A stretch of 64,000 nt of DNA, from assembly GCA_965221695.1 (NCBI GenBank), contig OZ244905.1, positions 96,001 through 160,000 on the forward strand, written 5' to 3'. The notes beneath the pieces are model-generated. The model worked only from the letters and a program-made list of their open reading frames with translations. It made no database searches and had not been told where the DNA came from. Numbering within the stretch: position 1 is the first letter of the stretch; each line of letters begins with the position of its first letter. The position numbers were made by a program, and so were the translations under genes. Below are positions 1 through 64,000 of the stretch, piece by piece. The stretch is from Gammaproteobacteria bacterium. Its GTDB lineage: Bacteria; Pseudomonadota; Gammaproteobacteria; Eutrophobiales; Eutrophobiaceae.

Positions 1-750
1 GCAATCAATAATGGGGCTCGCATCCTGTGTCCTGGAGATGGTATAGGCGGACCATTTATGGATGACGTTTTGATTAGAACCGTTCTGCATACCGATATCC
101 ATGCGCTTAGTCGCCGCGCAGATAATATTGCAGAACGCTTTACCGAAGCAAAGCGTTGCACCGTACTTACCGGAGCTGATGAGTTCAGCCTTGACCTGTC
201 GGGTCTTGAGGGCGCTGCTGGAGACGGTTTTCTCTGGGACCGGGACAAACAAGATTGGAAAACGCCATGGGCTTTTTTGCCTCCTGCACAACCAGGGGCG
301 CTGGTTCCTATGGGGCGCGGTCATGGTACGATCAATGTCGACGGCACATTGCTGTATCATCCCGACTATCATGAAAAACCGGATATGCCTCTCCGTCTCA
401 CCTTTGCTGCAGGACGCCTGGTAGACATAGGCGGCGATCCTGTTCTCGGCTCGCGTTTGGAACGCTGGCTGGAGGAGTTGGGTGATGACGGCGCCTACAA
501 TGGTCCGGTACATTTTAATATTGGCATCAATCCCAACGCCCTGCTAACCCAGAGCCAGGAATGGGAACGAGTCTACGGTTCCATCACCTGTGGCATGGGC
601 GATTTAAGCATGCTAAGTAGGATTGGAGATATAGATTTGGACCTGGCATTGAGCAAGTCTTCCGTACATTGGGACTGGACAGTCCTGCATCCAAAAATCC
701 TGCTTGACGACTGTGTATTTGCGGAAAATGGAAGAATATTTTGCGAATGA
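1..750 (+). CDS. M29/leucyl-aminopeptidase-like fold protein (NicX-like), 5' end outside the window
   Basis: Frame is open from base 1. C-terminal HFNIGINP...E...G...SSVHWD pattern is typical of the thermophilic metalloprotease M29/NicX-like family. Confidence 0.55.
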   Translation, partial: AINNGARILCPGDGIGGPFMDDVLIRTVLHTDIHALSRRADNIAERFTEAKRCTVLTGADEFSLDLSGLEGAAGDGFLWDRDKQDWKTPWAFLPPAQPGALVPMGRGHGTINVDGTLLYHPDYHEKPDMPLRLTFAAGRLVDIGGDPVLGSRLERWLEELGDDGAYNGPVHFNIGINPNALLTQSQEWERVYGSITCGMGDLSMLSRIGDIDLDLALSKSSVHWDWTVLHPKILLDDCVFAENGRIFCE

Positions 751-1802
751 ACAAGAAACGCTCTTTCAGCTTATTCATGGGATATGGTTCCGGTTTTAGT
801 TTCCCTTATTATCAGACTGTTGCGATTGAAGCAGAACGACTCGGTTTCGAAACTATCTGGACCCAGGATAATATAACTGGTCACGCGCCAATTCCCAGGG
901 ATATAGAAATACTCGACACCTGGCCTTTTCTGGCAGCCATCGCTGCCTGTACGACCGAAATCCACATGGGTTCCATGGCAACTCCAGCGCTGCGACGTTT
1001 TGCCCCACTGCTGGCAAAAACAATTGCAACCATTGACGTAATCTCCAACGGCCGCGTCAAAGTTGGCCTGGGAGCTGGAGATGACTGGCGTCAGTATGAC
1101 ATGATCGGCCAGCGTTTCCCGGAAGCAATTCAAGAAAGACGGCAAATACTGCAAGAAACTATCGCCGTCATGAAATGTCTCTGGGCGGAGGATTTGGCTA
1201 ATTTCAAGGGCGAACATTTTCAACTACACGATGCAATATTAAGCCCAAAACCCGTGCAAAAACCGAATCCTTGTATTTATCTCGCATGTAACACCAGCAA
1301 AAGACTCATGCCAAGGATGGCTGCGCAACACGGCGATGCGTTGGCGCTGATGTGGGGCCATGAAGAAACAGCGCGTATCGTAGTTGATGCGTTTCAGGAA
1401 GAATGGCTGGCTGCCGGCCGCAAAGTGGAAGACTATCGGGCTCTGCGGTCAGCCTATATTGTCTTTCGCAACGATGAAAACGAGGCAAAAGCGCGTAAAA
1501 ATGTACGTGAGATCACTTCTTTTCCCATCGATACGGAGCCCCAGACCGCTACCCAAGCAATAGTCCCTAAAGGCGCAGACGCAGACCTGGTTGTGTTTGG
1601 AAGGCCAGAAACTATCGCACAACAATTAGAACAGAGAGTGTTTGGCTTGGGATTTAATGAAATGATGTGCTCCTTTGTTGCCTGTGATGATGTCAAGGTC
1701 GATACCGGAGGATATTCCGGCTGGCCGGGGCGCTGGTTGGGGGGAATGCGCCTGTTTGCAGAAGTGGTAATGCCGCTCTTGCTCAAACCGTCACAATCTT
1801 GA
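747..1802 (+). CDS. LLM class (luciferase-like) flavin-dependent oxidoreductase
   Basis: AERLGF, TIDVISNGR..GLGAG and PKPVQKP motifs; ATG at 747 overlaps the upstream TGA (ATGA). Confidence 0.85.
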   Translation: MNKKRSFSLFMGYGSGFSFPYYQTVAIEAERLGFETIWTQDNITGHAPIPRDIEILDTWPFLAAIAACTTEIHMGSMATPALRRFAPLLAKTIATIDVISNGRVKVGLGAGDDWRQYDMIGQRFPEAIQERRQILQETIAVMKCLWAEDLANFKGEHFQLHDAILSPKPVQKPNPCIYLACNTSKRLMPRMAAQHGDALALMWGHEETARIVVDAFQEEWLAAGRKVEDYRALRSAYIVFRNDENEAKARKNVREITSFPIDTEPQTATQAIVPKGADADLVVFGRPETIAQQLEQRVFGLGFNEMMCSFVACDDVKVDTGGYSGWPGRWLGGMRLFAEVVMPLLLKPSQS

Positions 1803-1812
1803 AGTAACAACT

Positions 1813-2541
1813 ATGAAGATCCGCATCATAACCCCGGTGATTACCCGGGAAATACTTGCTTATAGTGAACGCGAATTCGGCAGCTCTGCGCGCGTGGATA
1901 CGGAGTTGTCTCATGTTATTCTGGAACATGGCCCTGCTTCCATCGAAAGTGAATATGATGAAGCTTTGGCATTGCCGGATACCCTGCGACTGGTGAAACA
2001 AGCCCAGGCAGATGAAATTGATGCAGTGATAATCAACTGCGCATCCGACCCAGGTTTGGATGCTGCCAGGGAGCTTGTGTCGATACCGGTAATCGGTGTT
2101 GCACAGGCCGCTTTTTCTTTAGCTACAGTGTTAGCGCAAAAATTTTCCGTAATTGCCATTCTGGAACGGGATATTCCGGATCTTGACCGTATGTTCCGTT
2201 TGTACAGCTTGACTGACCGTATCGCCTCGGTACGAGTAATCAATATGCCGGTCCTTGATCTTGTAAATGAACGTGATAAAACAGTCGACGCCATGACTGA
2301 AGCCGCATTGACCGCATTGAAAGAAGATCGTGCCGAAGCCATCACGTTTGACTGCACAGGTTTGAGCAGTATGGTCAAAGAACTACAGGCAAAATTGCGC
2401 ACAGCAGGCTTTGACGTGCCGGTCATCGACCCCGTGGCTGCAGCGATGAAACTGGCAGAGAGCCTGGTCGACTTGGGGTTGTGTCACAGTAAACTGACTT
2501 ACCCGGACCCACCAGATAAAAAAATTATCCCGCCCTGGTGA
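1813..2541 (+). CDS. Asp/Glu/hydantoin racemase family protein
   Basis: GPASIESEYD, INCASDPG and DCTG (two catalytic Cys), VPVIDP. Confidence 0.85.
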   Translation: MKIRIITPVITREILAYSEREFGSSARVDTELSHVILEHGPASIESEYDEALALPDTLRLVKQAQADEIDAVIINCASDPGLDAARELVSIPVIGVAQAAFSLATVLAQKFSVIAILERDIPDLDRMFRLYSLTDRIASVRVINMPVLDLVNERDKTVDAMTEAALTALKEDRAEAITFDCTGLSSMVKELQAKLRTAGFDVPVIDPVAAAMKLAESLVDLGLCHSKLTYPDPPDKKIIPPW

Positions 2542-2568
2542 GCCGTTCTTCCTTAACGAGGTCGACAA

Positions 2569-3285
2569 GTGAAGATCTGTGTGGTTTTACCCACATCCAA
2601 TACTGAAGATATCACTCACAGGCAAAACGCTTACCAAAGGCTGGCGCAAGCTGATACAGAAATATCTGTCAGAACACTTGATAAACGGGCGCCGCCTGAA
2701 GCCGATCCAAGCGATAGTTTCATCTTGCCTGAGATATTGCGCCAGGTTGTTGCAGCCAACGATACAGGTATGGATGCAGTAATAATTGACTGTATGGAAG
2801 ATCCTGGTGTGGAAGAAGCACGGCGTCTGGTAGATATCCCGGTAATTGGCCCAGGCCAGGAAGCTATGCGACTGGCAGCAATATTAGGCTGCCGATTTTC
2901 TATACTCTATCCGTTGCGGCAAACAGTCTTGATTGAACGACTTGTAAAACAGCGCCAACTCACATCAATGCTGGCCTCAATCAGACACATACCCGGTGGC
3001 ATGGATGGCATACATTCTAGCCCTGAAACAACCCTGGAGCGCCTGGTCGTTACAGCGATAGCAGCAATCAGGGAAGACGGCGCTCATGTAATCGTGCCAG
3101 CCTGCACCCTGTTATCCGACATCACGGAAAAACTGCAAGAACAACTACACGAGCTGGGTTTTATGGCGCCGGTCGTTGATGGCCCGTCCGCAGCCATAAA
3201 ACTCGCTGAGAGTTTATCGGATTTGGGTCTGTCGCCAAGTCGTATCAGCTATCCTCCAGCCTTGGGAATCTCGCGCCCGATTTAA
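2569..3285 (+). CDS. Asp/Glu/hydantoin racemase family protein (second paralog)
   Basis: IDCMEDPG...IPVIGP, PACT and PVVDG motifs; GTG start. Confidence 0.8.
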   Translation: MKICVVLPTSNTEDITHRQNAYQRLAQADTEISVRTLDKRAPPEADPSDSFILPEILRQVVAANDTGMDAVIIDCMEDPGVEEARRLVDIPVIGPGQEAMRLAAILGCRFSILYPLRQTVLIERLVKQRQLTSMLASIRHIPGGMDGIHSSPETTLERLVVTAIAAIREDGAHVIVPACTLLSDITEKLQEQLHELGFMAPVVDGPSAAIKLAESLSDLGLSPSRISYPPALGISRPI

Positions 3286-3333
3286 TCACCACCTATTAAA
3301 TACCAACTAATTCCACAACGTTATAATCTTACA

Positions 3334-4539
3334 GTGACACTCATTTCAACTGACGCCACTTCTACCACGACCGGAATCGATCGTGTATCTGTCATGGTGT
3401 CTGCTGCTATTTTGTTCGCAATTTCCGTCATGCCTGGTGCAGTCGCCCCAGGTATCGTTGGTTCGGCAGCAACATCGCTGCAGTTGTCCGAATCACAACT
3501 GGGAATTTTTATCGGGTTGTACTCCGCAGGATTTGGGATAACGGGCGCCAGCGCCTACTTGTGGATCAGGGAAATAAACTGGCGAATTGTCAGCGCCGTT
3601 GGCGTAACGTTAATGGGTCTCACCTTTATTCTTATGGGTATGGTGGAAAACTACACTACACTGCTTATTTTAATGTTTATTAACGGAACAGGCAGTGGCT
3701 TGTTCGGCGCGCCATCCATCACTATTCTGGGTGACGGCGCCAAACCTGAAAACGGTTTCAGCGCCATGATAGTTTTCTCGGTAAGCGGGGCAGCGTTGTT
3801 ATTGTTTCTATTCCCATGGGCGGATACTAAAGCCGGTTTTACCGGAGTTATGTGCCTGATGGCAATTACCACTCTTGCAGCATTGTCATTAATTCCATGC
3901 ATCCCCGTCAATAACAAAAAACAGTCAGCGCCAGCAAATAAGGGTAGCCATAACAGTTTAACAGGCACGGCAGCAGACCGAAGTAATATTTCTCAACCAT
4001 TGTTAGTCCATTTTGTCATGGTTCTGTTTGTAGTGGGTTTTATAGGCATGTGGACTTTCTTTGAAAGGATTGCCCATTACGCTCAACTTTCTCCTGTTAC
4101 TACAGGACAGACCCTGGCAATCGGCACTTTGTTCGGGGCAATCGGCGCTCCGGTTGCTGCTTTCATGCGCCACCGTATCCCTATGTATTACTGTTACATT
4201 ATTACGATTATCTGTATTGTTATTACCCTGTTGCTGCTGGATTTGGCTACTCTGACAGACTTGATTTACCTGGCGCTCGTCTGTTCATTCCAGTTTTGGA
4301 TCAATTCCGGATTTTGTCTGATCATGGCGTTGACTGCGGAGGTTGACAAGATTGGTCGTTTCGTCGCCTTGATTCCGGCAAGTGAATCTGCAGGCGCTTT
4401 TATCGGACCGATAATTACCGGGATCAGTCTCGAAAATTGGGGAGTCAGGGTAATGATTACTATCATTATCCTGGTTTTTATTCTTGGCGCTTGTGTATTT
4501 ACCTTCGTAGACCGCAAAGACCTCAAAAACAAAAAATAA
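3334..4539 (+). CDS. MFS transporter
   Basis: About 12 hydrophobic segments in two halves with a central loop; 401 aa. Confidence 0.8.
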   Translation: MTLISTDATSTTTGIDRVSVMVSAAILFAISVMPGAVAPGIVGSAATSLQLSESQLGIFIGLYSAGFGITGASAYLWIREINWRIVSAVGVTLMGLTFILMGMVENYTTLLILMFINGTGSGLFGAPSITILGDGAKPENGFSAMIVFSVSGAALLLFLFPWADTKAGFTGVMCLMAITTLAALSLIPCIPVNNKKQSAPANKGSHNSLTGTAADRSNISQPLLVHFVMVLFVVGFIGMWTFFERIAHYAQLSPVTTGQTLAIGTLFGAIGAPVAAFMRHRIPMYYCYIITIICIVITLLLLDLATLTDLIYLALVCSFQFWINSGFCLIMALTAEVDKIGRFVALIPASESAGAFIGPIITGISLENWGVRVMITIIILVFILGACVFTFVDRKDLKNKK

Positions 4540-4606
4540 AGCATATAGAGTGGGACGGCTAGCACAGTTCTGCTACAGTTAACGCTACAGTATCCAGGAA
4601 TTTGTT

Positions 4607-5851
4607 GTGGAGAGATATTCTTTTCCTAAAATTGCCTACCATGCGCTCAGGGGACATAAGCGCTGGAAGCCGGCCTGGCGTACGCCGGAGCCGAAGAAAT
4701 CCTATGATGTAATCATTATCGGCGGCGGCGGGCATGGACTTGCCACGGCCTATTACCTGGCAAAAAAGCACGGTGTCTCAAATATCGCGGTACTGGAACG
4801 CGGTTGGATCGGCGGCGGCAACAGCGGTCGCAATACCCAGGTGACCCGGTCGAACTATTTCTATCCGGAGAGCGCCGCTTTTTTTGAGCATTCCCTGAAA
4901 TTGTATGAAACCATGAGCCGCGACCTGAATATCAACGTGATGTTCAGCCAACGCGGGGTGCTGAATCTTGCCCATAGCGATCATGATATGGAGATGTTGA
5001 CACGCTGGACCAATGCCATCCAGCTTAACGGTATCGATTCCGAGATGCTCACAGCGCAGCAAATCAAGGAGCTCGAGCCGCTCATGGACATTAATGCGCG
5101 TTTTCCTATCGCCGGTGGATTTATACAGTGGCGCGGTGGTATCTCGCGGCACGATGCAGTCAACTGGGGTTATGCTCGCGCCGCCGACGCCCTGGGTGTG
5201 GATATTATCCAGAACTGTACCGTGACCGGCTTGAAAATCAGCCACGGCATGATTACCGGCGTTGATACTTCACTGGGAGATATTTCGGCGGAAAAAGTAC
5301 ATGTCACGGTAGCCGGCCACACCAGTGTGCTAGCGAAAATGGCGGGTATCCGCCTGCCGTTGACCAGCATGGCGTTACAGGCCATGGTATCGGAGCCGAT
5401 TAAACCGGCGCTTAACCTGGTGACTGTGTCCGGCGCGATACACATGTATGTGAGCCAGTCCGATCGCGGCGAGATAGTCCTGGGCGCCGGCGCCGACATA
5501 TATAATTCCTATGCGCAGCGCGGCGGCTACGATAACATCGAATCCTGTATCGCGGCATTCCTGACCCTGTATCCCCGTTTCAGCCGCTTGAAACTCATGC
5601 GCCAGTGGGCCGGTATCGTGGATATCACGCCGGATACCAGCCCCATCATGGGTATGACTCCCGTGCAAAACCTGTATATCAACTGTGGCTGGGGGACCGG
5701 TGGTTACAAGGCCATACCGGCCAGCGGTGACACCATGGCTTATACCATCGTTAAAGACCAGCCGCACGCGCTGATTACGCCATTCTCCCTGGATCGTTTT
5801 CAAACCGGCGCGCTGGTGGATGAATCGGCGGCGGCAGGCGTCGCGCATTAA
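4607..5851 (+). CDS. soxB: Heterotetrameric sarcosine oxidase family, beta subunit
   Basis: GGGGHGLATAYYLAK, GNSGRNT, RHDAV.WGYA, GWGTGG.K, C-terminal AAGVAH. Confidence 0.93.
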   Translation: MERYSFPKIAYHALRGHKRWKPAWRTPEPKKSYDVIIIGGGGHGLATAYYLAKKHGVSNIAVLERGWIGGGNSGRNTQVTRSNYFYPESAAFFEHSLKLYETMSRDLNINVMFSQRGVLNLAHSDHDMEMLTRWTNAIQLNGIDSEMLTAQQIKELEPLMDINARFPIAGGFIQWRGGISRHDAVNWGYARAADALGVDIIQNCTVTGLKISHGMITGVDTSLGDISAEKVHVTVAGHTSVLAKMAGIRLPLTSMALQAMVSEPIKPALNLVTVSGAIHMYVSQSDRGEIVLGAGADIYNSYAQRGGYDNIESCIAAFLTLYPRFSRLKLMRQWAGIVDITPDTSPIMGMTPVQNLYINCGWGTGGYKAIPASGDTMAYTIVKDQPHALITPFSLDRFQTGALVDESAAAGVAH

Positions 5852-5877
5852 ACCGGATAGTCCACGAGACAGGCGCA

Positions 5878-6171
5878 ATGCTGCGAATCTCCTGCCCAAT
5901 TTGTGGTGAACGCGACGAAAATGAGTTTGTCTTCGGCGGTCAGGCTCATATCGCCCGGCCTGAACCTGCGGAGCAGGTATCTGACCGCGAGTGGGCTGAA
6001 TATCTTTTTTTCCGGGACAACCCCAAAGGCGTGCATTTCGAACGCTGGCAACACCGCTACGGCTGCCGGCAGTGGTTCAGTGTTGCCCGTCATACCGTAA
6101 GCCATGAGATCCTGGCCGTGTATCGTCTCGATGAAGCGCCTCCGGAGATAGGCCGGGAAGAAACGGTATGA
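5878..6171 (+). CDS. soxD: Sarcosine oxidase family, delta subunit
   Basis: CPICGER..EF, RDNPKG...ERW.H..GC..WF zinc-binding pattern. Confidence 0.93.
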   Translation: MLRISCPICGERDENEFVFGGQAHIARPEPAEQVSDREWAEYLFFRDNPKGVHFERWQHRYGCRQWFSVARHTVSHEILAVYRLDEAPPEIGREETV

Positions 6172-9131
6172 ATAATACTCAACCGATGCGGCTTGCAACA
6201 TGCGGCAGCATAGACCGTGAAAAACCGTTGTCATTCACGTTCGATGGCAAACAATACAGCGGCTTCAAAGGGGATACCCTGGCATCGGCATTACTGGCAA
6301 ACGGGGTGCGCGTGGTGGGACGCAGTTTCAAGTATCATCGTCCCCGGGGGATACTCGCTGCCGGCGCTGAGGAGTGCAATGCACTGGTGACTGTGGGGCA
6401 GGGCGGCCTGGAGGAACCCAATATTCGTGCGACCTTACAACCGTTGTATGATGGCTTGACGGCGCGTAGCCAGAACTGCTGGCCCGGCGTAAAGTTCGAT
6501 ATTGGCCGCAGCCTTGATTACCTGCATTTTCTCTGGCCTGCCGGGTTTTACAACAAGACGTTTATCTGGCCTCACTGGCGCTGGTACGAGGGGTTTATCC
6601 GGCGCTTGTCGGGCCTGGGCAAGCTGCCGCCCGATGCAGACCCGGATCATTATGTACAGCATAATGTTCATTGTGATGTCCTGGTCGTAGGCGCCGGACC
6701 TGCCGGGCTGAGCGCCACGCTGGCAGCCAGTGAGCAGGGGTCCAAGGTCGTTCTTATTGAACAGGACAGCGTCCCGGGCGGCAGCCTGCTCTGGAGTGGA
6801 GAGAGCATTAACGGAACGCAAGCAAATACGTGGCTGCAAGACAGTGTACGCGTCTTACGGCAACGGGACAACGTTACTTTGTTGACCAATACCACGGCCT
6901 CAGCCTGGTTTGACCATCGTATGGTGATTGCGAGCGAGATGCTGAGTGACCGGCGCAGCGCAGCGGAGAGCAAAGGGCCGCGGCAGCGGCTATGGAAGGT
7001 CCATGCACGCGCGACGGTACTCGCCACAGGCGCTATTGAGCAGCCACTGGTGTTCGCCAATAATGACCGTCCCGGCATCATGCTGGCAAGCGCCGCGCAA
7101 CAGTATTGTAACCGCTACGCGGTGGCGACCGGGAAACGGATAGCCATAGCGACCAACAACGACAGCGCATATGGCGCTGCCCGGGCGCTGAGGGACGCAG
7201 GAATTGATGTGGTTGCGATAATCGACTCCCGGCGACAGCTCACAGAAAAAAGTGCACGGTTGATACAGGCTCAAGGCATGACGGTGTTTCATAACGCGCT
7301 GGCGCTGGATAGCCGCGGCGATAAAGGTGTACGCAGCGTAGCCGTTGCCAGGCGGGGCAGTACGCAAACGCTGGCGACGTTACAGTGTGACTGTGTCGCG
7401 ATGGCCGGAGGTTGGCAGCCGGCTGTTCATCTCTTTACCCAGGCGCGCGGCAGGTTGCGCTATGATGCCGCGCTGGGGGCGTTCATGCCGGATCAGGCTC
7501 CCGCCCATATGCACGTAGCAGGCATGGTGGCCGGCGCGCTGACCCTGGATAACGCCCTGGAGCAGGGCCGGGACGCCGGTCTCGCGGCCGTTGGGGACGG
7601 GCTACAAGGGCGAACCCGGACGCGCCGGAAGAACACCGGCGCGCTGCATATTGAACGCATCGACTGTGAACATCGCACCGATCGTCAGTGGATTGATTTT
7701 CAGTATGACGTGACCTTACAGGACATCGATATCGCAACGGCTGAGAACTATACCTCTGTTGAACACATGAAACGATATACTACCGCAGGCATGGCCGTGG
7801 ACCAGGGCAAGACCGCCAACCTGAACGCGTTACTGGCGCTGGCGCAACGCACCGGACGCACGCCGGACGAGGTGGGCGCCACCACTTTTCGTCCATTTTA
7901 CCTGCCGGTAACCCTGGGTGCGCTGGCCGGGCGCAACAGGGGTGATTTCTATGCCCCGGTGCGGCACAGCCCGCTGTTTTACTGCCAACAACAGGCAAAT
8001 GCCCTGTTTGATGATTATGGTGGCTGGCGCCGCCCCCGGGTTTACCTGCGCAAAGGTGAAAACGAACAACAAGCCGTTGCCAGGGAGGCCGTGGCCGCAC
8101 GTACTTCGGTTGTGATCTTTGACGGTTCGCCGTTGGGCAAATTCGAAGTATCCGGCCCGGATGCCGCCGAATTTCTGCACCGCGTTTACATCAATAACGT
8201 TACGTCATTGAAAACGGGCCGCGCCCGTTACGGCCTGATGCTGAATGAAAACGGCATTGTTATCGACGACGGCATTTTCGCCCGGATTTCCGCCAACGGA
8301 TACCTGGTGCACACCACCAGTGGCGGCGCTGACCGGATCCATGCCTGGATGGAAGCGCTGTTGCAGGGCGACTGGCCGGATTTGGACGTGATCCTGACCC
8401 CTGTTACCAGCCAATGGGCAAACATAGCCGTATCCGGTCCGCGGTCGAGAGAACTGGTGGAACGGCTGGAAACCGGTATCGATCTCGGCAATAACGGTAT
8501 GCCCCACCTGTCCGTTATGGCTGGAACAATCGGCGAAATTCCGCTACGCGTGCTAAGAGCCAGTTATACCGGTGAGTTGTGTTATGAACTCAATGTCCCC
8601 GCCGACCGCGGAGCAGCCTTGTGGAACCGGCTGTTGGAACGGGGAGATGACCTGGACCTGATGCCGATCGGAATCGAGACGCTGACGGTACTGAGAATCG
8701 AGAAGGGTTATCTGCACATCGGCAGTGATACCGACGGTGCGAGCACGCCGCGGGATATCGGTTGGGGCCATGTGACTGACAATAAACAGGGTGAATTTCT
8801 TGGTAAGCGCTCCCTGCTGCGTCCCTTTAATACACGTGACGGGCGTCTGGAATTCGTTGGTCTCACACCCGTGCGGGAAGGGGGTGAGCTGGTTGCCGGC
8901 GCGCATGTGATTGGCGTGCAATACACAAAAGCGCCGGCGCCCACCCAGGGCTACGTGACTTCCGCGTGTTACAGCCCCAACCTGAAGCGCTACGTGGGGC
9001 TCGGACTGGTTCAGGATGGCAGGAGCCGGCTGGATGAAACAGTGCACTTGTTTGATAACGGCAAGGTGTATCCCGCGCGTATTTCCCGGCCTGCCGCCTG
9101 GGACCCACAAGGAGACAGGTTGCATGTCTGA
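6168..9131 (+). CDS. soxA: Sarcosine oxidase family, alpha subunit
   Basis: GDTLASALLANG..RSFKYHRPRG, GAGPAG, KRYTT.GM..DQGK, C-terminal aminomethyltransferase domain. Confidence 0.93.
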   Translation: MNNTQPMRLATCGSIDREKPLSFTFDGKQYSGFKGDTLASALLANGVRVVGRSFKYHRPRGILAAGAEECNALVTVGQGGLEEPNIRATLQPLYDGLTARSQNCWPGVKFDIGRSLDYLHFLWPAGFYNKTFIWPHWRWYEGFIRRLSGLGKLPPDADPDHYVQHNVHCDVLVVGAGPAGLSATLAASEQGSKVVLIEQDSVPGGSLLWSGESINGTQANTWLQDSVRVLRQRDNVTLLTNTTASAWFDHRMVIASEMLSDRRSAAESKGPRQRLWKVHARATVLATGAIEQPLVFANNDRPGIMLASAAQQYCNRYAVATGKRIAIATNNDSAYGAARALRDAGIDVVAIIDSRRQLTEKSARLIQAQGMTVFHNALALDSRGDKGVRSVAVARRGSTQTLATLQCDCVAMAGGWQPAVHLFTQARGRLRYDAALGAFMPDQAPAHMHVAGMVAGALTLDNALEQGRDAGLAAVGDGLQGRTRTRRKNTGALHIERIDCEHRTDRQWIDFQYDVTLQDIDIATAENYTSVEHMKRYTTAGMAVDQGKTANLNALLALAQRTGRTPDEVGATTFRPFYLPVTLGALAGRNRGDFYAPVRHSPLFYCQQQANALFDDYGGWRRPRVYLRKGENEQQAVAREAVAARTSVVIFDGSPLGKFEVSGPDAAEFLHRVYINNVTSLKTGRARYGLMLNENGIVIDDGIFARISANGYLVHTTSGGADRIHAWMEALLQGDWPDLDVILTPVTSQWANIAVSGPRSRELVERLETGIDLGNNGMPHLSVMAGTIGEIPLRVLRASYTGELCYELNVPADRGAALWNRLLERGDDLDLMPIGIETLTVLRIEKGYLHIGSDTDGASTPRDIGWGHVTDNKQGEFLGKRSLLRPFNTRDGRLEFVGLTPVREGGELVAGAHVIGVQYTKAPAPTQGYVTSACYSPNLKRYVGLGLVQDGRSRLDETVHLFDNGKVYPARISRPAAWDPQGDRLHV

Positions 9132-9684
9132 ACTGAATCCGTGTTACGCATTGCAGGGCAGTGATGGACAGACGCTGGTTTTGCAGACGGATCGCCTGGC
9201 GCTGCAGGCGGTTAACAATGTTCGCAAGCTGCGCTTGCAAGCCCGGCCGGACACGGAGATAAACCCGGCGCCGCTTGAAGCGTTACTGGGCATGGCATTA
9301 CCGCAAAACCCGCGGGAAAAGGTCAACCATGAGCCGGCAGCCTACTGGCTGGCCCCCAATGACTGGCTGCTGCTCGACCCGGCGCCGGCCGGCGGCAATA
9401 TCAGCAATGTATTGCGGGAAGCAGCCGGTGGCGCCACGTGCGTTGTCACCGATGTGAGTGATGCCTGGAGCATCATAGAGATTTCCGGCGCGGATGCCGC
9501 GGCAAAATTGGCGGAAGGCTGCTCGGTAGACCTCGATGACGATGCATTCCCGGTTGGCCGGTATGCTTTGACCCGGTTGCAGCGCCTATCGGTAATCATA
9601 CACAGACTGGACGACAGGTCAAAATTCCACCTCCTGGTTGACCGCAACCTGGCGCGTTTTCTCTGGGATTGGTTACGCATGTGA
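9124..9684 (+). CDS. soxG: Sarcosine oxidase family, gamma subunit
   Basis: WLAPNDWL, VTDVSD, GCSVDL, VDRN.ARFLWDWL; ATG at 9124 overlaps the soxA end. Confidence 0.85.
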   Translation: MSELNPCYALQGSDGQTLVLQTDRLALQAVNNVRKLRLQARPDTEINPAPLEALLGMALPQNPREKVNHEPAAYWLAPNDWLLLDPAPAGGNISNVLREAAGGATCVVTDVSDAWSIIEISGADAAAKLAEGCSVDLDDDAFPVGRYALTRLQRLSVIIHRLDDRSKFHLLVDRNLARFLWDWLRM

Positions 9685-11960
9685 ACCGGGACAACGCACC
9701 GGTTTTCAAGGACCTGGTCCTGGTTGGTGGAGGCCACGCCCATGTCACGGTATTGAAAAAGTTTGCAATGAAACCGGTGCCCGGGGTGCGCATTACCCTG
9801 GTTTGCCGGGACTTGCAGGCGCCTTACTCCGGCATGTTGCCGGGATATATAGCCGGGCATTACCTATTTGACGACGCGCATATCGACCTGGTTCCGCTGT
9901 GCCGATTTGCCCGCGCCCGGTTTTTCCACGATGAAGTCATCGGTCTGGATACGGATAACAGGAAGCTGATCTGCCGCAGCCGCCCGCACCTGGGTTATGA
10001 CATTTTGTCGATTAACGTCGGCTCAGCGCCCGATATCGCCGCAGTCCCCGGCGCTGACGGCAAGGTTATTCCCGTAAAACCCATTGATGGTTTCGTCGGT
10101 AACTGGCGCAAACTGTGTACGCGGATGTTGCAACGTCAAAATGGCGCGCGCATCGGTATCGTCGGCGCCGGGGCGGGCGGCGTCGAACTGGCGCTTGCAG
10201 TTCAATACCGGCTGAAAGCATTGCTGACCGGGAAATGGCCGGATAATACAAGTCCTGAATTTCACTTGTTTACCGATGCCGGCGAGGTCCTTACAACACA
10301 TAACCGCAATGTGCGCGCCAAGTTCCGGCGCGTGCTTAACGAGCGGAACATTCACGTACATACAGGGCACGAGGTGACCGAAGTCAGGGCCGGTGTGCTG
10401 CAATGTGCAAACGGCGCTACTTTTCAACTGGATGAGATCCTGTGGGTGACCAGGGCCCGCGCCCAGGACTGGCCGGGGCAGGCCGGCTTGGATGTTGATG
10501 AACAGGGCTTTATCAAAGTCAACAATACTCTCGAGTCCGTCTCGCATCCCGGCATCTTTGCGGCCGGCGATATCGCGCATATGATTAACCATCCCCGGCC
10601 CAAGTCCGGTGTATTTGCCGTGCGCCAGGGAGCGCCGCTGTCACTGAATCTCCGCAACAGGTTGTTAAATCGCTCCCTCAAACCCTATTTTCCCCAGAGA
10701 GAGTTTCTGAGCCTGATTTCCACGGGTGATCAGTATGCCATCGCCTCACGCTCCTGGTGGGCGCTGGAAGGGCGCTGGGTGTGGCGCTGGAAGGACTGGA
10801 TTGATCGCCGCTTCATGTGCAAGTACAACCGGCTTCCGGAAATGAAGGAGCCGGCACGGCGGGATATTCCCCGCGGCGTAGCCGATAAGGATGCGATCAG
10901 GGAGATATCCGCCATTGCGATGCGCTGTGGCGGGTGTGGCGCCAAGGTGGGCGCGACAGTGCTTGAAAATGCATTGGCTGGCCTTGAACCGATCTCCCGG
11001 GACGATGTGCTTATCGGGTTGCACGAACCTGATGACGCCGCCGTGGCGAGTGTGCCGGCAGGCAAGGTAATAGTGCATACGGTCGATGCCTTCCGTTCAT
11101 TTATCGATGATCCGTACATCTTCGGACAAGTGGCGGCCAATCATGCGCTGAGCGATTTATTTGCGATGGGCGCACAGCCGCAAACGGCGCTGGCAATCGT
11201 GACCGTTCCCTACGCGGACGAAAAGAAGCTTGAAGAGCTGCTGTCGCACCTGCTGCAAGGCGCTCTCAAGGCGCTGAACGGGGCTGGCGCGGCGCTGGTA
11301 GGCGGGCATACCTCCGAAGGCGAGGAACTGTCCCTGGGATTCGCCGTGAACGGGTTGGTTGATCGGGAGCAGATCCTGCGCAAACGCGGCCTGCGTGCCG
11401 GCGACAGAATCGTGCTGACCAAGCCCATTGGCACCGGGACACTGTTTGCCGCCGATATGCGGCACAAGGCTAAAGGCGCTTGGATTACGGCCGCGCTGGA
11501 TTGTATGCTGCAATCAAACCGGGAAGCTGCCAAGCGCCTGTTTGCCCATGGCGCCGCGGCCTGTACGGACGTCACCGGCTTCGGCCTGTTGGGACACCTG
11601 GTGGAAATGATCAAGCCATCTGGTGTCGATGTCGAGATTGACCTGGGCGCGATTCCGTGTCTTGATGGCGCAGAAGAGACGATTGCAGCCGGCATTTTCA
11701 GTTCCCTGCAGCCCCAGAACCTGCGACTGCGCCGGGCGATACGTGACGCTGAGAACGTATCAAAAGATACTCGCTACCCGTTGATATTTGACCCGCAAAC
11801 ATCCGGCGGACTGCTTGCCGGCGTTCCCGCAGAACAGGCCGAAGCCTGTGTTACCGCGCTGCGTGAATTGGGCTATGCCCAAACTGCAATTATCGGCAGG
11901 GTATTGCCTGAGAGTAATAGGCTGGAACCGGTTAGGCTTTTAAAAGCACAGTCTGAGTAA
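9681..11960 (+). CDS. selD: Selenide, water dikinase (SelD/SenC) fused to an N-terminal FAD-dependent pyridine nucleotide-disulfide oxidoreductase domain
   Basis: N-terminal LVLVGGGHAH, YSGMLPG, GAGAGGVE, FAAGD. C-terminal MRCGGCGAKVG, DDAA, HTVD, GGHT, TDVTGFGLLGHL, DPQTSGGLL. GTG at 9681 overlaps the soxG stop. Confidence 0.92.
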   Translation: MNRDNAPVFKDLVLVGGGHAHVTVLKKFAMKPVPGVRITLVCRDLQAPYSGMLPGYIAGHYLFDDAHIDLVPLCRFARARFFHDEVIGLDTDNRKLICRSRPHLGYDILSINVGSAPDIAAVPGADGKVIPVKPIDGFVGNWRKLCTRMLQRQNGARIGIVGAGAGGVELALAVQYRLKALLTGKWPDNTSPEFHLFTDAGEVLTTHNRNVRAKFRRVLNERNIHVHTGHEVTEVRAGVLQCANGATFQLDEILWVTRARAQDWPGQAGLDVDEQGFIKVNNTLESVSHPGIFAAGDIAHMINHPRPKSGVFAVRQGAPLSLNLRNRLLNRSLKPYFPQREFLSLISTGDQYAIASRSWWALEGRWVWRWKDWIDRRFMCKYNRLPEMKEPARRDIPRGVADKDAIREISAIAMRCGGCGAKVGATVLENALAGLEPISRDDVLIGLHEPDDAAVASVPAGKVIVHTVDAFRSFIDDPYIFGQVAANHALSDLFAMGAQPQTALAIVTVPYADEKKLEELLSHLLQGALKALNGAGAALVGGHTSEGEELSLGFAVNGLVDREQILRKRGLRAGDRIVLTKPIGTGTLFAADMRHKAKGAWITAALDCMLQSNREAAKRLFAHGAAACTDVTGFGLLGHLVEMIKPSGVDVEIDLGAIPCLDGAEETIAAGIFSSLQPQNLRLRRAIRDAENVSKDTRYPLIFDPQTSGGLLAGVPAEQAEACVTALRELGYAQTAIIGRVLPESNRLEPVRLLKAQSE

Positions 11961-11979
11961 AGGATAGTACATTTTAGGG

Positions 11980-12201
11980 CTAAGCTACATCACGCATAGG
12001 TCTTACCTGCGGCGTCGGCAGGGTACGCCCCTCCGATTGGAAATGTTGCAAAACATCATCAACCACTTGGCATAACTCGCCATACAGCGACATTGGATTA
12101 TCTCCATGAATTCCGGTGATCAAATCGGGGCATTTTCCAATGTAGACTTGGTCTTCTTCGCTCCATTCAACCCATTTATGATAACGATCGCTTATTTTCA
12201 T
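11980..12201 (-). CDS. hicB: HicB-like antitoxin
   Basis: WSEED..YIG.CPDL..G.HG pattern and C-terminal G..LP.P; directly downstream of the hicA-like gene. Confidence 0.75.
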   Translation of the reverse strand: MKISDRYHKWVEWSEEDQVYIGKCPDLITGIHGDNPMSLYGELCQVVDDVLQHFQSEGRTLPTPQVRPMRDVA

Positions 12202-12401
12202 TCTTTGATTCTCTCAATAGCCTTTTCTACTTGTTGCAACTGGTAAGGTTTGGCGTCGTCTCCTGGTTTGCCACTGATTGTTACCGCGCCAGGAAAGCTC
12301 TGGTGGGTGAACTTTCTATGAGCTCCTTTCCCTCCGCCTCTGATCTCTTCAAATCTTGCATCTTTGAGCATTTTTATCAGGTTTCGTATCTTTTTTGGCA
12401 C
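12198..12401 (-). CDS. hicA: HicA-like mRNA interferase toxin
   Basis: 67 aa basic protein with GKGAHRKFTH and VTISGKPGDDAKPYQ; likely GTG start at 12401; 4-bp overlap with hicB. Confidence 0.8.
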   Translation of the reverse strand: MPKKIRNLIKMLKDARFEEIRGGGKGAHRKFTHQSFPGAVTISGKPGDDAKPYQLQQVEKAIERIKE

Positions 12402-12469
12402 AACAAGTCTTGAAAGTTGACGAGGTTGAGATATCAAATATTATACAACGGTTGTGGCTCGTCAGGAAG

Positions 12470-13420
12470 TCATAGATTATCCAGTAGGGCCTGCCACAAC
12501 TTGCTTTCGCGTTCCGGGGTGAACAAGTGTTTGCGTTTGCTTCCGTGCTCGCGCAGATGTTGCAGGAATTCTTGCTCGTTTTCCGCCCGCTGTAACAACG
12601 CGCATAATGTTTCGGTGTCTGTTACCGGATAATAACCGGGGTAATCATCGCCGAGCAGGCCGGTATTGCCGTCGATCGCGGAGGCAATCACGGGAACGCC
12701 TGCGACCAGGGCTTCGGAAATGACATTCGCGCCGCCTTCCATGGTTGAACTGTGAACCAGTGCATGGGTCTTCAGAAACTGCTCTCTGACCTGCCAGGCG
12801 CTGACCTCGCCGCGCCAATGATAACGGGGATTGATTGCCATCTCCGCGCGCCCCCGTGCAGCCCATTCAGCATTTTGCGCGTTGCCAAGATGGATTACCC
12901 GCAGGCGCGACCGTTGTGCAAGATTGCGCGCGGCGTAAGCGGTTCTGAACGGGTCTTTCTCTGCGCGTAAATGGCCGATAACGCAGACGTCGAACGTGCG
13001 TACTGAGGGACGACGCGGGCGCGCCGGCGGCGTTGCCGATTGATGGATAACATGCAGTTTGTCGTGGAATGAAGCCGGGAGCGCCCGATGTGCAAGGTCA
13101 TGCAGGCAGACCAGTGCATCGGCGGTCTGCATCGAACCCAGGGTTTCCTCCGCGTGACTGTATTGGAAGCGATAAATATCCGTTCCGGTCAGCGCAACCA
13201 CCAGCGGGTGGGTCGGATAGCGCGTACGAAAGCGCGCGATCGAAGTGGCGCTGCGCCAGGCATGCAATGCCACCATCATATCACCAGGCATCCCATCCCA
13301 GTCGGATTGTACTGATACCCTGTGGCCAATACCTCGCAGCAGTCGCGCCCAACGCGTTGCGGTCACGCGATTGCCCGTCTTCGATTGTTTTGTTGCGGGC
13401 GTGATCAGGATAATTTTCAT
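12470..13420 (-). CDS. senB: Selenosugar synthase SenB-type glycosyltransferase
   Basis: GNRVTA.RW, ALHAWRS, LTGTDIY, GHLR.EKDP, EGGANVISEA; sits between selD and an EgtB-like gene. Alternative start 13453. Confidence 0.85.
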   Translation of the reverse strand: MKIILITPATKQSKTGNRVTATRWARLLRGIGHRVSVQSDWDGMPGDMMVALHAWRSATSIARFRTRYPTHPLVVALTGTDIYRFQYSHAEETLGSMQTADALVCLHDLAHRALPASFHDKLHVIHQSATPPARPRRPSVRTFDVCVIGHLRAEKDPFRTAYAARNLAQRSRLRVIHLGNAQNAEWAARGRAEMAINPRYHWRGEVSAWQVREQFLKTHALVHSSTMEGGANVISEALVAGVPVIASAIDGNTGLLGDDYPGYYPVTDTETLCALLQRAENEQEFLQHLREHGSKRKHLFTPERESKLWQALLDNL

Positions 13421-13549
13421 CCGCTGCGCACTGTCTGATGGCATTATTGTCAACAGGTTATCATAACTCCTCGGCAGTAACTCTCTATCCTGCGATGAAG
13501 CGAATGCGGTGAAGCGAATTGGTGACTGGTTCGGCTTGAGCTACAATAA

Positions 13550-14860
13550 ATGACGATGCAACAGCTAAGCGGCAAATATTTAAAGGAAATCATGCTGGAT
13601 GCCCATCAGCGTACGCTGGAGTTGATCGCTGGTCTTGATGACGCGCAGTTGATGGGGCCAAAGTTGCCCATCGTCAATCCGTTGCGCTGGGAAATAGGGC
13701 ATGTTGCCTGGTTTCATGAAAAGTTTATCTTACGCGATTTGTATGATTGCCCGCCGTTGCTGGCAAACGGTGATTCCCTCTATGATTCCATTGCCATCGA
13801 TCACGATCAGCGCTGGGATTTACCGTTGTTGAGCATGCGGGAGACGCTGGACTATATCCGGAACGTCCTGGACCACTGCCTGGCGCGGTTGCCGGATGGC
13901 GCGGCAGACCCGGAACAGAGTTATATCTACCGGTTTTCCACCTACCACGAGGACATGCATACCGAGGCCTATTGCTGGTCGCGCCAGACCCTGGCCTACC
14001 CGCAGCCCGCTTTTGCCGTTGCAGGCAAACCGGAGGATGCGGGCGCCGGGGCCTGGTCTGGGGATGTGGCGATCCCAGGCGGGGTGTTTTCTCCGGGCGC
14101 GGAGGAAGCGACGCCGTTTGTGTTTGATAACGAGAAATGGGCGCACGAGATAACCCTGGAACCGTTTCAGATAGCAAAAGCGCCGGTGACCAATGCCGAG
14201 TTCACGGAATTTGTCGCTGCCGGGGGCTACCTGTGCCGGGAGTTCTGGAGTGATGCAGGCTGGTCCTGGCGCAAGCAAGCCGACGCCCGGCATCCCGTAT
14301 ACTGGCAGAACGGCGGCAAGGATGCGTGGCGGTTGAGGTGGTTTGATGACATCGGGGAACTGCAGCCGCATCAGCCTGTTATCCATGTCAACTGGCATGA
14401 GGCCAATGCGTACTGCCGTTGGGCAGGCAGGCGTTTGCCGACGGAAGCGGAGTGGGAAGCGGCGGCGTTGGGCGAACCTGCCGATGACCACGGCAGGCTT
14501 GCTTTGAAGAAACGCAGTTACCCGTGGGGGGAACAACCTCCTGGTGAACTTCATGCCAATCTTGATGGCCGAGCGCTGGGCTGTGTCGATGTCGCATCCC
14601 TGCCGGCGGGGGACAGCGCGCTCGGCTGCCGGCAGATGCTAGGCAACGTATGGGAATGGACCGCATCCACGTTTGCGCCGTTCCCGGGCTTTTCGCCGGA
14701 TGCCTACAAAGAATATTCCGAACCGCTGTTTTATCACACGAAAGTATTGAAGGGTGGCGCCTGGGCTACCCGGAGCCGGATGATAACAGGCCGCTACCGT
14801 AATTTTTTCACGCCTGACCGGCGCGATGTGCTCGCGGGTTTCAGAACTTGTGCGCTTTAA
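13550..14860 (+). CDS. senA: Selenoneine synthase SenA (EgtB-like; DinB_2 plus FGE-sulfatase domains)
   Basis: WEIGHVAWF and HEDMHTE metal ligands, FDNEKWAH, RLPTEAEWE, GNVWEW, YRNFF.P.R; adjacent to senB and selD. Confidence 0.85.
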   Translation: MTMQQLSGKYLKEIMLDAHQRTLELIAGLDDAQLMGPKLPIVNPLRWEIGHVAWFHEKFILRDLYDCPPLLANGDSLYDSIAIDHDQRWDLPLLSMRETLDYIRNVLDHCLARLPDGAADPEQSYIYRFSTYHEDMHTEAYCWSRQTLAYPQPAFAVAGKPEDAGAGAWSGDVAIPGGVFSPGAEEATPFVFDNEKWAHEITLEPFQIAKAPVTNAEFTEFVAAGGYLCREFWSDAGWSWRKQADARHPVYWQNGGKDAWRLRWFDDIGELQPHQPVIHVNWHEANAYCRWAGRRLPTEAEWEAAALGEPADDHGRLALKKRSYPWGEQPPGELHANLDGRALGCVDVASLPAGDSALGCRQMLGNVWEWTASTFAPFPGFSPDAYKEYSEPLFYHTKVLKGGAWATRSRMITGRYRNFFTPDRRDVLAGFRTCAL

Positions 14861-14874
14861 CCTGTAAGCGATTA

Positions 14875-14965
14875 TCACTCCCGCAGCAGCGGGAGTCCTG
14901 TCAAACCCGGTGTCGCTCAATGAGCGACGGTTTATTCACTGGATTCCCGTTTGCACGGGAATGGA
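14875..14965. repeat. Inverted pair of REP-like palindromes flanking a central hairpin
   Basis: CACTCCCGC-agca-GCGGGAGT at about 14876-14896, GTCGCTCA-a-TGAGCGAC at 14912-14928, ATTCCCGT-ttgc-ACGGGAAT at about 14943-14962. Confidence 0.65.
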
Positions 14966-14999
14966 GTTGGGCGCAGTACAGTTGGCATAACATACATAT

Positions 15000-16469
15000 A
15001 TGCGTGGTAAAAAACAACAGTTGAGACGCCTGCCATCCGTGGATCGCGTGCTGCGGGAAGCGTCTGATTTGGTCGAGCGTTGGGGACATGAGCGGGTGGC
15101 TGCTGCGATACGCAATACGCTAGAGCAGGTGCGCGCAAACATGGAAGAATTCGCTGCTCTCGACAAGTCAGCGCTATTGGAGCAAGTCGTTTCCATACTG
15201 GCGTGCAGGCTGGAACAGGAGTCCGCGGGCAGCCTGGTCAGTGTGTTCAACCTGACCGGCACCGTCCTGCATACCAACCTGGGCCGCGCGGTACTGCCGC
15301 GCGCGGCGCTGGACAACGCGCTGGCCTTAGCCCAGACACCGGTAAACCTGGAATTTGACCTGGAGAGCGGCACGCGCGGAGATCGCGATGAGCATATCGA
15401 ACCACTGATCTGCGAACTCTGCGGAGTGGAAGCGGCAACCGTGGTGAACAACAATGCCGCCGCAGTATTACTGGTATTGAATACTTTGGCAAAAGGCCGG
15501 GAGGTTCCGGTCTCACGCGGCGAACTGGTCGAGATTGGCGGTTCTTTTCGCATCCCGGATATCATGCAGAGTTCAGGCTGTGCGCTGGTTGAGGTCGGTA
15601 CGACCAACCGTACCCATTTGCAGGACTACCACAATGCGATCAATGACAGGACGGCGTTGTTGTTAAAAGTTCATGCCAGTAACTATCAGATCCGCGGGTT
15701 TACCCATAGTGTTCCCGAGAAAGAGTTGGCTCAACTGGCCCACCAGCGCGGGTTGCCGCTGGTTGTCGACCTGGGTAGCGGTAATCTGATCGACTTTGCC
15801 GCATTCAACCTGCCTGATGAGCCTACGGTCGCGCAAGCGCTGAAGAGTGGCGCCGATATTGTAACCTTCAGTGGAGACAAGCTGTTGGGCGGTCCCCAAT
15901 GCGGCATAATCGCCGGCGAACACACATTGATTGCCAGGATGAAGAACAACCCGCTGAAACGCGCGTTACGGGTTGACAAGATAACCCTGGCTGTCCTGTC
16001 AGAGGTGTTGAGACTCTATCAAAACCCCGCGCGGCTTGCACAAGATCTGCCGGCTCTGGCCGCGCTGACACGTCCACCGGATGCTATCCGTGCCCAGGCT
16101 GAGCGGATTGCCCCTGCGCTCGCGGTCGCGCTGGCGCCGCATTATCAAGTCGCGGTCTGCGAATGTCACAGCCAGGTCGGCAGCGGCGCGCTGCCGATTG
16201 ATACACTGGCAAGTTACGGGTTAAGGATCAGCGCGGTGGAAGAGTCGGATGAAGCAATCAGACTGCTGGCGGCATCCATGCGCCGGCTGCCGACACCGGT
16301 CATAGGTCGGATTAACCAAGGCGCTTATTTCCTGGATCTGCGCTGCCTGGATCGGGAGGAAGATTTTATTTCCCAGTTACGGAGTACTGGCCTCGCGGAT
16401 CATTTTCCGGAACATGCGCACGCCGATGATCTTGAGCATCAGCTTTTGGAAAAGGGACGGGGGCGTTGA
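15000..16469 (+). CDS. selA: L-seryl-tRNA(Sec) selenium transferase
   Basis: NLTGTVLHTNLGRA, VNNNAAA, SRGELVEIGGSFR.PD, EVGTTNRT, SGDKLLGGPQ (PLP Lys), RALRVDK. Confidence 0.95.
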   Translation: MRGKKQQLRRLPSVDRVLREASDLVERWGHERVAAAIRNTLEQVRANMEEFAALDKSALLEQVVSILACRLEQESAGSLVSVFNLTGTVLHTNLGRAVLPRAALDNALALAQTPVNLEFDLESGTRGDRDEHIEPLICELCGVEAATVVNNNAAAVLLVLNTLAKGREVPVSRGELVEIGGSFRIPDIMQSSGCALVEVGTTNRTHLQDYHNAINDRTALLLKVHASNYQIRGFTHSVPEKELAQLAHQRGLPLVVDLGSGNLIDFAAFNLPDEPTVAQALKSGADIVTFSGDKLLGGPQCGIIAGEHTLIARMKNNPLKRALRVDKITLAVLSEVLRLYQNPARLAQDLPALAALTRPPDAIRAQAERIAPALAVALAPHYQVAVCECHSQVGSGALPIDTLASYGLRISAVEESDEAIRLLAASMRRLPTPVIGRINQGAYFLDLRCLDREEDFISQLRSTGLADHFPEHAHADDLEHQLLEKGRGR

Positions 16470-17576
16470 GTTGGCTGCGGAGACATATCGGTTGATGCCG
16501 AGTTGCTCGCACAGGTCTTCGGACATGACCTGCAGCGGCCCATCCGACGGGATGCCGGTCGCATCGGCGATGCGCACCATGCGCTGAAAGTTCGATACCA
16601 CCCCCGCTGCGTCGATCATCGCCGCCGAACCCATCTTATCCGACAAGGCCTGGCGCGCGCGGTCCAGCTCAAAGCCGTCGACGCCCATGCAGGCATTCGT
16701 GAACTGCAGCAGTTCTTGGGAATCCGGTATACCCTTGATCTCGGTGCAGGCGGGATCAGTCAGGCCATCGAAGTCGATAGACCCGCCTGTCAGCTTGACG
16801 CTCTCACGGAGCATCACCACATGTGAGGAAGTTCAGTAAAAACAGCCGTTCAGCGCGGATACCCGGGCGGCCACAATCTCGGTCTGGGGACGGGTCAGGG
16901 TTCCCTGCGGCGGCCGGGTCATATTCCAGACCTCATGCACATCCAGGTAATGCGCGTCGGACTGGTCAAGCAGGTTGCGGACTTCGTCAGGAACCAGGCT
17001 CATGGCTCGGATCACGTAACCGCGCATGTCGCCTTCCCACAGGTCCGCATCCGGCCCGCTATCGACCCGCGTCGGCAGTATCGGCACCCAGGCGCCGTCG
17101 TAGGATACATTGGCCGGACGGTAGCGGCTGGGTTCGCCCGGTTGCGGTTCCGGCAGTTCATTCAAAGGCAGGCCCAGGCAACGGCAGAACTCGTCTATGG
17201 AGAACACCGAGACCAGGGTACCGATGATCTCAATATATTTTTCTTCACTGAGACCCTGTTGCATGATCCCGTCGAACCAGGATTTCGTCAGACGCGCCGA
17301 GTCGGTGGTGACCCGGTGGATCACTTCGATCACGACATCCGGAAGATCGGTGACCGTGTCATGGGCGCCGTCAACTGTGTAAGGCGACAACGATTCCTTG
17401 CGCCGGCTGCACAGTTTGCACTGAGGCGCCTGGCGTATTTCCGTGGCAATGTCAACACGCTCAGCGCCGGTGAACCAGGTTCCCGGCGCGGCAAGCCGTT
17501 GCCAGTAGCGGTTATGGCAAGCGGCAAAGTCTGCGCGTACCGGCCAGGGGGCGTTGCTGTAGTCGATCATACTCAT
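16377..17576 (-). CDS. AhpD/alkylhydroperoxidase-like selenoprotein, 399 aa, Sec at residue 248 (C-F-Y-U)
   Basis: The 247-aa ORF ends ...E.VAARVSALNGCFY at TGA 16835-16833 and continues in frame (TSSH) into the 16820-16377 ORF. This gives a CxxU..H AhpD-type motif, with a SECIS-like hairpin after the UGA and selA/selD nearby. Confidence 0.85.
16796..16816 (-). promoter_or_regulatory. Candidate bacterial SECIS hairpin
   Basis: mRNA UGAUGCUC-CGUGA-GAGCGUCA: 8-bp stem with one G-U pair and a 5-nt loop with G at position 2; 24 nt separate the in-frame UGA from the loop. Confidence 0.7.
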
Positions 17577-17626
17577 GGATCGGGAGTTTGCATCAACCTG
17601 CAGTGAATATCAATGCCGGGCGAGCA

Positions 17627-20011
17627 TCACTGCCCGTATGACCAGGTGAGCTGGGCGCCGATGGTGCGGGGCTGAACAGTATACTGCCTGATCGTGTCCG
17701 GTCCCGCAGAGCTGTCTATATCGATAATCGCACGCTTATCGGTTACGTTGTTTACGAAGATACGCAACCCCAGGTTGTCATGGCGGAAGTCGGCGCTGAG
17801 GTTTAACAGGAAATAATCGCCGATATCGATAAAACCGGGGAAGTTCTCATTGAAGAAAGTATCCGATTCTCCGACGTAAGAAAAATTGCCGCGCAGTGAC
17901 GCTTCGACATTGTTCAACATAGTGACCGGAAAGGTATACTCCATCATGCCGGAAAACGCCCATTCAGGCACTTTCGGTACGTTATCGCCGTCTCTTCCCA
18001 GAGGCGGGTTAAAGCCCGGCGCGGACAACCCGGGATCGATAGCCTGATCTTTGGTCAACTCTGCGTCGAGCCAGGCGGCGCCCAGATGCAGCGCAAATTG
18101 CTCTGTCGGCCGGGCGGACAATTCTACTTCCACCCCGTCAACTTCGGCCTCTGCTGCGTTCGAGATATACTCCACCGCGCCGGTAGGTTCGACTCCGGGG
18201 ACCTGTATATCATCCCAGAACATTTTGAAGTAGGTTGCATTCAGGATCACCCGATCATCGTGCCAGGCGGTTTTGGCGCCGAATTCAACACTAAGGACCT
18301 CATCGGACGTAAATGAGGAGGGAATGACGATCCCGAAGGCCGATGCGGTCGATGCATCGTTGATGCCGCCCTGCCTGAAACCGGTTGCCCCGCGCACATA
18401 GTACATCTGGTTGTCGTTCGGGGAGAATGACAGACTCGCATCCCAGGTGATCTCATCTTCTTTGGAGGTGTCATCAACAGAGACTATAGGCGTAGTCTGG
18501 ATCGGACCGCCGAACAGAGGCGGGATGGTAAACGCAACACTGCCCTGGAATGCCTGCAAGGTCTGTTCCAGGTTATCCTGTTTTGAATCGAAATAGCGCA
18601 CTCCGCCACCCAGACTGAATTGTTCAGTGATGTCAACATCAACATGGCCGAATAGCGCGAAGAATTCAAAATCGATATCCTGGCTGCGAGCGAACGCCAG
18701 GGAAGCGGCGGCTAATTCCGGATCAGTGATACATTCATCCCGGCTGAAGCAGACAGGAATGCCGGTAGCGATGTCTCCGGCCAGGATGTCCAACTCGGAG
18801 TAGGTCTCATCATCTTCATAGAAAAAACCGCCGACGAAATTGACAGGACCATCCAGATCGGAACTGAAGCGTATCTCTGCGTTGAGCACATCACGGTTTT
18901 GGAACTGGTGAATGCCGTAAGAGCCGAGCGGCGGGCCGAAAGCCGGGGGGAAACCGAATGACATGGCAGTGGGCGAAGTATCCTCGAGAAACTCAACATC
19001 ACGCTCAAATTTGGATACGGAAGCGAGAATCGATCCAAAACCCAGGTCGTAATCGATGGTCAGGCCATACATGTCTATATCATCGCCGTAAGGCTCTTGG
19101 TGGGCATTTGAAGTTTTTAGCTCGCCGTAACGACCGTCGAACGCAGGGATAAAATAGGGGAACGGCACGACGATGACCTGGGTCGGAGTGAGCAGACCAC
19201 TGGCTACCGGCGCATAGTGCTGGACGCCGTCAACATTCGTTTCCTGCATCTGGTAAAACGCGTCGATGGTCAGGTCTTCGTTCGGCGTCCAGCGCCCCAT
19301 GATACGGCCGCCGGTGATTTCTGAATCATTCACATTCTTTAGCTCCGTAACCCCGTTCAACCCGGCATACTGGTCTATGTAACCGCCTTGTTCCTTTTGC
19401 CAGCCCACCAGGCGCAAGGCCAGGGTGTCAGCTACCAGCGGCACATTGATGGCGGTGTTCACCGAGTAACCCTCGTCGCCATGTTCAACAGTTTCAATCC
19501 CTGCAGAGACAGACATTTCGAACCCGGAAGCATCCGGTTTGTTGGTGATAATCCTTACCACGCCGCTCATGGAACTGGCGCCGAACAAGGCGCCTTGGGG
19601 TCCTTTTAACACCTCAATGCGGGCAATATCATAGGCGCCTATATCGGGAGTGCGACCACCGCCGTCCTGGAAATTACCGCCGGTAATAGGCGATTCATCA
19701 AAATAGACGCCAACAGTGCTGTCGCCTGGCGAAGAAATACCCCGAATAATTAACTGGGTATCGCCGGCGCCCTGAGTGGCGTACTGCAGTGAAGGCTCCA
19801 GTCGAGAGAAATCCTCCAGCGAACGCAGGTTATGTTTTTCAATAGTGTCCCCACCGATGGCGCTGATTCCTCCAGCTATGTCTTGCGCCGATACTTCCCC
19901 CCGCTTGGTTGCGGTTACGATGATTTCCTCGATGGTCGTCTGGGCTGATATATCAGACAGATAGAGCGCACACAGAACCGCGCTGGCGAGATATTTGTTG
20001 ATGTTTTTCAT
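17627..20011 (-). CDS. TonB-dependent receptor
   Basis: Signal peptide, IEEIIVTATKR TonB box, RIEVLKGPQGALFG plug motif, C-terminal PRTIG beta-strand. Confidence 0.92.
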   Translation of the reverse strand: MKNINKYLASAVLCALYLSDISAQTTIEEIIVTATKRGEVSAQDIAGGISAIGGDTIEKHNLRSLEDFSRLEPSLQYATQGAGDTQLIIRGISSPGDSTVGVYFDESPITGGNFQDGGGRTPDIGAYDIARIEVLKGPQGALFGASSMSGVVRIITNKPDASGFEMSVSAGIETVEHGDEGYSVNTAINVPLVADTLALRLVGWQKEQGGYIDQYAGLNGVTELKNVNDSEITGGRIMGRWTPNEDLTIDAFYQMQETNVDGVQHYAPVASGLLTPTQVIVVPFPYFIPAFDGRYGELKTSNAHQEPYGDDIDMYGLTIDYDLGFGSILASVSKFERDVEFLEDTSPTAMSFGFPPAFGPPLGSYGIHQFQNRDVLNAEIRFSSDLDGPVNFVGGFFYEDDETYSELDILAGDIATGIPVCFSRDECITDPELAAASLAFARSQDIDFEFFALFGHVDVDITEQFSLGGGVRYFDSKQDNLEQTLQAFQGSVAFTIPPLFGGPIQTTPIVSVDDTSKEDEITWDASLSFSPNDNQMYYVRGATGFRQGGINDASTASAFGIVIPSSFTSDEVLSVEFGAKTAWHDDRVILNATYFKMFWDDIQVPGVEPTGAVEYISNAAEAEVDGVEVELSARPTEQFALHLGAAWLDAELTKDQAIDPGLSAPGFNPPLGRDGDNVPKVPEWAFSGMMEYTFPVTMLNNVEASLRGNFSYVGESDTFFNENFPGFIDIGDYFLLNLSADFRHDNLGLRIFVNNVTDKRAIIDIDSSAGPDTIRQYTVQPRTIGAQLTWSYGQ

Positions 20012-20111
20012 ATCGTCCCCCGTATGTTAATACTGCGATATACAAAAACTGGCATTAATCAGTGTAGAATAACTCACTATAGAAATTATACATAAAATTA
20101 TCAATAATTAA

Positions 20112-20148
20112 TTAAGGAATCTCTGACTTAATCTCAGAGGTTCCTTAA
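20112..20148. repeat. Minimal family-1 MITE-like unit (two head-to-head TIRs)
   Basis: TTAA-GGAATCTCTGA-cttaatc-TCAGAGGTTCC-TTAA. Confidence 0.8.
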
Positions 20149-20203
20149 CAAGACTGACGCTGATATTGATAGCCATCCATAGCGCTGCGCGAGGAGACAT
20201 AAA

Positions 20204-21805
20204 ATGAATCTCGACAAACCCGGGACGACAACCATCGACGAGCTGCAGGACAGCCATAATCCGCAAATGACGCCTGCAGATCTGCGCGAGTTTATCGATC
20301 TGCTGCAGGAAGAAGATGAAATTATTGTTGTAAAAGAAGCCGTTAATCCACGTGATTTTGAGTTGTCCGCGATTGTGCAACATAGCGAGAACGGGCCGAA
20401 CAAAGCGGTATTATTTGAACATGTCAAGGGTTTTGACATGCCGGTGGTGGCGAACCTGTACGGAACGATTCACAGGACCGCGATGGCTCTGGGAATCACC
20501 CCCACTGATGAGCAGATCAGAAGATACTATGACGATCCCCGCGGCAGTCCCGGGGCGTTGGCCGGCATGTCGGGCCGCAAAATGAATGGGTTTTCAATGG
20601 AGCCGCGTTCACGCGCGGAACTTATCCTGATAAAAGAACTGTTGATGGATGCCGACCGGCGCGCCTACAACAAGGAAATGCCCTATGTCATGACCTCTTC
20701 GGCTTCCTGTCAGGAGGTGGTAATCAAGAAGAATATCGATGTGTTGGGATTGTTGCCGGTAGTCTGGCACCTTAAACAGGATGCCGGCCCCTACATCACA
20801 CCTGGCGGATTGGTGCAAAAAGATCCCGACAACGGTCTGCTGAATATTGGCGTGCGGCGGCACATGGTCAGTCATGAGCGCTATGCGCCAAATCAGATCG
20901 GCGTCCAAATCGGCACGCAGACGCCAGGCGGCAAGATCATCCAGAAATATCATGACCGTGGCGAGCCCTGCCCGATGGCGATCTGCCTGGGACCGGATCC
21001 AGCCACCCAGATTTTATCGACTTATTCATCGCCCCACTATTGGATGGAGCCTCCGTATAGTGAGTTCGACATGACCGGGGTCATTCGCAATAAACCGTTG
21101 GAACTGGTGAAGTGCAAGACCATCGACCTGGAAGTACCTGCCAATACGGAAATCGTGATCGAAGGTTTGTCACCACCGCCGCCGGATAACAAGATTGATG
21201 AAGGTCCCATGATGGAGTTTACCGATTATTCGGGCACAGTGGTCGAGGCAATTCCTTATATGGAGGTTACTGCTATCACTCACAGGAACAACCCCATATT
21301 TCATACCTGTATGTCCGGTAATTCCGAAGAACACCGGGTGGGTTGCATCTGGTCTTTCTTCGGCTATGAACAGATGGGGTTGGAATTGATCAAGAAGCAG
21401 TTTCCCCATGTCGTGGATATCGGTATTTTTGCCGGTTCCCACGGTTTTCACGCGGTCGTTTCAATGAAGAAGACCTACGAGGGCGAGGATCGGCAAGTGC
21501 TCCAGTATCTGCTGGCTACCCAGTACTTCAAGTTTGTTACCGTAGTGGACGATGATATCGATCCCCATAACAGCGAACAGGTGGAATGGGCAAAAGCCAC
21601 CCGCGCCGGACGCCGGCCCGAGGATTACATCATCTCACCGCAGATGCCCACCTGGGAGATGGACCCGGAGATCGACCAGCACTGGCGGGTCACCAAGCTG
21701 GGAATCCTGGCCACCCGCGACATTAATGAGAACTATACTCAACCGGCGCCGGACTTGGCAATGATGGAAAAAATGCGCGCGGTATTTGAAAAGTATGTGG
21801 CTTAG
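20204..21805 (+). CDS. UbiD family prFMN-dependent (de)carboxylase
   Basis: DLREFIDLL, DAGPYIT, LNIG..R, VKCKTIDLEVPA..EIVIEG, EGPMME, VVDDDID. Confidence 0.88.
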   Translation: MNLDKPGTTTIDELQDSHNPQMTPADLREFIDLLQEEDEIIVVKEAVNPRDFELSAIVQHSENGPNKAVLFEHVKGFDMPVVANLYGTIHRTAMALGITPTDEQIRRYYDDPRGSPGALAGMSGRKMNGFSMEPRSRAELILIKELLMDADRRAYNKEMPYVMTSSASCQEVVIKKNIDVLGLLPVVWHLKQDAGPYITPGGLVQKDPDNGLLNIGVRRHMVSHERYAPNQIGVQIGTQTPGGKIIQKYHDRGEPCPMAICLGPDPATQILSTYSSPHYWMEPPYSEFDMTGVIRNKPLELVKCKTIDLEVPANTEIVIEGLSPPPPDNKIDEGPMMEFTDYSGTVVEAIPYMEVTAITHRNNPIFHTCMSGNSEEHRVGCIWSFFGYEQMGLELIKKQFPHVVDIGIFAGSHGFHAVVSMKKTYEGEDRQVLQYLLATQYFKFVTVVDDDIDPHNSEQVEWAKATRAGRRPEDYIISPQMPTWEMDPEIDQHWRVTKLGILATRDINENYTQPAPDLAMMEKMRAVFEKYVA

Positions 21806-21827
21806 TGGCGCGTAATGCGCGCCCCGG

Positions 21828-23174
21828 TCAGAAATCAGGGATCTTGTCGACACCCGGCACTATCGCCACCTGTTCAAAGTCTTCGCCGAAAGGCCGGGTG
21901 GCATCGATGCCCATGACGGAATAGCTGCCGTCGTCTGGCGCTGAAGGATCGAGTTGCCAGAGGGTCATACGCGGCAGGATCATTACGTCTTTCTGCGCTT
22001 GCGCCCGGGTACAGATCGCCCACATAACCTTGTCCATGTCATGGATATCGATATCTTCGTCCACAACCACGGCAAGTTTGCTGCCTTGGGATCCCAGCAG
22101 GGTTGCCAGGACTTGCCTGGCCTCGTTCCTGGCATATTGTTTCATCGCGACGATGCACATCAGCCCGACCCCCCCGGCGCCGTGAAAATGCGTCCGTTTG
22201 ACACCGGCAAACTTGCGTTTTAGCATGGCGTAGCAGGAGGCTTCCATCGGGATCATTTTCAATACGTGGTTGTCGGTTACCGGCACGCCGCTCATTCCGG
22301 CAAGCAGGATAGGATCGTGGCGGTGGGTGATCGCGCTAACCTCCAGAACGGGTTTGGGCGACCCTTGAGTGTAGTAGCCGGTGTATTCTCCAAACGGGCC
22401 TTCATGTTCCCGGATACCAGGCAGCATGCTGCCCTCAATAATAATTTCCGCGCTAGCGGGCACTTCCAGGTCTACGGTCTGACATTTGACCACCTCCAGC
22501 GGTTCGTCCAGCAATGCGCCGGCCAGGGTCAGCTCGTCAACGCCATAGCCCGCTTCCCACTGGGTCGCAATCAAGGCGCTGGGAGCAACTCCCAGAGCAA
22601 TAGCGAGTTCCAGCGGTTCATCCAGCGCTTCCGCTTTCCGGTAATGTACTCCCAGGTGATGAGGCGGTGGCGACAGCACGCCCAGGCGTCGTTTGTCCAG
22701 CACCTGGTGGCGGTATATGGAGGCATTTTTGCCGCCATCTTCGGGATCTTTGCTGATAGCGACACCCAAGGTGATGAACGGGCCGCCGTCCAGTTCACAA
22801 TAGGTTGGGACGGGAAAAGCGGTTAAATCCGCCTCGTCTCCCAGGTGTATCACCTCGTTGCAGGGTCCTTGTTCGATTAGCCGATGTTCCTTCAGGTTGT
22901 CGATGGCATCGAGATATTTGTTATTGGCCTCCAGTTCGGTCGTCTCCAGCGCCTCCAGCATCAAGCGCCGGTTTGCGAACAGTCCGCCCGCAACCCGCAT
23001 CTTATGACCTTTAATGTTCTCGAATAACAGGGCTGGTCCTTCATCGCCCATATCCGAGGCTTTGCGCAAGTAGGCTGCCAACTCATATTCCAGCGCCACC
23101 TCATTGCTGATCCGAACCAGTTTGCCGCTTGCTTCCAGATGCTCAAGGAAGCCGCGCAGGTCTTTGAAGGCCAT
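21828..23174 (-). CDS. UbiD family prFMN-dependent (de)carboxylase
   Basis: DLRGFL, DGGPFIT, NASIYR, EGPFGEYTGY, VVDEDID, GIDAT. Confidence 0.92.
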   Translation of the reverse strand: MAFKDLRGFLEHLEASGKLVRISNEVALEYELAAYLRKASDMGDEGPALLFENIKGHKMRVAGGLFANRRLMLEALETTELEANNKYLDAIDNLKEHRLIEQGPCNEVIHLGDEADLTAFPVPTYCELDGGPFITLGVAISKDPEDGGKNASIYRHQVLDKRRLGVLSPPPHHLGVHYRKAEALDEPLELAIALGVAPSALIATQWEAGYGVDELTLAGALLDEPLEVVKCQTVDLEVPASAEIIIEGSMLPGIREHEGPFGEYTGYYTQGSPKPVLEVSAITHRHDPILLAGMSGVPVTDNHVLKMIPMEASCYAMLKRKFAGVKRTHFHGAGGVGLMCIVAMKQYARNEARQVLATLLGSQGSKLAVVVDEDIDIHDMDKVMWAICTRAQAQKDVMILPRMTLWQLDPSAPDDGSYSVMGIDATRPFGEDFEQVAIVPGVDKIPDF

Positions 23175-23189
23175 TATTCTTCCTCTTAG

Positions 23190-23993
23190 TCAGGCCTGCG
23201 GGACATCTTCCACCTGTACCCGAAAACCGGAACGAACATGGGGAAAATAATCCCAGACCGCAAGGTGCTGGGTGCAGCGGTTATCCCAGAAGGCCACGGA
23301 ATGGGGTTCCCAGCGGAACCGGACATGGAAGTAGGGATCTTCGATCTGTTGGAACAGAAATTCAAGTATATGCCGGCCCTCGCGCTCGTCCAGTTCGTTG
23401 ATATGGCTGGTGAAACCGCGGTTGACATAAATGACTTTACGTCCGGATACGGGATGCGCGCGGATTAGCGGGTGCACCGCTTTAGGGTATTTGCCATGGG
23501 GATCAAACCGGCCAAAAGCAATCATGCCGTCATGAGTGGCGGTCAAGCCCTCCAGATAGCTCTTCATCCCGTCGGACAGGGCGTCGTAGGCCGCGTACAT
23601 GCTGGAAAAAACTGTATCGCCGCCCATGGGGGGCAGTGTGTGCAGGTAAAGAATGCTGCCCATGGGCGGAACCTCGGCGCAGGACATATCGGTATGCCAT
23701 TCTTCGCCGGATACATGTTTTGAATTTTCATCCGCATGCAGCTTGCGCACTTCCGGATGATCCGGTAATCCTTTCAAGGCATGTTTCTGCAATGGACCGA
23801 AATACAGTCCGACCCGCTTCAACGAAGCCGGGTCCAGGGCCTGGTCGCGGAAGAAAATCACCAGGTGCGCGGTCAGCGCCTTGTGCAGATCTTCCAATTG
23901 CGCGTCATTCAGCGGTTGCCCCAGGTTGATGCCAGATACGACCGCCCCGATCCGGGGAGTCAATGGCGCCACTTGAATCGTTTGGTATGTCAT
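23190..23993 (-). CDS. TauD/TfdA family Fe(II)/2-oxoglutarate dioxygenase
   Basis: WHTD, GGDT.F, HP..R.HP.SGRK, WDNRCTQH. Confidence 0.92.
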   Translation of the reverse strand: MTYQTIQVAPLTPRIGAVVSGINLGQPLNDAQLEDLHKALTAHLVIFFRDQALDPASLKRVGLYFGPLQKHALKGLPDHPEVRKLHADENSKHVSGEEWHTDMSCAEVPPMGSILYLHTLPPMGGDTVFSSMYAAYDALSDGMKSYLEGLTATHDGMIAFGRFDPHGKYPKAVHPLIRAHPVSGRKVIYVNRGFTSHINELDEREGRHILEFLFQQIEDPYFHVRFRWEPHSVAFWDNRCTQHLAVWDYFPHVRSGFRVQVEDVPQA

Positions 23994-24028
23994 GCTTGCA
24001 TCCCCTTGAATTCCGGTATAATCGTTAA

Positions 24029-24179
24029 GGAACCTCTGATTAAGTCAGAGGTTCCTACGATACAAGGATGTATCGGCAATATCAATGACTGTAAGGCATT
24101 GATATTGTGAGGAAAACAAAAATCGCATTTTTGTTTTCCGTACTCTGACAAGTCCAGGATGGACTTGTTCAGAGTTTCC
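24029..24179 (+). mobile_element. Full-length 151-bp five-hairpin family-1 MITE-like element
   Basis: Ends GGAACCTCTGA...TCAGAGTTTCC with TTAA on both sides; near-identical inverted copy at 46508-46658. Confidence 0.85.
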
Positions 24180-24224
24180 TTAATAATATCATAAATAATT
24201 TAAGGGGAAGGGCAGTCCTGGGAT

Positions 24225-25445
24225 ATGTACAGAAGCAATCAACACCTGATCCAGGGAACTCTGATGGTCACGCTCGGATTATTGCTCGTGTTCATCATCG
24301 GGATATTATCCGATACGTTGTTCTGGGATCGTTACCTGAATGCCTATACGTTCAAGACCTTTGTAGAGAATCCGTTTCCTACCGTGGAACGGTTATACCC
24401 ACAGGAACGGGTGGCTGGGAGCGATGACCCAATAACATTCCCTTATGCGGAGGCCGGAACAAGGACAATATCTGATGACGCGCTGGACCAGGCAATGGCT
24501 TTTGCTGAAGCAAGCAATTCGACGTCACTGATTATTTCCCACAAAGGCATTATCCAACTTGAGAAGTACTGGAAGGGGGAGGGCGCCGATCAGGTTGTAT
24601 ATTCTTTTTCCATGCACAAGAGCATAGTCGCGTTGCTGCTGGGGATTGCTATTGCGGAAGGCCATATCGGTGATATCGATGAGCCTTTGGCCAAATACCT
24701 GCCGGCATGGCGCGATGATGCGCGCGCCCGTATCTCTCTGCGCCACGCGCTGCAGATGAACAGTGGTCTTGAGCCAATGAGCTTTCCGAGTAATCCGTTT
24801 TCCAAGCACGTCAGACGGCAGATCGGGACAGACCTCGCGGCCACAGCGTTGAGCTTTCGCTTGGAGAACGAACCAGGCAGCGTGTTCGACTATAACGGCG
24901 TCAACCCCACATTGCTGGTCATGGTCATCGAAGGCGCCACCGGCCGTCGCTATGCCGAATACCTTTCCGAAAAACTGTGGCGGCCGGCGGGCAACGAGGA
25001 CGCGTCGCTGTGGCTGGATCGTCCGGGAGGCCTAGCCCGGGGCGCGACCTCGTTGTACGCAAAACCGATGGACTGGCTGCGTATAGGTCAAATGCTGCTT
25101 GACAACGGACGCGCGGACGGCGCGCAGATCATACCGGAAGCATGGTTGCGGGAGCTGACCACGCCATCGCCGACCAACTCCCGTTACGGTTTATTGACCT
25201 GGATTGGCGCCGACTACGTGCAAACCCGCACCCTGGATGCCTTCGAGGGGTTCGCCGCGGTGGCCGAGCAACCTTTTGATGCGGGCGATATTATTTATTT
25301 TGATGGTCTGGGGGGGCAGCGGGTGTACGTCATCCCGTCGGCGGAACTGGTCATCGTCAGAACCGGAACACTCGCCTGGGAATGGAATGAGACCCGTTTG
25401 CCAAACCTGGCGCTTGCGGGTATTACAGAGACCTCATCACAGTAG
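24225..25445 (+). CDS. Serine hydrolase, beta-lactamase-like (class C/CubicO group), N-terminal membrane anchor
   Basis: FSMHKS (SxxK), PG..FDYN, YLSEKLW.P, DG.GGQ..YV.P. Confidence 0.88.
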   Translation: MYRSNQHLIQGTLMVTLGLLLVFIIGILSDTLFWDRYLNAYTFKTFVENPFPTVERLYPQERVAGSDDPITFPYAEAGTRTISDDALDQAMAFAEASNSTSLIISHKGIIQLEKYWKGEGADQVVYSFSMHKSIVALLLGIAIAEGHIGDIDEPLAKYLPAWRDDARARISLRHALQMNSGLEPMSFPSNPFSKHVRRQIGTDLAATALSFRLENEPGSVFDYNGVNPTLLVMVIEGATGRRYAEYLSEKLWRPAGNEDASLWLDRPGGLARGATSLYAKPMDWLRIGQMLLDNGRADGAQIIPEAWLRELTTPSPTNSRYGLLTWIGADYVQTRTLDAFEGFAAVAEQPFDAGDIIYFDGLGGQRVYVIPSAELVIVRTGTLAWEWNETRLPNLALAGITETSSQ

Positions 25446-25453
25446 GTAACAAC

Positions 25454-26704
25454 ATGAAACAACAGAAACAAGGTATATTTTTCGGATGGTTCGTCGTCGG
25501 CGCGGCCATGCTGTGCATCTCCACAGGGCCGGGGCCGTTTGCCTTTGCCGCGCTGGGTCTGTTTATCATCCCGTTTGAATCAGAGTTCGGCTGGGAACGG
25601 ACCCAGATCAGCGCTTGTCTTACTTTGCTGGTTGGTATGACCGCAGTGTCGCTCCCGATCATTGGTCGTTATGTAGATAGACTGGGGTCGCGCATAATCC
25701 TGTTTCCTTCTCTTGTTATTTTTGCCCTGTGTTTGGCAGCCATACCGACATTTGTCTCTGAACTCTGGCACCTGGTCCTGGTTTTTTTCCTGATAGGAAC
25801 TATCGCGGCAGGGACCAACAGTGTGCCTTACATGCCTATACTGTCCGCCTGGTTTTTTAAATATCGCGGGCTGGCAATCGGCATTTCCATAGCCGGTATC
25901 GGTTTGGGCTACGCTTATGTGCCGCTGCTTCTACAGTACCTGATTGATAATGCCGGATGGCGTTATGGTTACTATGCCATGAGCGGCATTGTCCTGTTTA
26001 TTGCCTTGCCGCTGGTTTATTTTTTCCTGCGGGAATCGCCTGCGGAAATGGGTTTGAAACCGGATGGCCAAAGCTCGGGCAGCGCGCCCAAGGCGACTCG
26101 GAAGGATGTGGGACTGGAAGTAAAGGAAATCCTGAGACATCGTGAATTCTGGATGCTGGTGGCGATATTCGTGGTGTTGTCGTTCGTATTGAACGGTATG
26201 CTGGCGCACCTGGTGCCCATGCTTTCCGACCGGGGTATGGATACCCGGACCGCAGCGGCTGTAGCGGCTACGGAGGGTATTACGGTGTTTCTGAGCCGAA
26301 TCGTCATAGGCTACTTGATCGACCGCTTTTTTGCGCCCTATGTCGCGATGTTCTTTTTCAGCCTGTCCGCTGTCGGCATGGCCATATTTGCGCTGGGCGC
26401 GGTGGACACCATGGCCTTTATCGGCGCCATTTGCGTGGGTCTGAGCCTGGGCGCGGAGGTGGACCTGCTGGCCTACCTGACCGGACGCTATTTCGGATTG
26501 AAATCGTTCGGCACGACTTATGGCCTGCTGTTCTCGGCGGTATTGCTCGGCACCGCTCTGGGGCCGCTTGCTTTTGGGATCGGGTTTGACACCACCGGGT
26601 CATATATCGGCATCCTGACCCTATGCGTAGCGATCAATATTGTGGCTGTGATCCTGTCTGCCTTCCTGGGCAAATACCCGGACTGGGAAAAATCCTCGGC
26701 TTGA
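25454..26704 (+). CDS. MFS transporter (MCT/OFA-like)
   Basis: GRYVDRLGSR motif A, WF.KYRGLAIG, YFG.KSFG; about 12 TM segments. Confidence 0.88.
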   Translation: MKQQKQGIFFGWFVVGAAMLCISTGPGPFAFAALGLFIIPFESEFGWERTQISACLTLLVGMTAVSLPIIGRYVDRLGSRIILFPSLVIFALCLAAIPTFVSELWHLVLVFFLIGTIAAGTNSVPYMPILSAWFFKYRGLAIGISIAGIGLGYAYVPLLLQYLIDNAGWRYGYYAMSGIVLFIALPLVYFFLRESPAEMGLKPDGQSSGSAPKATRKDVGLEVKEILRHREFWMLVAIFVVLSFVLNGMLAHLVPMLSDRGMDTRTAAAVAATEGITVFLSRIVIGYLIDRFFAPYVAMFFFSLSAVGMAIFALGAVDTMAFIGAICVGLSLGAEVDLLAYLTGRYFGLKSFGTTYGLLFSAVLLGTALGPLAFGIGFDTTGSYIGILTLCVAINIVAVILSAFLGKYPDWEKSSA

Positions 26705-26780
26705 TGGCGGTATTCAACTATGTTTTCGCACGCCTGCACAATATATCGGCGCAATCGCCCCCATCACCTGGAGATGAGAT

Positions 26781-28502
26781 ATGCGAGATAATCGTTTCTC
26801 GGATAAGTTGATCATAGTTTTCTGTCTGATGACCGGCAGCGCACACGCGGGGCCGCAATTGCACGCGCAAGTGGAAGCCTACATTGGTCAGTGGGTTGAG
26901 TTTTATCCCAGCGAGGCGCTGAGTAACGGTCTGAAAAGCGCCGCATGGAAGTTCGAGGATGTTTCCGGCAACAGGGTTGCGCGCTGGGTCGACTATAATC
27001 AGCGCGCCCTGAAAGCGCTTGAAGCTCTATCAGGACTGTCAACCGATGAACAGATCGACGCACGGGTTTTGCGGCGTCAGATCAGGCTGGAACTGGAGCG
27101 CTGGCAGCAGGATAATACGCTGGTTGATCAGCCGACCTGGTATGCCGAGGTAATATCCCATGCCCTGACTTATATTCTGGTGCGCGATCAGCTCGCCCCT
27201 GCTGAGAAGCTGCAAGCTGTGTTGCAAAGGCTGCGCGGGATACAGTCGCTGTGCGAGATCGGCATAAGCCGCTTGCGCCACGGCAGTCCTGAAAGAACGC
27301 AGCGGGCTGCGCAAATCCTGGAGCGCACAAAGCTGTTTTATCAGGACAGTTTGCCTGATTTGATACGCGACTGGTCCGAAGAAAATCAGCGGCAAAGCAC
27401 GCAGCTTGTTGACGATACCGCCAACTCGCTGGATGCTTTGACGCGTCATATTCGCGATAGCGTATTGCCGAATGCTGCCATCCCGGATCGGCTTGGCTAC
27501 GAGAATTATGCGCGTAAGCTAAAGATATTCACAGATAGTGAACTTACTCCGGCGCAACTCAGGGATCGCTCGGCGTCGGAGATTGAAGCAGTACGGGGGT
27601 TAATGGTCATCGAGGCAAAGGCCTGGTGGAAACAGTACAGAACGCAAACGCAGATGCCCACGGATGAAAATGATCTGCTGCAAGCAGTTATGTCGATCAT
27701 GGAGGAGGCCAGGTCGGACAATCGTTCGGATTTCCTGAAATTCTTTACCGAGCTGACGGATAAGGCTGAGCGGTTTCTGATCGAACACGACCTGGCGTCG
27801 ACGCCTTTGCCTCGCACCCTTTATGTGGGTCTGTCGCCGGATCACTTCTCCGGCGCCGCGTATGGGGGCGTCTATTCCAGCGGCCCGTTCAATCCCGACG
27901 CTGGCACTCTGTTTTACCTGCCATCCATACCCGATGATTCAACGCCAGAGCAAAAGAACGGGTTTTACCGTTCTTTCAATGACCATTTCAACACCATGAT
28001 CATCGCCCATGAAATCTATCCGGGACATTATCTGCAATACAAGGTCGCAGCCACCGCCGCGCCGGCCCTGCGCACATTGTTCTCCAACAGTGTCTATGTG
28101 GAAGGCTGGGGAACGTTCAGTGAAGAGTTGATGCTGAACGCCGGCTGGGACGACCATAACAGACTGACGCGTCTTGCGCATCTGAGGAAACGCCTGGAAA
28201 ACGCGACGCGCGCTTATGTCAGTGTGATGACGCATGTTCATGGCTGGAACAACCAACAAGTGATGGAATTTGCGGTCACACGCGGTTTGTTGCCGCCACA
28301 ATTTGCGCTCAACTTGTGGGTCAGGGCGATGAATAATCCAATGCAGATCCCAAGCTACTTCCTCGGTTTTCACGGTTTCAAGGCATTGTGGGAAGAACAA
28401 AACCAGCGTCTGGGCGAGAATTTCAATCCCCGGCAATTCGTTGACAGCGTGCTGCGCGCAGGGCCGGCGCCGATGGATTTACTATCTTCAGTATTTAAAT
28501 GA
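26781..28502 (+). CDS. DUF885 family putative exported metallopeptidase
   Basis: Signal peptide, HEIYPGHYLQ, EGWG..SE, P.Q..SY..G. Confidence 0.8.
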   Translation: MRDNRFSDKLIIVFCLMTGSAHAGPQLHAQVEAYIGQWVEFYPSEALSNGLKSAAWKFEDVSGNRVARWVDYNQRALKALEALSGLSTDEQIDARVLRRQIRLELERWQQDNTLVDQPTWYAEVISHALTYILVRDQLAPAEKLQAVLQRLRGIQSLCEIGISRLRHGSPERTQRAAQILERTKLFYQDSLPDLIRDWSEENQRQSTQLVDDTANSLDALTRHIRDSVLPNAAIPDRLGYENYARKLKIFTDSELTPAQLRDRSASEIEAVRGLMVIEAKAWWKQYRTQTQMPTDENDLLQAVMSIMEEARSDNRSDFLKFFTELTDKAERFLIEHDLASTPLPRTLYVGLSPDHFSGAAYGGVYSSGPFNPDAGTLFYLPSIPDDSTPEQKNGFYRSFNDHFNTMIIAHEIYPGHYLQYKVAATAAPALRTLFSNSVYVEGWGTFSEELMLNAGWDDHNRLTRLAHLRKRLENATRAYVSVMTHVHGWNNQQVMEFAVTRGLLPPQFALNLWVRAMNNPMQIPSYFLGFHGFKALWEEQNQRLGENFNPRQFVDSVLRAGPAPMDLLSSVFK

Positions 28503-28557
28503 ATAAAATTATATAAATTATTGTTTATAATAACAATATATGAATTAATTTAATGAT

Positions 28558-30066
28558 ATGAGTTTGTCAGGCGCCTCGGAAATTACCAACGCCCAACCCC
28601 TCCATCCGCCCGGTCTGCGCACGCTGTTCTTCACCGAGATGTGGGAACGGTTCAGTTATTACGGTATGCGAGCATTGCTGGTGCTGTTCATGACTGCCGC
28701 GGTTGCTGAAGGCGGTCTGGGCATGGATGATGTGACTGCCACTGCAATTTACGGACTGTACTCGGCTGCCGTTTACCTGGCGGCCTTGCCAGGCGGCTGG
28801 ATCGCTGACCGTCTGCTCGGCGCCCAGGATGCTGTTTGGTATGGGGGCATCGTCATCATGTTGGGCCATTTTACATTGGCCATCCCGGCAGTTCCCACAT
28901 TCTATATCGGCCTGGTGTTGGTGGCGCTGGGCACTGGCCTGCTGAAACCTAATATCAGCGCCATTGTCGGCGAATTGTACCCGCAAGGCGGCTCCGGTAG
29001 GGACGCCGGATATACCATCTTCTATATGGGCATCAACCTGGGCGCAATGCTCGGGCCATTGGTGTGTAGCGCCTTGGGAGAGAGCGGCCGGTTCGGTTGG
29101 CATTATGGATTTGCCGCAGCCGGCATAGGCATGTTACTGGGGTTAATCCAGTACCGGCACAGCCGCCACCGACTCAAGGGTGCGGGGCTGTTCCCGGCGC
29201 ATCTTCGTCCAGATACTGAGATTGAAAGCGCCCCGCGTTTTGGCTGGTTAATCGTCGGCATTGGCCTGGGATTGGTGATTTTCATCGTATTGCTGGGTGT
29301 AACAGGTGTTGTCCGCTTTGATGCGTTGCGTTTGGCGCACGGCTCAACCTATCTGCTCACAACCATCATGGCATTGTATTTCGCGTATGTGTTCGTGTGC
29401 GGCAATCTGACCGGCGCAGAGAACAAGCACATGGTGGTGATAGTCATCCTGGTCATTGCCGAAGCTGTTTTCTGGTCGGGCTTTGAACAGGCCGGCTCAT
29501 CCCTGAACCTTTTTGCCCAGCGTTATACGGAGCGGGAACTACTGGGCTTTAATATACCGGCAGGCTGGTTTCTGAGTCTGAATCCACTGTTTATCCTGAT
29601 CCTGGCGCCATTCATGGCAGCCTTGTGGGTTAACCTGGGGCGGCGCAATCTTGATCCCTCAATCCCGATCAAGTTCTCCCTGGGCCTGATTCAGCTTGGC
29701 CTTGGATTTTTAGTCATGTTTCTGGCTGCGCGCCTGGTGGCCGCCGGCGCAAACGTGTTACCCACCTGGCTGTTTTTTACCTATCTGCTGCACACGACCG
29801 GCGAATTGTGTTTAAGTCCGGTAGGCCTGAGCGCCATCAGCAAGCTATCGCCAAAACGGTACCTGAGCCAGATGATGGGAATCTGGTTTCTCGGCTCCGC
29901 GCTGGGCAACCTGATTGCGGGCTTGCTCGCGGGCCGATTTGACCCAGAAGCGTTGAGCGATATGCCTGGTTTGTACCTGCAAATCTTTGCCGTGACAGTA
30001 GGGGCCGGGCTGGTGTTGTTGTGTTTGGCCAGACCTGTCAGGAAGTTTATCGGTGGCAAGGCTTAA
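28558..30066 (+). CDS. POT/PTR family proton-dependent oligopeptide transporter
   Basis: EMWERFSYYGMR, GTGLLKPN, FYMGINLG, GELCLSPVGLS. Confidence 0.93.
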   Translation: MSLSGASEITNAQPLHPPGLRTLFFTEMWERFSYYGMRALLVLFMTAAVAEGGLGMDDVTATAIYGLYSAAVYLAALPGGWIADRLLGAQDAVWYGGIVIMLGHFTLAIPAVPTFYIGLVLVALGTGLLKPNISAIVGELYPQGGSGRDAGYTIFYMGINLGAMLGPLVCSALGESGRFGWHYGFAAAGIGMLLGLIQYRHSRHRLKGAGLFPAHLRPDTEIESAPRFGWLIVGIGLGLVIFIVLLGVTGVVRFDALRLAHGSTYLLTTIMALYFAYVFVCGNLTGAENKHMVVIVILVIAEAVFWSGFEQAGSSLNLFAQRYTERELLGFNIPAGWFLSLNPLFILILAPFMAALWVNLGRRNLDPSIPIKFSLGLIQLGLGFLVMFLAARLVAAGANVLPTWLFFTYLLHTTGELCLSPVGLSAISKLSPKRYLSQMMGIWFLGSALGNLIAGLLAGRFDPEALSDMPGLYLQIFAVTVGAGLVLLCLARPVRKFIGGKA

Positions 30067-30214
30067 TTACCCTGCATATTTACTTTAATGTTGTGTCAAA
30101 CCAACATTTTTTTGAAAGATTGCTATTGAAACAACAAAATATCTGGGCTAAACTCGGCTCAGATTGTTAATAATCCAAACAAAGCCAATCACACAGGTCA
30201 GAAGGGGAAAAATA

Positions 30215-32506
30215 ATGTACGGCAAAAATGTCTTTAAGAATTCATGCAGCAGCGCGCGCTGCGCGATGACGGGTTTTGGAATACTGCTGCTGGCATTTTC
30301 CAGCGCCATCGTTGCCCAGGATAGCGTCGGGATTGAGGAGGTGGTGGTCACCGCGCAACGGCGTGAGCAGAACCTGCAGGATGTGCCAATCAGCATCTCC
30401 GCGTTCAGCGCGGACGCGGTTGAGGCTAATATGTTTCAGGATGTAACTGATTATGTCGTTCGTACCCCGAATGCCGCATGGACCTCAGTCGGTTCCAGGT
30501 CGCGGCGGGAATTGTCCATTCGCGGCGCTTCAAACCTTTTGAATGTTAACCGCACAATGAGGCCTTCGACCTTTGCGTTTTACTTGGATGATTTCAGTAT
30601 CGTCGGTAGTTCGGCTAACCCCCCTGTCATGGACGTAGAGCGTATTGAGGTGCTGCGCGGCCCCCAGGCGACTTACTTCGGCAGAAATGCCATGGCAGGC
30701 GGCGTGAATATGACATCAAAAAAGCCCCATAATGACCTGGCTGGTTCGATCATGGTGGATTATTCCCGATTTGATACCAAGGATGTGGAAGGTGTTGTAA
30801 ATCTACCGATCATGAAGGATGTCTTGGCCATGCGTGGCAATATCAAGTACTCCGAATCAGATGGGAATATCAAGAATATCAATCCAATCGGCGGTGGCAA
30901 TGACTCGGAATACAAGTATGCCAGGACGATAATTCGTTTTACCCCGAATGAAAATCTAACAGTGGATGTAACAGGAACACTTGTGTCTGAGAGAGTTGGA
31001 ATGCGTGAGGGTGTCCCGAGCGGGGTTTTCTCCGATTTTGGTAATTTTCTTTATCAAAGAGACAGCATTAGATTCCCTGACGCCAACAACGATGGCATTC
31101 GTGAACCACTTCATGATGGTATAGGCTTCTATCCTGAAAATAGAAACCGGGTCAACTTTGATCATCCCCAGAAAGTGGGAACAAATTACCGAATGATAAC
31201 TGGCCGGGTAGATTATGAGTTGGGCAACCTATTGTTCACAAGCATTACTGGCTATATTGACTCCGATTTTTACCTGAGTGGCGATGTCGATGGCTCCAGT
31301 ATTGATGGATGGAACGAATTCCGCAATATCGAACGCGATAGCTTCAGTCAGGAAGTGCGGATACAAAATGCCAATGAAGGTCGCTTTCAGTGGAATATAG
31401 GAGGACTTTATGCCGAGGACAGCGGAAATTTCAGGAGCACAACATTTACCGGCGTGGATAATGGGTTTGGCGCGCCTGCTGGTGTGCCTGTCAGTGACGG
31501 TAATGACTTCGAAGGGACTGAAACCTGGGCTATATTCGGCCAGTTTGACGCAGACTTCAATGAAAAACTGTCTATTTCACTGGGTGGTCGCTATAGTGAA
31601 GAAACTCTGGATGCTGATGTAGATTATCTTGCCGCGACGTTTCGGCAAGTCGCTACGGTAAAACAAAAATATACTAATTTTTCACCCCGGTTCGCGGTCA
31701 ACTTTAGTGTAGTCGAAGACATCAACCTGTACGGAACAATCTCAAAGGGCTTCAAGTCTGCCGGGATCAATACTGATGCTGCAATTATTTCGCTTGAGAC
31801 TGGCTCCGAGGAACTTACCCGGTTCTATGAGCCAGAGACAATGTGGAATTATGAACTTGGTGTCAAAGCAGATCTTTTTAATAACCGGCTCAGAGTCAAC
31901 GCGGCAGCATTTTATATGAAATGGACGGATATGCAGGCAGACTTTCTGCAGTTTGTGGAGATAGAGGGCGCGCTGGCAGGTTTTGATATAGTCAGCAATG
32001 CAGAATCTGCTACCTCGAAAGGCGTTGAACTATCGCTTACTGCGTTGCCTATAGATAATTTCAGGATGAATCTGGATATCGGTTATCTGAGCGCAAAGTT
32101 TGACAAAGCCGTTATCTTTATTGAGGGAGAGAACCGCGTATTGGATGGTCATCGCACACCTTTATCCCCCGAGTGGACCTTGGCCGCTGATGCCGAATAT
32201 ATGTTTAATATCGCGCCGAATTATGACGGTTTTGCACGATTGGAGTGGACTTACAGGGATGGCACCAGGACCAATACTGCAGGGTTGATACACGAAGGGT
32301 TCCCCTATGAATCGCCCAGTTATGATTTTTTCAATTTGCGTGCTGGCGTGCGTCATAAAAACTTTACGATCACTGGTTATGCCGAGAACCTGTTTGATAA
32401 TAATTATTATCCGAATGCCTATATCAAGGCATGGGCCAGCGGCATGTCTGTTGAACCGTCCTTCCGAACTTATGGCATTCGCGTGCGATATACTTACGGC
32501 GAATAG
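30215..32506 (+). CDS. TonB-dependent receptor
   Basis: IEEVVVTAQRREQ.LQDVP, RIEVLRGPQ.T.FG, C-terminal RTYG.RV.Y; ATG 30215 follows a purine-rich RBS. Confidence 0.92.
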   Translation: MYGKNVFKNSCSSARCAMTGFGILLLAFSSAIVAQDSVGIEEVVVTAQRREQNLQDVPISISAFSADAVEANMFQDVTDYVVRTPNAAWTSVGSRSRRELSIRGASNLLNVNRTMRPSTFAFYLDDFSIVGSSANPPVMDVERIEVLRGPQATYFGRNAMAGGVNMTSKKPHNDLAGSIMVDYSRFDTKDVEGVVNLPIMKDVLAMRGNIKYSESDGNIKNINPIGGGNDSEYKYARTIIRFTPNENLTVDVTGTLVSERVGMREGVPSGVFSDFGNFLYQRDSIRFPDANNDGIREPLHDGIGFYPENRNRVNFDHPQKVGTNYRMITGRVDYELGNLLFTSITGYIDSDFYLSGDVDGSSIDGWNEFRNIERDSFSQEVRIQNANEGRFQWNIGGLYAEDSGNFRSTTFTGVDNGFGAPAGVPVSDGNDFEGTETWAIFGQFDADFNEKLSISLGGRYSEETLDADVDYLAATFRQVATVKQKYTNFSPRFAVNFSVVEDINLYGTISKGFKSAGINTDAAIISLETGSEELTRFYEPETMWNYELGVKADLFNNRLRVNAAAFYMKWTDMQADFLQFVEIEGALAGFDIVSNAESATSKGVELSLTALPIDNFRMNLDIGYLSAKFDKAVIFIEGENRVLDGHRTPLSPEWTLAADAEYMFNIAPNYDGFARLEWTYRDGTRTNTAGLIHEGFPYESPSYDFFNLRAGVRHKNFTITGYAENLFDNNYYPNAYIKAWASGMSVEPSFRTYGIRVRYTYGE

Positions 32507-32509
32507 GAT

Positions 32510-32607
32510 TTAAGGAGGAGGAGGCTCTGAACAAGTTCGTCTTGGACTTGTTCAGGGTGACACATCCGTATCGCGTTTGAACCTCTGATTAATCAGAGGT
32601 TCTTTGA
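32510..32607. repeat. Internally deleted family-1 MITE copy (hairpin B, remnant of a middle hairpin, hairpin A)
   Basis: TTAA-GGAGGAGGAGGCTCTGAACAAGT...ACTTGTTCAG, ACATCCGTATCG, GAACCTCTGATTAATCAGAGGTTC. Confidence 0.75.
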
Positions 32608-32698
32608 TTTTCTATATGGAAAATGTTTCCGGCTTTAGCCATTACGCGGGCTGCGAACACATACGTGGCAATATCATATCTGGTAGGAGGGAGGTGAG

Positions 32699-33985
32699 AT
32701 GAGCATTATCCTAAGACTATTCAGTGTTATCTGTCTGATTTTTCTAGCTATATTCGTTCAAGCAAATGAAACGACGGCCGCTACCGCCATTGTCGGCGGC
32801 ACGGTGGTTGACCTGGATGGGAAAGCGCCGATTGAAAACGCTGTCATCCTTGTGGAAGGGGAGCGGATCACAGCAATCGGCGAAGTTGGCAAGATCAATA
32901 TTCCTGACGGCGCCAGACAGATAGATGCGAAAAACAACTGGTTAATCCCCGGCCTCATGAACATGCATGTTCACCTGGGGCTGATTCTGCCGGGCAAGAT
33001 GAAGGCTGAACTGTACAACGAAAGTGAAGCGGCGTTGGCGCTGCGCATGGCCGCGGCGGCGCGGGAGACCCTGCAAGCCGGGGTCACTACCATTCGTTTG
33101 CCGGGCGATACCGCGCATGCAGACCTGGCCCTGATGCGGGCGATTAACAAAGGCCAGGCCGATGGACCGCGCATCTTCAGTTCCGGCGAAGCGCTGACGA
33201 TCACCGCGGGGCACGGGTCGAAAAAAGACGGCAAAGGCAATTATGACGGCCCGGATGAATTGGTGAAAGCGGCGCGCACGCAGATCAGCGCGGGCGCCAA
33301 ATGGATCAAGATACTCATATCGGGTGGAATAGCCACCGATGGCGGCGGTCTTGACGCGGCGCTGATGACGCCTGAAGAAATTCATGCTGTCATCGACGCG
33401 GCCCACCGGTTTGGTGTCAAGGTAACGGCCCATTCCGGTTCCCCGAGCGCGACCAACGTTGCCATAGATGCCGGACTTGATTGCGTCGAACATGGCTATT
33501 TCCTGGATCGTCCAACCCTGAAGAAAATGAAACAGAACGGCGTCTGGCTGGTGCCCACCATTGTCGTCAGCCAGCCTGCCACCGAACCATTTTTCAAGCG
33601 AATTGGTTCCCCGCCCTGGTACCTGGAACGCCGTAATTCCGCCGGCAAATCGCACTGGAAGGCGTTGCAGATGGCCATTGAAGAAGGCGTCGACATCGCC
33701 TTGGGCACCGACCAGTTGCCGCACGAGCCCAATGACGGGACTACCGCGACCGCGCGCGAGGCCCAATACTACGTGGAAGCAGGCATGACGCCGTTGCAGG
33801 CATTACGCTCCGCCACCATTGAAAGCGCCAGGCTGCTTGAAGCTGAAGACGAAATCGGCTCGCTCGAAGCAGGCAAATACGCGGACATCGTCGCTGTGAA
33901 CAAGGACCCCACCGAGGACATCAAAGCATTGCGCAATATACTGCTGGTGATGAAAGGCGGCAAGGTTTACCGCAATAATCTTTAG
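32699..33985 (+). CDS. Exported metal-dependent amidohydrolase (Xaa-Pro dipeptidase-like)
   Basis: Signal peptide, PGL.NMHVH, IK..ISGG, AH, EHG, GTD, GKYAD, VMKGG. Confidence 0.88.
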   Translation: MSIILRLFSVICLIFLAIFVQANETTAATAIVGGTVVDLDGKAPIENAVILVEGERITAIGEVGKINIPDGARQIDAKNNWLIPGLMNMHVHLGLILPGKMKAELYNESEAALALRMAAAARETLQAGVTTIRLPGDTAHADLALMRAINKGQADGPRIFSSGEALTITAGHGSKKDGKGNYDGPDELVKAARTQISAGAKWIKILISGGIATDGGGLDAALMTPEEIHAVIDAAHRFGVKVTAHSGSPSATNVAIDAGLDCVEHGYFLDRPTLKKMKQNGVWLVPTIVVSQPATEPFFKRIGSPPWYLERRNSAGKSHWKALQMAIEEGVDIALGTDQLPHEPNDGTTATAREAQYYVEAGMTPLQALRSATIESARLLEAEDEIGSLEAGKYADIVAVNKDPTEDIKALRNILLVMKGGKVYRNNL

Positions 33986-33994
33986 TTGGCCGCG

Positions 33995-35392
33995 ATGAAA
34001 AGGCTTGCCGGGCTGGTTTTCGCGCTGTTATCGGCGCTGTCAGCATGCTCGGAAAAACAGCCCGACCCTGCCGGTGAGATCCTGGTTAAGCGGGTCACGC
34101 TGATCGACGGGACCGGCGATCAGCCACAGGTCGGTGTCGATGTACGCATATCCGCCGGGAGGATTGCTGATATCGGCGCTGACTTATCGACTGCACCAAA
34201 CACAGAGACGATTGACGGCAGCGGGAAATATATGATTCCCGGTTTAATCGACGCGCATGTCCACCTGGACGCGCCGATTGTCTTCCAACTCACGCCGGAA
34301 GAAAAAGCGCAGATCATCGAACATACCCCGAAGGCTTTTCTGTATAACGGCGTCACCTCGGTTCTCAACGTTTCCTCAGAAGTGGACTGGATTTTTGAAC
34401 AACGTCAGGCCGAACGGGAGGACCGGCTGCTGTCTCCGCGCATCTATGCCATGGGCCGTTCTTTTACGCCGGTAGATGGTTGGGGCAGCAGGCATGGTGG
34501 CGCCTTGGCAAATTCCGAGGAAGCGCTGGAACGGGCCCGCGACTACATCAGCCGGGGCACGGATGGTTTCAAGGTGATCATCGAGGACGGCCTGGGCGCT
34601 TCCGGGACTTATGTCAGGATGAGCGATGAGATGATGATGGCTATTTCAAACATTGCCCAGGAGAACGATGTTCCCATCTATACCCATGCCATCAACCTGG
34701 ACGAATTCCATTCGGCTGTCGCCATGTCCTCCACGGCGATTGTCCACGGGCTTGAAGACCCGATTCCGCCGGGCGATACCATCCTGCAGGACATGGCAGA
34801 GAATAACGTGATGCTTGTTCCCACCCACAGCCTTTGGGAGGCGTTCCTGCGTCACGACGAAGCCGCGGCTGATCTGAATGATCCGATTTTGCGCGACAGT
34901 GTTCCCCATTTTCTGCTGGATTATATGCAGGACCCGGCATACCGCGCCGAGGAGACTCGCCGCTTCCTGGCGGTTGCCAATATGCCGGTTTACCAATGGG
35001 CCGAAGAGAAGATACCGGTATTTCGTGAGAATATCCTGAAGGCGCACCAGGCAGGTGTTGTGCTTGCCACAGGCACCGACGCCGGTGGACCGGTCGGCTA
35101 TAACTTCCAGGGCTACAATCTGCCTTGGGAAGTCAAACTGTTCGTACAAGCGGGCTTGACTCCGATGGAAGCCCTGGTGGCGGCCACCCGCAACGGCGCC
35201 CGGGTGATTGGCGTCGAGGATCAACTGGGCACGGTGGAAGTCGGCAAACTGGCCGACCTGTTGATCCTGATGGCCAATCCGCTGGAAGACATCGAAAACA
35301 TCCGCCAGATAGAAACCGTAGTATACAAAGGCAAGGCTTACCCGCGTAGCGCGTTTGCCTACCAACCCTCAAATACAGGAGCTGAAAAATGA
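33995..35392 (+). CDS. Lipoprotein amidohydrolase
   Basis: Lipobox LSAC, PGLIDAHVH, GTDAG, GKLADL. Confidence 0.88.
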   Translation: MKRLAGLVFALLSALSACSEKQPDPAGEILVKRVTLIDGTGDQPQVGVDVRISAGRIADIGADLSTAPNTETIDGSGKYMIPGLIDAHVHLDAPIVFQLTPEEKAQIIEHTPKAFLYNGVTSVLNVSSEVDWIFEQRQAEREDRLLSPRIYAMGRSFTPVDGWGSRHGGALANSEEALERARDYISRGTDGFKVIIEDGLGASGTYVRMSDEMMMAISNIAQENDVPIYTHAINLDEFHSAVAMSSTAIVHGLEDPIPPGDTILQDMAENNVMLVPTHSLWEAFLRHDEAAADLNDPILRDSVPHFLLDYMQDPAYRAEETRRFLAVANMPVYQWAEEKIPVFRENILKAHQAGVVLATGTDAGGPVGYNFQGYNLPWEVKLFVQAGLTPMEALVAATRNGARVIGVEDQLGTVEVGKLADLLILMANPLEDIENIRQIETVVYKGKAYPRSAFAYQPSNTGAEK

Positions 35393-37674
35393 ACCTACCA
35401 AAGAGCCTTATAAAGTATGGAGTTCGTTATATTCTATCCAGTTGTATACTTGTTCTAACGTTTGGATTTGCGCCCTTGGCGCTGTCCCAAATCGAGGAAA
35501 TTGTAGTAACCGCCACCAAGCGCGGCGATGAATTGATCCAGGATATACCACTGTCCGTCCAGGCGATCAGCGGAGACAGCTTGCAAGAAATAGGAGCGCT
35601 GGATTTCAATGATTATTACCGCCAGATACCGGGGTTGAGCGTTGTCGACCAGGGCCCCGGTGACAAACGTTACATCATACGCGGGATCATGTCCGCCGGC
35701 GCTGGCACCGTTGGCCTGTATTTCGATGAAATCGTAGTTACCGGAAATATGTTGACCACGGATGGCGGAAGATCGATAGATATCAAGTTGTTCGATATGG
35801 ATCGTATAGAAGTGTTAAAAGGGCCCCAGGGAACGACTTTCGGCTCAAGCTCACTTTCCGGGGCAATCAGGTGGATCCCGGCGTATCCGGATATGGCCCA
35901 GGCTTCTATGGATGTCGGCGCGGGGTTCAATTCCACCCGCCACTCGGACGGACTGGGTTACACGGTGGACGCTATGGTTAACATACCCATCGTCAAGGAC
36001 AGGGTGGGGCTCAGGTTTGCCGGGATCAAGATCGATAATGACGGTTATATCGACAATCAGTTCCGGGAAGATGCCAATGATGATGACACCGAAGCCTTAC
36101 GCGGCATACTGGCTGTCCAGGTTACGGACAACCTGAAATTTTCAATCATGGGCATGCATCAGGATGCAAAAACCCATGCTCGTGCCGGATGGATGGATCA
36201 GTTGATTGATCTTCCCGCAAGCCCGACACTGAACGGCGGCCCCACGCCCACCAGGTACTACAATACGGACCTGTCCGATGCCGGTTTTCTTGACAAGAGC
36301 AACATGTACAACGTCAAGTTTGAGTATGATCCCGACTGGGGCAATGTCATCTTCACCTCATCCCTGCTCCAGCGTGATACTGATCTTAACCGGGACGCCT
36401 CCGCAGAGATTGAGATCATCACCCGGCTGGGATTTCCTGCGGACGGTACCGGACAGTCATATATCGTTCAGCCCCAGAATCGTGAGCTGTTCACCAATGA
36501 AATCCGTTTCGCCTCCAGTTGGGACAGCCCTTTTCAGGTATTGATCGGCGGGTTCCGCCAATCAGAGGAACGTTTCTTCAGGAGCAAGGTGATTACGGTA
36601 GATCCGGTGTCCGGCAGAACCACCCCTGAGTCGATTTCATTGCTGGACCGCACGGTTGACACATCAGTTGATGAGAAGGCGCTGTTCGGTGAATTGTCCT
36701 GGGACGTAACAGAACAACTGAACGTGACGGGCGGTTTCCGCTGGTTTGATTTCAACCTGGTGGAAAACGCCGCAGCGGTTACCGGCTTCCCCGGGAGACC
36801 CGGCAGCGGGCCCGGTCCGCAACTTGCGTTTGGCGAGAAAGACATCATTTTCAAGGCAAATGTGTCCTTTGAAATGACTGATGACCTCATGGGCTACTTC
36901 CAGTTTGCCCAAGGATTCCGTTCAGGCGGCCCGAACGACCAGACGGCCGCCAGTATTGCCGGCGTGACCATCCCCGCGGGCTTCGGTTCCGACTCGGTGG
37001 ACAGTTACGAAGTCGGGATCAAAAGCGCCTGGATGGATAATAAGCTGATCTTTAATGGCGCGTTTTATTTGCTTGACTGGACTGATATTCAGGCCCGACA
37101 ACAGGCAACCGCGCCGGGCGGTTTGACCTTCTCCTACCGGGGTAATGGCGGCTCTGCGGAAACCATCGGAATGGAGCTGCAAGGCCAGTTCTACCCCATG
37201 GAAGGACTGCAGTTCGGATTTACCGTGAACTACAATGATGCGGAACTGACCGCTGATGCGCCCATACCAGCCAACGGCATGGATGGCGATAAAATTCCCC
37301 ATGTGCCGGAATTCTCCTTCAGTCTGAACGGCCGCTATGAACGGCCCTTGGGCTGGAACGATTGGACCGGGTTCATCAGCGGTGATTTTTCCTGGGTGGA
37401 TGAGCAGAGAAGCCAGCTAAGGCCGACTTTTATCACCTACCGCGAGATGGATGATTACTCCATCCTGAACCTGAGAGCGGGAGTTGACGGCAATGGCTGG
37501 TCGGCCGTGTTGAGCGTCGAAAACGTGCTGGATGAGGATGAGACTCTGGCGTACCTCTTTAACGGTGGCAACCAGCCATCCCGACTCGGTCTGCCTGGCT
37601 GGGTTCCGCCCGGTATGGTCCGTCCCTGGCCGCGCATGGTCTCATTTTCGTTGCGCAAATCATTCGATTTTTAA
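35389..37674 (+). CDS. TonB-dependent receptor
   Basis: IEEIVVTATKR, RIEVLKGPQGT.FG, C-terminal Phe; ATGA overlap with the upstream amidohydrolase. Confidence 0.92.
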   Translation: MNLPKSLIKYGVRYILSSCILVLTFGFAPLALSQIEEIVVTATKRGDELIQDIPLSVQAISGDSLQEIGALDFNDYYRQIPGLSVVDQGPGDKRYIIRGIMSAGAGTVGLYFDEIVVTGNMLTTDGGRSIDIKLFDMDRIEVLKGPQGTTFGSSSLSGAIRWIPAYPDMAQASMDVGAGFNSTRHSDGLGYTVDAMVNIPIVKDRVGLRFAGIKIDNDGYIDNQFREDANDDDTEALRGILAVQVTDNLKFSIMGMHQDAKTHARAGWMDQLIDLPASPTLNGGPTPTRYYNTDLSDAGFLDKSNMYNVKFEYDPDWGNVIFTSSLLQRDTDLNRDASAEIEIITRLGFPADGTGQSYIVQPQNRELFTNEIRFASSWDSPFQVLIGGFRQSEERFFRSKVITVDPVSGRTTPESISLLDRTVDTSVDEKALFGELSWDVTEQLNVTGGFRWFDFNLVENAAAVTGFPGRPGSGPGPQLAFGEKDIIFKANVSFEMTDDLMGYFQFAQGFRSGGPNDQTAASIAGVTIPAGFGSDSVDSYEVGIKSAWMDNKLIFNGAFYLLDWTDIQARQQATAPGGLTFSYRGNGGSAETIGMELQGQFYPMEGLQFGFTVNYNDAELTADAPIPANGMDGDKIPHVPEFSFSLNGRYERPLGWNDWTGFISGDFSWVDEQRSQLRPTFITYREMDDYSILNLRAGVDGNGWSAVLSVENVLDEDETLAYLFNGGNQPSRLGLPGWVPPGMVRPWPRMVSFSLRKSFDF
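37567..37674 (+). repeat. 108-bp direct repeat, copy 1 (3' end of the TonB receptor gene)
   Basis: Matches 39991-40098 except for one base. Confidence 0.95.
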
Positions 37675-37679
37675 ATAAC

Positions 37680-37718
37680 GGAAGCTCTGAACAAGTCCAT
37701 CCAGGACTTGTTCAGAGC
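37680..37718. repeat. Family-1 hairpin B / MITE end
   Basis: GCTCTGAACAAGTCC-atcca-GGACTTGTTCAGAGC with perfect 15-bp arms, preceded by GGAA. Confidence 0.85.
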
Positions 37719-37853
37719 GCGCCTTCTGGGGGTGGATAGGGTGTTCTGCATATAAGGTCAGACCAATCCAGCCTAACAGAAGCTATTGATAGTTATGAGA
37801 ATTTGCAAAAGCAGACATGCTGTCACACTAAAATAACGGACACACCACCGACC

Positions 37854-38366
37854 TCACTCCTCGAATAACAAGTAATCCAGTAATCTCCGAAGTTCAGGAA
37901 CTTTATTTCGCCGCTCGTCCAGGAACTGCTTCGGAAAATTCTTCTGATAATATGCCCTTGCGTTCTTTCGAGTCGGAGGTTTAATACCCACCTGCGCTTT
38001 ACAGTTGGCACTTGAACCCGGCACATTCTTCCCAAGGATTTTGAGGAACAGACCTTCGAGGCATGGAGTTGTTTTTATAATCACTATCTTTTTTGACTTT
38101 GCTCGCTTACGTGCCGTTATTGACATTTCCAGGTCGTAATCCAGCAATGTTACAACCCGGTCGTAGTCTTTATTTTGACGCTGTCTTATTGCATGATTTA
38201 CAACATTATCTGGTCCTTTACCGCTCGCATGAGTAACCTTGGCGCTCACGCCACAGCCGCGGGTAATATAGAGAGACTTTATGTATTCGAGAAATGCAGC
38301 ATCAGTTGCGCCTTCTCCAACCAACAAGATGGTATGACGTGCAGTGCGCCTTTCCCGGGATGGCAT
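37854..38366 (-). CDS. rloB: RloB family protein (TOPRIM-like; AbiLii-like)
   Basis: VGEG.TD, LLDYD and TPCLE motifs; directly downstream of an AAA ATPase. Confidence 0.75.
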   Translation of the reverse strand: MPSRERRTARHTILLVGEGATDAAFLEYIKSLYITRGCGVSAKVTHASGKGPDNVVNHAIRQRQNKDYDRVVTLLDYDLEMSITARKRAKSKKIVIIKTTPCLEGLFLKILGKNVPGSSANCKAQVGIKPPTRKNARAYYQKNFPKQFLDERRNKVPELRRLLDYLLFEE

Positions 38367-38377
38367 GTAATTGCCTG

Positions 38378-39571
38378 TCAGAAGTTGGGAACGGCGCCGT
38401 AGGCGCCGGCACGGTACTTGGCGTACAAATTATCATCCCGCCGAATACCTTTGATATCACCCAGTCGCCATGCCTCGCTGAAGCCATCAGTGTCTTTCTC
38501 GGTAAGCAGGACCTGATCCTTCTCCAATTCATTGAGAACCTCATGCGCATGACAGGTAAAGATAATTTGTGCATTGTGAGGGTTACGTTCGGGATCAATA
38601 AACAGAGCAAGCATTGCGCTAATCATGTCCGGATGTAGGTCGGCTTCCATCTCATCGATGATGACGACACCGCCATGCTCAAGCGCCGGCAAAATCTTCT
38701 TGAGCAGAAGAAAAGCAGCCTGTGTGCCACTGGATTCTAATTCCATTTGCAGTATTTGCTCTTGGTTACCGGATCGGTGAATACAGAACGGGTATTTGGT
38801 CTTGATGGTATTTCCGGTTTTTTTATCCATAGGATAAGCTGTTTCAATAATTACCTTTGCTAAACCCAGATCCAGATCGCCCAAAATTTCAGACATCTGC
38901 GAGCGCAGCGCCGGCCATTCATAAAAGAATTCTGAGGCCTCATACATTTCACTGAGTTCGAAATGGAACCGGCCGCCGTATCCTACATTGGTATAAAAGG
39001 TTTTGAAATATTTGACCAGTTCCAGCGCGCACGCAACATTGTACTGGGCTGCGGTAGAGATCAATGATGCGTTCTCGCGAACTTTTTCAGCCTCGCGCAG
39101 CGCAAATCCGAAATTCTGCTGGCGGATATCGTAAGCCGAATCAACCTCAGACCAGTCACGCCGGAAAACGAAGCTGAAGAACTTGCTTGTCTTTTGATGG
39201 AGTGATTCATGTACAACCCGCTTCGGATTGATAACCAGGGAATAGCGGTAATGTTTGCCATTAATCTCGAATTCAATCTCAAACTCGCTGTCTCTTATGT
39301 TAGAGAAAAAGTGGGGATTTACTGGATTTTCCTCCGACGGCTTGATTGAAAACGAATGGGCAATATACCAACCAAGGAAGGAAAGTGACTTCAATACTGT
39401 GGTTTTACCTGAGGCGTTGGGACCTATGACCGCAAGGATTTTCGACAGACGAGCGCCTCCCGGGCTCTCGAACATGAGGTCCGATTCCGGAACTTGGCGA
39501 TTGAGCACAAAAGAGACTTCCGTTTTCTCAGCGAACGAACAAAAGTTCTTGAATCGATAGTTATGAATCAT
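38378..39571 (-). CDS. AAA/ABC-type ATPase (RloA/AbiLi-like, abortive-infection associated)
   Basis: FKNF.SF, GPNASGKT Walker A, ESSGT signature, IIDEME Walker B, QIIFTCH, C-terminal Y..G.YGAVP. Confidence 0.85.
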   Translation of the reverse strand: MIHNYRFKNFCSFAEKTEVSFVLNRQVPESDLMFESPGGARLSKILAVIGPNASGKTTVLKSLSFLGWYIAHSFSIKPSEENPVNPHFFSNIRDSEFEIEFEINGKHYRYSLVINPKRVVHESLHQKTSKFFSFVFRRDWSEVDSAYDIRQQNFGFALREAEKVRENASLISTAAQYNVACALELVKYFKTFYTNVGYGGRFHFELSEMYEASEFFYEWPALRSQMSEILGDLDLGLAKVIIETAYPMDKKTGNTIKTKYPFCIHRSGNQEQILQMELESSGTQAAFLLLKKILPALEHGGVVIIDEMEADLHPDMISAMLALFIDPERNPHNAQIIFTCHAHEVLNELEKDQVLLTEKDTDGFSEAWRLGDIKGIRRDDNLYAKYRAGAYGAVPNF

Positions 39572-39783
39572 GATTGCACCTGCACAGAGTGCTGTAAACT
39601 ATAATTAACAATATTATGTTAATAATAGCTTTTTAATAGGATATATCAAGACTTTTATATGAATATATACCAAATTAATGGGAAGTGTGAGAGTGGTCAG
39701 CAGTTGGAACCGCAGACATATGAATGAGGACTCGCCCGCGAATTCAATTTGCCAAGTGTCGTGCTGAATAACTTCGGTACGAG

Positions 39784-39961
39784 TCCGGATATCTCATTAC
39801 CGATTTTACAACGGGGTCTGAAATAAGCACAATGCGGTTGATTATCGAGGATCGAGACGACCGTTGCGACGACCTGCACTCAAACAGGCAGTATGCGGGC
39901 CAGCCAAGCAGGCAAAATACTCGAGAACGAGACCCTCTTACAATTGTGTGAGATATCCAGG
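39784..39961. repeat. Degenerate family-2 MITE-like element
   Basis: Ends TCCGGATATCTCA...CAATTGTGTGAGATATCCAGG followed by TTAG resemble the TIRs of the 41217-41455 element. Confidence 0.5.
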
Positions 39962-39990
39962 TTAGTTGATGTTGCTGCCGAACAGGCGCC

Positions 39991-40098
39991 GGCAACCAGC
40001 CATCCCGACTCGGTCTGCCTGGCTGGGTTCCGCCCGGGATGGTCCGTCCCTGGCCGCGCATGGTCTCATTTTCGTTGCGCAAATCATTCGATTTTTAA
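39991..40098 (+). repeat. 108-bp direct repeat, copy 2 (orphan receptor 3' end)
   Basis: Duplicate of 37567-37674; its terminal TTAA directly precedes a family-1 unit. Confidence 0.95.
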
Positions 40099-40126
40099 GG
40101 AACTTCTGACTTAAATCAGAGGTTCC
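40099..40126. repeat. Family-1 hairpin A unit
   Basis: GGAACTTCTGA-cttaaa-TCAGAGGTTCC. Confidence 0.8.
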
Positions 40127-40182
40127 TTCAATGAAATATCGCACTCATTAATGCTTATTTGAGTTTGACAACTTTGTTGCTT

Positions 40183-41106
40183 TTATTCTGATCCCCTGAT
40201 CAATATCATAACTTGCTTGAATAACTCGCTGTCTCCATCCGCGAGGGACAGCGCTGTGTCGGCATGGTTTTGACCGTCCAGCAACAGGTAACGGGCATTG
40301 ACGCCTGCTGTTTTTAAGGCCTCGGTGAAGGCCATGGATGACTCCTGGTATCCTTCTTCGGAGCCGACTGCGACCAGTACGGTCGGCGTCGGGTCATTGA
40401 TCTGTAGGATGGGGCTGGCTTGCTCCCGCAGTTCTGCAGTCGGAGCATAGGCGTACACCTCGCCGGGTCTCCCTCGCGCGCGCACATCATAGGGTCCGCT
40501 AATGGGCACGATGCCTTTCAGTATCTCCTTCGGCAGACCCATCCCGGACAACCAGGCGCGGTCAACGCCGACATCGGCAGAGAGGATGGCGCCGGCTGAA
40601 TGCCCACCCACATAAATGGCTTCAGGGTCTCCGTCATAATCCCCGATGTTTTCGAATAACCATTTAACGGCGCGTTTTACGTCGTCAGGTTGATCAGGAT
40701 AGTGGGCGCCACTGCCGGTCAATCGATAACTGGCAACTGCCGTGATCACTCCTTCCTTGACAAACGGTTCGGCCACCGCGCCGTAGTGCGTTCTGTCTCC
40801 CTCGCGGAATCCGCCGCCATGCAGGAACAGAAAGACCGGGGCATTTGCTGTTTTGTCTTTGGGCAGGTAAAGATCAAGGCGTTGTTTCGGGTCGGTCCCA
40901 TAGACCAGATCCAGGTGATGAGGAAACTGTTCCCTGACCTTGGCCGTGCGCTTGTTCATGTGATGATAAAACCCGGTCCAGTCGATAGTGAATTCATCAG
41001 GGTGTGTGACCGTATAGTATTTGGACATGTCCTGCGCATTGCTTCCATTGGTCTGGAACAGTATCAGGGCAAGTATTACGATGAGTGATTGCTTTGTCTT
41101 CAGCAT
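40183..41106 (-). CDS. Exported alpha/beta hydrolase (arylformamidase/HSL-like esterase)
   Basis: HGGG oxyanion motif, GHSAG nucleophile elbow, C-terminal His; AGGAGGT RBS before ATG 41106; signal peptide. Confidence 0.88.
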   Translation of the reverse strand: MLKTKQSLIVILALILFQTNGSNAQDMSKYYTVTHPDEFTIDWTGFYHHMNKRTAKVREQFPHHLDLVYGTDPKQRLDLYLPKDKTANAPVFLFLHGGGFREGDRTHYGAVAEPFVKEGVITAVASYRLTGSGAHYPDQPDDVKRAVKWLFENIGDYDGDPEAIYVGGHSAGAILSADVGVDRAWLSGMGLPKEILKGIVPISGPYDVRARGRPGEVYAYAPTAELREQASPILQINDPTPTVLVAVGSEEGYQESSMAFTEALKTAGVNARYLLLDGQNHADTALSLADGDSELFKQVMILIRGSE

Positions 41107-41216
41107 GAAGTTTACCTCCTGCCAATATATCAACTGGGGAATCCAGATCAGGATAACCTATATTTTGTCTCCAAGCATGATAAATCGGCTAAAATCAAAC
41201 AACTTTTGAAGGCTAA

Positions 41217-41455
41217 CCCGAAAATCTCACCAATTCGCTTGTCAGCATCGGATAGATGTTTGCTGTCAATGAGTTATGCTAATCTGTCGACTATGTTGCC
41301 ATTACACACTGCGCTTGATGCGCCCTCACTGGTCTTTTTTGCGTTAGCGGGCACATGCTTCCTCAACCAGAAGAACCACTATGGTTTCGGTCGCGAGCAC
41401 CCGCTAACGCAAAAAATCCTCAGCGATCATCGCATCAATTGGTGAGATATTCGGG
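41217..41455. mobile_element. 239-bp family-2 MITE with 19-bp TIRs and a CTAA target duplication
   Basis: CTAA|CCCGAAAATCTCACCAATT...AATTGGTGAGATATTCGGG|CTAA; internal perfect 17-bp inverted repeat at 41335-41351/41400-41416. Confidence 0.85.
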
Positions 41456-41471
41456 CTAAAGATATTCAATC

Positions 41472-44400
41472 ATGTGGCAATTCTGGATTGATCGCGGCGG
41501 CACTTTCACCGATATCGTCGCTAAATCTCCTGCTGGCCGATTGGTCAGCCATAAGCTCCTTTCGGAAAACCCGGAGCGTTACCAGGATGCGGCAATCCAA
41601 GGCATTCGCGACATACTGGGCCTGACGTCGGGCGCGCCGATCCCCCAGGACAGTATCGAGCATGTCAAGATGGGGACTACCGTCGCGACCAATGCGTTGC
41701 TGGAACGCAAGGGCGACCGCACGTTGTTTGTTACCACGCGGGGATTCGGTGATGCGCTGCGCATTGGTTACCAGGACCGCCCGCGTTTGTTTGATCTGCA
41801 TATTGTGTTCCCGAGCCTGCTGTATGAGCGTGTGGTTGAAGTGGATGAACGCGTCGATGCCCGGGGCGAGACGCTGCGTCCCCTGGATGAGGATCGCGTC
41901 AGGGCCGACCTTCAAGCAGCGTATGATGCCGGAATCAGGTCGGTGGCTGTTGTCTTTATGCACGGTTATCGCTATCCCGACCACGAACTGAGAGTAGGCG
42001 CAATCTGCAGGCAAATCGGTTTTACCAGGATTTCTCTTAGCCACACAACCAGCCCCTTGGTCAAATTGGTCGCGCGCGCCGACACGACCGTCGTTGACGC
42101 TTATTTGTCGCCATTGCTGCGCCGCTACGTGGAACAGGTAGCCGGTGAACTCGGCATTCAGGAGGGTTACGGTCCGCGCCTCATGTTTATGCAGTCTAAC
42201 GGGGGTCTCACCAACGCCCACCGCTTCCAAGGCAAGGATTCCATCTTCTCCGGTCCTGCGGGCGGGGTGGTAGGCATGGTCCGCACTGCCGAGTTGAGCG
42301 GCTTGCGCAGGTTGATCGGCTTCGATATGGGCGGCACGTCTACGGATGTCAGCCATTATGACGGTGAATACGAGCGCAGTTTTGAAACACTGGTGGCCGG
42401 CGCGCGCATGCGCGCGCCGATGATGCGCATTCATACGGTGGCGGCAGGTGGCGGCTCCATTCTTCATTTTGACGGTTCCCGCTTCCGGGTAGGGCCGGAC
42501 TCCGCCGGCGCCGACCCCGGTCCGGCCTGTTATCGGCGCGGCGGGCCGCTGACTGTAACTGATTGCAATGTCATGCTGGGAAAAATCCAGCCGGACTATT
42601 TTCCTGCCATTTTCGGCGCCGGCGGCGATAAAAAACTGGATCGGGCAACGGTGGCGCGGAAGTTTTCCGTCCTGGCGCAGCAGGTGTCCGCAATGCAGCG
42701 GAAAACAGTCAGCGCGGAAGATGTGGCCCAAGGTTTCCTGCGCATTGCAGTAGAAAACATGGCCAATGCGATCAAGAAGATCTCGTTGCAACGGGGCCAT
42801 GACGTCACCGGCTACACGCTGAATTGTTTCGGCAGCGCCGCCGGCCAGCACGCCTGCGCGGTTGCAGACACATTGGGCATGGAGCGTATTTTTCTGCATC
42901 CTTTGGCTGGTGTCTTGTCCGCATACGGCATGGGTCTGGCACAGATACGGGCGCTGCATGAAGCGCAGATAGACCTTGATTTTGTCGAAGATTCAGTGGC
43001 CGATGAGATTGCCGCGCGCAGCCGGCCGTTGGCCGACTCCGCACGCGCCGCAGTACTGGAACAGGGCGTGGATGGGCATAATATCTCCATCGTTGCCAGG
43101 GTTCACATGCGTTACCAGGGTTCCGACACCAGCTTACAAATCGAAGCGGGCAGCGCCGCGCAAATGCGTTTGGACTTTGAAGCCGCGCATCGCCGGCATT
43201 TTGGTTTTATCGCACGAGAACGTGGTCTGGTCATTGAGGCGTTGTCAGTAGAGGCCATTGGCGAGACCGAATCCGGGCTCGACCCGGAGTTGGATACGCC
43301 AACGGTAACGCAAGACCCATTCGTCCAGGAACTCGTCAGGATGTACTCAGGTGGGGAATGGAAGGACATACCCCTGTGCCTGCGCGCGGACCTGCAACCC
43401 GGACAAGCATTGGCCGGACCTGCCATCATTATCGAATCTACCGGGACGATTGTCGTGGAGCAGGGTTGGCGCGGCGCGCTGAACAGCCGAGGCCATTTAC
43501 TGCTGGAGCGTGTTATGGAACGGGCTCGTAGAGAAACAGTTCAAACCCATGCCAACCCGGTCATGTTGGAGGTATTCAATAATCTTTTCATGTCCATCGC
43601 CGAACAGATGGGCGTCACTTTGCAGAACACCGCATATTCCGTCAATATCAAGGAGCGTCTGGACTTTTCCTGCGCGTTGTTCAACGCCGAGGGCAACCTG
43701 GTGGCCAATGCGCCCCACATCCCCGTTCACCTGGGTTCTATGGGTGAATCGGTGAAATCCATTATCAATGCTAACCGAGGTAGGATACGGCCTGGCAATG
43801 TATACGCCCTCAATGCCCCTTATGCGGGCGGCACGCACTTGCCGGATGTGACCGTGATCACGCCTGCTTTTGATGACAAAAATGAAAACATCCTGTTCTA
43901 CCTGGCGGCGCGAGGACACCATGCCGATATCGGCGGTCGCACCCCGGGTTCGGCGCCACCGGACAGTATCCATATTGACGAGGAGGGCGTTCTCATCGAC
44001 AACTTCCTGTTGGTGGAGAATGGCCGTTTGCGTGAACAGGAACTTCGGGAACTGCTGGGTTCGGGTCCGTATCCTTGCCGTAATATCGACCAGAATCTGG
44101 CGGACCTATCAGCACAAATCGCTGCCAATGAGACCGGTCTTAACGAACTGCGAAAAATAGTTGGACGCTATGGCGTCAATGTAGTGAATGCTTATATGCG
44201 GCATGTGCAGGACAACGCGGAACAGTCAGTGCGGCGCGTTATGGCAGTGTTGCGCGACGGTAAGTTTGAATATCCCATGGATCAGGGCTGTATGATTAAG
44301 GTCAGCATATCGGTTGATCGCGAGCGGCGTGAGGCAACCATCGACTTCTCAGGCACATCCGTACAGAACCCGACCAACTACAACGCCCCGAGCGCGGTGT

Positions 44401-45110
44401 GCAAGGCTGCGATCCTGTATGTGTTGCGGACCCTGGTCAACGATGAAATTCCGCTGAATCAAGGTTGCCTGAAGCCCGTAAAACTCATCCTGCCGGAACG
44501 CTCGATGATTACGCCGGAATATCCCGCAGCGGTGATGGCGGGAAATATCGAGGTTTCTCAGGCCATTGCCAACGCTTTATACGGCGCGCTCGGTGTGATG
44601 GCGGCGTCGCAAGGCACCATGAACAACGTTTTCTACGGCAACGACCGCTACCAGAACTATGATACCGTATGTGGCGGCGCAGGAGCGGGCCCGGATCACC
44701 CGGGCGCCGACGCAGTGCACAGTCATATGACTAACACCCGCATGACCGACCCCGAAATATTGGAATTGCGTTTTCCGATACGCGTGGATGAATTTTCCAT
44801 ACGGCAGGGTTCAGGCGGCGCCGGCAATTTTTGCGGCGGCAACGGCGTGACACGCAAGTTGCATTTCCTGGAGCCTATGACAGTCACCATGTTGAGTTCT
44901 CACCGGTTGACGCCGCCCTTCGGCTTGGCGGGCGGAAAGCCGGGCCGGTGCGGAAATAACTATGTGGCGCGGGCTGATGGTGAATATATACAGCTAAAAG
45001 GCGATGACGAGGTCGAGCTCAATGCCGGCGATGTGTTCGTCATGGAAACTCCGGGGGGCGGGGGCTATGGCAAGCGGCCGTTGGATAATATAGAATTGAG
45101 GGACCTCTGA
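41472..45110 (+). CDS. Fused hydantoinase A/B, ATP-dependent 5-oxoprolinase family
   Basis: IDRGGTFTD, GTTVATNALLERKG, SGPAGG, DMGGTSTD, SVNIKERLDFSCA, HIPVHLG, HHADIGG, TPGGGG. Confidence 0.93.
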   Translation: MWQFWIDRGGTFTDIVAKSPAGRLVSHKLLSENPERYQDAAIQGIRDILGLTSGAPIPQDSIEHVKMGTTVATNALLERKGDRTLFVTTRGFGDALRIGYQDRPRLFDLHIVFPSLLYERVVEVDERVDARGETLRPLDEDRVRADLQAAYDAGIRSVAVVFMHGYRYPDHELRVGAICRQIGFTRISLSHTTSPLVKLVARADTTVVDAYLSPLLRRYVEQVAGELGIQEGYGPRLMFMQSNGGLTNAHRFQGKDSIFSGPAGGVVGMVRTAELSGLRRLIGFDMGGTSTDVSHYDGEYERSFETLVAGARMRAPMMRIHTVAAGGGSILHFDGSRFRVGPDSAGADPGPACYRRGGPLTVTDCNVMLGKIQPDYFPAIFGAGGDKKLDRATVARKFSVLAQQVSAMQRKTVSAEDVAQGFLRIAVENMANAIKKISLQRGHDVTGYTLNCFGSAAGQHACAVADTLGMERIFLHPLAGVLSAYGMGLAQIRALHEAQIDLDFVEDSVADEIAARSRPLADSARAAVLEQGVDGHNISIVARVHMRYQGSDTSLQIEAGSAAQMRLDFEAAHRRHFGFIARERGLVIEALSVEAIGETESGLDPELDTPTVTQDPFVQELVRMYSGGEWKDIPLCLRADLQPGQALAGPAIIIESTGTIVVEQGWRGALNSRGHLLLERVMERARRETVQTHANPVMLEVFNNLFMSIAEQMGVTLQNTAYSVNIKERLDFSCALFNAEGNLVANAPHIPVHLGSMGESVKSIINANRGRIRPGNVYALNAPYAGGTHLPDVTVITPAFDDKNENILFYLAARGHHADIGGRTPGSAPPDSIHIDEEGVLIDNFLLVENGRLREQELRELLGSGPYPCRNIDQNLADLSAQIAANETGLNELRKIVGRYGVNVVNAYMRHVQDNAEQSVRRVMAVLRDGKFEYPMDQGCMIKVSISVDRERREATIDFSGTSVQNPTNYNAPSAVCKAAILYVLRTLVNDEIPLNQGCLKPVKLILPERSMITPEYPAAVMAGNIEVSQAIANALYGALGVMAASQGTMNNVFYGNDRYQNYDTVCGGAGAGPDHPGADAVHSHMTNTRMTDPEILELRFPIRVDEFSIRQGSGGAGNFCGGNGVTRKLHFLEPMTVTMLSSHRLTPPFGLAGGKPGRCGNNYVARADGEYIQLKGDDEVELNAGDVFVMETPGGGGYGKRPLDNIELRDL

Positions 45111-45126
45111 CTTAATCAGAAGTTAC
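45100..45126. repeat. Family-1 hairpin A unit overlapping the oxoprolinase stop codon
   Basis: TTGA-GGGACCTCTGA-cttaa-TCAGAAGTTAC-TTGA. Confidence 0.7.
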
Positions 45127-45142
45127 TTGAATAACTACTACC

Positions 45143-46264
45143 ATGTCTATCTATAATACGATAAAAAAAATCGATCAGACCCGGCGCGGCTTGTTGGCGG
45201 CGCTGACCGGCGGCGCCTTGACTGGCGTATCGGCGCTTGCCGCCAAACGCGCTGTTGCGGCTTCCGAGGCTGCGAAAACGCAGGACTTGCCTGCCAATGC
45301 GCTGGCAGACCTGAACAAAAAAGGAATGCAATTGATCATTACCGGCTCCGGTTCGGCGTTGCCGGACCCGCTGCGGGGTGGGGCCAGTTGCGCGGTCATC
45401 GTCGATGGCACGGTTTTGCAATTCGATTGCGGCCGCCGAGTCCTTGAGAACCTGATGCTGGTCGGGGTCAACCCGATGAAAATCGACCACATGTTCTTTA
45501 CCCACCTGCATTTCGACCATATCTCCGACTATGATTACTACGCGATTACCAACTGGATCGCCGGCAGACAGGATACGGTATATGTTTACGGCCCCGCCGG
45601 AACACAACAAATGTCGGAAGGCGCCATCCGGCACATGCACGCGATGAACGTTGATTTTATCGGAACGATTCTCAAGCATTGGCCGCCGCACATGACGGCG
45701 CGCCCACGCCAGACGCCTCCTTATGAAGTTCTGGATATCGGTCCAGGCACGGTACTGGAGACCGACCATTTCAAGGTTTCCTGCCTGGAGACAAAACACC
45801 TTCCTGATCCCTCGGTGAAAAGCCTGGGCTACCGGGTTGATTCGGATTACGGCTCCGTTGCGATCAGCGGCGATACTGCTGTTTCCGAAGGAATGAAAAC
45901 CCTGGCCAAGGACGTCGACATCCTGGTGCACGAATGCGTCAAACCGGATCTGGGCATGACGTCCGGCGGCAAGTTCAGCCTTAAAGACTTTCATAAAGAG
46001 GAGTTGATGAAGGAACGTCCCCAGACCGGCCATACCAGTCCGACACAACTGGGGCAGTTAGCCAGGGAGGTGAACGCGAAAAAACTGATTGCCTACCACC
46101 TTGCGCCCTACACCAGCGTCCCGGCGGCGATCGAGATGTCCAGTATGTATCTTGGCCCCAGCCCGGGGCGGTCGATCTGGGGAAAATTTTTACACGCGAT
46201 GAAACAACAGTACGACGGTCCGGTCATCCTAGCGGAAGACCGGATGATATTCAGCCTGGATTAG
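45143..46264 (+). CDS. Tat-exported MBL-fold metallohydrolase (RNase Z/arylsulfatase-like)
   Basis: TRRGLL twin-arginine signal, THLHFDH, SGDT, LVHE, HT. Confidence 0.85.
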   Translation: MSIYNTIKKIDQTRRGLLAALTGGALTGVSALAAKRAVAASEAAKTQDLPANALADLNKKGMQLIITGSGSALPDPLRGGASCAVIVDGTVLQFDCGRRVLENLMLVGVNPMKIDHMFFTHLHFDHISDYDYYAITNWIAGRQDTVYVYGPAGTQQMSEGAIRHMHAMNVDFIGTILKHWPPHMTARPRQTPPYEVLDIGPGTVLETDHFKVSCLETKHLPDPSVKSLGYRVDSDYGSVAISGDTAVSEGMKTLAKDVDILVHECVKPDLGMTSGGKFSLKDFHKEELMKERPQTGHTSPTQLGQLAREVNAKKLIAYHLAPYTSVPAAIEMSSMYLGPSPGRSIWGKFLHAMKQQYDGPVILAEDRMIFSLD

Positions 46265-46507
46265 TAATGTCTTGATTCTCCCAGTCATTCCCTGACTTAT
46301 TCCTTTTTGCCCTCCTTGCCGAAATAAAACCTCGGGGGTTGAACGACATATGCATACCTCCAGCGATATGGACTTGTCAGAGGTTCGCTAGATACTGATT
46401 GTCAAAATCAATCCATCACTGGACAGAGGGTGGATTCGATCCCGCTGAATCCAGTTTGCCGTCTCAAAAATCTGTCTCGTTATTCATCGTTCAGAGTTAG
46501 AAGTAAA

Positions 46508-46658
46508 GGAAACTCTGAACAAGTCCATCCTGGACTTGTCAGAGTACGGAAAACAAAAATGCGATTTTTGTTTTCCTCACAAAATCAATGCCTTACTGAC
46601 ATTGATTTTGACGATACATCCTTGTATCGTAGAAACCTCTGACTCAATCAGAGGTTCC
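46508..46658 (-). mobile_element. Full-length 151-bp family-1 MITE-like element, inverted relative to 24029-24179
   Basis: 7 substitutions versus the reverse complement of the 24-kb copy (manual alignment); flanks TAAA and TTAA. Confidence 0.85.
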
Positions 46659-46750
46659 TTAAGTTATATGTTTTCATATGGGATATGACAGGTCGTGTGG
46701 TTGTATCTATAATATGAACTTGTCAAATACGTTAATCGGATAGAACTGAT

Positions 46751-48127
46751 ATGGCAGAAACTGCCAGAAGAACAAATGAATGGCAACAGGCGGATGTGGA
46801 CAATTACCTGCATCCGTTTACCGATTACAAGGCGTTACTTGACGAAAAAGCGCTGGTTATCACGCGCGGGAATGGTTGTTACGTTTGGGACAGCGACGAT
46901 AACAGGTACCTGGACGGACTGGCCGGCTTGGCTTGTGTCAATATTGGTTACGGCCGGGCTGAACTGGGACAGGCTGCCGCGGCGCAAATGGCGGAATTGA
47001 GCTATTTCAACAGTTTTTTCAAGTCGACGAATCCCAAGGCAATAACCTTGGCCGAAAAACTGGTTGAGATAACGCCGGATGCATTGAATCACGTCTTCTT
47101 CGCCAACTCCGGTTCCGAGGCAAACGATACCGCGTTGCGCATGGTAAGACAGTATTGGATGCTTGAAGGGCGGCCGGAAAAGCAGACGGTGATCGCCCGG
47201 GAGATGTCCTATCATGGCAGTACCGTGGCGTCCGGCGCCTTGTCAGGCATGCCGTGGATGCATGAACAAGCCGCCGTAATGCCCGATGTTGAACATATTC
47301 AGTGTCCATACCAATTTCAGTATGGCCGGGATATGAGCGAGGAAGAGTTCGGGACGCTCGCTGCGCGCTGGCTCGAAGACAGGATTCTGGCGACCGGCCC
47401 TGAGAAGGTGGCTGCGTTTTTTGCCGAACCGGTGCAAGGGGCCGGCGGCGCAAAGATACCGCCGCGGAACTATTTCGCAGAAATCCGGAAGATCTGCAGC
47501 AAATATGATGTATTGCTGGTTATAGATGAGGTGATTACCGGGTTTGGCCGGACCGGAAAATGGTTCGCCAGCGATCTTTTGCAGATAGAACAGGTGGACT
47601 TGATGTGTGTCGCCAAGGGAATCACCTCCGGCTACCTGCCACTCTCTGCGGTTATGGTCGGCGACCGGATAGCGGATACGCTGGTCGAAAAAGGTGGTGA
47701 GTTCTATCACGGATTTACCTATTCCGGCCATCCGGTGAGTTGCGCAGTGGCCCTTGAAAATATGCGCATCCTGGACGAAGAGGGAATAATCCGGCAGGTT
47801 GGGGAAGTGACCGGACCCTACCTGAAACAACGTTTGGCAGCATTGTCCGGGTCGCCGCTGGTAGCAGAGACGCGCAGTTGCGGCATGATTGCCGCGGTCG
47901 AACTGGTGAGGGATAGCGATACCATGGAACCGATTGCGGACAATATGGAAGACACTGAGCGGTTTACTGAAGTGTTTCGCGACCTGTGTCTCGAACAGAG
48001 GATTATCGTGCGCCCGATTGGCTCAACGATCATGCTGTGTCCGCCGTTGATCATTGCAGAACAGGAAATCGACTTCCTGGTGGAAAAAATGCAAACTGCC
48101 CTGGAGAGGTTTGAGAAGATTCTCTAG
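46751..48127 (+). CDS. Class III (omega-amine) aminotransferase, putrescine-pyruvate type
   Basis: SGSEAND, YHGST, EPVQGAGG, DEVITGFGRTG, AKGITSGY.P, HGFTYSGHP. Confidence 0.92.
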   Translation: MAETARRTNEWQQADVDNYLHPFTDYKALLDEKALVITRGNGCYVWDSDDNRYLDGLAGLACVNIGYGRAELGQAAAAQMAELSYFNSFFKSTNPKAITLAEKLVEITPDALNHVFFANSGSEANDTALRMVRQYWMLEGRPEKQTVIAREMSYHGSTVASGALSGMPWMHEQAAVMPDVEHIQCPYQFQYGRDMSEEEFGTLAARWLEDRILATGPEKVAAFFAEPVQGAGGAKIPPRNYFAEIRKICSKYDVLLVIDEVITGFGRTGKWFASDLLQIEQVDLMCVAKGITSGYLPLSAVMVGDRIADTLVEKGGEFYHGFTYSGHPVSCAVALENMRILDEEGIIRQVGEVTGPYLKQRLAALSGSPLVAETRSCGMIAAVELVRDSDTMEPIADNMEDTERFTEVFRDLCLEQRIIVRPIGSTIMLCPPLIIAEQEIDFLVEKMQTALERFEKIL

Positions 48128-48197
48128 CGAGGGCGCATACGGCGCGGTTTGTAACAGCACGAAAGCGAACTGCTGTTATCTCCGGGATAACCAAATG

Positions 48198-49397
48198 CTA
48201 TGTCCAGGATCGCAATGTCCTGAGAGCAACCTCGTTTTCGATTTGTTTCGGCGCTGGCTGCGGACCAACAGGCAATGATTGTCCGTCTTTTGCCAGGCAG
48301 GCCAGGGACAGGGATTGCAGCGCCAGGCCCAGATCCATGATTTCGATGGGATTGCCGTCGCCGGCGGTCAGGTTGACCGAGTTGCCTTCACCCAACAGGT
48401 AGACAGTTTTGCCATTATCCAGCTTGAATTTCCGTATTTCCGGCATTATCGAGTCTGATACGACTGACAGTTCGCGTAGTCCTGCCAAGTCAATCTCTGT
48501 TTCAAACATGCCGGCGTTGCAAAGAACCGCGCCGTCCTTCAGTAGTGTCAGGTCCTCGCGGCTTAGCGCGCCCGGCCTGCCGGTGACTGTGATGACGAAA
48601 TCGCCGAAAGGCAAAGCCTGGCGCAACTCAGCCGTATCATAACCTTCTGTATGCGCTTCCAGGCGCGTCAGTGGGTCAATGTCGACGACAGTCACGCGCG
48701 CGCCTAGGCCGCGCAAGGCGCGTGCGATCCCCTGGCCGCAGAAACCATAGCCTACCAGGATGACGCGCTTGCCGCCAAGTAACAGGTTGGAGCAGCGCAT
48801 GATGCCGTCAACCACCGACTGGCCGACGCCGTATCGGTTTTCGATGATGCGTTTTGCCCGGCTGTCATTGATGACGATAGTGGGAAATAAGTGTCCCGCG
48901 AGCTCCTCGCGCAAGCGGAAGCCGCCGGTGGTGGTCTCTTCGGTAGCGCCGATTATCCTTGACTTGATCCCGGAGAAATCCGGATTGGTCAACGCCAGCA
49001 TATGCATGTCCGCGCCGTTGTCTGCGATCAGATCGGGTTCAGTGGCCAGCGCTCGCGCCGCGTATCCCAGATGTTGCGCATACGTTTCAGTTTTCCTGGC
49101 AAATACCTGTACGCCGTATTCCGCTACCAGCGCCGCAGCCACCTCATCCTGGGTGGTTCCCGGACTGCCGGTAATCGCGATCTTTGCGCCACCGCTGATC
49201 AATGCCTCCAGCCAGACACCGGTTTTCGCTTCAACATGCAGGCAGATGCCAATACGCATATCTGCGAACGGCCTGGTCCGGGCAAAGTCCTCTTTTATTT
49301 CGCGTAGTATCGGCATTCGCGCCCGCACCCAGTCCATACGCCGCAAACCTTGACGCGCCAGACCAATGTCTTCTATCTCGTATGATAAATCAGTCAT
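48198..49397 (-). CDS. Adenosylhomocysteinase (SAH hydrolase) family protein with an atypical active site
   Basis: CLHVEAKT, TQDEVAAAL, EETTTG, NRYG, GYGFCG NAD-binding, VNL..G motifs; several catalytic positions substituted (see findings). Confidence 0.85.
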   Translation of the reverse strand: MTDLSYEIEDIGLARQGLRRMDWVRARMPILREIKEDFARTRPFADMRIGICLHVEAKTGVWLEALISGGAKIAITGSPGTTQDEVAAALVAEYGVQVFARKTETYAQHLGYAARALATEPDLIADNGADMHMLALTNPDFSGIKSRIIGATEETTTGGFRLREELAGHLFPTIVINDSRAKRIIENRYGVGQSVVDGIMRCSNLLLGGKRVILVGYGFCGQGIARALRGLGARVTVVDIDPLTRLEAHTEGYDTAELRQALPFGDFVITVTGRPGALSREDLTLLKDGAVLCNAGMFETEIDLAGLRELSVVSDSIMPEIRKFKLDNGKTVYLLGEGNSVNLTAGDGNPIEIMDLGLALQSLSLACLAKDGQSLPVGPQPAPKQIENEVALRTLRSWT

Positions 49398-49401
49398 TCA
49401 A

Positions 49402-50925
49402 TCATAAGACGCGCCCGAAACCTGGTTTGCCGTTCTCGACGACAAAACGCGCCAGGTCAAAGGCTTCAGATTGCGCATCTCTTACATTATCTATCGCTCG
49501 TGCGGTTGCCAGCCACTCCTTTGCATTGACTTCATGCAGCAGATAGCCGCGTTTATCCGGCTCGTAGAATTTTATCTGTGGGTTACGGGCCAGGTTGTCT
49601 GTTATAGGCTGATCCATCTGTTCTGGCCAGTTGGCCGAAATGGAGGATACCACAAACTCCACTCCTGGAAATCGCTCGGCTGCCACGCCGGACCGTGTTC
49701 CGTCAATCGCCCAGAAAGAGTGCATATCACCGCTCAGGACTACTGCCTGACCGGCGCGGCTCCGCCTGATGGCGCTGACGACCCTGTCTCTGTTTGCCGG
49801 GTAACCGTCCCAGGAACCCGTAAAGTTGAGGGTTTTATTGCCGATGTCCAAGTGGAAGGGTGAAAACACGCTGGTGGATGCAATCACATTCCATGCTGAT
49901 TTGTTGCTCGCTATGCTTTCCGCTAACGACCGTTCCTGGGTATCCCCCAGCATGCTGCGTTCTTTATCGAATATTCCAGGACAACGTTCACGGTAGTTGC
50001 CGAAGCCGTATGCAGGATTGTTATTGCTGCAGAGATACTGGTTGTCACGGAATTGGCGGGTGTCCAGCAGGTTAAGCTGAATAATGTCCCCGACGTGAAT
50101 AGTTCTTTGGAGCTCAAACCGGTCGTCACCGGGGTTGCTGTAACCACGAACCGGCATGTGTTCATACCATGCCTGGTAGGCGGCGGCTTTTATCGCCAAT
50201 TTGGCCGGGTCGGTATCAATAACGGCATCGTGGTTATCCAGTATCGAAAAAAAAGGCAACCTGGCATGGGCCCGTTGCAGGGATTCATCGGTTTTGTACA
50301 ACGCGTGCCGGCGCCGGTAACCGTCAAGCGTCAGCGGCATGTCCTCAGTCTCGTGTCTCCTGAAGTTTACACCGTAGGATGTTTCATAGATGTAGTCGCC
50401 CAGGTGGATGACAAAATCCGGATTGTCTGTAATGATATGGTCGTAAGCGATGAAATAGCCGTGCGCATAATTCTGGCAGGATGCCGTGATAAAACGGATG
50501 GGTTTCGTTTGACTGCCGAGCGCGGGAAGAGTCCTGGTGCGGCCCGGTTTTGAGACGTGAGCCCCCGCGCTGAAGCGATACCAGTATACCCGCCCCGGTT
50601 CCAGGCCCTGGATATCGACATGAACCGAATGGGCCAGTTGGGGAACAGCCGATTGCTCGCCGCTCCTGATGAGTTGCCGCATGTCCTCATCCTGGAATAA
50701 CTCCCAACGCACCGGAATGGCGTCCTGGCCGAGCCCGCCATCTGCGACCAACGGTTCCGCCGCAAGCCGGGTCCAGAGTATCACCGAATCCTGTGTGACA
50801 TCCCCGGAAGCGACACCCAGCGTAAACGGATTCCTGGCTAGGTTGGTATCTGCAACAAGCGGCGCCGAAACCTTTGTTGCCGCCAACCCCAGGGTTGAGT
50901 TGATGATGAAATCGCGTCTTTTCAT
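49402..50925 (-). CDS. phoD: PhoD-family alkaline phosphatase/phosphodiesterase, Tat-exported
   Basis: KRRDFI Tat signal, GVASGD, LWTRL, HLGDYIYE, DTRQFR, WDGY, SGDMH. Confidence 0.9.
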   Translation of the reverse strand: MKRRDFIINSTLGLAATKVSAPLVADTNLARNPFTLGVASGDVTQDSVILWTRLAAEPLVADGGLGQDAIPVRWELFQDEDMRQLIRSGEQSAVPQLAHSVHVDIQGLEPGRVYWYRFSAGAHVSKPGRTRTLPALGSQTKPIRFITASCQNYAHGYFIAYDHIITDNPDFVIHLGDYIYETSYGVNFRRHETEDMPLTLDGYRRRHALYKTDESLQRAHARLPFFSILDNHDAVIDTDPAKLAIKAAAYQAWYEHMPVRGYSNPGDDRFELQRTIHVGDIIQLNLLDTRQFRDNQYLCSNNNPAYGFGNYRERCPGIFDKERSMLGDTQERSLAESIASNKSAWNVIASTSVFSPFHLDIGNKTLNFTGSWDGYPANRDRVVSAIRRSRAGQAVVLSGDMHSFWAIDGTRSGVAAERFPGVEFVVSSISANWPEQMDQPITDNLARNPQIKFYEPDKRGYLLHEVNAKEWLATARAIDNVRDAQSEAFDLARFVVENGKPGFGRVL

Positions 50926-50968
50926 TCGAGGTATAATACTACTCCCTTTCTCATTCCGGGCAATCATT

Positions 50969-51445
50969 ATGCCGTTAAACAAGCTGGATGCAGCCGCTAT
51001 GGAAGCAGTGATGCGTGAATACTACGACGGATGCAATGAGGCAGATGAAGAGAAGATAATGCGCTGTTTTACAATTGATGCGGTCCATTATTTTCCGCCG
51101 GGCATGTACGAGGGACCGTTCCGCGGCGCCGGAAAGATTGCAGAACGCTGGCGCGCAGCCGTGGAAAACGGTGGATCATACTGGACCATAGACGCTATGC
51201 TCATCGATACGGACAAGGCTGAGGCAGTGATCGAATGGACTCATTTCAAGACCAACCAAGGGACAATCCTGCGCGGCGCGGAATGGGTCGTGTTCGACAG
51301 GGATACAGGATTGATGAAAGAGATCCGGGCCTATTATGCCTCTCCGCAGGCTACGGGCCTGGAGCGTCTTGAATTGGGAGGATTTGACTACGCGGCACGC
51401 GGTTACAAACTGGTCTCCCCAAGGAGCCGTTCAAATCGTCAGTAG
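50969..51445 (+). CDS. SnoaL/NTF2-like protein
   Basis: YYDGCN..D...I..CF..DA.H, AVIEW, RGAEW..F, EIRAYY; ATG at 50969. Confidence 0.75.
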   Translation: MPLNKLDAAAMEAVMREYYDGCNEADEEKIMRCFTIDAVHYFPPGMYEGPFRGAGKIAERWRAAVENGGSYWTIDAMLIDTDKAEAVIEWTHFKTNQGTILRGAEWVVFDRDTGLMKEIRAYYASPQATGLERLELGGFDYAARGYKLVSPRSRSNRQ

Positions 51446-52468
51446 CTCGCTTACCTGTCTGTGGCTCCGAACAATCCTGTATGCGCCTGCCTCGCACAGG
51501 CTGGCAGACGTGCCGGCGCCGGTCAGCACCGCGATGGGTAGCATCCCTGCGGCGCGACTCGCCTGCATATCAATAACGCTGTCGCCTACATAGACCGCGT
51601 CGCCCGGGGCGATGTCCATGCGTTTCAGGCACTTGTTCAGGCCCTCCGGGTCGGGTTTGCGTTTTTTTACGTCAGGGCCGGTGATGACTGCCTCGAACAT
51701 ATCCGCGACCCCCTGGCTATAGAGCAAATCTAACGACCATTTATCCGAACCGGTGACTATGCCGAGGGCAAAGCCGGCGCTCTTGAGTTCAACCAGTGTC
51801 TGTTGCACCCCGGCAAAGGCCTCGGCCTGGTCCTTGATCAGATCAGGCCAGAGTTCCATGGCCCTGGTATTCAATTTTTTGATCATGGCGGGCCGCTCAT
51901 CCATTGATTTCGGCGCTACATGGTCCCAATAGGAAATACCGCGATTCAGGGTTTCATACATGCGTTCTTTGGATACCTCCAGGCCGAATTCCGCGCCGGT
52001 GCGTCGAGCGAGCTGGTAGAATGCATCCACCGTATCCACCAGGGTGCCGTCCAAATCAAACAGGACGGCGCTGGCCCTGACAGGCTTGAGCAGTTTCAGG
52101 GTGAGGCGGTCTCCATCCTTGAGGGATAAACATTGGCGCAGTGATAATGGCGCGATGACCTCAACCTGGTCCGCCGGATAACCGTTGACTTCCGGGAAGA
52201 CAATAGCGCCGGTAAGCTGGTTGTTGATTTGTACCGGATATGTTCGGGCATCACAGTTGTTCCCGTCTGGCGAGCTGATGCCGATACCATCAGCATTCCT
52301 CATGGATCCCCATCGGGCTAGCGAGTCGGCATCGTCCAGCTTGATATTCAGGGTGCCGGGCCAGGTATTGATGCCCAACTTATCCAGGAACTGGTGTTTT
52401 GCATGCTCTATCTCGGTGAAACCCGCAGCCTGCCCAGTTCCGGTCACGACCCGGCCGGATAATTCCAA
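51431..52468 (-). CDS. Archaeal-type CTP-dependent riboflavin kinase domain fused to a HAD-superfamily phosphatase
   Basis: N-terminal G.V.TG.G.A..F, PGTLN, EVIAP..LR..L.LKDGD. C-terminal FDLDGTLVDT, IVTG, KP.P, YVGD...D. TTG start at 52468 after GGGAGA. Confidence 0.8.
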   Translation of the reverse strand: MELSGRVVTGTGQAAGFTEIEHAKHQFLDKLGINTWPGTLNIKLDDADSLARWGSMRNADGIGISSPDGNNCDARTYPVQINNQLTGAIVFPEVNGYPADQVEVIAPLSLRQCLSLKDGDRLTLKLLKPVRASAVLFDLDGTLVDTVDAFYQLARRTGAEFGLEVSKERMYETLNRGISYWDHVAPKSMDERPAMIKKLNTRAMELWPDLIKDQAEAFAGVQQTLVELKSAGFALGIVTGSDKWSLDLLYSQGVADMFEAVITGPDVKKRKPDPEGLNKCLKRMDIAPGDAVYVGDSVIDMQASRAAGMLPIAVLTGAGTSASLCEAGAYRIVRSHRQVSELLTI

Positions 52469-52472
52469 CTTT

Positions 52473-52934
52473 CTAATTCTCCCGTTGTAGTTCAGCGGCG
52501 CGGTGAATAGCGGCGCGGATGCGCTGGTAAGTTCCGCAGCGGCATATGTTGCCGGACATCGCCATATCGATATCCTTATCGGAAGGGGAGGGGTTTTGGT
52601 CAAGCAGCGCCACGGCTGACATGATCTGTCCTGACTGGCAATATCCGCATTGCGGAACCTGTAATTCAATCCAGGCCTGCTGCAGCGGATGGTAACCGTC
52701 TTTAGCCAGGCGCTCTATAGTGGTAATTTTCCTGTTTCTGACACTGCTCACCGGGAGCACGCAAGAGCGCATGGGTTTGCCATCGACATGAACGGTGCAG
52801 GCGCCGCATTGGGCGATCCCGCAACCGAACTTGGTACCGGTCAATCCGATCTCATCCCGGAGCGCCCATAACAGCGGTGTATCTGCTTCCACATCGATTT
52901 CATAGGACTGGTCGTTAATGTCGAGTTTGATCAT
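52473..52934 (-). CDS. (2Fe-2S) small subunit of a xanthine/isoquinoline oxidoreductase-type molybdoenzyme
   Basis: [15 protein letters not shown]...[13 protein letters not shown]. Confidence 0.92.
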
Positions 52935-53164
52935 ATCTTTCCGGTGGCGCGCATCAGGTTATAACTCGGTATGTGAGCAATATAATCCAGAATGAACCGA
53001 ATTTGTATTATTTTTGGACTGAGCAATGCGCCGCCTCTTGGGATCGTGGACTTTCCCTCCTGCGCAGATACCATGCGCGAAAAGTTTCCTGGGAAGGGTG
53101 TATGGACAACGACTCATTGCCGATTGGATTTTCGTTTTCACGAATAGGGTATGAGTAGTAGAAT

Positions 53165-53776
53165 GTGGCCATGGGGAGCGCCAGCGTTTACATTCCAGGG
53201 TATGAAGGTCGCGCCGTACGGATTGATGCGGGCCGAATCTTTCGGGTGGTGGATGTGGAAGGCTGCCAGATTGCTGATATGTTCACCTTGTCCGCCACCG
53301 ACATCAATGAGTATTTCAGCCCGGCGCTGACGCGCCAGGTCATCTTCAGACTCACACCTGTGCCCGGCGATATCCTGTACAGCAACCGCCGCCGTCCCAT
53401 GCTTACCTTCCTGCGCGACAGGTCTCCCGGACGGCATGATATGGCTTTTGCCCCCTGCGACCCGGGATTTTACGTCGATCTGGAGGCGGATGCCTCGCAC
53501 CCGAATTGTCGGGATAACTTTTACCGTGCGATCAGCGAACTCAACCTCAGTATGGAACCGCCACCAGATCCTTTTAACCTGTTCCAGAATACGGTTCCGA
53601 AGGAAAACGGCGATTATGCAGTTGGGCCGACACTGAGCAAAGCGGGTGATTACGTCGAGTTCAGGACTGAAATGGATGTATTTGTTGTGGTAACCGCCTG
53701 TTCGGCGGATTTGCCGTTTGACGGCGTTGAACCCATCGGCGGCAAGTCGACCCCGCTGCGTATCGATTGTGTCTGA
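53165..53776 (+). CDS. DUF1989 (urea carboxylase-associated family) protein
   Basis: G.Q.AD, LYSN, HD....CD, NC.DN, FNLF.N, ACS.D Cys-rich motifs. Confidence 0.82.
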   Translation: MAMGSASVYIPGYEGRAVRIDAGRIFRVVDVEGCQIADMFTLSATDINEYFSPALTRQVIFRLTPVPGDILYSNRRRPMLTFLRDRSPGRHDMAFAPCDPGFYVDLEADASHPNCRDNFYRAISELNLSMEPPPDPFNLFQNTVPKENGDYAVGPTLSKAGDYVEFRTEMDVFVVVTACSADLPFDGVEPIGGKSTPLRIDCV

Positions 53777-54914
53777 GTTGCGGCGCGACACTGTCACGCA
53801 TGTCTCAGGCGTTTGCGCTGCCCAGGCGCTGGCAATTACAACGGCCATTCTGTCTCCGCTGGCCGTGGGCAGCCTGATCATCGGCCTGGAGATCGGCGAA
53901 GTTGAAGCGGGCGCGCTGATTACCGCCGAACTGCTGGTACTGGGGACGACCAGCATCCTGATGGCGCCGTTGGGTGTCAGGATACCGTATCGCATCCTGG
54001 CCCTGGCCGGAGGCATCATGGTCATTAGCGGACATGGCGGCGCGGCAACGGCAACTGGCCTGAATGAATTGTATCCGTGGCGGCTGTTGGCGGGAATAGG
54101 TTGCGGCTGCCTGCTGGCGACGGTGAATGCCGCGATTGCCCAGGCCCGGAACCCGGATCTGTTATACGGCCTGGCCTGGGCCGCGGCCTATAGCTTCAGT
54201 TCCGTCATGGCTATTGCGATTACCGAGAACAACGAGTTGGTCACCTATCAGGTATTGTATGGCGCTCTGGCCATAACACAGTTGCTTTTACTGCCCTTGC
54301 TCTGGTTTGTGCCGGATCATGGTAATCCGCGAACATCGATTTCACTGCCTGCGGGCAGTATTCGCGCTGGCTGCATGCTGATGGCGGGGATCATACTTAT
54401 GGGTGTCAGCGTGATGGTGTATTATGCTTTCCTGGAACGGTTGGCGGCGCAAATTGGCGCGGCGCCGGCTGCAGCCGGTCGCATCGTTGCTGCGGCCCAG
54501 GTTGCCGGCATTGTGGGCGGTTTGCTAGCTGCGCCGGTAGCCCGCAGGTTTGGTCTGACGGTGGGACTGTGCGCTGCCACCATATTGCATGCCTTGGCAA
54601 TCAGCCTGGCTGTCTGGACCAGCTCGGTGTTGACGCTGGGCATCATCGCCTTTTTTGAGGCTGTGCTGTTTATTATAATGATACCGCTGATGCTGACCCT
54701 GGCAGCCGGTATTGACGATAAAGGTCGTTGGGCAGCCACTGCCGGAGGCGTATTTGTTCTCAGCACTGCGCTGGGGCCGTTTTTCGGCGCGTTGCTTATA
54801 CAGCAGGCAGGGTATGACGCCATTGCCTGGGTACAGTGGCCGGCAGCGTTGCTGGCGGTCACTATTTTTACCCGGGTGGCCACTACACGACAGCGACAGG
54901 CTGAGCAGGTCTGA
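53769..54914 (+). CDS. MFS transporter
   Basis: About 12 hydrophobic segments; GTG at 53769 overlaps the DUF1989 end. Confidence 0.78.
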   Translation: MSELRRDTVTHVSGVCAAQALAITTAILSPLAVGSLIIGLEIGEVEAGALITAELLVLGTTSILMAPLGVRIPYRILALAGGIMVISGHGGAATATGLNELYPWRLLAGIGCGCLLATVNAAIAQARNPDLLYGLAWAAAYSFSSVMAIAITENNELVTYQVLYGALAITQLLLLPLLWFVPDHGNPRTSISLPAGSIRAGCMLMAGIILMGVSVMVYYAFLERLAAQIGAAPAAAGRIVAAAQVAGIVGGLLAAPVARRFGLTVGLCAATILHALAISLAVWTSSVLTLGIIAFFEAVLFIIMIPLMLTLAAGIDDKGRWAATAGGVFVLSTALGPFFGALLIQQAGYDAIAWVQWPAALLAVTIFTRVATTRQRQAEQV

Positions 54915-54940
54915 ACAAGCTCATGCCGGACTTGTCAGAG
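54905..54940. repeat. Degenerate family-1 hairpin B overlapping the MFS stop codon
   Basis: GCAGGTCTGAACAAG...GGACTTGTCAGAG. Confidence 0.65.
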
Positions 54941-55008
54941 TGGAATTTCCGTGTATCGCCAATGGCTCTGACCTAACCCGAGTTTTTTTACGATTTTTTG
55001 GAGGGGGT

Positions 55009-56019
55009 ATGGATCAACAAAAACTCGCAGCTTTGCGCAGCAAGTATAGAGATCGGCCTTATGACAAGGTAGATGACCCGGAACATGCGAAGGCCTTGCC
55101 CGAGTCCACGGATATGCTGACCGGCATCGCTACCCTGTGCGACGCGCCTTACCGGGAGACCCTTGACGGACTTGATATCGCTTTGATTGGCGTGCCGTTT
55201 GACGCCGGTGTAGTGCATAGGACAGGCGCTCGCTTTGGCCCGCGCTCAATACGGAACATCTCAATGTCGGTGGGCCCGTTTAACCACCAGACCCGGGTCA
55301 ACCCATTTGCCCTGTGCGCGATCGCGGATATTGGAGATGTGCCTCTGCACGGTTTCAGCCTGGACGAAGGTATCAGCGCCATCGAACAGTATTATCACAA
55401 GGTCGTGGGCGCAGGGGTGATTCCGGTGTCAGCCGGAGGTGATCACTCAGTGACTTATCCGATCATGAAGGCGGTGGGTCGGGATGAGCCTTTGGGTATG
55501 ATTCATATAGACGCACACTGCGACACCATGGGGGCGCTTGAGGATCATAAATTCCACCACGGCGGCCCGTTCCGCCACGCAGTCCTGGATGGGGCGCTGG
55601 ACCCGGAGCGTTGTGTGCAAGTAGGAATCCGGGGTTCGGCAGAGGTATTTTGGGAATTCTCTTATGATGCGGGGATGACAGTCATTCCCATCCAGGATTT
55701 TCATACAATGGGAGTCCCGGCAGTCATCGAAAAAACACGGGAGGTATTGGGGGACGGCCCTGTTTATATCAGTTTTGACGTGGACGGCCTGGACCCGGTG
55801 TATGCCCCCGGCACCGGCACGCCTGAGGTCGGCGGGATCAGTACCGCAGACGCAATCCAATTGCTCAGGGGATTACGCGGCCTGCGTTTTGTGGGCGGCG
55901 ACCTGGTTGAGGTCGCTCCCCAGTACGATACCACCACCAATACACCGCAAGTCGGCAAACAGATGCTATTTGAAATCCTATGTCTGGTCGCTGAGAGTAT
56001 AGCCTCGGATCATGGCTGA
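55009..56019 (+). CDS. Ureohydrolase (agmatinase/guanidino-acid hydrolase family)
   Basis: GARFGPR, GGDHS, DAHCD, HG.PF, SFDVDGLD, PGTGTP, VEVAP; GGAGG RBS before ATG 55009. Confidence 0.9.
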   Translation: MDQQKLAALRSKYRDRPYDKVDDPEHAKALPESTDMLTGIATLCDAPYRETLDGLDIALIGVPFDAGVVHRTGARFGPRSIRNISMSVGPFNHQTRVNPFALCAIADIGDVPLHGFSLDEGISAIEQYYHKVVGAGVIPVSAGGDHSVTYPIMKAVGRDEPLGMIHIDAHCDTMGALEDHKFHHGGPFRHAVLDGALDPERCVQVGIRGSAEVFWEFSYDAGMTVIPIQDFHTMGVPAVIEKTREVLGDGPVYISFDVDGLDPVYAPGTGTPEVGGISTADAIQLLRGLRGLRFVGGDLVEVAPQYDTTTNTPQVGKQMLFEILCLVAESIASDHG

Positions 56020-56124
56020 ACGCTACCAGGCATACCTCATTGTGCCACCGAGCCGGCGCGGCGTCGCAACGATGATCAAACCGGGATAAACGGCGCTGCT
56101 GAACCGTCTATTCGCTTGATCGCC

Positions 56125-58317
56125 ATGATAAGCCGCCGTAATTTTTTAGGAATGACCACCGGCCTGACTGTTGGTTTCAGTATCGGTTCCATGTCCGGAT
56201 GTGATTACTCCTTCGTCTTGCCGGCGCCTGAGCAGCACAGCATCACTCCCAATGCCTGGGTCAACATTGCTGGCGACGGCATCATTACGATTTTCTCTCC
56301 CGTGGATGAGCTTGGACAGGGGTCGATGACTGCGCTGCCCGTCATATTCGCTGAAGAACTGGATGCCGACTGGGACGATGTGCGCATCGAAATGTCGCCT
56401 TCCGACCCGGAGATTTATGGCAATCCCGGTTTTTTCGGCTTGATTTACACGGCCGCAAGCACGGCTGTGTCAGGCTATTATCAACAGTTGCGCCATTTCG
56501 GCGCCAAGACGCGCCAGATTTTACTGCAGAACGCGGCGCAGGCATGGCAGGTTCCCATCACTGAATTGTCTACCGAACCCAGCCTGGTGAGGCACAATCG
56601 CAGCGGTAGAAAACTTACCTATGGCGAGATTGCAAAGTTCGGCAGGCTACCTGATAGCGAGCCAGAGGTCATGGAGGCGGACTTGAAAGATCCGGCTTCT
56701 TTTCGTCTGATTGGGCATTCCATCCCGCGCCATGACATTCCTGACAAGGTATCGGGTATTTCCAGCTACTCTATTAATAAACGGTTGCCGGGTATGATCC
56801 ATGCGACGGCAGTTCGCTCCCCGATCATGGGCGCAGGACCACTGGCAGTAAATGATAAGGCAGCTCTTGAGGTCACTGGCGTGCAAGGGGTGTATCGGCG
56901 GGAGCGTAGTGTCATCATCGCAGCGGACAGCGGCGCGGCAGCGCTCAAAGCCAGGCGCCGGCTGCAGGTTGATTGGACTCCGGTTGGAGATGTCAACTAT
57001 TTCGACAGCGAACGCGCGCTCAGACAACACGCAGACCTGGCCCGCAACCTGGCGCATAAGGGAGAAATATGGAACCAACAAGGCGATACGGCTGCGGCAT
57101 TCAAGGCGGCCGAGAACACCATTGAAAGGGCATACCTGTCGGACTATGTATACCACGCGCAATTGGAGCCGCTTAATTCCGTCGTCCGGGTTGATGAGAG
57201 CGGACAGGAGGCGGAGGCATGGGTGGGCACTCAGGCGCCGGCACACACCATCAGGGCTATAGCAAAGGCCACTGGCGTGGAACCGAGCCGGGTCAAACTG
57301 CATCGCGCCATGCTGGGCGGCGGTTTCGGAAGGCGCAGTATCAGCGAGATGGACTTCGTCGATGATGCGGCCTGGTTGTCGAAGCACACGGGCACACCTG
57401 TCAAGCTGACCTGGAGTCGCGAAGATGATATCGCGGCCGGCTGGTTCAAGCCTGCTACCGGTCAGTTTCTGCGCGCCGGTCTTGATGGTCGGAGAAAAAT
57501 CAACGCTTGGCATCACCGGGTCGCGGTGCAGGAACCGTTAACTACCGCAGAGCCTGCCATCTATGAATCTGTCAACCGTCGTCCGGTGATATCCATGCCC
57601 GGTTCCGACCATCTGGAATACGATTTCCCTAACCAGTTCGTTGAACATCTGCCTTTGGAACCCGGTATCAGGACTTTCTCAGTGATGGCTGTGGGCTTTA
57701 CCCCGAATAAGTTTGCAGTGGAATCATTCGTTGACGAGGTGGCTACGCAACAAGGAACCGATGCCTTGGAGTTCCGGCTGCGTCATTTGCAGGGTTCTAC
57801 GCGAGGGCAACGTGTGTTGGAGAAGGTTGCCAATATGGCCGGCTGGTCGCGCGGCAGACAAGATGATCATGAACTGGGGATCGCGTTCGCCGAATATCAC
57901 CATAGCTTGATTGCCGGCATTGCCGAAATCTCTCTTAAGGATGATTTGATCAAGGTCCACGACATATGGGTCGCCATCGATCCGGGGATCGCGGTCCAAC
58001 CTGACAACATACGGGGTCAAGTCATGGGAGCAGTGGTGTATGGGCTGGGCAACGCGCTGACCGAACGCATCACATTCGTGAACGGGTTAGCGCAGCAAAC
58101 TAATTTCAACGATTATCCGCTACCCACTATGGCAGATACGCCCCGGGTTCATATTGAAATTATACCTGGCGGCGATAAACCAAGCGCGGTGGGGCAGACT
58201 GGCGCAGTTCTGGTTGCGCCGGCCGTCGCAAACGCGTTCGAACGTTTAACGGGCAAGCGCTTGCGACATATGCCGTTCATTAGGGAGCGCGTCAGGGAAG
58301 CGTTAGGAGCTTCGTGA
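56125..58317 (+). CDS. Molybdopterin-binding large subunit (isoquinoline 1-oxidoreductase beta/aldehyde oxidase type)
   Basis: SRRNFL signal, ELGQG, AEELDADW, LGGGFGRR, WSREDD, AP.VANA....TG.R.R. Confidence 0.9.
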   Translation: MISRRNFLGMTTGLTVGFSIGSMSGCDYSFVLPAPEQHSITPNAWVNIAGDGIITIFSPVDELGQGSMTALPVIFAEELDADWDDVRIEMSPSDPEIYGNPGFFGLIYTAASTAVSGYYQQLRHFGAKTRQILLQNAAQAWQVPITELSTEPSLVRHNRSGRKLTYGEIAKFGRLPDSEPEVMEADLKDPASFRLIGHSIPRHDIPDKVSGISSYSINKRLPGMIHATAVRSPIMGAGPLAVNDKAALEVTGVQGVYRRERSVIIAADSGAAALKARRRLQVDWTPVGDVNYFDSERALRQHADLARNLAHKGEIWNQQGDTAAAFKAAENTIERAYLSDYVYHAQLEPLNSVVRVDESGQEAEAWVGTQAPAHTIRAIAKATGVEPSRVKLHRAMLGGGFGRRSISEMDFVDDAAWLSKHTGTPVKLTWSREDDIAAGWFKPATGQFLRAGLDGRRKINAWHHRVAVQEPLTTAEPAIYESVNRRPVISMPGSDHLEYDFPNQFVEHLPLEPGIRTFSVMAVGFTPNKFAVESFVDEVATQQGTDALEFRLRHLQGSTRGQRVLEKVANMAGWSRGRQDDHELGIAFAEYHHSLIAGIAEISLKDDLIKVHDIWVAIDPGIAVQPDNIRGQVMGAVVYGLGNALTERITFVNGLAQQTNFNDYPLPTMADTPRVHIEIIPGGDKPSAVGQTGAVLVAPAVANAFERLTGKRLRHMPFIRERVREALGAS

Positions 58318-58458
58318 TATTGCCCCCGGGAGTGCGGATGTTCCGCTTGCGTCAATCAGTCGAAGGTCAGGTCTACAGCGGTAGGCCGTGACCGCGCCGG
58401 CGATAGCTAGATAGGTAGCGAAACACACTGGGAACAGCGCCGCGCTCCCTGGCGCGGG

Positions 58459-59652
58459 TTAATGCCACAGCGCGCGCAGGAGCTTTGTGGCCTCGGCAAG
58501 GCTTTCCAGGTTATGCGCTGGGATAAAATAATCCAGGAAGGGCAGGGCGGTCTGCATGCCTCTGCATAACGGCTGGTAGTTGGCATTGCCCAGCAGAGGA
58601 TTCAACCAGATGATCCTCTGCACGCGCCGGCGCAGTTGCTCCATCTCGTTGCGCATTACATCAGCGTCTCCCTGATCCCAACCATCACTGAGGATCACTG
58701 CGATTGTGTGGGAACTCAACATCTGACTGCCCTGTTGCTCGTTCAACTCGCGCAGACAGCCGCCGATATTGGTGCCGCCGGCCCAGTCATGCACTTGTGT
58801 GGACATGTGCCGCACTACCTCGTCGATATCTTTGCGATTCAGGTAAGGGGTGATGCTGGTCATGCGGGTAGAAAATACGGCGACCTCGATGTTGGAAATC
58901 CGGGAGCCCATGGCGCAGATCAGTTGTATCAGAAAGCGGCTGTAACGCTCCATAGAGCCGCTGACGTCACAAAACAGGATGAGCTTATTCTTTTTGAGCC
59001 GGTATGTTCTATGGGCTAGTTTCAAGCAGTATTCTCCATAAGGCATGCTGCGCCGGAAAATTTTCCTGAAATCCAGTTGTGCGCCGGCTGCTGCCGGTTT
59101 GAAACGACGGCTCCTTCGATTGGCAAGGATAGCGATCAGTTCTGCAATGATTTTGCGCGCTTGTTCCAGCTCTTCGTCACTCATAGTGTCGATATCCTTT
59201 TGCGCCAGCAGTTCCTGGCTGGAATAACCGGTCTGTTCGGGCTCGGAATCGCCCTCTTGGCCGTCGTTGGCGTCCTCGGTGTGTCGCTGCTGCTGCCCTG
59301 CTTGAGTTTCGGCATCGCCTTCCCCGTTTTTCTTGTCCGGGGGCGCCGGTTCTTGCGCTGTTGCCAGGCTGTTCCAGTACTCGTTGAAGAGCAACGCGAA
59401 TAATGCCATATCTTCTTTGTTGATGATCAGTGTTGCCAGGGCCGCCGCGTAGAAATCCTGGCGGTTGGCAATATTGACATGCAGAAGGCTGCGAGCGAGG
59501 TCAATGAGGTTGGCAGGGTTGACCTCTATCCCGGCATCATGCAGTTGTCTGCCAAAGCGGATGATGTGATCGATAAACGGTAGCTTGTTGCTCGCTTCGG
59601 ATAAATCGTCGGACGCTTTGTAAGCGTTATCCGGGGCAGATAGCAACGGCAT
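58459..59652 (-). CDS. coxE: CoxE-like VWA-domain protein
   Basis: DVSGSM MIDAS, FSTR, GGTNIG, SDGWD, WLNPL; follows a MoxR ATPase. Confidence 0.82.
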   Translation of the reverse strand: MPLLSAPDNAYKASDDLSEASNKLPFIDHIIRFGRQLHDAGIEVNPANLIDLARSLLHVNIANRQDFYAAALATLIINKEDMALFALLFNEYWNSLATAQEPAPPDKKNGEGDAETQAGQQQRHTEDANDGQEGDSEPEQTGYSSQELLAQKDIDTMSDEELEQARKIIAELIAILANRRSRRFKPAAAGAQLDFRKIFRRSMPYGEYCLKLAHRTYRLKKNKLILFCDVSGSMERYSRFLIQLICAMGSRISNIEVAVFSTRMTSITPYLNRKDIDEVVRHMSTQVHDWAGGTNIGGCLRELNEQQGSQMLSSHTIAVILSDGWDQGDADVMRNEMEQLRRRVQRIIWLNPLLGNANYQPLCRGMQTALPFLDYFIPAHNLESLAEATKLLRALWH

Positions 59653-60576
59653 TCAGTTGATGCTTCCCTGGGCGCTGACTGTCGGGCCGCCCTTGAAGTT
59701 TTTTGTAAGAGCCAACGCTTTTTGCAAGTTGTCGCCGGCCAGTTTTTCCTGGTCCTGGCGGTATTTCAATATACAACTCAGGGTCGCTTCGATCACTTCC
59801 TGATCCAGGTCTTCTATTCCCAATGACAGCAACGCATTGGCCCAATCCAGAGTCTCGGCAATGCCAGGCCGTTTGTAGAAATCCTCTCGCCGCAGCAGTT
59901 CCATGAATTTGCATACTTGGGCGGACAATCTGGCGCGTATTTTCGGGACTTTTGTCGTGACGATATCAAGTTCCTTCTCCAGGGTGGGATAATCGATCCA
60001 GTGATACAGGCAGCGACGCTTGAGAGCATCGTGCATTTCTCGGGTTCGATTCGAGGTTAATACGACAAACGGGGGTTGTTCCGCTTTTATCGTGCCCACT
60101 TCGGGTATCGTAATCTGGAAATCTGACAATACTTCCAGCAGAAATGCCTCAAATTCATCATCGGAGCGATCAATTTCGTCGATCAGCAACACCGGTCGCC
60201 TATCCTGAAACTGGATCGCTTGCAGCAACGGCCTTTGCAACAGGAACTGTTCATCAAAAATATTGGCGCCGATTTTTTCCTTGGCAACGCCGCGGGCTTC
60301 CTGCAAGCGAACTTCCAGCATCTGCCTCAGGTAATTCCATTCGTACAGAGCGAGATTGGTGTCCAGCCCTTCGTAACACTGCAACCGTATCAACTCGGCA
60401 TCCAGACTTTTTGCCAAGACTTTGGCTACCTCGGTCTTACCAACGCCGGGCTCCCCTTCCAGGTAAAGAGGCTTGCCCAGGCAGGTCGACAGATAAATTG
60501 TGGTGGCAAGGTTACGATCGGTGATATAACCCTGCGCGGCGAACTTTTGTTCAATTTCTTCGATTGACTGGAACAT
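59653..60576 (-). CDS. coxD: CoxD-like MoxR AAA+ ATPase
   Basis: GEPGVGKT, LQCYEGLD, LLIDEID, TSNRTRE.HDALKRRC. Confidence 0.88.
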   Translation of the reverse strand: MFQSIEEIEQKFAAQGYITDRNLATTIYLSTCLGKPLYLEGEPGVGKTEVAKVLAKSLDAELIRLQCYEGLDTNLALYEWNYLRQMLEVRLQEARGVAKEKIGANIFDEQFLLQRPLLQAIQFQDRRPVLLIDEIDRSDDEFEAFLLEVLSDFQITIPEVGTIKAEQPPFVVLTSNRTREMHDALKRRCLYHWIDYPTLEKELDIVTTKVPKIRARLSAQVCKFMELLRREDFYKRPGIAETLDWANALLSLGIEDLDQEVIEATLSCILKYRQDQEKLAGDNLQKALALTKNFKGGPTVSAQGSIN

Positions 60577-60666
60577 ATTCTTGAACCTGTGTGGCTAGCC
60601 GCAACAGACGCTATTTCTAGGATGATAACACTATATCATGATAACATTCTTGATAAAGCCCATTAT

Positions 60667-60694
60667 GGAACCTCTGGATTAAGTCAGAGGTTTC
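60667..60694. repeat. Family-1 hairpin A unit
   Basis: GGAACCTCTGG-attaag-TCAGAGGTTTC. Confidence 0.75.
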
Positions 60695-60797
60695 AGCGAC
60701 TCATACTGATTTTATTCAAGACGCGGTGAAACAAATCACCGTGGAAAACCAGTGGCATGCGGATTGGTTAAGTAATGCGGTAAAGGGGAGCCATCGA

Positions 60798-62117
60798 ATG
60801 CGTGAATATATTGAAAAACTGTCAAAACGCGGTGAGCTACATGTAGTGGATCGGGAGGTAGACCCGCGGTTTGAACTGGCTGCGGTCATTGGCCGTCTAC
60901 AACGGGAGAGTGAGCGCCCGGTGTTGTTCAGGAACGTGAAAGGAACCCGTATGCCGGTGATTTCCAATATTTACGGCAGTCATAACAGGTTATGCGAGAT
61001 TATCGGGACCACTCATGGCAATTTTTGCCGTCACTGGCAGACGCTTGTCGATGATCCTGCGCCCGAGATTACTGAACCTGCGCAAATGAGCGCCACCGAG
61101 CCGGACCGTATCGAAGGGAGCATCAGCGACTTGCCGCATATCACTTATTTTGAGCATGATGCCGGACCTTATATCACTGCCGGCGTGTTTCTTGCAAAAG
61201 AGCCTGAGACAGGCGTTCCGAACCTGTCATTCTGCCGCTCGATGATGGTCGACGACAATGAGTTGCGTGTGCGCCTGGCGCCCCCGCATGATATCACTCA
61301 ATACCAAAAGAAAGCGGAGGCAAAAGATCAGCCGCTGGAGGTGGCGATACTGATTGGCCCGCCGCCGGAAATATTCATGGCAGCCTGCGCGTCCGTTCCC
61401 ATCACAACGAATGAGTTGGCGCTCGCTTCCCGAATCAAGAGAGCGCCCATCGAAATGCGCCAGTGTCGCCATATCGATATGCAAGTTCCCGCCACAACGG
61501 AAATTGTCATCGAAGGTCGCATCCTGCCACACGAACGTAAAATGGAAGGCCCGTTCGGCGAGTTTCAGGGCTATTATGTAAAACCGGCAAACAACCATGT
61601 TTTCGAGATACTGAATGTTTCATGGCGTCAAGATGCGTATTTTCACGCCTTGCTTTGCGGGTATACCGAGGATTTGCGGGCGCTGGAGGTCTCATTTGCC
61701 ACCCGCACATATAAACATATTTCGGCGGGAATACCCGGTGTATTGGATGTCAGTTGTTATCCCATGCCAATGCATACCATTGTCCGGCTTAAACCGGAAT
61801 ACGATGGCCACGCCAAGCACGTTATGATGAAAGTCTTCAGTTCCCACCTGCAGTACAATAAGGTATGTATCGTAGTGGATGAGGATGTGGATATTCATAA
61901 TTTTGAAGACGTATGGTGGGCGGTGATGACCCGTGGCCGCATAGATAAGGACCTGATGCTGCTGCCGGGCGTTCCCGGTTTTTTCCGCGACCCCGCAGGG
62001 GTTTACACCGGCCGCCTGGGAATAGATGCCACTAAACCCTTTTCCATGCGCGAGGACTTTGAAAGAAAACGCGTGCCGGGGCTGGCTGACATCAACCTCA
62101 AAGATTATTTACAGTAG
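60798..62117 (+). CDS. UbiD family prFMN-dependent (de)carboxylase
   Basis: DAGPYITAG, NLSF.R, EGPFGEF.GY, VDEDVD, GIDATKP; GGGGAG RBS before ATG 60798. Confidence 0.92.
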   Translation: MREYIEKLSKRGELHVVDREVDPRFELAAVIGRLQRESERPVLFRNVKGTRMPVISNIYGSHNRLCEIIGTTHGNFCRHWQTLVDDPAPEITEPAQMSATEPDRIEGSISDLPHITYFEHDAGPYITAGVFLAKEPETGVPNLSFCRSMMVDDNELRVRLAPPHDITQYQKKAEAKDQPLEVAILIGPPPEIFMAACASVPITTNELALASRIKRAPIEMRQCRHIDMQVPATTEIVIEGRILPHERKMEGPFGEFQGYYVKPANNHVFEILNVSWRQDAYFHALLCGYTEDLRALEVSFATRTYKHISAGIPGVLDVSCYPMPMHTIVRLKPEYDGHAKHVMMKVFSSHLQYNKVCIVVDEDVDIHNFEDVWWAVMTRGRIDKDLMLLPGVPGFFRDPAGVYTGRLGIDATKPFSMREDFERKRVPGLADINLKDYLQ

Positions 62118-62227
62118 TAAGTAGTATCACTAACTGACTTGTGCGCCATATCATTCCTGTGCAACTCCCCCGTTTTCAGGGGGCTGGCTACGGTAAAAGG
62201 TCGCCTTTCAGGCCACACCGAATTTGA

Positions 62228-62253
62228 CTGGACTCCCGCTGTTGCGGGAGTGG
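62228..62253. repeat. REP-like palindrome (same type as 14.9 kb), possible terminator between convergent genes
   Basis: ctggACTCCCGC-tgtt-GCGGGAGTgg. Confidence 0.55.
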
Positions 62254-62301
62254 TTCCGTGGCGTCAGACAATATCAGACTGAAGAACCACCCCGGTTCAT
62301 A

Positions 62302-63330
62302 TTACGGGCGCCGTAATATTTCAATCACTGCTTGCGTCATCGGGTTGGTGGATGCGCCCAAAGCATCGGTAGTACAGGACATGAAGCGCGTATTGAGATC
62401 GTCGGCATCTATTGTGCCATGCGCGCCTATTGCAACGACCTGTGATGAGGGCGCTGTATCTTCCCAGGGTTTTCCTTTGGTCAATGTTACGCGCTTGCCT
62501 GTCATTTGCACGATCACCTGTTTGTCCGGAGCTTCACGGATATGGAGTATGCCTTTGCTACGAAATACAGATGTTGGCAATGTTTGAAAGGCGCGGTAAA
62601 CCGCCTCGAATGTTAATGGCTGGGCGCATTGCCAGGAATAGCTGGAGTAGGAGTGGGTATGATCCGCATGCCGGCGCTGATGCAAAGAACCATCGTCTGT
62701 TTTTTCATCCGTCCAGTTTAATCGTTCACCGTGTAAGGTTAATCCGAGCAATAATTCCAAGGGAACATTTACGTGAATTGCGTCAATAATACGCGATTTT
62801 GGTTGTATCTCCTTTATATGTCGGTGAACATCTTTCAATGATTCCATTCCTATCAGATCAGTTTTGTTACAGATGACGATATCGGCGACGGCAATCTGAT
62901 CTTCAATCAGTCTGGTATTCAACTCATCTGCCTCCGGTGCCTCGCTGACGTCAACTACAGTGATGATCGCATCAAGGCTTGTCGTTGCGGCGAGAGTGGT
63001 TGACATCACAATAGCCATTGCAGCAGCCTTGGGGTCGGATACGCCACTGGTTTCCACAATGATCATATCGGGGCGCGGTTGTAGTTGCAGCAACTGCTCG
63101 ATTGCGGTCACCAGGTCATCGCGTATGCTGCAACATACACAGCCGTTGGCCAGGCTGATGGTTTCACCTTCCACTCGGGTGATGAGTTGAGAATCGATAT
63201 TGATTTCACCGAAATCGTTGACCAGCACACCGATACGCTTACCGTGTCGGCCATTTAGTATATGGTTTAACAGTGTGGTCTTACCGACGCCGAGAAAACC
63301 GGCGATAAGACTAACGGGTATTTTATTCAT
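62302..63330 (-). CDS. COG0523/CobW-family metallochaperone GTPase
   Basis: GFLGVGKTT, NDFGE, GCVCC, ETSG, NKTD, C-terminal R.KG CobW_C region. Confidence 0.92.
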   Translation of the reverse strand: MNKIPVSLIAGFLGVGKTTLLNHILNGRHGKRIGVLVNDFGEINIDSQLITRVEGETISLANGCVCCSIRDDLVTAIEQLLQLQPRPDMIIVETSGVSDPKAAAMAIVMSTTLAATTSLDAIITVVDVSEAPEADELNTRLIEDQIAVADIVICNKTDLIGMESLKDVHRHIKEIQPKSRIIDAIHVNVPLELLLGLTLHGERLNWTDEKTDDGSLHQRRHADHTHSYSSYSWQCAQPLTFEAVYRAFQTLPTSVFRSKGILHIREAPDKQVIVQMTGKRVTLTKGKPWEDTAPSSQVVAIGAHGTIDADDLNTRFMSCTTDALGASTNPMTQAVIEILRRP

Positions 63331-63334
63331 TCAA

Positions 63335-63397
63335 GGAACCTCTGCTTGAGTCAGAAGTTACATGCTCTGACAAGTCCGGGATGGACTTGTTCAGCTT
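63335..63397. repeat. Family-1 MITE copy with hairpins A and B only, next to the CobW start codon
   Basis: GGAACCTCTGCTTGAGTCAGAAG followed by CTCTGACAAGTCCGGGATGGACTTGTTCAG. Confidence 0.75.
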
Positions 63398-63431
63398 GCT
63401 CAAATGTAATCCTCTGACGCACACTGAGATA

Positions 63432-63513
63432 ATATATCCACAGATTACACAAGTTACGCAGATTAAGGAACCTCTGACTTAAGCGAGGCTCGCGGCGTCA
63501 TCTGTGGATATAT
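63432..63513. repeat. 14-bp inverted repeat enclosing a partial family-1 unit
   Basis: ATATATCCACAGAT (63432-63445) and ATCTGTGGATATAT (63500-63513) around TTAAGGAACCTCTGACTTAA. Confidence 0.65.
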
Positions 63514-63593
63514 AACACCTGGATTAATCTGACAATTGTAAATGATATTATTAATGATTATACTCAGGCCAGTGTTACTTCCCGATGCAGACT

Positions 63594-64000
63594 ATGAACT
63601 ATGACTTGTTAATCAGCGGCGGCAATATTGTCACTCCGGAAAAGATCTTTCAGGGCTTTATAGCTGTTAACGACGGAAAAATCAGCGCCATCGACCAGGG
63701 CGAGGCCTCTTTCTCCGCCGCTCGGACAATCGACGCGCAAGGATGCCATGTTTTGCCGGGCATTATTGACCCCCATGCTCACCTGGGTTATATGGATACG
63801 CTGGAGGCGGTGGAAACCGAAACCCGAGCCGCGGCCTGTGGTGGCGTTACCACGTTGGGGGTATATATTCTGGCTCTGAAGGAAGGCATGTTAAGACAAT
63901 TTGATCAGTTCAGGGATACTTTTGAGAGCAAGAGTTATATCGACGGTTTCTGGCACCTGATGGTCATCGACGCGCTGACCACCAGCGAGATTGAGGCCTG
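63594..64000 (+). CDS. Cyclic amidohydrolase (dihydropyrimidinase/allantoinase/dihydroorotase family), 3' end outside the window
   Basis: Not in the ORF track. Manual translation MNYDLLISGG.IVT...DGKI...IDAQG..VLPG.IDPHAH...ETRAAACGGVTT, open to the window edge. Confidence 0.85.
   Translation, partial: MNYDLLISGGNIVTPEKIFQGFIAVNDGKISAIDQGEASFSAARTIDAQGCHVLPGIIDPHAHLGYMDTLEAVETETRAAACGGVTTLGVYILALKEGMLRQFDQFRDTFESKSYIDGFWHLMVIDALTTSEIEA

Follow-up and report, generated by a model that had tools for sequence, protein, structure and literature searches.

Organization of the locus and reading frame

On the minus strand, positions 16377-17576 of the window (the whole stretch of DNA analysed, of 64,000 nucleotides) constitute a single frame of 399 codons, whose sole internal stop, upon translation with TGA as U, is the TGA at 16833-16835 (Table 1). 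Around that triplet the minus strand reads AAC GGC TGT TTT TAC TGA ACT TCC TCA CAT GTG. Without recoding, the ORF listing contains two ORFs in this region, at 16833..17576 (247 aa) and 16377..16820 (147 aa); these two pieces, together with the recoded residue and the four that follow it, account for the complete chain (247 + U + TSSH + 147 = 399), in which only one codon, that of U248, is recoded. The original prediction had proposed this fusion through an NGCFY-U-TSSHV junction and had warned that standard gene callers would split the gene: sequence and translation agree on the junction and on the length, and standard ORF calling does return two ORFs. The helix at the C-terminal end lies beyond the family model described below and, in the alignment, is missing from the four homologues with cysteine in place of the selenocysteine (Sec), which end earlier.

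Table 1. Features at the locus, with positions in the window and the evidence for each.
Feature	Position	Strand	Evidence
Pyridine-nucleotide-disulfide oxidoreductase / SelD fusion	9669..11960	+	TIGR03169 494.8 bits, TIGR00476 303.9 bits
selA (L-seryl-tRNA(Sec) selenium transferase)	15000..16469	+	TIGR00474 583.7 bits, cut-off 267.9
AhpD-related selenoprotein gene, complete, 399 residues	16377..17576	-	Frame and NF041238 match
Gene ends	start ATG 17576-17574; stop TAA 16379-16377	-	
N-terminal domain, residues 1-160, diverged AhpD/CMD-like fold, own C53-K-L-C56	17097..17576	-	Predicted model and hhalign
C-terminal AhpD/CMD-like domain, about residues 185-372	16461..17024	-	Profile and structural matches
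Catalytic segment E233...C245-F-Y247-U248-T-S-S-H252, AhpD-type helix-turn-helix redox motif	16821..16880	-	Residue conservation
In-frame TGA, read as U248 within C245-F-Y-U248	16833..16835	-	TGA/Cys at homologous sites
SECIS-type hairpin UGAUGCUC-CGUGA-GAGCGUCA	16796..16816	-	Covariation, synonymous constraint
C-terminal basic/hydrophobic helix, residues 375-397	16386..16454	-	Predicted model
TonB-dependent receptor gene, directly upstream, 50-nt gap	17627..20011	-	

Family assignment

The read-through protein matched the NCBIfam family NF041238 (AhpD_rel_CFYUT, alkylhydroperoxidase-related (seleno)protein) at 472.2 bits, the cut-off being 175 (E 1.1e-141), with residues 13-365 spanning positions 1-356 of the 357 in the model. 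The CFYUT motif of the family's title is present here, its U arising from the TGA, and was counted at 132 of the family's 136 sites. As for Pfam, the CMD family (PF02627) was matched over residues 221-258 only, at 28.3 bits versus a cut-off of 23 that was passed only when the TGA was read through, the upstream half reaching 15.8; the downstream ORF by itself matched zero Pfam families, and no sestrin sequence family figured among the Pfam matches at E <= 1. The protein scored 15.2 bits against canonical AhpD (TIGR00777; cut-off 191.95) and 36.3 bits against the peroxid_rel family (TIGR01926; cut-off 81.8), both values being so far below their cut-offs that an AhpD-like chemistry is to be deduced from motif and fold rather than from orthology. 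A separate, Cys-type member of TIGR01926 is encoded elsewhere in the genome (91.8 bits).

The original prediction had allowed that the family might already be catalogued, which is the case. In PMC1088965, Zhang, Fomenko & Gladyshev 2005 describe the family with its CXXU motif and SECIS element, NF041238 corresponding to the "hypothetical protein 1" of the Sargasso Sea selenoproteome, and a 2026 review lists it under NF041238 (PMC13188914). With its family on record since 2005 and by now under curation, the gene is an ordinary member of a known family: the full-length match, the position of Sec within CFYUT, and the SECIS directly downstream are all alike, and nothing of substance differs, the selA/selenoneine-cluster setting and the helix at residues 375-397 being details of the lineage.

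Selenocysteine-decoding machinery and use of TGA

The genome encodes selA, selB, selC (tRNA-Sec), and selD, that is, the full machinery. The selA gene is convergent with the selenoprotein gene, their 3' ends overlapping by 93 nt, and SelD forms the C-terminal half of the fusion protein of Table 1, which was the single selD match above cut-off genome-wide. A selB gene scored 296.1 bits (cut-off 242.25) and is followed directly at its 3' side by a tRNA-Sec (77.4 bits), which ARAGORN likewise called as tRNA-SeC with the anticodon tca. The original prediction was thus right in substance in naming selA and selD as neighbours, and the lack of selB or selC in the genome, which it had named as a finding that would speak against recoding, was not encountered, both genes being present.

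A global reassignment of TGA was rejected because this triplet terminates 16 of the 33 long ORFs in the window, in which it is the commonest normal stop. Concerning a second client for the machinery, a search for a Sec-containing formate dehydrogenase gave 17 weak matches, none of which exceeded the cut-off or contained an internal stop. On sequence grounds, these data support the decoding of the UGA at 16833-16835 as selenocysteine by the SelA, SelB, tRNA-Sec, and SelD of this same genome.

A conserved hairpin downstream of the UGA

The hairpin with a CGUGA loop that the original prediction had placed 24 nt from the UGA was found as described. Its stem comprises 8 bp (16816-16809 with 16803-16796) and its loop occupies 16808-16804, an arrangement that agrees with the requirement for a bacterial SECIS given in PMC1088965—a stem-loop lying a short way 3' of the UGA, whose apical loop is small and includes a G—the relevant G29 being conserved. 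The folding energy of the single sequence was -17.4 kcal/mol, with a z of -0.13, and 83 of 200 shuffles folded equally well or better, so that the case for the hairpin rests on covariation. Among 99 distinct homologous sites, 89.3% of the cells were paired, a proportion that fell to 28-51% when the partner strand was slid by 1-3 columns; changes on both sides were seen in six of the eight stem pairs, and the covariation score was reached by none of 500 shuffles. At these same sites the loop G29 was invariant and U30 nearly so, and the two codons at the stem/loop junction were frozen synonymously (CTC at 89 and CGT at 71 of 93 sites). Rfam, applied to the entire window with the gathering score as threshold, yielded zero matches, a result that does not count against a bacterial SECIS because such hairpins are short. 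The comparative data support a hairpin beyond chance and, at the level of sequence, likewise support its role in directing Sec decoding at the UGA.

Predicted fold and structural relatives

The model of the full-length chain had a pLDDT of 95.4. Its best whole-chain match by VIA-align was human Sestrin2 (5cuf_A; Z 16.0, rmsd 3.6 A, identity 11%), for which the alignment took in 242 residues and extended over residues 1-343 of the model. The C-terminal domain aligned with 6ohi, 2pfx, 3lvy, and 2gmy at structural Z values of 10.8-12.7, and in profile comparisons with the AhpD 6k40_A (E 1e-15) as well as with 2oyo, 2pfx, 3c1l, and 2prr; Foldseek against the PDB returned nothing at E <= 0.001, the best entry being 2prr_A (E 0.015, probability 1.00). 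For the protein of that last structure, YP_296737.1, PMC4674687 gives a site composed of Glu74, Cys86, Tyr88, Cys89, and His93, and the spacing of E233, C245, Y247, U248, and H252 is identical.

When modelled alone (pLDDT 95.8), the N-terminal domain had as its best eight structural matches only AhpD/CMD-family proteins or Sestrin2, with Z from 8.0 to 4.5 (2pfx 8.0, 1gu9 6.8), values at or below 8.0 lying in a range that can reflect no more than a common helical arrangement. Alignment of the N-terminal half with the C-terminal half by hhalign was weak (E 0.004, probability 8%) and placed C53xxC56 onto C245xxU248; the former motif is found in most, not all, of the family members. The protein is accordingly predicted, from these models, to be a sestrin-like, single-chain tandem of two helical AhpD/CMD domains, of which the C-terminal one is predicted to carry a redox site formed by E233, C245-x-Y247-U248, and H252.

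The nearest relatives share parts of this design. TIGR01926-type proteins of about 190 residues (2prr, 2pfx, 2oyo, 3c1l, and the AhpD of D. radiodurans, 6k40) have the fold of the C-terminal domain and the E/C-x-Y-C(U)/H site, and in the "AhpD-like 1/2" CxxU selenoproteins known from marine metagenomes (PMC2398784) the second Cys gives way to Sec, as it does here; both groups are single-domain proteins whose separate chains assemble, whereas here an additional N-terminal AhpD-like domain belongs to the same chain. The AhpD of M. tuberculosis (1gu9/1knc; TIGR00777) shares the CMD/AhpD fold (Z 7.7) and a CxxC...H motif, but is not an orthologue, in view of the TIGR00777 score given above and a profile E of 0.21 to 1gu9, and PMC4674687 locates its motif elsewhere in the fold. 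Sestrin2 (5cuf, 5dj4), as that same paper describes it, also unites a pair of AhpD-like subdomains within a single pseudo-symmetric chain. Its redox-active half is N-terminal with one Cys, while that of the selenoprotein is C-terminal with Cys and Sec, the likeness being one of shared architecture and not of family membership. Finally, the debrominase Bmp8 (6ohi) of the CMD family has the fold of the C-terminal domain and employs, according to PMC5577590, a two-cysteine redox mechanism; it is a single-domain Cys enzyme linked to the selenoprotein family through the shared superfamily only.

Gene neighbourhood and possible substrates

The TonB-dependent receptor gene upstream is possibly co-transcribed with the selenoprotein gene, there being a promoter-like site at 20104-20076 on the minus strand and no terminator-like site between both genes. 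We clustered the flanking ORFs of 77 family loci; three of the 79 loci fetched were omitted, and these carry CFYUT as well. A TonB-dependent receptor of the same cluster lay near the gene in 17 of the 77 loci and UbiD-type aromatic-acid decarboxylases in 12, and genes for P450, CoA-transferase, and enoyl-CoA hydratase were also among the neighbours. In the genus studied here the gene adjoins selA and a selenoneine cluster (senA/senB/SelD-fusion), the sen genes being close by in nine of the 77 loci, all of them close relatives. The larger clusters were lineage-specific—the Dehalococcoidia had CoA-transferase, enoyl-CoA hydratase, and riboflavin genes, and the gammaproteobacterial group had the TonB receptor, selA, UbiD, and senA/senB—and among the 77 loci no neighbour common across phyla named a substrate or a reductant. 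An assignment of function from operon context was therefore rejected, zero neighbours being shared between phyla.

These surroundings, together with the structural matches, bear on whether a genuine selenoprotein might perform a task other than peroxide or disulfide reduction, either as a selenol-dependent reductive dehalogenase, comparable to Bmp8, a debrominase that depends on thiols, and to the deiodinases, which contain Sec, or as a reductase of oxidised selenium metabolites such as selenoneine. Bmp8 (6ohi_A) was the second-best structural match (Z 12.7, 178 residues aligned), and the mechanism proposed for it in PMC5577590 oxidises two cysteines to a disulfide; its Z, however, is within 1 of those of the peroxidase-related 2pfx (12.0) and 3lvy (11.8), and the match is therefore not specific. 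The receptor, the UbiD-type decarboxylases, and the other catabolic neighbours, along with the adjoining senA and senB, would fit one or the other of these tasks, but neither a halogenase nor a dehalogenase partner turned up among the neighbours, and the sen genes are confined to the few related loci mentioned. We consider such a different function unlikely.

Homologues across the recoded codon

Within the organism's own order, 126 genomes contained 52 matches to NF041238, each with exactly one in-frame TGA and with a frame free of any other stop; in a sample of 399 genomes of the class, one other genome was positive, with four matches, all with one TGA. The second paralogue in the genome under study likewise carries a TGA. 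Across phyla, the best 80 of 507 NF041238 loci were examined, and over all the loci taken together the site was TGA in 134 of 136 cases and a Cys codon in two, as the original prediction had anticipated for homologues aligning through the UGA. Its proposed E...CxxC..H signature is also borne out, in that not one of 48 sequences departs from E233, C245, U248, or H252. From these sequences, the family is almost exclusively Sec-containing. As separate observations, a genome may contain up to four copies of the family, there are tandem pairs in Dehalococcoidia, and the bacteria that carry it are marine and apparently often host-associated.

If the TGA were a true stop, the locus would be made up of two genes, one of 247 and the other of 147 residues, as ORF calling returns them; the frequency of TGA as a normal stop in the window would accord with this, as would the public protein sets, in which the upstream piece predominates, 116 of the best 120 database matches being 226-288 residues long and covering only 57-62% of the query. 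Against such a division, four full-length Cys forms (P0018, P0019, P0021, and P0025) have C-Y-Y-C-T-S-G-H at the site and are single proteins of 376-382 residues. Moreover, T249, nearly invariant, and the invariant H252 precede the first possible restart codon after the TGA, and a division would split the catalytic motif between its two redox residues and leave a downstream ORF devoid of any Pfam match. With the uninterrupted frame of all 52 matches in the order, the covariation of the hairpin, and the presence of the Sec machinery also opposing it, we judge the existence of two genes to be highly improbable. Still less credible is a pseudogene, or an assembly error in a former Cys-codon gene, for, even if the TGA is one base from TGC or TGT and the genome is an uncultured-type assembly, the same TGA recurs at 134 of 136 sites, which come from dozens of assemblies, independent of one another and spread over several phyla, within a gene that is otherwise strongly conserved at the protein level and retains the hairpin.

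Proposed mechanism and implications

The explanation that we hold with high confidence is that 16377-17576 on the minus strand is one selenoprotein gene of the NF041238 family, with SECIS-directed decoding of its UGA, encoding a protein predicted to be an AhpD/CMD tandem with an AhpD-type redox site. By analogy with AhpD-type chemistry, the selenolate of U248 would take the position of the second Cys in the CxxC dyad and would attack an oxidised substrate, which might be a hydroperoxide or else a disulfide or sulfenate of a protein or small molecule; C245 would then resolve the intermediate, generating an internal selenenylsulfide, after which a cellular thiol reductant would regenerate the site. 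As for the N-terminal C53xxC56, its role may be that of an electron relay or a structural one.

More speculatively, and in our estimation with little likelihood, the protein could be a sestrin-like two-domain selenoenzyme dedicated to a specific, selenol-requiring reaction rather than a generic antioxidant, with the N-terminal CxxC as its built-in electron relay. Under that supposition the candidate reactions would be the reductive dehalogenation of halogenated aromatics, by which the enzyme would be a bacterial counterpart to deiodinase and Bmp8, and the reduction of oxidised selenium metabolites originating from the selenoneine genes.

As regards annotation, since gene callers cut the gene at the Sec codon, the family is systematically misrepresented in metagenome protein sets; the relevance is modest, consisting in the stumps that make up 116 of the best 120 relatives. 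What is known about selenoprotein decoding is left unchanged by the present locus, whose additions are likewise modest: the predicted sestrin-like fold, the near-exclusive use of Sec, and the selA/selenoneine-cluster setting in this genus. For the family itself, that near-exclusive use of Sec, the predicted sestrin-like two-domain fold, and the neighbours related to uptake and aromatic catabolism may serve as starting points for a substrate assay.

Recoding of the UGA

The evidence supports a single gene that would encode selenocysteine (Sec) at the second redox position and carry a SECIS element, a selenoprotein interpretation upheld by the family match, the Sec machinery, the conservation of the TGA and the covariation of the hairpin. 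The original prediction of two ORFs joined by an in-frame UGA into 399 residues is reproduced exactly by the sequence, the ORF list and the translation: the minus strand reads AAC GGC TGT TTT TAC TGA ACT TCC TCA CAT GTG, and with TGA read as U the frame translates into 399 residues, of which a single one, U248, comes from a recoded codon (context ...ALNGCFYUTSSHVVMLRES...). Elsewhere in the window TGA is an ordinary stop, terminating 16 of the 33 long ORFs, so that the recoding is local and a change of genetic code is rejected.

Coordinates of the features in the window
Feature	Position	Strand	Remarks
Oxidoreductase-SelD fusion	9669-11960	+	TIGR03169 plus selD; SelD is the C-terminal half
SenB	12470-13453	-	TIGR04348, 412 bits
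SenA	13550-14860	+	NF041186, 497.6 bits
selA	15000-16469	+	TIGR00474, 583.7 bits; convergent neighbour of the selenoprotein gene
Selenoprotein gene	16377-17576	-	399 codons
Downstream ORF	16377-16820	-	147 aa; begins at GTG four codons past the TGA, same frame
C-terminal basic/hydrophobic helix	16386-16454	-	residues 375-397; confident prediction; beyond the NCBIfam model
Hairpin	16816-16796	-	
Upstream ORF	16833-17576	-	247 aa; terminates at the TGA in question
UbiD-family decarboxylase	20204-21805	+	
UbiD-family decarboxylase	21828-23174	-	back to back with the preceding gene
TauD-family dioxygenase	23190-23993	-	comes after the UbiD pair

The proposal presupposed selB and selC, and both were found in the genome: selB, 1.4 Mb from the locus (296.1 bits versus a cut-off of 242.25), and directly after it a tRNA-Sec (77.4 bits; tRNA-SeC with anticodon tca by ARAGORN). 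selA and the selenoprotein gene share 93 nt at their 3' ends; since the selA family model stops at residue 459 of 489, the tail of selA in the overlap may be an unconstrained extension. The selenoneine-type cluster (SelD fusion, SenB, SenA; 9669-14860) adjoins selA, and because the fusion holds the sole selD of the genome, one SelD would serve Sec and selenoneine synthesis alike. None of the 17 weak matches to formate dehydrogenase alpha in the genome had an internal TGA; the Sec machinery may serve few genes besides the two there with the Cys-Phe-Tyr-Sec-Thr motif (CFYUT). The genome also has, at C1:1749181-1749717 on one of its contigs, a Cys-type peroxidase-related AhpD-like gene.

Family and conservation of the Sec site

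In NCBIfam, the read-through protein falls in NF041238, 'AhpD_rel_CFYUT, alkylhydroperoxidase-related (seleno)protein', with E 1.1e-141 and 472.2 bits over model positions 1-356 of 357, the curated cut-off being 175 bits. The Pfam CMD model (cut-off 23) passes for the joined protein only, at 28.3, the upstream half by itself scoring 15.8 and the downstream ORF having no Pfam match. The cut-offs of the canonical AhpD model TIGR00777 (15.2 versus 191.95) and of the 'peroxidase-related' subfamily TIGR01926 (36.3 versus 81.8) were not reached, so by these sequence models the protein is AhpD-related, not AhpD.

In the source genome a second paralogue likewise has a single in-frame TGA. That copy (C1:1799123-1800181; minus strand of fetched locus L017, 1396-2595) is 43% identical, has a hairpin with compensatory changes, and is flanked by an AraC-type regulator gene on its upstream side and by a 374-residue ORF without a Pfam match on its downstream side. 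The family is present in 25 of 126 genomes of the order Eutrophobiales, with exactly one TGA in 52 of 52 matches, and in one of 399 other genomes sampled across the Gammaproteobacteria (four copies, one TGA each). Searching one genome per species brought up 507 relatives, from which we kept 79 loci spanning Gammaproteobacteria, Dehalococcoidia/Chloroflexota, Myxococcota, Thermoanaerobaculia, Spirochaetaceae and others.

Homologues were expected to align across the UGA with Cys or TGA, and they did: over all loci the codon was TGA at 134 of 136 sites and Cys at two, with CFYUT at 132, a count containing genomes gathered twice by two routes and reducing to 99 Sec sites distinct at the DNA level. 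Among the best 120 relatives in a large protein collection, four span the full length, at 376-382 residues, and are Cys forms reading C-Y-Y-C-T-S-G-H at the site; the other 116 are pieces of 226-288 residues covering 57-62% of the query, which are proteins called only up to the TGA. A 48-sequence alignment has E233, C245, U248 and H252 without exception and T249 almost without; since T249 and H252 precede the first restart codon after the TGA, only read-through accounts for their conservation. Two tandem copies occur in Dehalococcoidia/Chloroflexota MAGs (loci L086, L088, L092-L096, L098-L101, L103, L105, L107-L109, L111, L113 and L117), one with loop CGUGA and the other with GGUCG, both without the N-terminal CxxC.

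The SECIS hairpin

The predicted hairpin, UGAUGCUC / CGUGA / GAGCGUCA, stands exactly as proposed, 24 nt past the UGA, and is contained in the minimum-free-energy fold. Its fold energy in the single sequence is unremarkable (z -0.13; 83 of 200 shuffles equal or better), so the question of whether it exceeds chance needed a comparison of homologues, which answered it. In 25 distinct sequences of the order 99.0% of the hairpin cells pair; across all phyla (99 distinct sites) 89.3% do, versus 28-51% with the partner shifted by 1-3 columns. Both sides change in six of the eight stem pairs (56 cells), one pair being A-U in 32 sequences and C-G in 29, and none of 500 shuffles reached the covariation score. 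Loop G29 is invariant and U30 nearly so, one Dehalococcoidia copy set having GGUCG in place of CGUGA. Synonymous codon choice is frozen at the stem/loop junction: the Leu codon at U+8 is CTC in 89 of 93 genes (28.9% for the other Leu codons of the same genes), and the codon that follows is CGT in 71 of 93 (71 of the 73 Arg codons; 13.6% elsewhere), a pattern that indicates constraint at the RNA level. The hairpin fits the bacterial SECIS as described in PMC1088965, namely a stem-loop just past the UGA with a small, G-containing apical loop.

Predicted structure

The full model, from the 48-sequence alignment, had pLDDT 95.4 and pTM 0.94. No Foldseek match reached E <= 0.001, the best being the AhpD-like 2prr_A (E 0.015, probability 1.00) and 6k40, then Sestrin2 chains. 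Against 48,161 representative structures, the top VIA-align match was human Sestrin2 5cuf_A (Z 16.0, 242 residues at rmsd 3.6 A, model 1-343); next came the debrominase Bmp8 6ohi_A (12.7), 2pfx_B (12.0), 3lvy_A (11.8) and 2gmy_A (10.8); M. tuberculosis AhpD 1gu9_A scored 7.7. Sequence-profile comparison pairs positions 162-342 with D. radiodurans AhpD 6k40_A (E 1e-15) as well as with 2oyo, 2pfx, 3c1l and 2prr. Modelled separately, the N-terminal 160 residues (pLDDT 95.8) gave AhpD/CMD-family or Sestrin2 structures as all eight best matches, above unrelated helical proteins, the Z values of 8.0 to 4.5 being modest for a domain made of helices. Comparing the halves by profile gave a weak match (E 0.004, probability 8%), in which C53-K-L-C56 falls on C245-F-Y-U248. 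These models are best read as two AhpD-like domains in tandem within a single chain, the arrangement of sestrin. PMC4674687 describes Sestrin2 as having twofold pseudo-symmetry and, in one of its halves, an AhpD-like oxidoreductase motif; it also gives the 2prr site as Glu74, Cys86, Tyr88, Cys89 and His93, the spacing of which is that of E233, C245, Y247, U248 and H252 here. Not every member has the N-terminal CxxC: C56 is nearly but not fully invariant, and the Dehalococcoidia copies lack the motif. The C-terminal helix, kept in the Sec forms of the gammaproteobacterial group and missing in the four Cys forms, could attach the protein to a membrane or serve in interactions.

Proposed mechanism and gene neighbourhood

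In M. tuberculosis AhpD each residue has an assigned role. By analogy with AhpD-type enzymes, U248 would be the attacking selenolate and C245 the resolving residue, forming a selenenylsulfide that a cellular thiol system would reduce. That the protein is a substrate-specific selenoenzyme, either a dehalogenase or a selenium-metabolite reductase, we regard as very improbable.

Flanking genes were clustered for 77 loci, with three of the 79 fetched loci, which carry CFYUT too, omitted; among the 77, no neighbour common across phyla was found. A TonB-dependent receptor occurred at 17 loci, selA at 13, a UbiD-type decarboxylase at 12, and SenB and SenA at nine each; neighbours confined to Dehalococcoidia (CoA-transferase, enoyl-CoA hydratase, riboflavin genes) occurred at 15-18. 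In the window the TonB receptor gene stops 50 nt ahead of the selenoprotein start; with a promoter-like site upstream of the receptor gene and no terminator-like site between the two, their co-transcription is plausible from sequence.

Relation to earlier work

The suspicion that the family had already been catalogued was borne out: besides NF041238, it is the 'hypothetical protein 1' of Zhang, Fomenko and Gladyshev (2005; PMC1088965), whose account has four sequences, a conserved CXXU motif and a drawn SECIS, and no functional evidence. According to PMC2398784, AhpD-like CxxU selenoproteins also belong to the most abundant selenoproteins of ocean metagenomes. The family is thus known, and what our analysis adds is modest: a sestrin-like two-domain model, a quantified dominance of Sec, the covariation of the SECIS, and the local setting of a 'selenium island'.
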